This document shows, one piece after another, positions 1 to 64,000 of a stretch of 64,000 bases of DNA. Within the stretch, counting starts at the first letter, position 1. Each line of letters begins with the position of its first letter. The position numbers were made by a program, and so were the translations under genes. The stretch is from assembly GCA_951406725.2 (NCBI GenBank), contig OX597820.1, positions 53,134,001 through 53,198,000 of the forward strand. The letters are read 5' to 3'. The stretch comes from Octopus vulgaris. Lineage: Eukaryota. The notes under the pieces are model-generated. The model was not told where the DNA came from. It did no database searches and saw only the letters and a program-made list of their open reading frames with translations.

Positions 1-386
1 TGCATTTCTATTTGTTGTGCTTTCACTAATCCATACATTCAGGAAAATATAAAAAGTTTGGCACTTCAATTGTTGGCGCTCCATTGCGGAATAAGAAACG
101 ACACTTCAAAATATGGTGTTCCGTAATATGATATATCCTGTCACTGATATATGTCGTATATTTATATGTGTTATCTCTACGTATTTGATACCCAGAAAAT
201 AAAAAGGATGAAAAGATGAAAAGATGAAAAAGTTGTCAATCTTAAGACATATCTCTTAACATAACGTCATGGTTTTATTGATATAATCCACATTTTTTCT
301 AGATGCCTTTATCTTTTGCTATCTGCACACTCACGTATACATACATAGCAACACATACAAACACACATGCATGTAAATATTCATAT

Positions 387-393
387 ATATGTA

Positions 394-468
<75 letters not shown>

Positions 469-516
469 TCTTATATATGCTTATAAATATATGTGTACAT
501 TTATATATATATATAT

Positions 517-613
<97 letters not shown>

Positions 614-661
614 AGAGAGAGAGAGAGGGAGAAAGAGCGAGCGCTACATACATTTGTGTGC

Positions 662-724
<63 letters not shown>
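387..724. repeat. Compound (CA)n/(TA)n/(GA)n microsatellite, representative of dozens of such tracts across the window
   Basis: Direct reading. These tracts explain the YIYI/HTHT/CVCV pseudo-ORFs. Confidence 0.97.
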
Positions 725-725
<1 letters not shown>

Positions 726-1004
726 TCACACACAGACACACATATATACCTAGATATATGTATGTGTTTACCTATATTTGTTTATTTATACATATGTACA
801 TATAAATATGTATGCTGTTCGTGTGTGTTTTTGTGTGTGTATGTGTGTGTGCGTGCGTGTATGTGCACGTTTGTGTGTGTGTTTGTACGCGCAAACTTTT
901 GAAAACTCGACTATGTATTAGTTTTATCTTTTATATCAATGATTTTATATAAAGTTTCGTTTCAGATTCTTTTCAGTTTATATGAAACAATAAAGTACCT
1001 CAAT

Positions 1005-1049
1005 GCGTCACCGAAGTTTCTAGACTTTTATAGTCTTATCTTCAGGATG
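1005..1049 (-). ncRNA. Degenerate type I hammerhead ribozyme motif
   Basis: Minus strand CATC-CTGAAGA-TAAGAC tataaaa GTCTA-GAAAC TTCG GT-GACG. Core, helix II and a UUCG-capped helix III are present, but the cleavage nucleotide and helix I are damaged. Confidence 0.5.
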
Positions 1050-1612
1050 AAGTTATGTTGACGAATGTTGCCACCTCTTTATAATCCTGGAAGCCAACAT
1101 GATTAATGTAAATCTTTGTAGTCGAAATTTGAACTTTTGACCGCACAGTTTATACATTATCAGTTGTTTGTGACTACACTAAGAATCTTAAGAATACAAA
1201 ATTTCTTTTTCTAGAAAACAACAGATGCATCACGTCCATTTAAACCAAAGGCAAAAATAACTGCATATCCAATACAAGTACGCTCAAATGTCCACAGAAA
1301 CAAAATGTCTGCTGTGAAATTACTACAAGAGCTTTTAGATTCTCCTTCACCAACGGAGTGCTAGATAAAGAAATTCACAGAATAAAATAAGCACCAGCTT
1401 TTCTAGTAAACAAACGAGGCACGCCAATTCAGCCTAAAGTACAATACAACGAATATACCAGACTGTACGTATTTAAAATCCATAAATCCACGCATAAATT
1501 GTAGTATATGAACCAAATGCGTATTATGGAGTAGATGAACACATCAAAACTCGTAAAACAAAACTAGAAATGAGTTATTGTGTTATGTCGTACGTTCGGA
1601 TGACCGCTACTC

Positions 1613-1831
1613 AACTATTCTCGACGTCTAGGCCTCTCCCTCTATATCTACGTATTGGGCTAGCCTACTTCATCGTCTGGGGGCGTCCACACAACACCTC
1701 CCCCTTTTGAGAGGCGAGAAAAACCAATGGATTTATGGTATGATTTGTTCAAGGCCAACCACAAATGGACTATTGACTTCTTGGAAGAACTGTTCTCGAC
1801 GTCTAGGTCTCTCCCTCTATATCTACGTATT
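1613..1831. repeat. 44-bp direct repeat (1613-1656, 1788-1831; 2 mismatches) flanking a 131-bp spacer
   Basis: AACT(A/G)TTCTCGACGTCTAGG(C/T)CTCTCCCTCTATATCTACGTATT occurs twice. Confidence 0.85.
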
Positions 1832-2619
1832 AACACCTGCCACAAACGACGAGGATTTTACAAATACATAAATAGTACCAGTTCATGTGTTGCACATACA
1901 TACATAGATACATACATACAAACAGACAAACTGTCGTCCGAAGAACGTAAACATTTAAAAAAGGAGTAGAAATTTGTTATACCCTGGGGTAATTTGCTTA
2001 ATTAAAACAAAACTGATCTGAGTGAAATAATTCAGCGATGCCAGTTTCAGGAATTTGAACCACCAAATGAATAAAGTTATAGTAATTACTATAGGAGAGA
2101 AGTTCTTGATTTATTAAGACTATCCTTCCTCCTAGGAATAGTAAATCAATCGCCTAGTAGTGAGTGGAACCAACTCTGTCTGGCAAAAGTAACTATTCGC
2201 TAAAATCAAAATTCCTCCCGAAAAGATACTGTATTTTTAAAAGGAAAGATATTACCACAGTCTAGAGACAAAAGTATGGCTGCGCAGTGGGAATATACTC
2301 TCATTGATTATCCGTATTATAAGATGGTAGATAATTGCCGAACACAAGGTTACGCCTTACATAACGCGGCGAATATTTTACTTTCTGCGTATGAAACAGG
2401 CAATAGCTAACCCATGACTTCTGTAGTTATCAATTGATGCTAAACGACGTGTGTATGCGCACGTGTGTGCGTGTATTTTCCGGGGCAGTAGGCAGTTCCA
2501 AACCAAAGAATATCCAGTTAATTGTTTTAAGAATTCAAAAATAGTTAAGTCTGAAAGTCTGTGAATGAATAACATATTTGATCCCCCCCAAATATATCAA
2601 CGATAATAAATTAAACATG

Positions 2620-2706
<87 letters not shown>

Positions 2707-4089
2707 GTGTGTGTATAAACGGGCATATCCTGTCTCTTCATAACCTCGTGTCCTTAAGCGTTCATAATAATTTTTCCATCGTCTTGGCTTAACAACCCTC
2801 ATCGTTTGTTTTTACCGTCTTGTTCTCACTGTCCTGTTTTTGTTACCACTTTCACCGTCCACAACAAATCCCAAATTTTGTTTAATTTGCTTTGCGGGAA
2901 GGATTGTTTCAATGAAGTCGCGTCTTGTCCTTACCTTCGGAACGCAGAGTAGATGAAACAGGGACAAAAGAAGAAGGGGAATATTATTTATGTTGTTTTT
3001 GTTTTTATGTTTTCGTTTCAAATTGTGTTCAACGTTTTTTTATGTCCTGTATATATGCATGTATATTTACATATATATGTAGGTATGCACATATATGTAT
3101 GTATATATGCATATATTTATATATTATTTATATTATATTGTATTATATTATATTATATATATATATATGAATGTTGTATACATGGAAGTATGTATATACA
3201 TGTATACATATGTGTGTGTGTGTCTGTGTGTGTGTACGAGTGCACGTGTGTATGTATGTATGTATGCATATATACGTATATATTTCAATTTATTTGCAAT
3301 AATATTGAAAATTCGGAGCCTTTAAACAGAAAATGTTCGAATCATTAACTCTCGAGAACAAATGTGCTCTGTTGTGCCATATCAAGTTTATATGTTTTTG
3401 CCCTATTCTCCTGGTCATGGATACAGCGTGTCATCATGCTGTTAGTTCCTAATATTCTACTCCTGAACTATGTTTCTCACACCTAGAATCAACTTTGGCT
3501 CCTTCTCACACACACACACACACAAAGACTCACACAGAAACATACATATACACACACTCTCAGTCTTGTGTACACACATACACATACACACACACACACA
3601 GTGATGTACATTCTGTTTCTTTCCACCCTTAATCTTTTACGTATTCCCGTCATATACTAACGCATGCATACAAATACAGAAGACACGCATTTCTCATCTC
3701 ATATACGCATGTGTTTATGTTAAATCAACGTGGTTAACACTATACAGTTATACCGCCATTTAGAAATAGCAGCCAAATCTCCTACAAATTCCAATCTACA
3801 GTATTAATAAATGAAATATAGCAGTTTATTTGTAAATAAACAAAAATGAGATAGCGACAATTCGATCGATTTTAAATAATCGATCTGGTTTCGTTGAGCA
3901 GATCTGGAGTTAAACAACATCTGGTTTTAGATTATTGATATATTAAATCGACACGTCATTATTTGGATTAGCTTCTCGGACAAAAACACTGCTACGCACA
4001 GACTCACGCACGCACACAAACTCAATTATGCAATTATGAAAATAAACACTCACACACGTACTCGCGATTATATATATATATATATATAC

Positions 4090-4203
<114 letters not shown>

Positions 4204-4266
4204 AGAATTCACACAAAAAAAGACAAAAGACGAAGACAGGTGATATAGAGAACAAACAGATGTAGT

Positions 4267-4302
4267 CTTTAATGTTTCGTGCCTACGCTCTTCCACAGAA
4301 AG
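4267..4302 (-). ncRNA. Minimal hammerhead-like motif (CUGU-core family, degenerate copy) in a short pLTR-like repeat
   Basis: Minus strand CTTT-CTGTGGA-A-GAGC gtag GCAC-GAAAC-ATT-AAAG. Flanks are homologous to the 45516 copy. Confidence 0.55.
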
Positions 4303-4540
4303 GAACACAGAAACAAACAAGGAGGGGTGAGGGAGGATGGTGTTTGTGTTTGTCCACTACTGCCACTTGACAACCGATGTTGGTATGTTTGCGATCCCGT
4401 ATCCTCGCGGTTCTGCAAAAAACGTCGATAGAACCAGTACTTAAGTATCAGGCCTTAGAAAAATGACTGGGATTGAATCATTCGACTAAAAGTTCTTCAA
4501 GGCAGTGCCCCAGCATGTTTAGTGGCTGAAAATATAAACT

Positions 4541-4607
<67 letters not shown>

Positions 4608-5008
4608 GACAGACAGATAGAAAGCAAGCGGAAGCTATTTAACGTAACTGCGGAAAATGTTATCAGACGTTATCAAAATTAATTGGTTGCAACCTATTTA
4701 AAATGAATCAAAATTTATTGGAAACAGAAGGTTCGCTATTAATTATAATTTCAAGTAAATCACTACACAACTGTGATAATCGCAACGGAAATTAAAAGAT
4801 CAACTCTATAGCTACAAAGGTGTTGTACCAGTATAAAGGTTCTGCAAGCTGGAGGTTTTGTCAGAGATGGTAAAAATGGCGCTGGGATTGAAGATGCAAG
4901 CGTTAAGTTGGCCAGCACAGCTGGTCCACACTTGTATCTCATTGTCAGCTTCTTCCACTGCTCATTGTCGGTGGTGGTAAAAGTACAGTGGTATATATAA
5001 TATATATA

Positions 5009-5163
5009 GGCCCTGGCGTGACTGTGTATTAAGAAGCTTCCTTTCTAACCACATGGTTCTGGGTTCAGTTCCATTGCGTGGCACGTTGGGCAAATGTCTT
5101 GAAAGCTTGTGAGTGGATTTCGTAGACGGAAACTGAAAGACCATCGTCTATTTACACACACAC

Positions 5164-5228
<65 letters not shown>

Positions 5229-5385
5229 TGTGTATTTGTGTCAGTGGTCGTCCCCACTGTCGTTGAAAATTGATGTTGGTGTATCTAAATCCCCATATCT
5301 TAGCGGTTACATTAAGTACCAGCTTAAAAACATAGTACTGGCGTTGATTTATTCGACTAAAAATTCTAGAAGGCGATGCTCCAGC
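5009..5385 (+). mobile_element. tRNA-derived SINE, abundant octopus-type family A (degenerate)
   Basis: Head with GGTTCAGTTCC B-box-like motif, GGCACGTTGGGCAAATGTCTT core and internal (TA)/(TG) tract. Homologous to the 51597 and 57234 copies. Confidence 0.85.
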
Positions 5386-6042
5386 ATATATATATGCTCC
5401 ACCACACTCTTACCACCACTGTTTCCATAAATCCACTGACTTTGACTGCATGCTATTTTCATTTATTCTCTTTCCACTCATCATACACCAAACAGGCCAT
5501 CCTTTCTCCTAATTCCTCCATCTCAGCCACCTGCGTCGCTGCGACTAACATTTTTCAACATCGTCACAATACTGGATCTGCCAATTTTTTCGATGCTAAT
5601 ATCACTCCCAATCGAAGCCTCCCTAGCCTGAGACCGGTAAATCCACCTCGACTTTGCCTTTTCTCCGAACCACATCCTCTTTCCTCTCTCAGCAGAAATA
5701 CTGAATTGAAAATGTTGGAATCGAAAGCGATTCCAAGACTTTCCATGCATTAGCTGCAAACAGGTGGGAAAGTATCTCCCCACCAGGCGCTAACGAACGG
5801 TATTCACGTTAAGAGTTATGCCTCTGCAGTTAAGGAATTATCTGAGAAACTGTGTAGATCGTTTCAATCTTGACCTCTACCATATCTAAGGGTTGACGAA
5901 AATCCTGTAATGGATAAATGGATTGTGGTATGCAGGAACACGAGATGGTAACCTTTACAAGATTCCAGAACACCTCCAAATATCTAAGAATTATGAAATT
6001 CACATCAGCTCCTGTTGAGCTGAGCACCAGTTAGTTATTATA

Positions 6043-6350
6043 TTGTTTGTTCCTTCTCATATTGTTTGTTCCTGGTTCATAGGGCCGGTTTCCCGATTTC
6101 CTTGGCGTATAGGTTCCCCACCTGGATGGGAAGCCGGTCCGTCGCAGGTGAGCTGCAAGATGCAGGAGGAAAGGGTGAGAGAAAGTTGTGGCGAAAGAGT
6201 CCGCAGAAGTTCGCCATTACCTTCTGCCAGAGCCGTGTGGAGCTTAGGTGCTTCGCTCATAAACACACACATCGCCCGGTCTGAGATTCGAACCCCACGA
6301 TCCCTCGACCGCGTGTCCGCTGCTGTAACCACTAGGCCATGTGCCTCTAC
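6043..6350 (-). mobile_element. tRNA-derived SINE with 12-bp target-site duplication
   Basis: Minus-strand head GAGGCACATGGCCTAGTGGTTA...GGTTCGAATC (A and B boxes). TSD TTAGTTATTATA at 6031-6042 and 6351-6362. Confidence 0.88.
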
Positions 6351-7529
6351 TTAGTTATTATACATTCCTTCTGTATTCATTTATTTTTTTATATATTCGC
6401 TCCCCTATATCATAATATATTTTCATACTAAATCGTCATATGTGCAATGAACAGTAAAAATCGGAACGACTACATACAAATTCATTCTAAATACTTTCCG
6501 ACAGATTCGAACGTGAATATGTTAACTGTTGTATTTTGTCATTGGAGAATGACTTCTTTCATATGAGTGTGTATTTATAACACACTGCAGTCATTAGGCA
6601 AAGTGGACTTTGAGACCACCGGTGTTTAGGCATTGTTGTCTCTTCAGCCAAATCTACCCTGGACTAACGAATCTAATAAAAGGTTTTGGAAAATAATTTG
6701 TTTGATGAATTAATAAACAAGAGCCAAAAATGCATGTTAGATTCTTCTTAGGTCATCCAACAGGTTCAAATGCTCATTCACATTCCTGTTAAGACCATCT
6801 TCAATGATGCGAAGTTGCAGTATTTTATCGTGACATGCAAACAATTTTACCGATGCCGAAGTTTTGCCCTGCATGACAGAAGAAATGTAGATGGCTCGAA
6901 AACAATATTTCTGTAGTTAACTTCCTGCTGACAAAAATATCTCACTTTCCCTTCAATGTTCTTCATGTATTTCAAAAGTTGTGTGACTCACCTCTATTAT
7001 TAGAACTGGCGGTGATAACACAGTCGATTACAACGAACAAATGACATCGTACCAAATTAAATTTACAGGTTTCAAGCTTTCGTTCTCCTAGTCATAGAGC
7101 TTCTATGTACTGCATGTTCTCGGTAGTGAATGGATTGGCTGCGATAGATCATTTATAGCAGAAATCATGTGAGCATGGGATAACTGCAGATACGGTGAAA
7201 GAATGGAGAATATTTGTATTTTCAAACTTTGCAAAGGTTCGGAAAAACCGTTAATTTTACAATGAGGGCTACGTCTAAGATGACTCATTTCTAATATTTG
7301 CCAAACAAGTTGAGTATTGAAAGTACTAAAGAGCATCTCAAAAGAAAGTTATTGTGTGCCCTTTGATTCTTCAATGAGAAAAGCTCATGTACAGCGAAGT
7401 TATCGATAGAAAGCACACAGTAAGTTCCAATGAATCTGATTCATAAGTTCAATATTCCTGTAAGTAGTAAAATTATTGCAGTCAAGGAGGTACAGTGTCT
7501 TCAAGAGTTTTAGTAGATCATGTCAATAT

Positions 7530-7740
7530 TGGTTTCAAATTTTGACACAAGGCTAGCAATTTCGGGTTAGGGGTAAGTCCATTACATCGATCTCAGTATT
7601 CAATTGGTACTTATTTTATCGACCCCGATAGGATGAAATCAAAAGTCGGCCTCGGCGGAATTTGAACTCAAATGTAAAGACGGTCGAAATGCAGCTAAGC
7701 ATTTTGCCCGGCGTGCTAACGACTCTGCCATCTGGTCGCT
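7530..7740 (-). mobile_element. tRNA-derived SINE family B
   Basis: Shares the block GGTACTTATTTTATCGACCCCGA.AGGATGAAA...GACCTCGGCGGAATTTGAACTC with copies at 9030, 29815-30555, 52690, 59178 and 60900. Confidence 0.8.
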
Positions 7741-7748
7741 CTAAATCA

Positions 7749-8425
7749 TCAATACTATTAATACGCTAACTTTTTGATTTTGTACGTACCTGCCGTGTCC
7801 GTCACACTTACTACTTTAAAGTGGCAAAGCGAGAGAGAGGAGGAGAAAGAGGAAGTAAAAGAGAAAGAGAGAGGGAGTGAGAGAGTGTGAGAGAGAAAGA
7901 GAGAATGAGAGAGAAATTGAGTGAGTGAGAGTGAAAGTGAGAGAGTGAGAGAGAAATTGAGAGAGTAAGAGAAAAAGTGAGAGTGAGAGAGAAAGTGAGA
8001 GAGTGAGAGAGAAAATGAGAGAGTGAGAGAGAATGAAAGAGACAGTGAGTGGTGACGGTGTTCGTTTTGTATTTTTAAATGTTTCAGAGAGGACGTAAGA
8101 GTGAAAGAAAGAGAATGAGAAAAAGTGAAAGAGAAAGCGAGAGAGAGTGAAAGAGACAGTGAGTGGTGACGGCGTTCGTTTTGTGTTTATACATGTTTAT
8201 CACATCGCAAGAGAAGTAGATACATAGATACATATACACATTGTTTAATCAAAAGAGAGAGAGAAGAGGGACACAAAGGTAGTGAAAGAGAAAGAGAGAA
8301 AGTGAGAGAGACAAGTCATACGTCGATACATAGACACAACAAATATTGGCTGTCAATTTCACTTTTCATTGTCACACGAGAATAAAATTAACTCACATAT
8401 GGCTGAGTACTCCACAGCTACAACT

Positions 8426-8465
<40 letters not shown>

Positions 8466-9246
8466 GAATGTATTTGCGTGTGTGTGTAGTATAGGTTAGT
8501 AAAAACATGTTTGCAATAATAAGTGTCACGTGGTGGAAATAAACGCAATTACCAAACTTTCATTCATAAATCCATTTATTATTTCGTTCTTTTGCATTTC
8601 AATTTCTACATTTGTACCCAGAAATTTCAACAACTGCACGCCAGAAGAAATGGAAAAAGAAAATTCCCAGAATTAAACTTAGCCCAAGTGATGCAAATAG
8701 TCAATTCACACTAAACAGGCTTCACTTTCCACTTCGACTGGCAGATTCAATGACAATTAATAAGGCTCAAGGGCAAACATTTGAAAAATATGGAATACAT
8801 TTGCCTCAACCGATATTATCTCATGGCCAATTATATGTCGCATTTTCAAGAGCACGAGCTATGAACAATATCAAAGTATGTACGATGTATTTTAAGATTA
8901 AATACTAATTCTGTTTACGTTTGTGTAACTTGGATATTTTGGTTGGATTATATAGTCATTGGTTTTACGTTACTTTCTATATTCTGTAATTGTCACAATA
9001 TACTTTTCTAGGCCTAAAATGTTTGTGGGGAGAGGGCCTGTTGATTAGATCAATCCCAGTATACAACTGGTACTTAATCTATCGAACACGAAAGGACGAA
9101 AGGTAATGTCGACCTCGGAAGAATTTGAACTCAGAACGTAAAGACAGACGGTCATAATATGCAAACATTTCTCATGACACCAGTACACTGTTTACAGATG
9201 CTTACATTTTTTACGCTTTCTGTTAATTTTTCACGGGTCCACCTAG
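7749..9246 (+). mobile_element. Non-autonomous Helitron carrying a RepHel helicase fragment
   Basis: 5' end A|TCAATACTATTAATA and 3' end CACGGGTCCACCTAG|T, i.e. inserted at an A/T site. Contains a Pif1-type helicase fragment, GA-rich repeats and a nested SINE fragment (about 9030-9150). Confidence 0.7.
8660..8908 (+). pseudogene. Helitron Pif1-like helicase C-terminal fragment
   Basis: IPRIKLSP...FPLRLADSMTINKAQGQTFEKYGIHLPQPILSHGQLYVAFSRAR matches SF1B helicase motifs V/VI (TINKSQGQ, HGQLYVA.SR). Confidence 0.9.
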
Positions 9247-9456
9247 TATGAATATTAATACACGTTTCGGTGTGGTATACATTCTCTATTTACCAAATAG
9301 CTGAGTTACAACCTCATGTAAAGTATACCACCGCTATGAATAACGTAGATACATACATACGCATATATAATTGTAATATAGCTATATATCTATTTATCTC
9401 AGTTTTCTCTCCCCCCTCTCTCACTATATATATATATATATATATACATATATATG

Positions 9457-9540
<84 letters not shown>

Positions 9541-9827
9541 TGTTCATAATGCGTCTGCGTGTGTCAAAAAGTGAAGACAGTTTATTAATTATAGAGAAAA
9601 GAATGCAGCATGTATTCAAAGAGACGAAGGAAACAATTTTCGTAAATTTCTTATTGAAAGACGTCGGACTATGTATATATCTCAATAAAATATTCTCAAT
9701 AATTTGTAAGCGTGATTGAAGATGCTGTCCGTGAAATGATGGATAACAATATTATATAAACTTACAGCCAAATGTAACGTCAAGGAGGACAGCGATTTAA
9801 TTTTTAGTCTCCTCTTAGTATTTTTTA

Positions 9828-10182
9828 GTGTGAGGGGCAATGGCCCAGTGGTTTCGATTCCCAGACCGGGCGTTGTGAGTGTTTATTGAGCGAAAACACC
9901 TAAAAGCTCCACGACCTCCGGCAGGGGATGGTGGTGATCCCTGCTGTACTCTTTCACCACAACTTTCTCTCACTCTTACTTCCTGTTTCTGTTGTACCTG
10001 TATTTCAAAGGGCCGGCCTTGTCACTCTCTGTGTCATGCTGAATATCCCCGAGAACTACGTTAAGGGTACGCGTGTCTGTGGAGTGCTCAGCCACTTACA
10101 CGTTAATTTCACGAGCAGGCTGTTCCGTTGATTCGGATCAACCGGAACCCTCATCGTCGTAACCGACGGAGTGCTTCCATCC
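9828..10182 (+). mobile_element. tRNA-derived SINE family C
   Basis: Head TGGCCCAGTGGTTTCGATTCCC. The 3' half is homologous, inverted, to 56363-56500. Confidence 0.8.
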
Positions 10183-10853
10183 AGTATTTTTTTAGTAATC
10201 TAGTGAACTTAATAAATAAATATAGGAATTAAATTTGAAATGGTGATTGTATATCTTCAAAATATTACCGAATAATTCACAAAACATTGAGAGATTAAAC
10301 TAATTATAATTATAATTCCAAATATTCTTTTAGAAATAGAAGTAAAAGTGTCTGTCCCATAAAACTTCCATGCATATTCACATATGTATACTTATGTAGG
10401 CATTTGTGCAGATATATATATAAGATTGACTGTAACCATAACTCGAATTATTAATTGAATTTAAATTATTGTTATTCGAATGGGTAACGGGCATTAAACG
10501 ATCGTAGTGTTTTTACTCTTTATCTTATATTAAACTTTTAATACATTTTGATAGTATAAAAAAATATAGAAATATAGAAATATAAAAAAATAAAAAAAAT
10601 AAAAAATATAAATAAAAATTAAAAAATAAATAATTAAATAAAATAATAAATATATATATATATATTTATAATTTATAAGTTTAAATTATTAATTTAAATA
10701 TTTTTTTAAATTTTAACTTTAATTTAAATATTTTATTGGATTTTTATATTTTATATTTTATATTTCTTATATATTTTTTAATTAATTTTATTTCTATATG
10801 GCTTATGATTTTCACTGTTTGATTTGCCTAATAGTGGTTTTATCTCTAATTTA

Positions 10854-10896
<43 letters not shown>

Positions 10897-10929
10897 GGGG
10901 GGGGGGGGGGTGCACGTAACGCCGCAATA

Positions 10930-11140
10930 ATATAGGGATAAATATTTTATATATAAAGAACGTGAAATACAGGAAGGGACAAACACGGAAGGAGCAAATA
11001 TCAGAATTGAACAGCCGAAATTTGCGATGATGATTCGGTGTCTGACTGAAGATTGAAGGCTTCGAATGATTTGTCTGTGTTCCGTGTTTGTCCCTTCCTG
11101 TATTTCACGTTCTTTATATATAAAATATTTATCCCTATAT
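10930..11140. repeat. Perfect 61-bp inverted repeat with 89-nt spacer
   Basis: 10930-10990 is the exact reverse complement of 11080-11140. Confidence 0.92.
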
Positions 11141-11229
11141 ATATACCGGAGTAAGCACATAAATGTGAAGAAAGGTGGACAACAGAGTATTCAAATACCA
11201 GAGGTAGAGTAATATGCTTTATTTAAAAA

Positions 11230-11326
11230 CAGCAGAAATATAACAAAAGCTGTTACTCGGATTTTCACGTTCCCGTTCGACGGGAACGTGAAAATCCGAG
11301 TAACAGCTTTTGTTATATTTCTGCTG
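11230..11326. repeat. Perfect 47-bp fold-back hairpin (3-nt loop) containing the 3' half of a hammerhead motif
   Basis: 11230-11276 pairs with 11280-11326. The arm reads ACG ggaa CGT-GAAA-ATCCGAGTA-ACAG. Confidence 0.9.
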
Positions 11327-11337
11327 CTTTACTTTTG

Positions 11338-13200
11338 TTATATTACTGCTAACTGCGATCTGATGGATCTCCCTGGCTTTTCAATGATCTTAATTTTGAG
11401 TTTGTTCTCCTTCAGAGCTGTCCTAAATCTACGGGTTATTTTCCCATGAGGTGTACCCTCTACAAACATCCCTCCTTGATATTTGTCAGCCCTATACCCT
11501 GAGTTTACTTTGCTTATGTCACAAACTCTCTGCAAATTATTCCAGTCTTTACCTTTGTGTCCAAGGCGGGTGCCACTGGCTTCATTAAAGATAATGCTAA
11601 CTTCTTTCTAGCTCGCCTGTATACACGAATCCTATCTTTCTGGTCATATCCAGAGAATTGCATGCGATGCATGAAGTTATGAACATTTTCCCTTGTTTCA
11701 TAGGGTTCGCATAGGGTGGGGGGACACGTTATTCATTATACTAAGTCTGCTATCAGTATGTTGATTTTCGTATTACGTGACAAAGCTATGGGTTTCATGT
11801 AATAGGAGTGAAGGAGCTGCACTCTGTTTACATTCTCTAACCAAAGTTCCGTATCAAGGACAGGGAGTCTACTGTTAGGGTGCCTAGTGGGGTAATCTAT
11901 AGTTATACTTTGGTGGATGGAGTTAGCTACTTGTTGGATACTCTCCATTGTGCTTCTCTCGGTTTCTACATTACATTTACTAGGATTTGTCCTAACTAGA
12001 ATAATGATGCCATCTACATACCTACAGTAAAGCAAAACGGTTGTGGACTGTTTAGCTAAGAAGTGTTTACGTTTTGTCACGCCAAGTCATGAAGAAGTCA
12101 GCCATATCTCCAGCCACATCGACACCAATGGCTGCACCTTGAACCTGCATATATAGTTTCCTGTCAAATTTCATTATGTGGCTCTTCAAGGTGGTTCTTA
12201 TACTAGCTCCTTTAGCATGCGCAATAATTCTTTTCATCTAATTGTTTGGTGCTTTTCTTTACTGCCGAGGTGGGTAGTCTTCCCCTTTGTGAACTGGTGG
12301 GGCAGATTCTACTTAGGCCATGGTTGTCTAAGTAGTTACGGTCATAGTTTAGTGTAAGGAGGCGGCCCAGTTCAAACGTGTTGACTTCGCGGAACACTAC
12401 TTCACTTTCACAGATAATCTCAATGCATTTCTCCACCTCAAAATTTATCTCTAGATGGGCAGAGTGAAACCACATCCATACTACCCATTACACAACCTGC
12501 GAGGTCGGTGGGGTGGTTACAACCACTGATTCTCCTGAGGAGGTCCTCTGTGTTCACACAGACATCTGGGAATATTTCAGTGAGTGGTTGTGACACATAA
12601 GAAGTAGGATAGCCTATAATTGCTGAAGATATTGGCTCCACAAACTGGCCGAGTTGAGGGCCCCATAACAAGGTTAGGGGTTTATGGATCTTTCGTAAAT
12701 TGTACAACGTAGGAACATCTTGGCTGAATGCTTGGAAATTGTGTGCAGTCCGTTTCCTGAGTTGGGAGTATGTTGCATTGAGAAGTTTTCCTACTCTTTC
12801 ATGTTCCTGCGGTGCAATCTATCTCATGCTACTTATGTGTTGTATGGTCTGGACATAATTCTGTGGCCTGTCTATCGACAGTTTTCCAGACTTGTCCGTA
12901 AGGAGGCACACTAATTACTTTTTCGTAAATCACTGTTTCAGTTTTTGAAGGTCTTTGGCGACTGTTGAACTGAGTTGGTGGGTCTCCCACTCATTAAATC
13001 TTTTAGTGGTTTTGTTATATCGGTCTAATATGTGTCGGGGTCTATTTGTAGCAAAAAAAATCTTTGTTTCGATCTCACTGTCAGTTAGTGGAGGGATACA
13101 TACCCTTTTGCTGAAGGATAAGTCTGTGGGGTAGATCCTCGTCATGTCGTACGATTTGTCGTTGAGTTTATAGAAGACAGAGTCTAGGGTGCTACCTGTG
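11338..13200 (-). pseudogene. Penelope-like element reverse transcriptase relic (possibly Naiad-type), frameshifted, truncated before any GIY-YIG domain
   Basis: Fragments in several frames: DKSGK, GSMDVVSLCPS, QGAAIGVDVAGDMADFFM, YCRYVDG, DYPTRHPNSRLPVLDTELW, YYMKP, MFVEGTPHGK...KIIEKPG. Confidence 0.82.
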
Positions 13201-13872
13201 TTATTGTTGTTGTTGTAGTAGTTGTTGTTGCGGTTGCCGGTGTTGTTGTTGCTGCTAGTGTTGTATTCATTGTCGATGTTGTTATACTGTTGTTGTAGTT
13301 GTTATTGTTACTGCTGCTGTTGTTGTTGTTTTGTTGTTCTTCTTCATATGGGTGTTGATGGTCTTGACTGTGGTGCTGGTGTTGGTGATACTGTGGTGTG
13401 TATTTTTATTTGCGTGCGGGGTATTGTGGTCGTTATTGATATTATAGACACTATTGTTGTTATTATCATTGCTATTATTGTTGTTATTGTTATTGCTTTG
13501 GTTTCGTAATTTGTGTTGTTGTTCTGGTTTGTTGTTCTAGTTTTGTATGTCTGTGTTGTTATTATAGTTATTTATGTGAAGGATGTTGTGGTGATTTTTT
13601 ACTTTTGTTGTCACTAACATTGCTATTGTTGCTGTTTTGGTTTCGTATGTTTGTGTTGATGTTATATTGTCCTAACCTCCATCTTATTTTCAAGAATATC
13701 TTTCCAATATCAAACAATCAATTTTACACACCTTACATGTAACGAATTTCGGTTGTAACTCTAAAGCATGCACTTCATCCGTATCTAGCTGTACTACGCC
13801 GTATATTCAGAAGCGTAATTGCTGCTCTTCGTGTATGTATATATATATATAAATATATATTCCTTTTCCTAT

Positions 13873-13907
13873 GTTTCTGACGAAGAGCTCCGCTCGAAAC
13901 GTTAAAC
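13873..13907 (+). ncRNA. Minimal type I hammerhead motif in a short pLTR-like repeat (about 13860-14008)
   Basis: GTTT-CTGACGA-A-GAGC tcc GCTC-GAAAC-GTT-AAAC. Helix I GTTT/AAAC, helix II GAGC/GCTC, palindromic AACGTT in place of helix III. Confidence 0.72.
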
Positions 13908-14004
13908 CCTCCTTCTTTCCTTCTTTCCTGAGCGTCCAATTATACTATACTTGTTCCACGTCATCGCGTTGTTGTGTTTTCTCTTTGTGTTTTCATGTTT
14001 TGAT

Positions 14005-14057
<53 letters not shown>

Positions 14058-14197
14058 ATATATATACATTTATATACATATATATACATATATATATATA
14101 CATACATACACACATATATATGCACGTGTAGTTTCAGTCATTATAATGTGACCATGCAGTGGCGCCACCTTAAAGAATTGGAGTCGGAGTTATCGAC

Positions 14198-14244
<47 letters not shown>

Positions 14245-14361
14245 GTATATATATTTATATAAATTGATGCACACATACAAGCGGCATACAGGATTGGGAG
14301 ACAAATAAACATACATAATACATGCATGCATATATACATACACACGCAAACACACACACAC

Positions 14362-14523
14362 ATGACGATCTTCTTTCAGTTTTCGTCTACCAAATCCGCT
14401 GACAAAGTCTTGGTCAGCCCGAAGCTATAGTAGAAGAACTTGCTCAAGGTGCCATGCAGTGGGACTGAACCTAGAACCATGTGGTTGGGAAGCAAGCTTC
14501 TTACCACACAGTGACGCCAGTGT
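14362..14523 (-). mobile_element. SINE family A, 5' part
   Basis: Reverse complement of the family A head and core (CTTACCACACAG, GGGACTGAACC, CCAAATCC). Confidence 0.85.
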
Positions 14524-14837
14524 CTAACACACAAAAAAATATTTATTCTTATGGAGACTGAAAATCATGACAAAGACGATTTTTCATCCTCCGTTCGTAG
14601 TAAGAACAGAACTCTGATGTAACATGTATAATAAACCTTGTACGTACCTACAGCCAGATTGCGTGGACTAATAACAGTTATGTGCCCCAGCCTTGAACAA
14701 AACTTAACATAGGCGACAGGATATAAATCTTCGATAATCTAACCGCTCGATTGTCAACAGTTCAGCGTGTGAATGTAAATATATGAGAACCATTCACACT
14801 CTTCTCATTATCATCTTCCCTCACTTCTTTCTTCATG

Positions 14838-14902
<65 letters not shown>

Positions 14903-14942
14903 TGTCTTTCCTCTTCCTCCGTTTGCTGTGTTTCCATTACAT

Positions 14943-14989
<47 letters not shown>

Positions 14990-17244
14990 CATACTTATTT
15001 ATCATTTAAATGGCATAGACTTCATCTCGTGTTGCTAAGAACAGTTGGGGGATGAGAAGAAGGTCAGTGGTTCGCTAACGGGGTGGCGCTTGGATGAGCG
15101 AGTGCTGAGTGGAGTAGGTTATGGTGGAATGATAAATGTTGTTTTGTTGCAGTATGTATTGGTGTTTTAATAAGAAAATGGCCATATGGTGTGATTTCAG
15201 GAAACATATGGTGTCTGCCATCACACCAAGTCTGAACACGTGAATAATGGGAGGATACGGCACTCTAATACATTGTCAGCCAATTATTCCTTCAGCACTC
15301 ATATTCTCTCTTATATAACATCTCTCTATGTCTTCCCATTCTGTTTGCTTTTCTTTCATGCTTTCTAGATCTAATTCTTTTGTTTTTTTCTTCCTGGTTC
15401 CGATTATAATATATCTCGTTCCTTTGCATTTTCTTCTCTGCATTCTCTCTCACTTTCAAATAATCTTTTTCTTTTGTTCTTCTTTAGATTTCATACCTGT
15501 TTCTCGTTCTTTCATTCTTTTCAACTTGCTTTAATATCTATTTATTTCCTCCTTTTTGCCTCCATCGCCCCTGCCGTCTCCTTATTTTTTTCTACATCTG
15601 TTCCTCTTCCTCCTCTTCTCCTCCTTCCTCTCCTCGTCCTCATCCTCCTATTTTTCTTCTTCTCGTTCTGTATTTTCTCTCATTCTCTCCCTTTCTCTCT
15701 GTGCACTTTATTTGTACCTTCGTTTCTTCGTTTCGTCTCAATTAATCTTTCATTCTCTACTCCTTCCCTATTCTCGCTCTTATTTCTCTCTCTCTCTCAC
15801 CCTTACTCTCTTTCTCTCTCTCTGTTTTTCTCTGTCTTTCTCACTCCTCCTCTGTCTTTGTCCTTTTCCCTCCTCCTCTGTCATTGTCTTTCTCATTCTC
15901 TCTCTCACTCCTTCTTTCTCCCTACCCCCATATTTCGTTTCTCGTGTCCTTCTGTCCCACGTCAGCCCTGAACAAACAGAGCAATTGTGAAAGGCGTTCC
16001 AGCGATGGCTTACACAACATTCATCATTCTGGTTCTTTCTATTTTAGGATGGTGGTAGAATGAATATTGAAGGATATTTTGCAACTAATTTTAGTAGGTC
16101 GAGTGACTTATATATCTCCTGTTGTATGATAATTTGTACTACACTGGACTATATTGAATAATCAGTGATATGCTATGGTATATTATAGTGTCGTATGGCG
16201 TATTGTGATTTGATTGTAGTCTAATATAGTATTTCGTTGAATAGATTTTGTTGCTGCTTCTGCAGTTGTAGTAGTTGTTGTTATGCCTCGAGTATTCTCT
16301 GATTAGGCATCCCTCTGATCCCAGCAAAGATTATCCAATCCTTTTAGGAACATACAGGACCATATTATCCAACACCTTACTTCTTTTCTGAAACCGAAAT
16401 TTGAATAGGATTACAAAGAGATTCTATTGCTATTTCTTGTACCACGTGTAGCCGCACAGTGGCTCCATCGTTGGCGCGAAGTGGGTAATTAATATTACAT
16501 GGTATGGCATCCTATGACAAGGTAGAGCATGATATAATGCGATGGGGCATAGTATCGTGTGATAGGATTTAATATGGCCAGATGTGACAAATATGTGATA
16601 TTGCATGGTATGGTATGGTATGATAACGTATCGTTTATACCAGCACGATGTCATGTGGCATAATATAGTAGTTATATATCTTACTCTGTTATGAGTATGG
16701 AAAGGAATGGTGTAGTGAGGTGTAATATATTGTCGTTGTATCAGGTACAGTATTGAAGTACGTTGTAGTTCACTGTTCTACAATAAACTAACGGTATTCT
16801 ATAGCATACTGTGTAGTATATGAGCACATGGCTGTGTAGTCAAGACGGTGTTCCTTCAGTATTCACGAGCTTCATTCAGTAAATATTTTCTTCCTTAGCC
16901 TTAGGTCGTCTAAAGGTTGTGGATGGAATTGAACAGACTAAAACTATATTGCTTGAAAAAGGCTAGCTTCTTTACACACCGTTTCACCCTTTATCCGCCT
17001 AAAGATTACGTTAACGGAGAGATGCATGCGGAGTAGTCAGTCTTTTACACTGTATAATGAATAGGTAATTCTGTTTATACAAGCGAAATACTTGTTAGTA
17101 GATATCAACGCGAAAGCCCTTGCTGCTGTTTAGCTCAGGTCAGAGATCGGACGTAATTGTTTAGAGATGATCAAAGGAATTCCAGCCGTGGCCTTCCCGT
17201 ATTTTCCCCTGTGTAGGGAACCCCATACACCATATACGAACATG

Positions 17245-17550
17245 CAGGGCCGGATTAAGACATATCGAGGCCATAAGCACTTAAAAGATTATGTAATCCA
17301 AAATATTTAACAATAACGAAACCATAAAATACATTTTTATTTTCCGATACGAAACAGAACAACAAGAGAGAAAATAATGTTTATTTTTGTATACTTCCCC
17401 TTTATTTATATTTGGAAAGTTTCCTCCTACATTTTTGAATTGCAGTCTTTGATCAGATCCTCAAACTTAATTTTAGGTAACACATCCGTATCTAACTTAG
17501 TAGAGATAAAGGCATCCCGAATATTATATTAGCAAGTTTAAAGTGATTTC
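17245..17550 (-). mobile_element. hAT DNA transposon 3'-end relic
   Basis: TIR-like CAGGGCCGGATT at 17245. Minus-strand peptide LSLLS/LDTDVLPKIKFEDLIKD resembles the end of the hAT C-terminal dimerisation domain. Confidence 0.5.
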
Positions 17551-18399
17551 TTTTGTGCCGTATACTATTTACCATTCTTGCGGTGCCCCTTTCTTCCATT
17601 GATGCCCTCAGCACGTGCTTATTTTGTTTAATGGTTAACCCAGCGCTGCGTATATGGCTTTCTTTTAAGACTATAGCCATGTGGTTGAGTGTTGCAATAT
17701 CAGGTTGCAACATGCGCTTTGCAATTGTTGTTCAACCGTAAGAGAGCTCTTACCGAGAATACATTTGACCACAGGCGTTCCAGCTATGACCACACTTACC
17801 TCTTTGATTTTGTTTTTTTCCTTCAATTTTTTTTATATTGCAAGGTTTTCTCCCTTTTTAAGACATTAGAGATTTCAGTGAGTTTTAGCATGTTTAGTAT
17901 GCATTCGTGTGTTTATTGTTGTTCCTTAATTGTAGGTCAACCATTACTTAGGACTACATTACGAAATGTATCTGTCGTGTTTTTCTTTTAATGGTAGCAG
18001 GATGTGCTTTGAAGTTGATTTGGCTAATAGATGTTCCTATGTAAATGTGATGGCTTCATATTGCTGTCGAGGAAGATAAGTGTGGTGGCTCAGTACTAAT
18101 GGGGTTACATGTGGTTGAATAGTGTTAATGTTGGTAATTAAAGGTTAGTATTAGTGATAGAATATCCTTATTATTTCATCCAAGTTCACATCCGATTAAG
18201 CAGGTTTCACAGCAAAGACGTCCCAATCGTGACTATCCGTTCAATGTTTAACAGAAATTATATTGTCAAATGTGTCCTTTAACATTTGGCATGGCTCGTT
18301 GAGTCATGTCGAATTTCGTTGCTGTTTTCAGCAAATCGAGTGACCATATAGAGGCACCCTTGTTGCATGGAGCTGGTAGTGAATTTTGTGGCTGTTGTG

Positions 18400-19135
18400 T
18401 CGTCATAGTGATGGTAGTAATGGTGTGACTATGGGTGTTTGTAATGGATGTAGGAGTGGGTAGTGTTGATATCAGTGATGCTGGAGATGGCGGGGGGGGG
18501 GGCGCTGATGATGTTGATATTCGAGGTGGTGACGGTGGAGGAAGCAGTGATGGTAATGATGGCGGTTGTGGTAGTAGTGGTTTTTATGGTGGTGGTGGTG
18601 GTGGTCGGCGTCGTCGTGTTTTTTGTTATGATGGGTGGGGTGGTGGTTGCGATTTTGGCAGTGGTGGCTGTGGCAGTGGTTGTGGTAGTGGCAGTGGTTG
18701 TGGTAATGGTTGTGGTAGTGGTGGTGATGATGGTGGTGATGGTGGTAGTGGTGGTGATAGTGTTGGGGGTTGTTGTGGTAGTGGTGAAGGTTGTAGTGGT
18801 GAAGGTTGTAGTGGTGGGGGTGTGGTGGGTGAGTGGGGGTTGGGGGTGGGGGTGATATTGGGAGGGTTATAGTGGTAATGGTTATGCCGGTAGTGTTACG
18901 AATTGTGGTGTTCATTTTAGCGCTGGCATTAATTGTGACATGAGCAGTAGAGGCATTGATTATTAGTACCAGAGGCTGAAATAGTACTGAGAGGAGGTGA
19001 TGTGTCATTGAGAGTGGTGGAGGCAGCGGTGGCGGCGGCGGCGGTGGTGATGGCGGTGGTGGTGGTAGTGGTGGTTGTGTTGGTTGTAGTGATGTTTGTT
19101 ATAATAATGCTGATGTTGATGGCGATGGATGATGT
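18400..19135. repeat. Degenerate (GGT/GTA/GAT)n low-complexity tract
   Basis: Direct reading. It gives poly-G, poly-V and poly-H pseudo-ORFs. Confidence 0.9.
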
Positions 19136-19612
19136 GACATTCTTAGAATTTTTTTCATTACTTTTTTCATTAATTACATCCGCAGAAAGAGATTGTATGC
19201 ATGACCTTTTGCAACCCCCCACGAGTCTAGTGAAATCGAAGCCGTCACCATTCCGATTAAACTGTTGCAAGTCGATGACTGCAAGGAAAAAATACGAGTA
19301 AGGAGGGAATTCCTCAATGCCGATGTCCAGGGAAAAATAAAAAGTATTTGGTATTATCGTTAGAGGAAGGAGTGGGGAAAAAGGAAAGAAGAGTGAGTTG
19401 AGCGTAACTCAGTGGAGATGACATGAGAAGAGCCAAATCAGAAAAGCAGGAGCCAACGTAATAATGAGAGATAGGGAAGGAGTATGCGAAGAGAGTGAGA
19501 AAGACAGAGAGAGAAAGAGAGTATGTTTGTAGGTCAGTGGCTGGAATAGTGTCTGTTGAACGATTTCATGCTAAGAAACGCAGTACCAAGGTTTCTATGC
19601 GCATGCGCTTGT

Positions 19613-19714
<102 letters not shown>

Positions 19715-19777
19715 TATAGATTGATAGGCAGACATACATACAGACAGACAGATAGACAGATAGACAGACAGACAGAC

Positions 19778-19863
<86 letters not shown>

Positions 19864-21270
19864 GTGGAAGACAGAGAGATGAGCGAAAGAGAAATAGTTA
19901 AAGAGAGATATATGTATATAGTGGGATAGACAATGTGTGGATGTGGTTGTTTATGATAAGGAAAATAAGTGATACAGATATAAAGTATCAGAGATTGAGC
20001 ATGCGCGTGCATGAGTATCAAACAGGGAGAGAGAAAGAAAGAGAGAAGAGAGAGGAAGAGAGAGTAAGTGAGGGACAGAGAGATGAGAGAAAGATGAGAA
20101 AAAGGATGTGTGTGCGTGTCTGTGTCAGTGTTTGCGTTTGTGTTTGTGTGTGCATATGTGTACACGTATTTGTGCGTAGGATGTGGTTGTGGATGTATAA
20201 CTGTTCAAAAGAGAATGAGGAGTTTGTGTGTGTGTATGTATGTGTGTGTGTATGTATGTGTGTGTGTATGTATGTGTGTGTGTGTGAAAGAAAGAGAGAG
20301 AGAATGTTCTGATTCAGTTTATATAACTCTTAGGAAAGGAAGAAATTTGTGCGTGTTTGTGTGATTGTGAAACTGGATGTGTGCACCTGTGTGACAGCTT
20401 GTGTGTGTACATGTAGGTTCTAATTGCGACGATATAACTGTTAAAAAGATAAGTGTGTGTGTGTGTGTGTGTGTGCGTGTGTGTGTGTGAGAGAGAGAGA
20501 GAGAATATATGTCTGAGTCTGTAACGTCAGTGTGTGTGAGCGCGTGTGTGTGTGTGTGTGTGTGTGTGTGTATTTGTCTGAGTCTGTGTGTGAATGTATG
20601 TAAGCGCGTGTGTATGTGTGTGAGATAGTATGTGCGTGAGTCTGTTCGTGAATGTGTGTGCGTGCGCACGTCCTTGCGCGCATGCGTGCGTCAATGTGCT
20701 TGAGAGAGAAAAGAGAAAAAGACATTGTGTGTGTGAAAGCCATATTCTTTCTGTGCATGCGTGTAGGTTTTGACTAGAGAGAGAGACAGAGAGACAGAGA
20801 GAAGTGTGTCTATCAGTGTGTGAATATGCATATGTGTTCGTGTATGTGCGTGTGTGTTAGTGTGTGTTAGTGTGTGTTAGTGTGTGTATGCGTGCGAGCA
20901 CTTGTGTATGCGCACGTTCGCCTGTGTTATTTGATAATTCAGCTTAGAAAACCCACGACGGCCATTCTGAAGTCATTGCGAATTAAGGAATATTTAACAC
21001 GTAATATTGACCTTAAACTACTACCCCGACCCATTTCCTGACAACTACCTACGGGCATCAGAAAATCAATCTTCATTTCATTACGTTAAATTTCACTAAT
21101 TTGAACTTTAATTAAATCCTAACTTTGCACTTCCTCTCATTAAGCCGTTTCTTGTTTTATTATTTTTGCTGTTGTTAAAGGGTGATTTTCTCATCGTTTG
21201 TCACGGTCGTTCTTATTGCTGTTTTTGTTGTGATGACTGTTGCTGCTGCTGCTGCTGGTGATGGTGATGA

Positions 21271-21304
<34 letters not shown>

Positions 21305-21501
21305 GATGGTTTTGGTGATGTTTAAACAGATTTTGTTGCTCAAATGGAGAGAAAATATCCTTAATTATAATGAAACCGATCCCTGTTAACAACACCACTA
21401 ATCCATTTTCCCCGCCTACTCCTCCTACAGCTAACACTACCACGACGGTGACGATGTACACGCACGCACACACATATACATATACATAAACATATATACA
21501 C

Positions 21502-21549
<48 letters not shown>

Positions 21550-22518
21550 GTATATAAATATGTATATGTGAGTGTGTGTGTATGCATGCGAACGTGAGAT
21601 TTCAAAGAGCCAGAGTAAAAGAGAGAGAGCTTTATTAGCCATTTGTTTGTCGTGTGTATGTTTATCTGTGTATGCGTGTATGTGTGTGTGGGGAAGCGTG
21701 TGTGTGTAGAGTTTTAATAGTTTGGTTAATGTTGAGCTTTTCTTATTTCCAGCTAAGAACTGGTTAGTATACAAAGCGAATATAACTCGTTTTATGCCAA
21801 GAGTATAGAAAAATTTAACTGATCTTTTGGTTCAACATGTACGCTTCATTTACGGTTAAAACGTTAGAGTAAGGAAGTGAACTAACACGCCATGGAGCAT
21901 TGGTTGCAATTCCTTAGTTAATGGCATAGGAAAAGAAAGGTTGCAAACAAGTGATTGAATTAATAGGTAAATATTCCATTGTATTTGGTCGACATATTGA
22001 ATAGATGTTATTGCTTGCAATTGATTGGTGTTTAGTATAGTGGTTGGTTTTTATATTGTAGAAGTGAATATGCGATGCTCCAGCACGAGCGCAGTCAAAT
22101 GACTGAAACAAGGAAAAGAATAAAAGAATACAATATAATAGAAGAGAGACTGTTTTATTTTTCATTCGTCCCTGTCGTTAGATTGTTGTCGTGCCGGGCC
22201 ATCGCCATGAAAGGTTTAGTTGAACAAATTGACATTAGCACATAGTTTTTAAATCTGATATTTAGTCTATCGGTTGCTTATGTCGAACTGCTAATGTTAC
22301 AGGGACGTAAAACGGTTGTCACGCAGGTATGTCGGTGTGTGGGACAGAGAAAGGCATGCACTCGTTGATATATATATATATATATATATAACTTATAATA
22401 TAAGGGCAAAAGAAAAATTCTAATGCCAGATATGTCGAAAATAGACAAAATTGTCAATAACCATTATAATTTATGCGTCTCGAAACAAGCCGATAGAAAT
22501 TTCTAAAAAATTCTGTTA

Positions 22519-22579
22519 TTACCGTATTGGTCCCAATTTCAGAGTTAATTCATAAGAATTTTCTCTTCCTCAGCGATAA
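22519..22579 (-). ncRNA. Canonical type I hammerhead ribozyme
   Basis: Minus strand TTATCG-CTGAGGA-AGAG aa AATTC ttat GAATT aa CTCT-GAA-ATTG ggac CAAT-A-CGGTAA. All core nucleotides and three helices are present, with an AUA cleavage triplet. Confidence 0.85.
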
Positions 22580-23692
22580 ATATGTAGTACATAAATGAAA
22601 TACTTACTCATACTCATGGAAAAAGCAAGCACTAAATCCTGAGCAGACCTAAATACCCCAAATATATCCAAAATAGAAAATCTTCAGCACATCTCGAGAC
22701 ACGTGTGATTCGAACTAGAAACTTTCACAGAGTGAGAGAGTCCGGAAATGTGAATTTACATCTAATGTAGGATAATATTTTTTCGAAAAAAAATTTATCA
22801 ATGGCCAGCATATTAAAGAATACCTTTTTTTAATATGGTATGAATTAGCGTATAGGAGCATACACACGTAACATAATTTTCAGGTAGAATCAACGAACAG
22901 AGTATAAGATAAGGCTGGATCATTAATTAACAGGAACAATCCTTCTGATGACTTCCATACAGTTTCCGCTCATCTATTCTCATTGAAAAGAGCTGAGTCG
23001 ACCCATGGCTACAGAAAAATGATACTTCTCCAAGATGCTGCGCATCTGCGATTTGGGACCGAAACCTCGTGATTGCAAAGATAGCTTCACAACAGGCCAT
23101 ATTATGTATTATGCTTATATACATATATATATACATATACATACATATATGTGTGTGGGGGGGGGGGGTGAATGTATGTGTGTATATGAGGGAGAGAGAG
23201 ATAAAGAAATGGAGGGAGAGAGGGAGAGAAACATATATATACACACACACATTAGGGTGTATATGTGATTATATAAATGTGTTTTGTATGTCATGAATAG
23301 CAGAGTTTCTTATATATGAGTGTGAGATAATATGTATACAACTGTATGTATATGTATACGCACACACATATATTTACACATGTACATCTAAGAGACAGTT
23401 TAGAAGTTTAAATGTTTCGATTACTTTAGATCACCGTATTTATCTTGTGAGCAGATTCTATTATTTCGTTGTTTTAAGTGTTTATTTTCCTTATTTGAAT
23501 AATATGTCGAATTATTTCTTCCACTGTTGCCTTACGTTTGCTTCCAAAGATTGATCGCTCTCTTTTAGTTCTGAACATACATTTCAGGCATTAAAATGTT
23601 TGTCTCTTATCATACATACATACATACATACATACATACATACATACATACAAACATACATACATACATACATACATACATACATACATACA

Positions 23693-23726
<34 letters not shown>

Positions 23727-25001
23727 CATGCTTGCATACATAGAATGAATGCTATTTGTCATGTGGTCATTTAGAGAATCAGAGATATTTGACTGTTTGC
23801 GCCTACTTCGCATCGAATCAATCCACATTTCAGCATCTGCATAATGTAATTAATGCTATTCTATTCGCCCTATACTATGGAGGACAGCCTTTAGAATGAT
23901 TGCTTCAACATCAAACTAGTCAACAAACCTTCGCTCTCCTGAAATTAAACAAACAGATATCCGTTGAGATGTTTAAGGAAATTACTTTGACATAAATAAG
24001 TAGGTAAGACAATATAGTCCAAAGAATAATTTCTTTATGAGAGTTCTTCTTCAATCATTTTGAATAAGGAAGCTACGTCATTTCTATATAATGAAAAATA
24101 CAAAAACCTTAGTGATTTAAAAACTACACAACCTTTCATTGTTTCCTTTTGTTTCGGTTGTGGTTTAATCCGTTGCCTAGTTCAGCACTTTCATTCTGCC
24201 CTTGATGTAAGTATTCGGGCCCCCTTGATGTAAGTATTCGAGCCAGGTTTGTGGCTCGTTAATATTTTTCTCTATCCCTTTCACAGTTTCTATGGGCCAT
24301 CGGAGCTGCTATTTGTTTCGAATAAACGAGCGTGTGTATATATTCATACTTAAATACAAACATACATGTGTGTGTGTATGTGTGTGTTTGTGTGTGCATG
24401 CGTGTGTGTGTGCGCGCGCGCGTGTGTTTCCTACGATTATTTCATAAGTGGTGCCGAATTTTACAATTTGTAAATAATAATACAAATAATATTAACTTTA
24501 TTTTTATAAGCTTAAAGCTTATAAGCGATCACCATGCATTGACTAAGTTAAATAGACTAATATTGGGGCACATAAGCCCTCGACGGAAAAAGAAGTAGGG
24601 TTTGCCGTACGCATGGGAACCTACACCTCTTTTTTATTCACAATAAGTGTGCTACCATTTACACTAAGTTCCTACTGCCAGATTTAAAAACTATTATTTC
24701 ATAGTGTTGTTTTTGTAACCAAACGTTCCATGTGCGTTTTTTACGAATTTTTAGTAAGCAGTACCGAATTTTACAACTTGTAAATAAAAATAATTGCAAA
24801 GTGGAAAGTGTTTATAAGCCGTCATAAAACACATAAAAACCGTTAGATTCACTTCAACATCTAAATTTAATTTGTCAGAATATTTTCGTCGCTTTGAAAC
24901 CGCGACCTGTTGTATCTGTCTGTGTGTATATGTGTATGAACATGTGAACGTATGTTTATGTACTGATATGTGTGTCTGTTCAAGTTGTACGTGGGACTTT
25001 T

Positions 25002-27100
25002 ACTCAGGCGAAGATTGTATAGCAAACGCAGTAATCTCAGTTCTGCATGGATTGATTGCAAAAAGCATTCGAAGCATACCGCATTGATGAATCTTGAAAT
25101 CACTGGATATCTTTAAAATTTCTCCTGTGGTTTCAAACTTCCTGTAGCACATGTCAATTTGGAATACGAACCTCCAATTTATACCACTATAAAAAAAAGT
25201 ACTAACCACAAAAACTATTAACATCATCTGCGGCATTTTCCAAGGTGACTCATTTCCACCTTTAATTTTCTGCATGGCCCTAATATTCCTTACAAGAGAA
25301 CTTAACAGAACCGGGTATGGATATAAAACTGGCGACAAGAAAATAAATCATCTGTTTTATATGGATGACTTAAAACTCTATGGCAAAGACGATAAGCTTG
25401 AAGGACTACTATTTACTGTAAAAGCCTTCAGGGATGACATTAGGATGGAATCTGGTCTTGATAAATGTGCCAAAGCCACATTCCAGAAAGAGAAATTGAA
25501 GACCGCACATTCAGTGGTGTTGGATGTTGTCACAATTATAAAAGAACTCGAGCAGAGACAGACTTAGAAATAGCTTGGAATAAATGAGGGCTCTGGTATT
25601 CAACATACAAGTTTGAAAGAGATGATCTGGAAGGAGTGTTACAGGAGTGTTCGATCAGTCGTCAAATCCGAGTTAAATGCACTTAACAAGGTGTCAGCTA
25701 TAAATTCCTCAGCAGTTCCGGTTGTTATTTACAGTTTCAATGTGTTGAACTGGAACATGAGCGAAATAAAGACGATTGACAGGAAAATCCGGAAGCTGCT
25801 GACTTGCAATAAGATGCAACACTCAAAGGTAAACGCATATGGTCTTTACCTACACAGATCTCAAGGAGGTCGAGGCTTGATCCAATTTGAAATGTCATAC
25901 AAAATCCAACCACCACAATTGGACTGGCAAAATATCTTGAAACATCTAGCGACTTCATGCTCAAGCTCATTGAAAACCATGAAAGACGTAACAAGCTTCA
26001 TTCTGTTATGAAGGAGAACAAAAAGTTTTCAAGTGAGTTTATACATAATACCTTGTTTGAACAGCAGGAACTGTTGTTGCAAAGAAGGTGAAATCAATAG
26101 CAAAGCAAAATGTGCTTGCACAATTGGCTGATATGTGGGAACAAAAATCTCTGCATGGCAAATATGTGGCCCGTAGCAAAAATAGCTGATGTAGACCAGA
26201 AGCACACTCATCAGTGACTACGGAGCTCAGGGCTAAAGGCAGAGAGTGAAATCTTTATTTTGGCTGCCTAAGATTAGAGCTCATTGACCCGGAGCTATCA
26301 AGCCAATGTGATGAAAAATTGCGTAGACATAAAATGCCGATGCTGCAATGATGGGATTGAAACGGTCGACCAACTAATCTCTAGATATAAAGTTTTAGCA
26401 CATGTAGAGTGCAAATCAAGACATGACAGAGTTGGCCAATATCTAAATTGGATAATGTGTCGGCATTATAAAATCAAAATTGCTGACAAATGATACAAGC
26501 ACCACCATGAGACTGTAACGTTGTGACATCCCAATATGTACAGACCGGACCATCAAGACAAATAAACCAGATATTGTTGTTAAAGACAAAAACAATAAAG
26601 TCTGCTTATTGATTGATATGAGCATACCCTGTGACTATAATAGAATTTGATAGGCTCAGAAAATATGAAGATTTGCTAATCGAAATATAAAAGATGTAGC
26701 ATCTCAAGACGGTTACAATACCTATCAATGTAGGAGAATTTGGAATGATTAGAAAAGGAACTAAAAATTATTTAAGAATTATTCCTGGCTTACCATTCAT
26801 GCAGGAAGTTTAAAGATTGTCTTAACTGGTACGACACACGTATTGAGAGGAGCATTGTCGCTTTGAATTTTCTTTCCTTTCCCCCTTTTTATTTTATTTG
26901 TTTACTTTTCAATTTTTTTAATTTTTTCCTTTTTCTCACTGTCTTCCCTTTTTTTTCTCTGTCACATGATTCTGCAAATAAACAATCTGATGTGTTTGTT
27001 TTAATGGCCTACCAATATATACAGTATGTTTCTCTGCTCTAAGTGTCAGGAAGGCATACGGCAAGAAACAGAAACAGAATTGACAGAAGATGCTAACGAA
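25002..27100 (+). mobile_element. R4/Dong-clade (REL endonuclease) non-LTR retrotransposon, 5'-truncated and decayed
   Basis: AWID, GIFQGDSFPPLIFCMAL, HLFYMDDLKLYG, GLDKC, GGRGL, zinc knuckle KCRCC...ETVDQL, RHD, KPDIVV, LLIDM, with many stops and frameshifts. Ends at (AAT)n 27101-27178, the known Dong target type. Confidence 0.9.
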
Positions 27101-27178
<78 letters not shown>

Positions 27179-27179
<1 letters not shown>

Positions 27180-27731
27180 CCCTGATGCAGTATCAGGCAG
27201 TGGCTCTCATGGCTTCTGATCTTAACTGATTGGAAGTGTTATCATGTACATTGTTTTGTCTTGGTATAAAAGATGGGCTACAGCAAATATTCTGCTCAAT
27301 ACCACAGATTTGCTTGTCAGTTGTTTGACCATAACCAGTTGAGCATGTCCCTTAGTGGCTGACGATATGTGCATCTCTGTCACGAGCAGAAGTAGTGGGG
27401 GAGCATCATAGCCATGTGTCGAGAGGGATTCTTTGGGGTTTGAATAGTTCACCTCTGGAAACATGGGTGGTTCTTTCAACATCCTTAAACAACCCTTATT
27501 CAGGGACCGTTTGAGCGGGATGGGCTACTCAACCTGAAGAAAATTCTAACTGGGCCCCACCTGCAAGGTCATGTGCTGTTTATCTTGATATGAGATCACC
27601 ATGTCGCGCACATATGGTTGTGATGCATGTGCCTGGTGTACCTTTATCAGACGGGTAGTCATGATGGGTATATTGGGCTTCGTATATTTTACCCCAGTGT
27701 CACTTTGATGGCATGAACTGCTCTCTCACTC
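27179..27731 (+). mobile_element. About 550-bp non-coding insertion bounded by (AAT)n on both sides, probably the 3' UTR of a second Dong/R4 family or a Dong-dependent element
   Basis: Complex sequence lying between (AAT)n 27101-27178 and (AAT)n 27732-27767. Confidence 0.55.
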
Positions 27732-27767
27732 AATAATAATAATAATAATAATAATAATGATAATAAT

Positions 27768-28028
27768 CTTTTACTTGCTTCAGTCATTTGAATGCGGTCA
27801 TGCTGGAAAACCACCTTTGGACGAGCAAATCGACACCATGACTTATTCTTTGTAAGCCTAGTACTTATTCTATCGGTCAATTTTGCCTAAACGCTAGGTT
27901 ACGAGGTCGTAAACACACCGGCATCGGTTGTCAAGCGTTGTTGGGGGAGACAAGCACAGATGCAGAACCAAACACACACATACACACACACATATACACA
28001 CTCACAAACACACACATACAAACACACA

Positions 28029-28076
<48 letters not shown>

Positions 28077-28225
28077 CGTTGGGCGTCTTTCAGTTTCCGT
28101 CTACCAAATCCACTTACAAAGCTTTGGTCGGCACCAGGCTATAGTAGAAGACACTTGTCCAAGGTGGCACGCAATGGGGCTGAACCCGGAACAATGTGAT
28201 TGGTAAGCAAGCTGCTTACCACACA
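27768..28225 (-). mobile_element. SINE family A, near full length
   Basis: Reverse-complement homology to the 51597-52012 copy. Confidence 0.88.
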
Positions 28226-28249
28226 CCACACAATCACTCTTATATAGGA

Positions 28250-28888
28250 GTTATGTCATCATGAAAATTTTCAGCCATCCATTCCTGTGTTACCAGAGCC
28301 ATTTGTGATAGTGCAGAGACTTACTGAAACACATATGGCCTTCTTTTGCATACATTCTCTATCCAGGGCTTAACAATTATTTCCAGGAACTCAATGAAGG
28401 CGGCAGAGTTAGTTCTAAGTCCTTGTGGAAATAAGTAAGGAGGCATTATATGTTCTTCATTGCTGACAACCCCTAACACCATGATAGTTGCAGGACATGT
28501 TGTATGAATAACACTTGGAACTTCAGAAGGGCCTGTACATAACCATCCGTCATTTCTTCTGTTAACTTATTGATATTGATCGAAGTTTTCTCGTTTGAGA
28601 AAAAACAAATCAAATCCTTTTCTAGATTTTTCAGTTTGTTTAAGAGCCTTTTAGATCTAATGTAGTGATTTTGTTTTGTTTTGTATGACAAACTGAACTT
28701 TCCTCATCGTATAAGACTTATATCTGATGCCTTAGTGGACAACATTTCTGGCTGTTCATTCTAACACTTGGAGATCTTTTGCAATTGACCTCATGGACTT
28801 TCTGGGATTGTAATCAATGGTCTGTTGAACTTGTTGGATAAATTTCAGGTCTTCTGATGATTTCAGAGCGTTTACCTTGCGCACCCTG
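28250..28888 (-). pseudogene. Tc1/mariner-superfamily (maT/DD37D-like) transposase relic with one terminus
   Basis: FFSNEK (cf. FSDEK), PATIMVLGVVSNEEHIMPPYLFPQGLRTN, VKPWI, YVFQ*VSALSQ (cf. FQQDSAPSH), TQEWMAENF. Terminus CACCCTG|TA at 28888. Confidence 0.8.
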
Positions 28889-29012
28889 TATGTATATAGT
28901 TCGTATTTATTATTACCGGCATAATGCCCTTTCCAAGTTTAAAAAGTGTATGTCTGTCTTTAAATCCTTAAAAATGTTTTAGCCCGAAGGCCGCGGCCAT
29001 GCTGGGGCAGAC

Positions 29013-29071
<59 letters not shown>

Positions 29072-29686
29072 CATGCATAGACTTAAAGAGCTAAGTAGGC
29101 CGACTAAACTTTTGATGGTGGTTCCCTACCATGTCCGTAGTTCAATCATGGCAACTAGTATAAGATTAGATATATTTATGAGCATGGAGTCAATTCCTTG
29201 ATATTTATCTAAGGGAGGAGGACGTGGAAAATGTTATTTAACATTTCAATGGAAAATAACTTAAGGCAATGCAATTTTTCATATGAAATCAATAATAATC
29301 TCTCTATCTTCGAGCTGGACGTCTCAACCTCATGTATATTATCACTGCGGCGTGTTTCGGGAATACGTTATAATTTATTTATGCATTTCAGAGGAGAAGG
29401 ACGATCAATTTTCAATTAATAAAGTAAAGCAATAAAGTTTATGAATTCCAGTTATTTAGTTTTCAGAAATATGGAGACAGAAAACTTCGTTTTAGTGTAA
29501 AATATTAAAAGATTAGATAACTTCTGTTTTTTTTTTTTGTTTGTTTAACCAAAGATACTTTTGCCGTTAATCAGAAACACAATGCAAAAATTAGTTTTCC
29601 TTTGGGCTTCAACCATTTTACTCTTCTCTCTGTCTCTGTCTGTCTTTCTCTCTCTCTCTCTCTCTGTCTCTCTGTCTCTCTCTGTC

Positions 29687-29737
<51 letters not shown>

Positions 29738-29814
29738 ACGTTTGTGCCTGTTTGCTTCTACTTGAGTAGAGAACTAGGCATTGCATAGAGTGTTCTACCT
29801 TAAGTAAATATTCT

Positions 29815-30555
29815 TTTCTACTCTAGGCACAAGGCCGAAGTTTTTGGGGGGAGGGGGGGCCAGTCGATTACAGCGACTCCAATACAGAACTGGTACTTAA
29901 TTTATCGTCTCCGAAAGGATGAAAGGCAAAGTCGACCTCGGCAGAATTTGAACTTAGAACATAAAGACAGACGAAATACCTATTTCTTTATTGCCCACAA
30001 GGGGCTAAACATAGAGGGTAAAAATACCTATTTCTTTACTACCCACAAGGAGCTAAACACAGAGAGGACAAATAAGGACAGACAAACGGATTAAGTCGAT
30101 TATATCGACCCCATTCCGTAACTGGTACTTAATTTATCGACCCCAAAAGGATGAAAGGCAAAGTCGACCTCGGCGGAATTTCAACTCAGAACGTAAAGAC
30201 TGACGAAATACCTTTTTCTTTACTACCCACAAGGGGCTACACACAGAGAGGACAAACAAGGACAGACAAACGGATTAAGCCGATTATATTGACCCCAGTG
30301 CGTAACTGGTACTTAATTTATCGACCCCAAAAGGATGAAAGGCAAAGTCGACCTCGGCGGAATTTCAACTCAGAACGTAAAGACTGACGAAATACCTTTT
30401 TCTTTACTACCCACAAGGGGTTACACACAGAGAGGACAAACAAGGACAGCCAAACGGATTAATTCGATTATATTGGCCCCAGTGCGTAACTGGTACTTAT
30501 TTAATCGGCCCCGAACGGATGAAAGGCAAAGTCGACCTCGACGTAATTTGAACTC
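29815..30555 (-). repeat. Tandem array of SINE family B segments, 184-bp period
   Basis: ATGAAAGGCAAAGTCGACCTCG recurs at about 29919, 30151, 30335 and 30519. Confidence 0.9.
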
Positions 30556-30829
30556 GATGAGTTGGGGGCTCCGATGAGGTGGATTGATCTTATAGATTGT
30601 GTGTATATTGAATAATTTACTATACATATTTGTAATGGACTATTAAGTCCAATAATTGTAGTTTTTGATGGGAAAAAAGAACAATGTTTTAGAGAAGCAA
30701 AAAAAGGCGGGCGTTTTCTGCCTTCTCTCACCAATGTCATCCTTGTTTCATCATTCACCTCATCAATGTATATGTCCAGCCCGCAAGCTGCTCTTTGTAA
30801 TGCCTTTATGGCAAATCTTAATGAAATAA

Positions 30830-31195
30830 AGTAGCTTGCTTACGAACCACATGGTTCCGGGTTCAGTCCCACTGCGTGGCACCTTGGGCAAGTGTATTCT
30901 ACTATAGCCTCGGGCCGACTAAAGCCTTGTGAGTGGATTTGGTAGACAGAAACTGAAAGAAGCCCGTCGTATATATGTATGTGTGTGTATATGTTTGTGT
31001 GTCTGTATATGTCCCTCCAACATCGCTTGACAACCGATGCTGGTGTGTTTACGTCCCCGTAACTTAGCGGTTCGGCAAAAGTGACCGATAGAATAAGTAC
31101 TAGGCTTAGAAAGAATAATTCCTGGGGTCGATTTGCTCGACTAAAGGCGGTGCTCCACATGGTAACAGTCACATGACTGAAGCGAGTCAAAGAGT
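30830..31195 (+). mobile_element. SINE family A
   Basis: GGTTCCGGGTTCAGTCCCACTGCGTGGCACCTTGGGCAAGTG...CTAAAGGCGGTGCTCCA. Confidence 0.9.
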
Positions 31196-31665
31196 ACCAA
31201 ATGTAACGGTATAACAATAAACAATGTAACCATGCTTGGTTATCTTATTATAACCGTTCTCACAATAACAATCCAATACTCCATTGCATAATCAATAACG
31301 AGACGAACGTTTCCACAGTTCAACCTCAACTGGCTACTGGCTCATCTGTTTATAAGACTCATTTAGTCCCCAAAGAGTAACGAGCGGGGAAGTCAGGTCA
31401 CTCTACAACACGGAGGATAAAATATAACTGAACAGTTAAAATGGGTTACCGAGAGAAAATGAAAGCTTTGTGCTACAAAGGAGATTAAGAAGCGTTGTTT
31501 GAATCTCAAGTTATATGTATGAATGCATAGAACACGCCCCAACTCATCAGATACTAGGAGTAAAATAGATGGGAGTTTGGGGAGAAAACCCAAGATGGTT
31601 AACACAAGCATATATATATATATATCGACAGATAGACAGACAGACAGACAGACAGAGAGACCGAC

Positions 31666-31813
<148 letters not shown>

Positions 31814-31864
31814 CGATAGATAGATAGATAGATAGATGCGTACATACATACATTACATACATAC

Positions 31865-31897
<33 letters not shown>

Positions 31898-31902
31898 TAG
31901 AC

Positions 31903-31965
<63 letters not shown>

Positions 31966-33301
31966 CAGGCAGACAGTCAGAGATGTACACACACATATAG
32001 AAACAGAAAGGTATGTGTGTTGTGTGTGAGTGAAGGGGTGCATTTGGATGTGTGAATAAGATATAAAGTAACTAATATATGCATTAGTGCTTATTCATTT
32101 ATTTTAATTTAAAGCTTCAGTGAATCACAACGCCAAGTTTTCTGTTAATAGCATTTTTTTTCTGAATATATACACACGCGGACGCTCTCATATGTATGTG
32201 TATATATTTTATATATCTACACACACACACACACAATACCAATACATTCACTTTCATATGTATGCACATATATATGTATCTACACATACATATATAAACA
32301 CACAAATACACACACACATACACATACTGTGTGAAGGGACTAAGAAACAAATAACCTGACAGACATGTGCGCAGAAAGATTCGCAGATGGAAAGGTTGCT
32401 ATAGAGAGATCTTGAAAGAAAGAAAGAAAGAAAGAAAGAAAGGAAGGAAGAAAGAAAGAAAGAAAGAAAGGAAGGAAGAAAGAAAGAAAGAAAGGAAGGA
32501 AGAAAGAAAGAAAGAAAGGAAGGAAGGAAGGAGTGATGCACACCCAAACACAACCATTCTCCGAGAAATATCATTGCTTTCAATATAGCAAAGAAAAAAT
32601 ATTTAGGGCCAGATTTCAAGAAGAAATATTGTATAAACTCTCTGAGCAAACAATAAAACAGACAACAAAACTAATGAAATATTGAGCTTAGATATTCTCT
32701 ATCGCCGCCATTTTCACTGAATCTAAAATTCATATTCGTTGATATATGTAGTGTTGTAGCATCTCTTTTTGCCTCGGGCTAGCCCTGATAGAGAAGACTT
32801 ACAGTTAAAAGCGTTCCATTTGATTACGTCAGCAGCGAGTGATAGGAGATGAATTTAACTGCTACATCTAGCACGTGTTGTAACCACCATCTAGAAATCA
32901 TTTTGCTAGGTACCTATATACTTCTTTTTATCTTTTATCTTTTATTTGTTTCAGTCATTTGACTGCGACCATGCTGGGGCACCGTCTTGCATGGTTCTTA
33001 GTCGAACAAATCAAGCGTTATTAAACGTTGATATGTTCGCATCTTTTTTCAGGGATGTTATATTTTAACACACATGGATATACGCAGGATTGCACCTAAG
33101 GACTTACACTCATGGACCTAAGCAGGATTCCACCTAAGGACTCATGCTCTGGTTTCTATAATTTTGGAAAGTTGATCTATGAGCTTTTATGCTTCTTTTT
33201 CCTTCTTTCTTTCTATCTCCTTATTCTTTTACTCCCTTCCTCTACGTCGTCATCTCATCAATATATACCATTCTCATTTTCCCTATTCTTCCTCCCTATT
33301 T

Positions 33302-33357
33302 GTCTCTGATGACGGAATATCCCATACTCGGAAATATCCTAGAAACAGCTGTAAGAT
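33302..33357 (+). ncRNA. Type I hammerhead motif with palindromic helix III (Penelope-type)
   Basis: GTCT-CTGATGA-cGGAaTAT...ATATCCta-GAAAC AGCT GTA-AGAT. ACAGCTGT palindrome and GUA triplet; the base of helix II is imperfect. Confidence 0.75.
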
Positions 33358-33427
33358 TTTGAATTTCTTCCTATATTACTGTATACTACTTGAGATGTTT
33401 ACTATCCTGTTTAACAATTATATATGC

Positions 33428-33490
<63 letters not shown>

Positions 33491-34303
33491 GGTGTGTGTG
33501 TGTGTGTATGTGTGTGTATATCTTTATATATATATATATATATATTACACACACACTCGCTCACGCATACATACATACAACTTTGTGCATATATACATAT
33601 ATGCACAAAGGGCTTCTTTCAGTTTCCACTAAATCCACTGACAAGGCTTTGATCGGCACGAGGCAATTTTTGAAGACACATGCCGAAGGTGGCACGCAGT
33701 GATACTGAACCCAGGATCATGTGGTTGGGAAACAAGCTTCTTACCTGTGCCTGTCAAGATATTGTTGTTGCTATTGTTTCGCCAGTTGTTGTTCCAGCTG
33801 TGCCCATCGCGTTTTCCTCCCTTTTTGTTATATAATATACTTAGGACCACAATATCCAATGAATTCACTCGTTCAAAGGGAGCATGATCCGAGGGACGCT
33901 TGACTGCTATAACCTATACGCCGAGTGACCACATAGAGTTTCTCCGCGTAGGCTTGTTATATCTGTTTGGATGTTGAAGTATGAGATAAGTGAAAGAGAC
34001 GGCCTTCATAAATAAACTTGACTACCATGACAGTTTGGAGTAGGGGGTTATTAGAATTCGCAATAGCTATGAATCTATATTAATGACAACAGCTAAAAGC
34101 GAATATAATATCTGTAGACAAAATTATCAAATGCCAACAAAGCCATTAGTTTTAAGTTGGGATGGGAGAAGCGTTGAGTGGAAAATAAAAAGATAAAAGA
34201 GAAACTGTATGCGGTGGAGGCACAAGTAGCGAGGAGGTAATGCGAAGAGAAAGTGAGAGTAATGGTTGGCATAGAGACGTAGAGAATGTAGGAGTGAGTT
34301 ACA

Positions 34304-34353
<50 letters not shown>

Positions 34354-34370
34354 CACATAGATATGTATAA

Positions 34371-34412
<42 letters not shown>

Positions 34413-34441
34413 ATATAAATATACACACATATACTTATGTA

Positions 34442-34543
<102 letters not shown>

Positions 34544-34576
34544 TATATACATATATGCATTGTATATACATATATG

Positions 34577-34609
<33 letters not shown>

Positions 34610-34642
34610 GTATATATGTATATATCTATATATAATATATGA

Positions 34643-34687
<45 letters not shown>

Positions 34688-34805
34688 TATAATATATATA
34701 TAAAATGAGAAAGAACTATTGGAAAAAGACGGATAAAGGAAACGGTACACAAAGAACAAATATGAGAGTGAGAAACAACGAGTGTTTGCGCGTGTGGGAG
34801 ACAGT

Positions 34806-34837
<32 letters not shown>

Positions 34838-36214
34838 CGCGCGGATTAGAGAGATTCGGATTGAAAGAGAAAGTGTGAGAGACTGACACATACGTTGAGT
34901 CAGAGAGCGTCAGTGATAATGCAAGTAAGAGCCAGGGAAAGATAATTTAGTTCAAGAGAACATTCGTTAAATGAATTCCATGAAGAAAAGACATCATGAA
35001 TAAATCAAATGAACGATTGAAAATAAGAAAAGACAAGAAAGAAAAGAGAAAAGGCGGAGAGAATAAATAGTTTGTGTAGAAAAGATTTGTAATTAGTTTT
35101 AATTAGAGGATCACTGTCTCAGTGGACCAATTGTTCTCTATTTACCTCTTTTTTTATTCTCATATATATCACTGCCAATCTATTATCATACATTCATATA
35201 TTCTGTCATTCAGCCACGATACATATTTAAACACGTGTACACTTACATACACACATAAACATATATGCTTATGCACACATATATATGCATACATACATAC
35301 ATTCATGCATGCATGTGTACATACATACATTACATACATGCATGTCTACATACATACGTACATAGATACATACATTACATGCATAGATACATGCATACGT
35401 GCATGCATGCAAGCATGAGATGGTGCATGGATTCTGTAAATCACGAACTTCGAAACAAGAACGTGTAGTCGAAGATGAAGAAACTCCTTGAAATTCTATA
35501 CCCGAGCCTCTGTTACAACCTTTATTGATAGTAACTGAAAGCGTAATAATTCCTATGAGGTGGGATGCTTTATTCTACGAAAAATACTACTGGAACACTC
35601 GAGGATAAATACAGATTCAGAATGTAAAAATATCCCGCCACCATAATTTTTAAAGTTCAATACGATTGTAAACTGAAGGAAGCCGACAATATGGAAAACA
35701 TCCTGTGCAATTACAAGAAGCACATTTAAACAACCGCACATCAGCCGGATACTTGCAGGCGAAACGAGTTCAATGAACGAAATGCATTCTAAACAATACC
35801 CTCTAAACCCAAAACGTTAAAAATAAACCGCTCTATAATTTCTAATGCATAAACGTAAAAGCAAAAGAATCTGTCTCTCAGCTAAAAAAACAAAATAATA
35901 ATAATAACGAATACACCGAGTATCCATTTATGTGCAAAGCATACTTAAGGACCAGATATCAATACTCTCTTCATTCACTTCTATCATGCGGTTACTTAAA
36001 ATCTTGGGAATTATATTGGGCTTAGTCAACAATGATATTGCAGATGCAGGTGAGCAGCCGTGACAGAAGGGGCTTCAAAAGTATTCACTACAAAGCACGC
36101 TGAAGATTCAATCAGTTCTAGTTACTGAAATTCTCATTTATATCCCGATACGAATATAAAATTGAACCCTTTGAAATTGCTCTCATATCTATTTTATTCT
36201 TTCCTTCTATTTTT

Positions 36215-36535
36215 TTTTTTTTCAGACATTGAACTGTGGCCTTGCTGGGAAACCGCCTTGAAGGGTTTCAGTCGCACGAATCGACCCCGTTACTCATAAT
36301 TTTTTAAAGCCTGATACTTATTCTATTGCCCTCTTGTGCCGAACCGCTAAGTTACGAGCGTGTAAGAAAATAAACAAACCAACGACGGTTGGAAAGCGAT
36401 GATGGAGACCAACATGAGCACAAAGGCACACACACACACACGTACATACACACACACACGCGTATACATATGCACACATACATGTACATATATATGTGTG
36501 TGTATACACATACACATCCATGTATATATATGTGC

Positions 36536-36579
<44 letters not shown>

Positions 36580-36765
36580 ACACACACATACATATATACA
36601 TATATATGTGACACACTTCTTTCAGTTTCCGTCTAATAAATCCATTCACAAATCTTTGGTGGGGCCAGATCTATGGCGGAGCTATTGCCCAAGGTGTCAC
36701 GTAGTGGGACTGAACCAAAAACCATGTGGTTAGGAAGCAAACTTCTTACCACATATCCACGGTTG
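36215..36765 (-). mobile_element. SINE family A (diverged, expanded internal microsatellite)
   Basis: Homology to the other family A copies. Confidence 0.82.
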
Positions 36766-37293
36766 CTAGTTTGTAGTGTGTAAACTTAAGGGCATCAATT
36801 TTACAATGTGAGTACCCGTGATAAACTAGAAACATCAAGCAATCAAGTATCACATTGTTAACAAGACTAGCATTCTCTAAGTGCTTGTGTAGGCGGTACT
36901 GTCTTCTACGGAGCTGAGAAGCTGGTCTATAAAGAAGAATCTTTACGATTGCCTTCTCGTTTCATACAACAGATTCCTCACGAATCCATAAAATATCCTA
37001 TTACATGAGCACAGGTCCAGAGAGGATATATTCTTTCTAACTCTATAATTACAAAATTAGGCCATGCTAATTATTGCTATCGTGCTGAAAATTAGGCCCA
37101 GAATGTTATAGTTTGAAAAAAAAAATCCGCATCTTAGTAGATGAATTTCACTTTTGATGATGAATAGAGAGATAAGTCGTTTCTCAATTAAATGGTTATA
37201 CATATTTTTTTTTATTTTGGTCGCAGGATAGGCAAATACATCATACCGGCTGCATTGCGAAGAAAAGTAAATAAACATACAAACACATTACTG

Positions 37294-37368
<75 letters not shown>

Positions 37369-37380
37369 ATGTGTGTGTGA

Positions 37381-37430
<50 letters not shown>

Positions 37431-37821
37431 ATGTATGTATGTTTGTATATACAGGGTTGCCCCAAAATAGGTTTACAGTTGTCACGTAAGCACTTTAAAT
37501 TTCTTTTAAAAGATTTTATCATATTTAAATTTCTACCTTACAATCATGTTGCTTATGCACATCTTATACAGACAATGTTTAATCTCTCAGATGCTAACAA
37601 TGCAACATTGGTGGATCTATTTGAAACTCCTTCCTAAACTGTCTTTGCACTTCAACTGCGTTTTCACACTTCCAGTAGCATCTAATAATGAATTTCCTTT
37701 GTTCAAAGCTTAGTCTGACTGCCATCATTAATTCCAATGGGTTTCATCCGGAAGGAGAAAACATCAATTGAGTTACCTGCTGCTAAAGTGTGTATACCCT
37801 CTACGGAGAGATACAGGGTAG

Positions 37822-37981
37822 GTCAAAATGGAAAATAGAGTTCGCAAGAATCTTTATTCTATACAGCTATCGTTTCAATCTATCCTGCATCTGTCCCAGC
37901 CGCGACGGACAGATGCAGGATGGGTCGAAACGATCGTTGTGTTGAATTAAGCTTCTTCCGAAATCCATTTTTCCGTTTCAC
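37822..37981. repeat. Imperfect 75-bp-arm inverted repeat with a perfect 15-bp inner stem
   Basis: ATCCTGCATCTGTCC (37882-37896) pairs with GGACAGATGCAGGAT (37907-37921). The outer arms align with mismatches and the right arm contains GAAACGATCGTT. Confidence 0.85.
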
Positions 37982-38170
37982 TCATTCACTATAAGCTCAA
38001 CAAACAGTGCAGAATTCCTGTAGTAAATCCAGTGACATTTATATCAAAACTGTGGTTGACATCACGTAAACTAAACAGTGAAAGTGCATCAATCGGCATT
38101 ACATGTACCGCGTCCTTGCGTTTTCTTTTTTTTTTTGTTCTTCGTCTTTTGAGATTTATTATATACATCC

Positions 38171-38197
<27 letters not shown>

Positions 38198-38201
<4 letters not shown>

Positions 38202-41200
38202 TTACTTAGATAAAACTTAGATATGTTTCGACCAGAGATTGGTCCAGGCCATGTCTAACTTAATAGCACCACCTGATAGGATTACTCGAATCCTGTTTAA
38301 GTCAAGTTTTGTTCAAGTAGTGAGTTCTTGTTGGGTGAGTTGTATCCAATTATGGGTGGCTTATCTGGTATTCTTTGAAGGAATCTATCCAGACTCTGTT
38401 TGAAGTTGATGGGATCCTTTTCCTCTTTGATCTCCCTCGGGACAATGTTAAATAGGGCAGGGCCTGTTGAGGAAAAGAAATTATGTTGCAGTGTACATGT
38501 ATGTTGTGATCTTGAATTTGGCAGGGGACGTATAGCCCGTGGTCCAAGTCTCGGATGAACCTTGAAGCTAATGTTTAGGTCGTTTGGGCAAAGTTGGCGG
38601 TATATTTTCCACATCGTACAAATGATGTACAGCTCACGGCGACGCTGGAGGGAGTAAAGTTTCAAGGCTTTAAGGCGATCCCAATAATCGAGAGCAGCCA
38701 TGCCTTCAATTTGTTTAGTGAGAGCCCTCTGGGGTGACTCAATTCTGGAGATGTTTTGTCTTGTGTGAGGAGACCACAGTGGGCAGCAGTATTCAAGGTG
38801 TGGCCGTACAAAGGATGAAAAAAGTGGTATGATGACACCTTGTTCTCTGGACCGGAAAGTTCTTAAGATCCAGGAACTCATCCTACGAGCTGTATCGACC
38901 TTCTTGTTGATGTGTGCACTCCAACTGAGATCGTCATCAACAATTACACCCAGGTCTCTGATATTGTTAGAGGCTGTGAGCGGTTCCCCTGAAGGAAGAG
39001 AGTATGGTTGTTTTAGTGAGGAATTTCTTCCAAAATGCATCAGCTCAAATTTTCCCTCATTCAGTTGCATTTTGTTTCTGTCTGCCCATTGACTCACAGC
39101 ATATAGGTCAGACTGGAGTTGAGTTCGGTCTGCTTCTTCATTGACGATTTGCTGGAGCTTAGTGTCATCAGCGGATATTTTTACTTTGCAGTGATGTACG
39201 ACACTGGAAAGGTCGTTTACATAAATTATGAAGAGTAGCGGACCCAAAACAGTTCCCTGGGGAACACCGCTGGTGACTTTTGCTGGGTTTGAGTGGACTC
39301 CATCAACTACAACATGTTGTGTTCTATTCGCTAGGAAATACTGAATCCAGTGTAGAACTTTTCCACGGATTCCAACATTTGCCAATTTTGAGAGTAGGAT
39401 GTTATGGTCTACCCTGTCGAACGCTTTACTGAAGTCAAGGTATATGACGTCAGAGTTCGAACCTGTTCCCAAGGCTTTGAGTACATCTTCAATGTGGTGT
39501 AAGAGCTGTGTTAGACAGTCCCTACCACAGCGAAAGCCATGCTGATTTGAATTTAGGAGTTTGTGGGTCTCCAGGAAGTCAGCTATCCTTGATCTTAACA
39601 CTCTTTGAAACACTTTAATGATGTGGGAGGTGAGTGAGATTGGGCGATAGTTGACTGTGAGGGATCTGTTTCCCTGTTTGAAAACCGGGATGACCGACTG
39701 GGATAGAAACTTTTTCGGTATATAACCTGCGTCTAACGAGTTTCTCCAGAGGTTGGTCAGAGGGACTGCAAGTTGATATCTACATTCCTTCAGGAGACTG
39801 GCGGGAAATCTATCAGGGCCTACAGCAGAGTAATGTTTGACCTCATTTATTGCTGCTACGATGTCGGTGGCAGTGAAGGTTATGTCTGCGATTTTGTGTT
39901 GGGAGTCAGCTTCGTTCGTTTCCCTCACATCAATATCAGTGGGAACACTGAAGACAGAGCAATATTGTTTCTGCAGTATTTCTGCCATTTCTTTAGCATC
40001 GTGTTGGGGAATGCCGTTTTTATCAATCAATGGCCCAATAGGTGAGACAGTGGTTCTATGCTTATTTGCATAAGAATAGAACACTTTTGGGTTCTGTTTG
40101 ATGTTTTTGATTACCCATTGTTCCTCCACAGCTCTTTGATTTTCAATGGAGGTTTTCATGTTAGTCTGCAGTTGAAGTTTTTCCAGCTCTAGTCTTTTCA
40201 TTGTTGTTGAATGTGGATGTTGCGTGTGGGAATATTTTAATTGGTTGATTTTTTTGTTGAGTCTTTTGATGCGCCTGATGAGTGTTTTTTTCTTTTTAGG
40301 GAGCCGGTTTCTGTTTGTGTTAGTAGATTTCTTGGGAGCGTGTTTCGAGCATGTGTCGGTGACAATGGTTTCAAAGTGCTGCCACGCGGTCTCAATATGA
40401 GGGGTATTGAGAGTAAAAGACCAGTCGATGGAAGACAGATCCTTTCTGATTGTTTCCCAGTCCGCTTTGTGGAAATTTATGTTGTCAAATGGGTGCCATG
40501 GAGTGGGGTTGGCTGGTTTGGTTTTTATACGTCGGGAATTAAGATTGCAGAGTACCATGTCGTGGTCTGAGAGGAGAGTTTTTTCGACTGAAATGCTGTG
40601 AACGTAGCTAGAGTGATTGGTCAGTACCAGATCCAAGATCGTTTTATTCTGTCTCGTTGGTTCAAGCACTAGCTGAGTCAGGAAATACTCATCCATCAGA
40701 TTAAAGAGCAGTTCTGCTGCTGCCCTATCTGATGTAGAGCACTTGCCTAACTTCGGAGTATTTGTGGGCCAGTTCACATGAGGGAGGTTAAAATCACCCA
40801 TCACTATTATGTTTCCGGAGTGGTACTTCCGAAGGAAGGACTTGACTTTGCTAAGGCACTCTTCAAAGTACTTTAGAGGTGCCTGGGGAGGCCTGTAAAG
40901 ACCAACAATGGTTATGTCCTTGGCTTTGTTGTATACTGATACCGATTCACAGTAGCCATTGGAAAATGTGTCCTTGGCATCAAGTGAAAAGGAGTCATGG
41001 ATAAAGATGGCTGTCCCTCCCTTATTTCGGTCTGTGCGATCCGCACGAACAATGGTGAAATCTTTTATTTTCACCTCTGCGTCCATATGGGTGTTGTTCA
41101 GGTGAGTCTCGGTAAGGATAAAGAAAGGGAAGCAATGTGCCATTTCGGCAAGCCAACTCTCTATATATGGGATCTTCCATTTTTGGGCAATAATTGATGG

Positions 41201-41326
41201 GTTGATGCCACGTACATTTAACAGGAATGTCGAGGTAAGGGAAGTTGGTAATGGGTGAGTGGTCCTTGTGATTTGCATAGATGGTTGGTGATGGCTCGCT
41301 GGATCTCCTGGCTTAGGTCGGCCTTC
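38198..41326 (-). mobile_element. CR1/L2-group LINE, 5'-truncated just upstream of ORF2
   Basis: Uninterrupted ORF2, 3' UTR with stem-loops, TCTAAGTT-type tail repeats, flanked by TA runs. Confidence 0.92.
38297..41278 (-). CDS. LINE ORF2: apurinic-like endonuclease plus reverse transcriptase (993 aa)
   Basis: EN motifs LLNVRG, LTETHL, GGTAI, YRPP, GDFNLP, LDLVL, SDHD. RT motifs YRPISLTS, QHGFR, YLDFSKAFD, GVPQGTVLGP, SADD, RDLGV. Confidence 0.96.
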   Translation of the reverse strand: MQITRTTHPLPTSLTSTFLLNVRGINPSIIAQKWKIPYIESWLAEMAHCFPFFILTETHLNNTHMDAEVKIKDFTIVRADRTDRNKGGTAIFIHDSFSLDAKDTFSNGYCESVSVYNKAKDITIVGLYRPPQAPLKYFEECLSKVKSFLRKYHSGNIIVMGDFNLPHVNWPTNTPKLGKCSTSDRAAAELLFNLMDEYFLTQLVLEPTRQNKTILDLVLTNHSSYVHSISVEKTLLSDHDMVLCNLNSRRIKTKPANPTPWHPFDNINFHKADWETIRKDLSSIDWSFTLNTPHIETAWQHFETIVTDTCSKHAPKKSTNTNRNRLPKKKKTLIRRIKRLNKKINQLKYSHTQHPHSTTMKRLELEKLQLQTNMKTSIENQRAVEEQWVIKNIKQNPKVFYSYANKHRTTVSPIGPLIDKNGIPQHDAKEMAEILQKQYCSVFSVPTDIDVRETNEADSQHKIADITFTATDIVAAINEVKHYSAVGPDRFPASLLKECRYQLAVPLTNLWRNSLDAGYIPKKFLSQSVIPVFKQGNRSLTVNYRPISLTSHIIKVFQRVLRSRIADFLETHKLLNSNQHGFRCGRDCLTQLLHHIEDVLKALGTGSNSDVIYLDFSKAFDRVDHNILLSKLANVGIRGKVLHWIQYFLANRTQHVVVDGVHSNPAKVTSGVPQGTVLGPLLFIIYVNDLSSVVHHCKVKISADDTKLQQIVNEEADRTQLQSDLYAVSQWADRNKMQLNEGKFELMHFGRNSSLKQPYSLPSGEPLTASNNIRDLGVIVDDDLSWSAHINKKVDTARRMSSWILRTFRSREQGVIIPLFSSFVRPHLEYCCPLWSPHTRQNISRIESPQRALTKQIEGMAALDYWDRLKALKLYSLQRRRELYIICTMWKIYRQLCPNDLNISFKVHPRLGPRAIRPLPNSRSQHTCTLQHNFFSSTGPALFNIVPREIKEEKDPINFKQSLDRFLQRIPDKPPIIGYNSPNKNSLLEQNLT

Positions 41327-41332
41327 ATATAT

Positions 41333-42379
41333 AACTTAGAATAACTTAAAATAACTTAGAAAGGTTTTGGCCAGTATTGGCCCAGGCCATGTCTAACTTA
41401 ATAGCACCACCTGGCGAAGTCTTTCAATTCAGGATTTGGGCACCGAGGCCCATTCGTGCAGAGAGTTATTGTTTGCGGAGACATATCCGGGTGTGGGTGG
41501 TTTGTCCGGGACTGTTTGAAGGAATTTGTCCAAAGACTTTTTGAATTTTGTGTGGTCAGTTTCTGTTTTGACGTGTCCTGGTGTAATGTTGAAGAAAGCG
41601 GGTCCAATTGAGGTGAAATAATTGTGCCGTATTGTCGTTATGTGATGCGATTTAGATTTTTGTTGTGGACGGATGGCACGTGGTCCAAGCCTTGGATGTA
41701 TTTTGAAAGTGATGCCAACATCATTCGGACAGTGCTGATGGAATATTTTCCACATCATACAGATAATGTAGCGTTCACGGCGTCGTTGGAGTGAATACAG
41801 TTTCAGCTTTTCTAGTCTACCCCAGTAGTCAAGGTCTGACATGCCATCTATCTTTTTTGTCATTGACCTTTGGGGAGCTTCAATTCTTATAATATTTTGT
41901 TTTGTGTAGGGAGACCACAGTGGACAGCAGTATTCAAGGTGGGGTCGGGCAAAAGTGGAGAAGAGAAGGATAATAGTGTGGGAATCTCTCGACTGGAAGG
42001 TTCTGAGAATCCAGGAACACATTCTGCGGGCCATGTCAACTTTGCTGCTTATATGTGTAGCCCAGCTTATGTTGTTGTCCACTGTTACTCCCAAGTCTCT
42101 GATGTTGTTGGGCGCCATGAGAATTTCTCCAGAAGGAAGGGAGTATGGGATTTTCAGAGCATCCTCCCTTCTAAAGTGGATCAGTTCGAATTTGTCTTCG
42201 TTTAGCAACATGTTCTTTTCCGCCCATTGGACAACAGCCAGTAGGTCTGACTGAAGGCTTATTCGGTCATCCACGTCATTGATGACCTTCTGGAGCTTTG
42301 AATCATCAGCGAAGGTTCTGATGTTACTGTGTTTGATGGTGTCAGTAATATCATTTATGTAGATGATGAAGAGAAGTGG
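41333..42379 (-). mobile_element. Second, 5'-truncated LINE of a related subfamily (RT C-terminus and 3' UTR)
   Basis: PLLFIIYIND...TFADDSKL...RDLGV...YCCPLWSP...LYSLQRRRERY, open to the stop at 41429. Shares a 3' UTR block with the adjacent element. Confidence 0.93.
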
Positions 42380-44152
42380 TGCTGAAAAAAGAGCAATATA
42401 TATATATCATTAATAAAGCTGCAAAATGATCACGTTCTGATTCGTCGGACAGCTGTGATGAATACTCTGTATTCGAGAACTATTTTTTTTTTGCCTTGTT
42501 TTGCATCTATGTGTTACTTGTGCGTGTATGTGTATATATACATATTATGATGTACTTCAGTGGTAAATATCCCACACAAGTATATTCTATTGCAAGCTGA
42601 CGAGAAGGACGGTGTCTCAAATCACTTTTGAACGTTACCTATGACAGAGATAGAGTTATCCTTCGCACAAATATATCGACAAAACAAAATTAAGTACGAA
42701 ATGTATGGACGTTGATATTCATGAATAGATTAAGAATCTTAACCAAATTAACGTCAGGATATCCAAATCGATTATTATATTACGTTCTTCAAGATGGACA
42801 TCTTAAAACTTTTATTGTTTTATATTTTCCGATATTTACTTTATATTTGCATTATATGCATATAAAAACTGTATCTAAGCACATTAAGATTCGAGTGAAT
42901 CCAACGTTAGAGTACACTAAAGTATTTTACATAAAATTTCACTCGTGTAGGTTTTGAAATTAATCGCTTTTTTTGTGTGTTGCAGACGTTGATTTTATTC
43001 TTCGATTTATCAATAATTCGATTATATCATTCTATTCTTCAGAATTTCCTCACACCACCACTAATGCACAAACACAAGACAAACTCCTTACACACTCTAG
43101 GCCCTCAAACCTCTTCCTCAATATCATTATATATGTGTGTGTGTGTAAATATATATACATATATATACATATGTATATAACAGTATGCATCATTTCATGT
43201 ATGTATGTGTATGTGTGTATGCATATATGTGTGTATGCATGTATGCGTGTGTGTGTATGTACGTGTGTGTGTATGTACGTATGTGTGTATGTACGTATGT
43301 GCGTATGTACGCATTTATGTATAGATACAGCATTCACAAAACCACAGCCAGAGATATACATTTCAACACAGCCAGTCAGAAACACATATGCATGTGACTG
43401 TGCATATATACGTGCATATATAGAAGTATATGTATATATACATATACAGATATGAATAGATGATCTTAAGTATATATTAATGTGTATATGTCAACGTGTG
43501 TATATACGTACACATAAGCACACGTTCATATACGCATACACATACATATATTCACAAACACAGGCACATATATGTATCCATCTACCTATATGTGTGTGTG
43601 TATATATATAACCGATTCCAGCATGGACAACGGACGCTAAATGATGATGAGGCTGATGATTATGAGGAAGGTGGTGATGATGAGTATGATGATGAGGATG
43701 ATGTATCATTAATATTGACTCTCTTTTAGTTTATATATCTCACAGTAATTTATTACTTTTTTCTACAATCCCAATAGATTAAACTCAACATTTAATGGGA
43801 AAAATCATTTTGAATGTTGAATTCTCGAGTGTCCTTAAACTATAATTAAATTTTTGGAGCTGCATTATTTTGGATTGCCCCCACACATACACATTCACAC
43901 ACACTCACAAACAGACACACAAATACACACATACACACACACAAGCGCATACACGCACGGACTCAAACTTGCACATATACGCTTGCATAAATGTACATAC
44001 CACACACATGTATGTATGCTGTATGTATATTAAAATTGCGTATGTTTAATAGAATTATTTTCTTTCTATATATGTATATACACACATATACATCTGGATA
44101 TAAATACGCCTCTATGTATATTAATATAATTAACATTTATGTATTAATTATA

Positions 44153-44234
<82 letters not shown>

Positions 44235-45515
44235 TGTATGCATGTATGTATGTATGTATGTATGTATGTATGTACGTATGTATGTATATATAATGTATGT
44301 ATGTACGTATGTATGTACATATAATGTATGTATGTATGTATGTATACTATATATGTCTGTATCTATAACAGGTTTCCCACAAGTAAATTTGTAGAAAACG
44401 AAAGGAGAAAATAATTTCAGGACTTTATCATAAATAACAGAAATCTCTACATATATTTTTATCAAATTACGTTACCAACTTCAATTGTTTTAGTCTATTT
44501 AATCATACGATATGAAAAGTGTAAATAAATTAAATTATATTGATGTTTCATGAAAACACCTTTTGAAGTCCATATACTTCTTTTACAAAATCTATATAGT
44601 AGTGGTTATTGGTATTAATTTTGGTATTGCTGCTAACAGTTTTGCCTTCATATTATTGATAGCCTTAGTTGTAGCCAACTCAATAGTCGACGTGGTAGTA
44701 GTAGTTGTATTTCTCCAAAGCGTCGAAACATACGTAGCAGCGGCAGTAGCAACAGGCTGTATTAGTTTTGCGAAAAATAGTAGAAGACGTAGATGCAGTA
44801 GTAAAGATTTGTTCTACTCCTCTAGTAAGACTAGTGGGTTGAGTAACTAAGTACCAGCAACTGTTGTAGCAGAAGCAATAGTTGCCGTAGTGGTAGCTGC
44901 AGCAGCAGCAGCAGCAGCAGTAGTGGTAGTAGTAGTAGCAGCAGCAGCTTCAGTACCTTTCACTTTAGGCTTTAGTTTGTATAGAAAATCTACATAGAGA
45001 ATTGTAAAAAATTGATTGAATAGCACTGCTAACACACGTAGGACACAGTGTTGACAAATAAGCCTTTCATATACTTGGTAGTATATTATGGTTGCATGAC
45101 GAAATACGGTGTTCCTACAAGTAATATATGTAGCTGCAAGTTGCCAGGAATGTTTTTTTTTATACGTAAAATTGGTATATTCAATTGTTACAATACTAAA
45201 TTTGGTGGTTATTTAAGCAAAGTGTTCGTGGATGGTTAAAAGGTTGGATGTGGTGCTGAAAAAAGAGCAATAACTCGTGAAATATGAATATACACTGATT
45301 ACCTATGTTTCTTCAATCGCAATGTATACATGGACTTATTCTTATACGAAACGTTGTAATTTTTAGTGCTGCCTTTAGTATCTCTAGAAAATCTGTAGAG
45401 ATAATTTAATAAGTGGTGTGTGTGAATAGTGTATATAAGCACACACACATACATACGCCATGATAGATCGTTAGCTCCAACACGCATTTTTTCTCTCCTT
45501 TTTTTTTTCTGTGTA

Positions 45516-45553
45516 TCTTTCTGTCGAAGAGCGCAGGCTCGAAACGTAAAAGA
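45516..45553 (+). ncRNA. Minimal hammerhead-like motif with CUGU core variant in a short pLTR-like repeat (about 45490-45645)
   Basis: TCTTT-CTGTCGA-A-GAGC gcag GCTC-GAAAC-GTA-AAAGA. 5-bp helix I, 4-bp helix II, ACGT palindrome, GUA triplet. Confidence 0.68.
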
Positions 45554-45662
45554 CTTTTTCTATTCCTGAGCGCTATACTAATACATTTGTCTGCTTGTAC
45601 TCCACCTGCCTTCGTCTGTTGTTTATTTTCGTAAACTTTCCCTTTATATCTATATATATACA

Positions 45663-46119
45663 CGAGCAAAACGCCCCCCGTCCAATGGACGGTGCTGAGC
45701 TATCAAACATTTAAACCAAATTTTCTCAAAACAATTTGTTCGACCGTCCCATAGGCCGCCCCTTTGAGAAACACTGATTTAACCTAAATTTCAGACACCA
45801 GCAAAAGAAGAAATACAGGTAGACTTTTTTTTCTATTCCAAAGGAAAACAATTTTATTCACATAAATATGCAACCGAAGAGTTTAAATTACCAGTAAGTA
45901 CATCGCAACAGCTGATGTATTCGCGCGTACAAATGCACGTTCCCACGGCTTTGTCGATCGCATTCTCACCTGGAATCGATTTTTGTAATTTTTTTCAAGA
46001 CTTGAACACGCCCTGATACCGTCGGTATCTACATATCAAATTTGAGAGCAATCGGATGCAGGATGCCCGAGATCCTAGAATACACACACACACAGACAGA
46101 ACGGATTTTATATAATAGA
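45663..46119 (-). mobile_element. Non-autonomous Helitron (457 bp)
   Basis: Minus-strand 5' end A|TCTATTATATAAAATCCG. Subterminal hairpin CCGTCC att GGACGG, followed about 11 nt later by CTCG|T (a CTRR variant). Confidence 0.75.
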
Positions 46120-46500
46120 TATGTATGTATGTATGTATTTATGCTTAGGCATGATGTGTAACTGTGCACATGTTTGTGTAGTGCTGGCTTATCCCAAGCA
46201 ACATGGTTTGAGTAAAGTAAGATAAGTGGATTACGCGGTTAGTAGGAGAGGCTTGAAACGGTAAGGGAGGAAGATGAAACAAAATAGAAAAAATAGAATA
46301 AACCAAGATAAAATAGAGTAAAAGGTAATGGAGTAAATGGTATAAGTAGATTTAATTTTCTTTTATAGGTTTATGGATATAAAAGTTTTAAAAATTCGTA
46401 GATACAAAACTTTAAGTTTATGGATATAGAAGTAGATATATAAAAAGTTTATGGATATAGAAGTAGATGTACAAGTAGTTAGGTAGATAATTAGATTCAC

Positions 46501-46595
<95 letters not shown>

Positions 46596-46670
46596 CGACA
46601 GGCAGGCAGGCAGGTAGGTAGGTAGGTAGGTAGGTCGGTAGGAGGTAGGTAAGTAGATATGGGAGGGAGG

Positions 46671-48010
<1,340 letters not shown>

Positions 48011-49297
48011 GTCTGTCTGTCTGCTTATTTACGTTTATATATCTATCTCTATATCCATAATTTTTTTTTATTTCTACAAAGTTTTAAAACTTTTATATCC
48101 ATAAACCTATTCTAGAAAATTAAATCTCCTCATTACTCTTTTACCATTTATTGTATTCCATCTTATTTCATTTTATTTCTTTCAGATACATACATACATA
48201 CATACATACATACATACATACATACATACTTACATACATACATACGTGCATACATATGTATATATACATATATGCATACACATATGCACACGCATAAATA
48301 CATATGTTCGTTTATACCTATATATCCATCTAGTGTGTGTGTATCTGTATATATATATATGTGAGTGTGTATAGCTATGTGTGCGTGTTACCGCGCGCGC
48401 ATATACACACAAATACTATAATAAGCATACACAGATCCTCTCAAAAACATATATTCATACATACATGGATGCATTTCTATGCTTGTACATACATACACAC
48501 ACATATATATATATACACCCTTTATCACTGTGCATGTGTATGTATGTATGAATGTATGGATGGATGGATGGATGGATGGATGGATGGATGGATGGATGGA
48601 TGGATAGACGTAGAGATGGATGGATAGATGGACGTAGAGATGGATGGATAGATGGATTGATGCACCTATATCTCTCTAACATTCTAATTTGTTCTCTACA
48701 CATTTTCCTCCTATGCACGCACGCCGCACTGTGTGTGTGTGCGCAGACCTCATCCTTCAAGTCACGGAATTTCTTAAAGGTTTAATAGGCTAAGGGAGAA
48801 TACCACGAAGTCCAATTATTTAGTTACCTCCCTTGAAAAATCAACGCTATTTATATATATATTTTCGTCCTATTACATGGAATAAGTATTTGATACGTGT
48901 AACTGTTTAAAGATTAGAACCCGAATTTCGATCAAGATTTCGTTATACTTTATCAAAAGTATATCGGAGAGAGTAGTTATGAAGCTTGTAGCTGAGATAA
49001 GAAATATATTGTCGCTGGATTGTAGTGAATATGGTGTAGATGGCCAGATAGTGATTGTGGTGGTGGTGGCGGGGTTGGTGGTCGTGGTCGTCGTGGTCAT
49101 CGTGGTCATTGTGGTCGTCGTTGTGATGGCGATGTTAAGTGTTGATGGTTAGCAGTTACTGTGGTGATGGTGATCGCATTTTAAGCAGAGATATTGAAGT
49201 GTGAGTGTTTGCTATGAATAGCTGCAAAACAACACGGTTATTAGCATCGCCAAATCACTAAAAACCAATAACATACAAACAGCGCCAAGACTGATAC

Positions 49298-49357
<60 letters not shown>

Positions 49358-49385
49358 TGTGTGTGTGTGTGTGTGCGTGTGTGTG

Positions 49386-49435
<50 letters not shown>

Positions 49436-49528
49436 CCCGTGTGTGCTAGATGGATCGAAAGAATTGTAGAGATTAATAAATATTCTCGTATCTTCTATCT
49501 TCCGTCTCTCGCATTAACCAAATATGTA

Positions 49529-49559
<31 letters not shown>

Positions 49560-49694
49560 TCACTCATATATACATACATATATACATATACACACACACA
49601 CACATATATATGTATATATATATGTATATACATACATATGTATATGTGTGTGTGTGTGCGTGTGTGTATGATTATCCTCATTGTCATTTAAAGT

Positions 49695-49895
49695 CTGATT
49701 TCTATGCTGGCATGAGTTAGACGCTTCAACAGGAAATGGTGAGCCGGAGAGCTGCACCAGGTTCCAGTTTGATTGGCATGGTTTGTACGACTGATGCCCT
49801 TCCTGACGCCAATCACTAGAAGAGTGTAACGAATCTTTTTTATGTGCCATCGGCACGAGTGTCATTTACAAGACACTAGCAACGGCCACGATTCA
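49695..49895 (+). mobile_element. Degenerate RTE-related 3'-end or SINE fragment
   Basis: Motifs ATGCTGGCATG...GATGCCCTTCCTGACGCCAA, recognised as typical of RTE-type tails in invertebrates (recognition only). Confidence 0.45.
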
Positions 49896-50115
49896 TACAT
49901 ACATGTTATACACACAGACACGTATATATATATACACAGGCATACCTCACCCTACGTCGTTGATTGATTCCCATAGAGACACGACGTAGGTCGAAAAACC
50001 ACTTAAGTCAAATTAACTTGTCACTAGGCTACACCGATAATAACCATTCCCTGTTGTATACTTTATGAATGCATTTTCAATAAAACATGTTTAATAAAAA
50101 ACAATTTTAAGCTTT

Positions 50116-50160
<45 letters not shown>

Positions 50161-50428
50161 TAATGCACTAAAACAAAAAATATAGTTTCTATATGATGTT
50201 TTTTATACACACGTCGCCTAAAAGGGAGCCTGATTCATTTTTCTTTTACAAAACTTTATCGCTAACATAACATCCGCTAAAAACAATACCATAGTAGTGG
50301 TTCATACGTCTGAAAGGTTCTAAACAGTTACAGCCAGGTTGGTGTATTAATAATCATTTACCTATACCTCATATAAAATCACAAACCTAGTCAGGTGAAA
50401 TTTATAATTACCTTCTACCCATACCATT

Positions 50429-51768
50429 GTGCAACCACCAGCAAAAAGAAGAAAATTGAAAGTTATATCAGTAGCCAAGAGTTCAAACATTTGTGCTGGT
50501 GCTAGAACATTCGACGTTATCGAGAAGATGGTACTAGAGTGGAGAAAGAATGAGGAAACATTGAGACAAATGCTCACACAAAAATGTACAATGAGAAGAG
50601 GAAGCACTCGTTGGCCGAAGTTGGGAAAAAATGTAGCAGAATGGGTACTCCAGCAGACACAAGATGGCTACCTTGTAACACGAAATAGAATAAAATTTTA
50701 GCCCTAAAATGGGCTAAATCGTATAAAGAAGAAACGTAAGATTTTAAAGCAACATTAGGCTGGTGCAATTGTTTTAGGAACAGAAAAAATCTGGTAATAA
50801 GAGAAAAAAAACAAAAATCGCCCCCCAAACACCCGAGAGATCTGGATCACAAAGTAACCAGTTTTCAGCATTCCATCATGGAGCTGAGAAAAAGTCGTCA
50901 GTTTCCATTGTTTCATATTGGAAATATGGATGCAACTTCATTAAACTTTGACATGCTGGGTAACAAAATGATAGATTTGAAAGGAGTAAAAACAGTTTAC
51001 GGTAAAAGTACAGGATATGAGAAAACGAGGTTTATGGTGGTATTATCCTGCGTAGCTGACCGTACAAAATGAAAACCCATGTTTTTTTTTAAAACGTAAA
51101 GTAAAGTCCAAAATAGATTTTTGCTCTTGGTATTTTTGATCATTTTCACGAGGAAAGGTGGATGGACGAGAGTGGTGTGAAATTACGGATTGATAATATT
51201 TGGAACAGGCGGCCAAGTGGTATACGAAACAAACGCAGTGTATTGGTTTGGGATATGTTTCGTAGCCCCGTAGCGGCAAATACTAAAACCCAGTTATCCA
51301 AAACCAATGCTGATGTTGCTATTATTCCTGATGGTTTTACTTCTATACTGCAGTCACTTGATGTCAGTTTAAACAAACCATTTAAAGATAATGTGAGAGA
51401 GCAATGGAATGACTGGATGATGAATGGAGAAAAATCTTTTACAAATGGTGGAGCTATCCGTGCTGCTTCAGTTGATGTTGTCTGTGATTTTGTTATAAAG
51501 GTGTAGGATAAAGTAGAAAATGTGGTAAAATCATTTTAAAAATGCGGTATCTCTAATGCAATGGATGGTAGTACCGAAGAAGATATTCTCTACAATAGGC
51601 GTAGGAATGGCTGTGTGGTAAGTAGCTTGCTTACCAACCACATGGTTCCGGGTTCAGTCCCACTGCATGGCACCTTGGGCAAGTGTCTTCTACTATAGCC
51701 TCGGGCCGACCAAAGCCTTGTGAGTTGATTTGGTAGACGGAAACCGAAAGAAGCCTGTCGTATATATG

Positions 51769-51802
<34 letters not shown>

Positions 51803-52100
51803 CGTTTGTGTGTCTGTGTTTGTCCCACCAACATCGCTTGACGACCGATGCTGGTGTTTACGTCCCCGTAACTTAACAGTTCGGCAAATAGAGACCGATA
51901 GAATAAGTACTAGGCTTACAAAGAATAGGTCCGGGGGGCGATTTGCTCGACTAAAGGCGGTGCTCCAGCATGGCCACAGTCAAATGATTGAAACAAGTAA
52001 AAGAATAAAAGTGTAAATAGCGACGGCCAAGTCGAAATCGATTCACCAGAACCAGCATGGAATCCTTACGATGATGGCATATGTGATGAATCTTGTAATA
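50429..52100 (+). pseudogene. pogo/Tigger-family transposase relic (CENP-B-type HTH plus DDE), interrupted by a SINE
   Basis: KLKVI...WRK, RWPKL...VAEWV, FKATLGWC, IGNMDATSLNFD, STGYEKTRFMVVLSC, WMDE, LVWDMFRS, IPDGFTSILQSLDVSLNKPFK, SF*KCGISNAMDG, with multiple stops. Confidence 0.9.
51597..52012 (+). mobile_element. SINE family A, full length, nested in the pogo relic
   Basis: Complete head AGGCGTAGGAATGGCTGTGTGGTAAG through tail GAAACAAGTAAAAGAATAAAAG. Confidence 0.92.
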
Positions 52101-53115
52101 TGTATGAGAAACTTTTAAAAACAGATAATGATGATTGTGAGGAATAAATACATGTGGCAGGTTTGATACTTTATTAATATTATTTATCTTGGTTGGAAAT
52201 TTAAAAAAATTTAAAGTCATATGTTTTGATTGCAGCTACTGTAAAATAATTTTATTGAAAAATAAGAGTTGTGTGTAATCCAAACTGTGTTATTTACCAC
52301 GAAATGATAATAGATATTTTATTAAAAATATAAATATCTTATACTAAATGTTATTATTATAGTTATACATCACCATTAAAATTTTTGAAAAGTTAGCGAA
52401 AGATAAAGGTTACTGTGAGCGCAACGATAACTCGATGTTTACAGTTTCTCTGCCGAGCTGGCATAGATAAAAGTTGATTTCAATAATATAGAATTATCTC
52501 TCAAATAGGCTATTTATTATGAAGATATGTCAATAATATATAAAGTAAAAATATTTTATTACCTATGTTATAATTTTTTTCTTATTTTGTTAATCTGTTC
52601 ACGTATGTCTGTGTTTATCGCAGAGCGGTCTTGGTTTGCTTATTTATAAAATCACTTAAAATTCAAGGTTTGATATTTAGAATATCAATGCGTTCTCAGT
52701 TCAAATTCCACCGAGGTCAAGTTTGTCTTTCATCCTTTCGGGGTCGATGAAATAAGTACCAGTTACACACTGGCGTCGATATAATCAACCCCCACAAAAA
52801 ATTTCAAGGATTTGTGATTGGAGTAGAAATAATATTAAAGAATACACGTTGGGTGACGTAAATCCTTCTTTCCCAAGAAACGTCTGGATTATAACTGTTT
52901 GTCATTTATTTTCCAGTAATCTCAGTTATTGGACTGCTGTCATGCCGAGGCAACCACTCTAAAAGATTTTGCCGAGCAGATCGATCCCTGTACTTCTAGT
53001 AGTCTCTTTTAACGAAACACTCAAGTACAGGTACGTATACAAACCAACACCTATTGTCAAAAATACACACATACATATACGTGTGTATGTGTGTGTGTAT
53101 GTGTGTGTGCGTGTG

Positions 53116-53150
<35 letters not shown>

Positions 53151-53580
53151 ATGAATATGCTTTATTAATAATCAATAGAATTGGTAACTCAAAGTAACAC
53201 AAAGGCTAAGAGTTTCGTTCGTTAGCAATTCTGAAAGCACAAATCTGTTGAGCCTGGTGTCACTGTATCTTCTGCTGATTATTCTTTAAAAAATTAATAT
53301 ATATGAATCAACTAGATTTTCTATTCTTCTGCTATCTCATTTCTAACGTTCATTGTAAATTTCGTTTATATTTTCTGTACTGAAAAGTACATTGTCATAT
53401 ATAATTAATTAATTTAATTAATTTAATCTAATTCAGTTCAATCATAAATTTGCATTATTTTTATATCTCTGTACGAAACGATCGTCTGCATAAATTAAAA
53501 TTCTCTTATATATTTTAACTACTTGTCTTCTCCATTTTTAACTAACTTGATGAGTTGGTGAGGGAAGGAAAGAAAGGTGG

Positions 53581-53615
53581 CTTTACGTTTCGAGCAAAGC
53601 TCTTCTTCAGGAAAG
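53581..53615 (-). ncRNA. Minimal hammerhead motif (same family as 13873), helix I out of register by one base
   Basis: Minus strand CTTTC-CTGAAGA-A-GAGC ttt GCTC-GAAAC-GTA-AAG. Confidence 0.6.
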
Positions 53616-53979
53616 GAAGGCGGAGGGAAAAAATATTGCCAACGATTCATATGTGGTTACACTTTGAAATAACCGAAAGGAAATGGGTGAAGAAAAACCT
53701 CTTTCTAAGAGAGGTGAATGTAAGAGGAGGTATGTGTATGTGAGGGAATGTGTGTGCGCGCACTAATCTGTGTGTGTGTGTGTGTGTGTGTAATAACATG
53801 TGTGTGTGAATGTGTGTGTGCTGTGTGTGTGTGTTTGGTGTTTGTGTGGTGTGAGTGAACTTTGTGTCTTAATGTTGTAGGAAGAATCCAGAAGTATGGT
53901 AACAGGAATGGTGGTCTTTTGTGTAGTTGTGTAGGAATGGTCAGTAGAGAGGTGTTTCACTGGCAGTTTGAAGTATGTG

Positions 53980-54880
53980 TGCGCATGTGTATATGCGTGT
54001 ATGTATATGGTGTGTGTGTTTTGTGTTTAGTGTGTGAATGCGACTCTGTGTGTGTGTATGTGCATGTGTGTATGTGGAGGGCTGTGTGTGTGTGGAGTTA
54101 TATGTACGTTCCTGTGTGTATGTATGTGCGTCTCTGTATGCCTATGTATGTACAATCGTGTGCATTTATGTGTTCGTGCGTATATGTGTGTATACGAGGG
54201 GTTGTGTGTATGGTGCGTGTATGTATGTGGGTGTGTGTGTGTGTTCGTGTGTATATGTGTGTATACGTGGGGTTGTGTGTGTGGTGCGTGTGTGTGTGTG
54301 CGTGTGTATATGTGTACATGTGTGTACGTCGGGTTGTGTGTGGTGTGTGTGTATATGTGTGTATGTGGGGTTGTGTGTGGAGATATATATGCGTTCTTGT
54401 GCGTGTATGCGCATGTGTGCGTGTGTGTGTATGCGTGTAGTTGTGTGTACGTGTGTGCGTGTATATATGTATATGTGTGTGCGTTGGATTGCACTTGTTA
54501 TGTATGTGAGCATACCTGTGCGCGTGCGTGTGTGTACGTGTGTGTGTATGTGCGCATGTATGTTGTGTGTGCGCATGTATGGGTGTGTTGTGTTCGTGCG
54601 TGTGTGTGGTTTGTGTGGGAGGTGTATATGAGGTATATCTGCATTCATGTGTGAGCACGCGCCTGTGTGTGCGTGTGTGTGTATGCGTGTATGTGTGCGT
54701 GTGTATGTGTGTGTATGAGTGTATGTGTATGTGAGTGTGTGAGGGGTGGTTGTGTATTTAGAGGTATATATGCAGTCCTGTTTTCGTGCGTGTGTGCGCT
54801 TGAATGCGCGTGTGTGCGCTTGTATGCGCGTGTGTGCGCTTGTATGCGCGTGTGTGCGCTTGTATGCGCGTGTGTGCGTG
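53980..54880. repeat. Long degenerate (TG)n-derived tract
   Basis: Direct reading. Confidence 0.92.
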
Positions 54881-55523
54881 CTGGATTTCAATTCACTTTC
54901 AGCCTACCAAATATAATCACGTTGTTATATCAGCCCTAAATGCCACGTAGTGGGCCTGAACCTTAAACTATGTGATTGAGAAACAAACAAACTTCTTACC
55001 ACACAGCCATGCCTATCATTTGGGAATTTCGATCATCGTATTTCTAGTTCTGGGCTGACCCAGAATCGGACAACAACAACAACTACAGCCTCGCACCACT
55101 CTCCCGGCAAAATTACCCCACATCTCCCCGCTCCCTTTTCTGTCTTCCAATACTTCACCACCCCTTCCTTTTTCACCTTGGAGCATTAGCATCTCTCATT
55201 CTTTCTCTTTTGCTCCCTCTCTATTATTTCTGTTGCACGTCTCAGTTCACTTCAACTACACACACCATACCCATACACCTCGCTTTAATGTCACTCAGAC
55301 TTAACGTTCGTTCTATCTCACCTTATTCCTTTAATCCACAACCCCGTACATTTTCTCTATCAGCCACTAACTACCACAGGAGTGGATGTGAGGTAAGTAG
55401 CTTGCTTATTAACCACATGGCTTCGTGTTCAGTCCCACTGCGTGGTACCTTTGGCAAGTGTCTTCTACTATAGCCTCGGGCCGACCATATCCTTGTGAAT
55501 TTGGTAGATAGAAACTGAAAGAA

Positions 55524-55610
<87 letters not shown>

Positions 55611-55805
55611 AAATAGAAAAGAGTGAAAAAACCACAGAAGGCTTGTTTTATAAGGTTAAAGAATATATTTAAGTCGTTATGTTAGAAGAATGTTTTTAAA
55701 ATTTTCATATAGTAACATAGTTTTTGAAGAAATTACCGGTTTCGTGTTAACTTTTCAAATTTCTCAAATGTCTTTACCTACATCGTGTTATGTCTTCGTT
55801 ATGCA

Positions 55806-55863
<58 letters not shown>

Positions 55864-55865
<2 letters not shown>

Positions 55866-56349
55866 TAAAAATGTAATTGCCAACATAATATGGCTGTCCT
55901 ATAAGGGACGTTGTTACTGTTTATTAACTACAAGAAACATCGTTCTAGCTGGCTATACAACACATTATCTGTGTCCTTATGTTTTCGAACTGGGAATTCA
56001 GCGTCCTCCGCCCCAACACAAAACAAAATCAATGGACTAGTTTCAGGGTTATTGCCCTTCATCAACACAGAGTAGCTGCATGGATAGTTGACTATATGTT
56101 CGAACCGTGAATTCACCAACGCCACCTAGCCAAGCAGCTACTCCGTGTTGATGAAGAGTTGTAACCCCGAAAGTAGTGCACAGATTTGTCTTGTGCTGGG
56201 GCTGGGATGCTGAATTCCTTGTTCGAAAATATAAAGTCACAGACTTAATGTGTCGTATAGCCAGTTGGAAACGATGCTTCTTGAGGCTAAGAAACTGTAA
56301 CAACGTCCCTTACAGGACAGTCGTATTATTTTGGCACTTAAATTTTACT
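55864..56349. mobile_element. 486-bp fold-back element: two diverged inverted pLTR-like arms, each carrying a hammerhead motif
   Basis: Arms of about 220 bp align as reverse complements, e.g. CTGTCCTATAAGGGACGTTGTTAC / GTAACAACGTCCCTTACAGGACAG and CTTCATCAACACAGAGTAGCTGC / GCAGCTACTCCGTGTTGATGAAG. Confidence 0.85.
56032..56068 (-). ncRNA. Minimal hammerhead motif, UUGAUGA core variant
   Basis: Minus strand GTG-TTGATGA-AGGG caataa CCCT-GAAA-CTAG-TC-CAT. ACTAGT palindrome and GUC triplet; a degenerate partner lies at 56145-56181 (+). Confidence 0.68.
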
Positions 56350-56362
56350 TTATTTCTTAAAG

Positions 56363-56680
56363 ACTCCGCTGGTTACGACGACGAGGGTCCCAGCTGATAC
56401 GATCAACGGAACAGCTTGCTCGTGAAATTAACGTGCAAATGGCTGAGCATTCCACAGACACGTGTACCCTTAACGTAGTTCTCGAGGATAATCAGCGTGA
56501 CACAGGGAGTGACAAGGCTGACCCTTTGAAAGACAAGTACAACTCATTTTTGCCAGCTGAGTGGACTGGAGCAACGTGAAATAAAGTGTCTTGCTCAAGG
56601 ACACAACGCGTCGCCGGGAATCGAACTCACAACCTTACGATCATGAGCCGAATGCCCAAACCACTAAGCCACGCGCCCTC
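56363..56680 (-). mobile_element. tRNA-derived SINE (3' half shared with family C)
   Basis: Minus-strand head GTGAGGGCGCGTGGCTTAGTGGTT...GAGTTCGATTCCC, then GTGTCCTTGAGCAAGACACTT core. Confidence 0.87.
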
Positions 56681-56707
56681 ACTTTACTTTATTTAGAAAT
56701 AAATCTA

Positions 56708-56741
<34 letters not shown>

Positions 56742-57233
56742 ACACACACACACTCACACACACACACATATATATTCTATTATTCTTTTACTTATTTCAG
56801 TCATTTGACTGCAGCCATGCTGGAGCACCACGTTTAGTCGAGCAAATCGAGCCGAGGACTTATTCTTTGGAAGCCTGGTACTTTTTCTATCGGTGGATTT
56901 GGTAGTCGGAAACTGAAATATATATATATATGTACGCGTGTATATATTTATGTGTATGTGTTGTGTTTGTGTCTGTGTTTGTCCTCGGCCACCAATCGCT
57001 TGACATCGAACTTGGTGTATTTACCTCCCCATGATTTAGTGGTTCGGAAAAAGAGACCGATAGAATAAGAACTAAGCTTAAGATAAGTCCTGGAGTTGAC
57101 TTCTTCGACTAAAAAACCCTTTAGGGCAGTGCTCCAGCAGAGCCGCAGTCAAATGACTGGAGCAAGGAAAAGAATAAAAGAATAAATATTATTACGAACT
57201 GTATAAGAAGTATGTTAAAATATTTTATGTAAG

Positions 57234-57396
57234 AGGCACAGGAGTGGCTGTGTGATAAGTAACTTGCTTACCAACCACGTCGTTCCAGGTTCAGTCTCAC
57301 TGCGTGGCACGCTGGGTAAGTGTCTTCTACTATAGCCTCGGGCCGACCAAAGCATTGTGCGTGGATTTGGTAGACGGAAACTGAAAGAAGCCCGTC

Positions 57397-57444
<48 letters not shown>

Positions 57445-57638
57445 CTGTGTATGTCCCCCAACATCGCTTCACAATCGATACTGGTGTGTTTTCGTCCCCG
57501 TAACTTAGCGGTTCAGTAAAATAGACCGATAGAATAAGTACTAAGCTTACAAAGAATAAGTCCTAGTGTCGATTTGCTCAACTAAAGGCGATGCACCAGC
57601 ATGGCCGCAGTCAGATAACTGAAAAAAGTAAAAGAATA
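57234..57638 (+). mobile_element. SINE family A, full length
   Basis: End-to-end homology with 51597-52012. Confidence 0.92.
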
Positions 57639-58099
57639 TCGTAGAACTATAACCAATTTATTGCAGATAAATGGTAATAAAATCTTAGATGGACCCCCAA
57701 GGGTCTCATGGACCCCCAAGGGTCTTATGGACCCCGGGTGAGAACCACTGCCCTATAAAAGGAAAATCGTTATGCTAGAAGTAGTAGTCAAGCCATTCTC
57801 AGTTTTTGTCCCACCGCTATATATAACACAAGGATGCCTTGGTTTATGCAATCATAAGCAAACTCCTAAAATGTTTAGGTTGTCACGATTGGAATGTCTG
57901 ATTAACATAGGTCAACACAACAGCAACTGACCTAGGGTTAAACAACAGCAAGATTAGCAAAAGAAAGTCACAGTGGACAATGTAGTTCAGAGAGAAGACC
58001 ACAGCTGGAAATCCTTTGATCATAGGTCTGCTCAATCAGGGCGGATCTGGGGTTAAATCCATCAAGAAGACCGACGACAACAATCGCTTAATGTCATCA

Positions 58100-58728
58100 A
58101 TACACCACACCCACCTATGACCCCTATACTACTACCGCGACCAGCACCATGACCACTACCACCACCACGACCACAACCACCATCACCACCGCCACCACTA
58201 TCACTACTACCACCATCACACCACCACTACCAATACCGCCACCACTACCACTACCACCATCATCACTACTACCACCACCATCACTACTACCACCATCACA
58301 CCACCACTATTACCACTACTACCATCACCATCAGCGCCCAGTAAACCGTATCATGAAGAGCATCACTACCAACGCATCACTGACATCAATCCAGCACTAC
58401 AATACAACTATCATGGCCCTACCACCACCACCATCACTAAACCCTCACAATTCCACTCCAATACCATCATCACACAACAACCATCACCACCACCACAACC
58501 AACACCAACACAGCCATGCTACATCACATCCAGACCACGATGCAGTCACCATAACCACCTCTCACAACGTTACCTCGTCACTGCTACGACCAACACCACT
58601 ACTACCGCCGCTACCACGTACACCCCACCAAGTACACCCCAAGTACACTACAACATCGACCACCATAACCACAATCACTACTTCCACTACTATCACTACT
58701 ATAACTATTGCTACTACTACTACTACTG

Positions 58729-58792
<64 letters not shown>

Positions 58793-60378
58793 AATGCCGC
58801 ATCACTAACACACCTACCACAATCCATGACCGCAGACACCACGCCACCACTAAAGCACCACCGCCTCCGCTGCCAGTAATAAAGCACCACAATAACGACC
58901 ATACCACCACTACTATTACCCAAACACCACCAGCACCACAATGACCACACCATTACAACTATATCTTAAACACTGACAGCTCAATGGCTCAACTACCTCA
59001 CAGCAACCACGATCCAAATAACACCACAATAACTGCACCACCACTGTTACTGCAATCTAAACACCACCATCGAAATGATCAAATGACTACTGTAACCTTA
59101 ACTCTGACACCACTGCCAAACCACCTCTGCTACTATTAACGAAATACTATGAAAACAACTATCATATCTCTAATACCTATTTCTTTATTACCCACAAGGG
59201 GCTAAACATAGAGGGGACAAACAAGGACAGACATAGGTATTAAGTCGATTACATCGACCCCAGTGTGAAACTGGTACTTAATTTATCGACCCCGAAAGGA
59301 TGAAAGGCAAAGTCAACCTCGGCGGAATTTGAACTCACAACGTAGCGACAGACAAAATACCGCTAAGCATTTCTCCCGGCGTGCTAACGCTTCTGCCAGC
59401 TCACCGCCTTTCATATCTCTAATACCGTTACGTAAACATCATCGCCACCACATCATCGCACCACAAATACTATTACCAAGACATCATTATTGTGCCTACC
59501 ACACGTCTACTACATCCACCACATCACTAGTAACATGACCAATGCATTATCGCCACAAATACCTCACCACTGCCACTGCATCACATCACTACGACTACTG
59601 TTACCGCAACACCGCTACAGTAACCGCCACGCCACTACAAAAGCCACTACACCTCGGCTATTATTACCAAGACATTATTACCATAAGGAGCACGTCATTA
59701 CTACCATTAACTGAATAGGCATCAACGCCACCACATTATCATACTACGACCCAATCACGCCGTAGCTACAATTGTCTAGTTATCGACAGCAGCTCAACAA
59801 CCTTATAATACCACCGCAACCATTACCAATATTATCATTATTACTACCACTACACTTCGTCATTAATACTATGTACTACTACCGCCACCACCACCACCAA
59901 AACTCCACCATCAGAATGACCATATGACCACTGTAAAACCCCGACTCAATACACAGCACACAGCTATTACCATTATCTGACCAGGCATCAACGCCACCAC
60001 ATTATCATACTACCACCCTATCAGATCACTGCTACAATTGACTAGTTGTTAACAGCAGCACAACAACCTTATGATACCACTACAACCATTACCAATACTA
60101 GCGTCATTGCCACCACGACACTTCGTTAACAATATTAGCCATGTACAACCACCGCTACCGCCACCACCGTCAATACAGTTAAAACACACCACTCTACCAT
60201 TACCAAAACAATACCACTAACCACTAATGTCATTAATAAAATATCATTACAAGCACTTTATCACCACTGCCATTATTATTACTACACCAACGACGCATCA
60301 ACACCGGAGCCGCCGCCGCCACAACACCACCATCACCACCACCACCACCACCATCACCACCACGACCACCATCACCAC
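58100..60378. repeat. (ACC/ACT/ATC)n-derived low-complexity region including a diverged tandem duplication with a period of about 266 bp
   Basis: Pure (ACT)n at about 58712-58790. AGGCATCAACGCCACCACATTATCATACTAC occurs at 59717 and 59983. Confidence 0.85.
59178..59410 (-). mobile_element. SINE family B, full length with 16-bp TSD
   Basis: TCATATCTCTAATACC at 59162-59177 and 59411-59426. Minus-strand head AAGGCGGTGAGCTGGCAGAAGCGTTAGCACG. Confidence 0.9.
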
Positions 60379-61049
60379 GGACGAGGTCCTGCTCATTTCA
60401 GCAGCCACCTCGTACACACACGCACTGATGAGTCACTCCAATGCCAAGAAGTGTTACAACAGTTACAGAGGTGTTAATTCCGACTGATAGATTGTTTGTA
60501 TCGATTTTTCGTGCTCTCTTGCTGCACCAGCGCCGCTTATGGTGGAAAAACGCATTACCGCTATTTTCTCATTAACGGCTGTAATCAACGCCACCACTTC
60601 AAAACAACTTTATTACACATCATCTGTGCTGTCATTTGTCATCATCATTATCATCATTATCATCATTATCATTACGTTTACTGTTCTTAAACGCATCTAC
60701 ACGTGCCTGCACTCTCACACACATACACATAAGCGCACGCTTATGCGTATGAGTGTGCGAATGTGTGTGTGCTTGTGTGTATGTGTGTGCGTGCGGCGCG
60801 TTTGTGTGTAATTATATAACAATATAATTTTATGTTATATATGTCTTTAAACATATATTCATATTTACTTGCTGGACACGTGAAAAATTTACGTTTCTTT
60901 TTACGTTCTGAGTTCAAATTCTGCCGAGGTCGACTTTGCCTTTCATCTTTTCGGGGTCGATAAATTAACTATCAGTTGGATACAAGGGACGATCTAAAAA
61001 CTGGCCCCATTTCCACAAAAAATACAGGCCTGGTAAAGTAATTTTGACA

Positions 61050-62470
61050 GTTATTCCTCCCTTTTCTCCGCTCCTCGGAACTTTCTAGGAAGTCTCTACG
61101 CCCCCCCCCCTCGAACTTTTCCAGGAAGTCTTTCCTGCCCGTCCTCCACCTCGGAACTTTCAAGGAAGTCCCTATCCACCTCACAGGATTTTGCCGGAAG
61201 TCCTTCCTCCCCTTCATCCCTTCCTTCTCTTCATCCACCTCCTCAGAACCTTCCAGGAAGTCACCCTGTTGGGAGCGTTCCAGGAAGTCCCCCTCCTCGG
61301 AAATTTCCATGGAGTCCTTCCTCCCTTCCCCCTCTTCCCATTCCTCCGAACTTTCCAGGAAGTCCCTACCCCATCCTCAAACTTTTCCAGTAAGTCCTTC
61401 CTACCCACCCCTTCCTCGTAACTTTCCAGGAAGTCCCTCTTCCTTGGAACTTTCCAGGAAATCCCTACTCCTTCCTAGAACTTTTCGAAGAAGTCTCCAT
61501 CTCCTCCCCTTCCTTTGAACTTTCCAAGAAATCCTTCCGCTCCTCTTACTCGGAATGTTCCAGGAAGTCCTCCTCCTTGGAACTTTCCATTGAGTCCTTC
61601 CTCTCTTTCCTCCCCTCCTCCCTTTCCTCCGAACTTTCGAGGAAGTTCCTACCCCATCCTCAGACTTTTCCAGTAAGTCCTTCCTCCCCTTCCTCGGAAC
61701 TTTCAAGGAAATCCCTCTTCCTTGGAACTTTCCAGGAAATCCCTACTCCTTCCTAGAAGAATTCCTTCCGCTTCACTTCCTCGGAACTTTCCAGGAAGTT
61801 CTTCCTCCTATTCCTCGAGACTTTCCAGGAAAACCTGCCCCTCCTCAGAACAGGAATTATCTCTGACCCCCCTTCCGAGTAAGTACCAGGGAGTTCTTCC
61901 TCTTCCTATCCCTTACTCGAACTCTCCCAGAAAGTCCCCCTCCTCCCCTAATTCTACAACACTCCTCGGAACTTTCCAGGAAGTCTCCCTCCTACCCTTC
62001 CTTCTCTTCATCCACCATCTTCAGAGCTTTCCAGGAAGTCTTTACTTCCTCAGACTTTTCTTGGAAGTCATTCATCCTCCCCTTCTTCGGAACTTTCCAG
62101 GAAATTCTTCCTCCCCTTTCTCGGGACTTTCCAGTACAGGAAGACCTCCAGGAACAGGAAGGCCTTCCTCCCCTCCTGCCCTTTCTCATCTTCATGCCCC
62201 TTCTCCGAACTTTCCCGAAGTCCCCTTCCTCGCAACGTTCCAGGAAGCGCCCTTCATTGGAACTTTCCAGGAAGTCCTCCTCCCTTTCATCGGAGCTTCC
62301 CAGGAAATCCGTACCACTCCTCGGTCTTTTGAAGGAAGTCCTTCCTCTCTTTCTCCCCTTCCTTGGGACTCTCCAGGAAATCCTGCCTCCTCCCCTTTCT
62401 GGGAACGTTCCAGGAGATACTTACTCCCTCAGAACTTTCTAGAACTTTCCTTTCCATCCTCACCTTCCTC
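61050..62470. repeat. Degenerate CT-rich minisatellite with core CTCGGAACTTTCCAGGAAGTCC
   Basis: The core recurs every 25-50 bp with variable C/T spacers. A higher-order duplication relates about 61270-61480 to about 61550-61760. Confidence 0.92.
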
Positions 62471-62757
62471 GAAACAGATGCGTATATATGTAACCGAAAA
62501 ATCCCTCATTATTATATTTCCTACATATATGAAATTTGAAATTTGGATTACTATTATGATAATTTCATTAACTTGCTACTGACCCAAGAAACTTTGAATC
62601 TTAAATTGAAAGCTCTGTTACCTGAGTTATTTCAGTTCACTCTGAAAAGCATTGATACTTCAATTGTTTGTAGTCAGGCATTAACACTTTACCATTATTA
62701 AAATAAACTTATTTTGCTAAAATATATCAAACGAAATACGTTATATATCAAAAGGTA

Positions 62758-62909
62758 CCGAATTTATTCGAAAATAAAACGCACCCGTAATTTATAGTCA
62801 AATCTTGATAAAAGATTTTAGATTTATCCCGTGTATAATTTGCATCCCACTTTTTAATTTTCTGTTAAAAACAGATATAAAACTACAGCTTATATACGAG
62901 CAAATACAG
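62758..62909. mobile_element. pogo/Tigger-type MITE remnant
   Basis: TA|CCGAATTTATTCGAAAATAA ... TTATATACGAGCAAATACAG|TA: imperfect TIRs with TA TSDs. Confidence 0.55.
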
Positions 62910-63287
62910 TAACTCTATATTTAAGACCTTTTTGTTTTTGTACAATTTCACGCCTTTTTGCACGTTTTAGTTTTGTCTAAAATTTAAATATTTACATAAA
63001 TAGACATATTGCAGATATGGAAAACATATTTTCTAACATGAAAGACTTTTATCTTCTGACGCGTGAGAGTTTGGCTGGCATACCCAACAAATCAGTTGTC
63101 AAACATTCTCCTGAAAATAGAAGCTTCAGACTGTCACATACTCCGTAAATGAAGGTCACATTGAAGAACGTAGTTATTGCTATGCAAATGGCGAGTTTGT
63201 CACAACTGGGGCAACCTCGATCCGACTGATCGTGTAATAATGAAAAGGGAAACTGACAGCCAGTATTTGCTGTGTCTATGTATCGAC

Positions 63288-63329
<42 letters not shown>

Positions 63330-63786
63330 GCTTGTATGTATGTGTGCGTCTGCATTTGTCACACCACCATCGCTTGACAACCAATGTTGCTGTGTTTACA
63401 TCCCCGTAACTTAGCGTTTCGGCAAACGGTAACCGATAAGATAAGTACTAGGCTTACAAAGAATAAGTCCTGGGGTCGATTTGTTCGACTAAAGGCAGTG
63501 CTCCAGTATGGAAGCAGTCAAATGACTGAAACAAATAGAAGAATATATACACATATATTCACACACACATACGCACGCACACAAAGACACACACACACAC
63601 TCAGATATACACAAGTGCACGGATACACAAACAGGTACACTCACATATTTGTATGAATATACTTGTGTATGTGTGTGTATGCATGGGGTTGTATGTACAC
63701 GCATGTGTGTTTATACATGCATAAATAGCTACATGCATATATGCAAACATGCAAATATGCATATATAAATATAAATATAAATTTAT

Positions 63787-63887
<101 letters not shown>

Positions 63888-63908
63888 TATGTATACATAT
63901 ATATACAC

Positions 63909-64000
63909 AGGCGTAGGAGTGGTTGTATGGTAAGTAGTTATAGGCGCAGAAGTGGCTAAGTGGTAAGTAGCTTGCTTACTAGCCACATGCTTCCGGGTTC
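63909..64000 (+). mobile_element. SINE family A head with duplicated first ~32 bp, running off the window
   Basis: AGGCGTAGGAGTGGTTGTATGGTAAGTAG followed by AGGCGCAGAAGTGGCTAAGTGGTAAGTAGCTTGC. Confidence 0.8.

What the first reader, a model, noticed from the sequence alone, without database searches (positions are those of the whole stretch)
22519..22579. Apparently intact, monomer-competent hammerhead ribozyme
All core positions are present (CUGAGGA, GAA, A15.1-U16.1, AUA triplet). Helix I has 6 bp (UUAUCG/CGGUAA, one G-U), helix II is AGAG/CUCU extended by AAUUC/GAAUU, and helix III is a real 4-5 bp stem (AUUG(G)/(C)CAAU). Unlike the other motifs here it does not need dimerisation. The predicted cut is on the minus strand between 22525 and 22524. 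It sits in a segment that starts at a (TA)n tract (about 22390).
Basis: partly seen in the sequence, partly recalled or inferred. Interest (0 to 1): 0.75.

Follow-up and report, generated by a model that had tools for sequence, protein, structure and literature searches.

The report
Hammerhead in Penelope-mobilised retrozyme copy
This is a real hammerhead-ribozyme motif, but it belongs to one lone, slightly decayed copy of a protein-free jumping repeat with many hundreds of copies; the repeat's insertion pattern points to Penelope-like retrotransposon enzymes as the likely copier, and its ribozyme is predicted to cut better in pairs than alone.

Summary
The motif is there as described: a type I hammerhead on the minus strand, predicted cut 22525/22524, 0 hits in 300 shuffled windows. 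It lies in one 5'-truncated copy (22827 to about 22389) of a non-coding repeat with a unit of about 465 nt; its ribozyme 22-mer has 418 exact genome matches. The (TA)n tract is the element's 3' insertion end, not its start. Related families (50-80% identical) keep the core with compensatory stem changes, so the ribozyme was selected during spread. Insertions show Penelope-like hallmarks: partial tandems, inverted 5' arms, TA targets and two fixed 3' ends about 85 nt apart. Of 40 inverted pairs, 35 use one of each end and none uses the same end twice. 'Intact, monomer-competent' is not supported. Two CpG-type changes break this copy's distal helix I, the monomer fold holds about 1% of the predicted ensemble, and a double hammerhead is the predicted dimer minimum. 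Cleavage, expression and circles are untested, and no autonomous partner was found. Verdict: a new member of the animal non-LTR retrozymes. The scan noted similar families on other DNA of this genome before.

The parts
22389..22827 (-). One 5'-truncated copy (about 439 nt of a 463-466-nt unit) of the hammerhead-bearing non-coding repeat, here called family A; covers unit positions 154-463 and then 1-136, counted from the cut
   Evidence: BLAST against genomic copies and against a natural unit; it is the only copy in the window
22519..22579 (-). Type I hammerhead motif (helix I, core, long helix II with internal loop, 4-bp helix III, AUA triplet)
22567..22573 (-). Core C3-A9 (CUGAGGA); N7 at 22569 is the only core position that varies freely in the family
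   Evidence: among 63 copies read, intact CUGA-N-GA cores have N7 = G 24, A 20, C 7, U 1; one search shows the same position varying in contigs
22541..22566 (-). Helix IIa (A10.1-U11.1 here; G-U or G-C in most family A copies), A-rich internal loop, helix IIb hairpin
   Evidence: pair 10.3: G-C 28, A-U 15, G-U 8 of 53 rows
22526..22537 (-). Helix III, an inverted repeat with a 2-nt centre, able to pair as a hairpin or between two molecules
22524..22525 (-). Predicted cleavage site, between A17 (22525) and C1.1 (22524)
   Evidence: sequence plus established hammerhead numbering; cleavage untested
22582..22584 (-). 5' strand of distal helix I (Ib); G-to-A at 22583 breaks a G-C pair
   Evidence: A-U at this pair in family B
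22514..22516 (-). 3' strand of distal helix I (Ib); G-to-A at 22514 breaks a C-G pair
22757..22827 (-). Truncated part of the 'tail' segment lying between the family's two fixed 3' ends; holds the motif most conserved across related families (likely the reverse-transcriptase recognition region)
   Evidence: function inferred from PMC11167929
22368..22390 (.). (TA)n microsatellite target joined to the short 3' end (about +136 from the cut)

Best explanation
The motif is the hammerhead of one lone, 5'-truncated copy of a high-copy non-coding repeat of the non-LTR retrozyme kind, which was likely pasted into (TA)n tracts by a Penelope-like retrotransposon enzyme, and this copy is probably a weakened leftover rather than a working host ribozyme. 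Shown: the repeat, its unit of about 465 nt, its lack of coding capacity, the ribozyme's conservation with compensatory changes, and the insertion architecture. Inferred life cycle: (1) loci with two or more units are transcribed by read-through; (2) two hammerheads, likely helped by pairing of their self-complementary helix III, cut out a unit-length RNA that would be ligated into a circle; (3) a Penelope-like RT/GIY-YIG protein nicks both strands of a (TA)n tract and starts reverse transcription at two internal sites, about +136 and +222 nt from the cut, one per DNA end, reading through the cut site; (4) truncation leaves single arms such as this one, which has one ribozyme, cannot release a unit and has since lost two CpG-containing pairs of distal helix I.
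For: Copy number: 2992 first-look candidates and 40 scored places at 92-100%; 418 exact matches to the ribozyme 22-mer and 844 to a 3' 24-mer, 0 for the reversed controls. Natural tandems give a unit of 463-466 nt, GC 32%, longest stop-free stretch 61 aa. Selection on the ribozyme: N7 is the only freely varying core position. Helix II covaries: 97.7% of cells paired, 19 cells changed on both sides, 0 of 500 shuffles as high. Sister family B (571 matches with up to 1 mismatch; 75-80% identical) has compensatory pairs in helices I, Ib, II and III, and the more distant C/D group (about 50% identical to A) keeps the same layout with an AUC triplet. Penelope hallmarks in 66 loci picked by a 3' motif: 72 of 85 TA-ended arms stop in two 3'-end classes; 42 of 66 loci hold both orientations; of 40 simple inverted pairs 35 are long+short, 5 long+other, 0 long+long or short+short. 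Two internal start sites giving a 'tail' are described as shared by and unique to Penelope-like elements (PMC11167929; PMC8557442 section 6). Templates were not cut-to-cut linear monomers: 42 of 85 arms cross the cut, 16 exceed one unit, 4 cross two cuts, 8 stop within 15 nt of a cut, with no pile-up against neighbouring bins. An intact autonomous Penelope-like family with two TA-joined ends exists in the genome. Dimer preference.
Against: No autonomous element sharing the unit or its tail was found among 49 GIY-YIG loci or among the family loci, so the partner is unidentified. No RNA-level proof: the runs were contigs of guessed type. The one family A unit folded as a circle is not more structured than shuffles (z -0.54; family B z -5.6). 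The dimer result is modest: 66 of 256 possible loops also give a double hammerhead, the native loop ranks 23 of 256 (family B 18 of 64), and only 1 of 3 family C copies cofolded as a double hammerhead. Nearest-neighbour folding ignores tertiary contacts and Mg2+. In vitro, a Penelope-like enzyme did not need ribozyme cleavage and used unprocessed RNA (PMC11167929), so long uncut tandem RNA could be the template instead of a circle. Helix II covariation within family A reflects few events inherited by many copies.
Confidence: 0.8

Rival explanations
1. One reading: this copy is a stand-alone ribozyme that cleaves efficiently as a monomer.
For: Intact core; 6/4/4-bp helices; helix III longer than in dimer-only animal hammerheads (PMC4209133); coral and mussel retrozyme monomers cleave co-transcriptionally at about 0.8 and 0.1 per min (PMC7229834); A10.1-U11.1 is fixed in family B.
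Against: Monomer fold lies 2.2-2.5 kcal/mol above a competing fold, P about 0.003-0.01; helix I and III pair probabilities 0.06 and 0.02 in the whole 451-nt stretch; distal helix I broken; only 1 of 9 predicted Xenopus retrozymes cleaved in vitro (10.64898/2026.07.22.740005).
Confidence: 0.25
2. The unit is the orphan terminal repeat (pLTR) of an autonomous Penelope-like element whose coding part is lost or unsampled, and it spreads from long uncut tandem RNA with no circle.
For: Same insertion architecture as autonomous elements; retrozymes derive from pLTRs in Xenopus; cleavage is dispensable in vitro.
Against: No copy continued into Penelope-like coding sequence in the same orientation (the few protein hits looked at were separated by TA tracts or lay downstream); tandems join unit to unit; the ribozyme core is kept while flanks diverge to about 50%, which argues that cleavage matters in vivo.
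Confidence: 0.3
3. This particular copy has been co-opted to cut a host transcript.
For: The insertion junction also appears in a DNA run under another organism label (record 16), so it is not private to one assembly.
Against: It carries ordinary CpG-type decay in a conserved helix; no host exon was detected among 61 nearby reading frames (weak test).
Confidence: 0.03
4. A chance look-alike.
For: No Rfam match; folding z-score only -1.5.
Against: 0 of 300 shuffles; covariation and conservation over several families.
Confidence: 0.01

Closest known systems
Animal non-LTR retrozymes (Cervera and de la Pena 2020, PMC7229834; Li, Clavereau and Pollet 2026, 10.64898/2026.07.22.740005)
   Same: Non-coding, AT-rich unit of a few hundred nt with one type I hammerhead; monomers, partial tandems and dimers dispersed over the genome; co-occurs with autonomous Penelope-like elements that carry minimal hammerheads.
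   Different: Unit (463-466 nt) slightly above the 150-450 bp given in the first paper; long helix II with an internal loop and a 4-bp helix III; mostly 0.3-2 units per insertion rather than long arrays; clear Penelope 'tail' and inverted arms, which the parts of these papers I read do not describe; RNA and circles not shown here.
EN+ Penelope-like elements (tail and inverted-arm architecture, PMC8557442; Poseidon of Anolis, PMC11167929)
   Same: Partial tandems, 5' truncation, inverted 5' arm, two fixed 3' ends, AT-rich target, type I hammerhead upstream of the start sites.
   Different: No ORF; tail about 85 nt instead of 30-40; full three-helix hammerhead instead of the minimal form; no sequence link to an autonomous family found.
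Dimer-assisted type I hammerheads of salamander satellite repeats (HHR_Amex1 and HHR_Amex2, PMC7229834)
   Same: Type I topology, helix III able to pair between two copies, tandem context.
   Different: Helix III has 4 bp here against 1-2 bp plus loop there; dimer use here is only predicted.

Membership tests
Type I hammerhead ribozyme | Core CUGANGA, GAA, A15.1-U16.1, NUH triplet | tested here: met
   core intact in 48 of 63 family copies read
Type I hammerhead ribozyme | Three helices, open end in helix I, supported by covariation | tested here: met
Type I hammerhead ribozyme | Match to an Rfam hammerhead model | tested here: not met
   none among the 150 listed of 220 rows; none (E up to 10)
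Type I hammerhead ribozyme | Helix I to helix II tertiary contact | tested here: inconclusive
   An internal loop and distal helix I are kept in families A, B and C but broken in this copy; the contact itself was not modelled
Type I hammerhead ribozyme | Mg2+-dependent self-cleavage | not testable with these tools
   needs in vitro transcription
Monomer-competent hammerhead | Active fold favoured in one molecule | tested here: not met
   prediction only: P about 0.003-0.01; double hammerhead is the cofold minimum
Non-LTR retrozyme | Short non-coding low-GC unit with one type I hammerhead per unit, in tandem copies | tested here: met
Non-LTR retrozyme | Two consecutive units with ribozymes at the locus ('active' in Li et al. 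2026) | tested here: not met
   window copy has one ribozyme; some other family loci have two (L014, L021, L026)
Non-LTR retrozyme | Highly self-paired circular unit | tested here: inconclusive
   family A unit z -0.54, family B unit z -5.57, one unit each, 40 shuffles
Non-LTR retrozyme | Expressed as linear and circular monomer RNA | not testable with these tools
   only contigs of guessed type were offered
Non-LTR retrozyme | No LTR, primer-binding site or polypurine tract | not tested
   ends are variable 5' and TA-joined 3', which does not fit an LTR element, but no PBS/PPT search was run
Element mobilised by Penelope-like machinery | Two fixed 3' ends (tail), 5' truncation, partial tandems, inverted 5' arm, AT-rich target | tested here: met
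Element mobilised by Penelope-like machinery | Sequence shared with the terminal repeat of an autonomous element | tested here: inconclusive
   none in 49 GIY-YIG loci out of 6136 candidates; the sample is small
Autonomous Penelope-like element | RT plus GIY-YIG reading frame | tested here: not met

The most novel reading that the evidence does not exclude
The ribozyme of this superfamily is a double-hammerhead counter: only transcripts with two units are cut into a unit that circularises, and one Penelope-like enzyme dimer then copies that single RNA from two fixed start sites, one per nicked DNA strand. This would explain why inverted insertions carry one long and one short end and never two alike, and would make these repeats a genomic record of the unresolved second-strand step of Penelope-like retrotransposition.
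Probability: 0.25. Interest if true: 0.65.

Novelty: new member of a known kind. Interest (0 to 1): 0.38.

Why it matters
The single motif is one decayed copy among many hundreds and matters little by itself. The family matters more. Which enzyme moves animal retrozymes was proposed from co-occurrence and from similarity to terminal repeats; here the insertion scars carry the Penelope-specific two-start-site signature. The strict long-plus-short pairing of inverted arms (35 of 40, none alike) constrains how both DNA strands are primed. Because the unit is non-coding, the conserved ribozyme shows that cleavage counts in vivo although it was dispensable in vitro. The small unit would be a convenient template for testing both points.

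Tried and rejected
Rfam scans gave only microsatellite-driven miRNA hits and no hammerhead. Search for the autonomous partner: GIY-YIG search, 29 longer regions, BLAST, tblastn and a tail profile; none found. The family A copy beside an intact Penelope-like element (L072/L081) sits tail-to-tail on the same TA tract, so I read it as an independent insertion. RNA evidence: no RNA holder listed; contigs of four runs guessed to be RNA cover the family but none of the flank 22831-23090, and cannot show strand, ends or locus. A tRNA-type B-box-like 9-mer at 22715-22707 is in 70 of 82 family A matches (overlapping loci counted) but absent from the B and D units, and the unit has five T5+ runs, so a Pol III promoter was rejected. 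A pile-up of 5' ends at the cut, expected from linear cut-to-cut templates, was not seen. A joint A/B/C alignment misplaced family C's helix III, so no pair count was made on it. No host exon was found among 61 reading frames between 11 and 38 kb (two sub-threshold hits judged chance). The look-up by sequence among earlier findings returned one unrelated note.

Full report
Observation. A descriptor asking for 6/4/4 pairs found it once in the real window and never in 300 resampled windows. Rfam does not detect it.

What it sits in. A search of the window's own 2.8-Gb genome with 22400-22760 gave 2992 candidates; the 40 scored places were 92-100% identical. Exact patterns give firmer lower bounds: 418 matches for the ribozyme 22-mer and 844 for a 3' 24-mer. 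Natural tandems give a unit of 463-466 nt, GC 32%, no reading frame above 61 aa. The window copy runs from 22827 to about 22389, is the only one in the window and holds one ribozyme. The (TA)n tract is its 3' insertion end. The junction at 22827 also occurs in a DNA run under another organism label (record 16). The genome looks like an octopus genome to me (size, contig number, repeat content); this is recalled resemblance and no call established it.

Selection on the ribozyme. Of 66 ribozyme-spanning copies, 63 could be read by the script and 48 have an intact core; N7 varies freely (G 24, A 20, C 7, U 1) while other core changes are rare. Helix II switches between GGAG/CUCU and GGGG/CCCC subfamilies (53 distinct rows, 97.7% paired, 19 doubly changed cells, 0 of 500 shuffles as high; copies are related, so this counts few events). 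A loose end led to sister family B (571 matches; 25 loci read), 75-80% identical, with G-C to A-U changes in helix I and distal helix I, U-A to C-G in helix III and A10.1-U11.1 fixed. A distant group C/D, about 50% identical, keeps the layout with an AUC triplet. A motif in the tail shared by all of them has 5012 exact matches. With no coding constraint, this conservation implies that cleavage mattered while the masters spread (inference).

State of this copy. Against the family majority it has G-to-A at 22583 and 22514, both in CpG context, which break the two G-C pairs of distal helix I, and G10.1-to-A at 22566. The last change matches family B and is probably harmless. Loss of distal helix I likely weakens the helix I to helix II contact that natural hammerheads need in vivo (PMC4209133 states the need for the contact; the effect here is inferred).

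Monomer or dimer. The ribozyme fold of one molecule lies 2.2-2.5 kcal/mol above a fold in which the core pairs with the helix III strand (P about 0.003-0.01), and 23 of the 25 natural copies scored (11 of 36 skipped for indels) have P of 0.003 or less. The helix III hairpin alone is not predicted to form. Two copies cofold, unconstrained, into the double hammerhead (-32.7 kcal/mol against -23.8 for two monomers). In families A, B and C the helix III arms stay complementary up to a centre of only 1-2 nt, which a hairpin cannot close. Against this: 66 of 256 possible loops give the same result, the native loop ranks 23 of 256, family B's ranks 18 of 64, one of two B copies and one of three C copies had the double hammerhead as cofold minimum, and such models ignore Mg2+ and tertiary contacts. 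So 'needs no dimer' is unsupported, and 'works better as a dimer' is likely but unproven.

How it spreads. I took 66 loci picked only by the 3' motif (26 of the first 30 returned, 4 being second arms of the same insertion, plus 40 further listed places in order, skipping partner arms and places already held). Of 85 TA-ended arms, 72 fall in two 3'-end classes, about +136 and about +222 nt from the cut once the TA letters added by BLAST are removed; 5' ends vary; 42 loci hold both orientations. Of 40 simple inverted pairs, 35 are long plus short, 5 long plus unclassified, and none has two alike; 22 loci are single arms and 4 are complex. Two internal start sites leaving a tail, with both DNA strands cut and extended, are described for a Penelope-like enzyme (PMC11167929), and tails, partial tandems and inverted arms are the group's structural marks (PMC8557442). 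Arms read through the cut (42 of 85), exceed one unit (16) or cross two cuts (4), with no pile-up at the cut (8 within 15 nt), so the template was a circle or an uncut tandem. The genome holds a young autonomous Penelope-like family (765-aa RT plus GIY-YIG frame) that also has two TA-joined ends, but it shares no detectable sequence with the unit. The partner remains unknown.

Expression. Only contigs of runs guessed to be RNA were offered. They cover the family but cannot show strand, ends, circles or this locus.

Literature seen. 10.64898/2026.07.22.740005: parts 1-3 of 5, abstract to discussion. PMC7229834: passages and parts 2-4 of 6. PMC4209133: parts 1-2 of 4. PMC11167929: parts 1-2 of 4. 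PMC8557442: passages and section 6. PMC13282606: passages; 'ribozyme', 'hammerhead' and 'retrozyme' do not occur in its main text. PMC2837043: passages. Searches for a cephalopod hammerhead or retrozyme listed no paper that describes one by title or abstract start; I opened no supplements, and the repeat library of PMC13282606 or the supplements of PMC7229834 may hold this unit. Earlier notes of this scan describe families of 360, 485 and 490 nt in this genome with the same reading; I saw them after my own analysis and did not check that they are the same families.

Verdict. Observation confirmed; interpretation partly supported. It is a new member of the animal non-LTR retrozymes with Penelope-type insertion scars. 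The copy itself is probably a weakened leftover. Interest 0.38.

Noticed in passing
window 13877 (+) and 53610 (-): Two minimal hammerhead-like motifs (core, short helix II, two-base CG helix III centre) in another repeat; the form described for Penelope-like terminal repeats.
   Followed up: partly
window 38297-42406 (-): A LINE-type element with an open 1012-aa frame (endonuclease plus reverse transcriptase) preceded by a 325-aa frame without Pfam match.
   Followed up: partly
window 25193-26011 (+): Fragment with a weak reverse-transcriptase match, probably an old retroelement.
   Followed up: no
window 30022-30555: 2.9 copies of a 184-bp tandem unit at 94% identity, SINE-like by recall.
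   Followed up: no
L081-L089, L108, L109: Young autonomous Penelope-like family with many intact frames, two TA-joined 3' ends about 36 nt apart, and a minimal hammerhead with the U3-A8 core variant and a palindromic helix III. A CxxxxCxxC stretch before the nuclease suggests the Neptune type as described in PMC8557442.
   Followed up: partly
L167, L190, L197, L203, L205, L214, L218, L228: In several inverted insertions both arms stop at almost the same unit position, forming near-perfect palindromes; may reflect fold-back or joining of two cDNA ends.
   Followed up: no
L110-L134, L237-L264, L270, L285: Sister families B (unit about 498 nt) and C/D (about 480 nt) with related hammerheads; some C/D copies have an A-A mismatch at the base of helix II.
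   Followed up: partly
window 22715-22707 (-): A tRNA B-box-like 9-mer, kept in family A only.
   Followed up: yes
G000:C9:44016878 and C9:44018839: Two identical 161-base matches 1961 bases apart, a local duplication or an assembly repeat.
   Followed up: no
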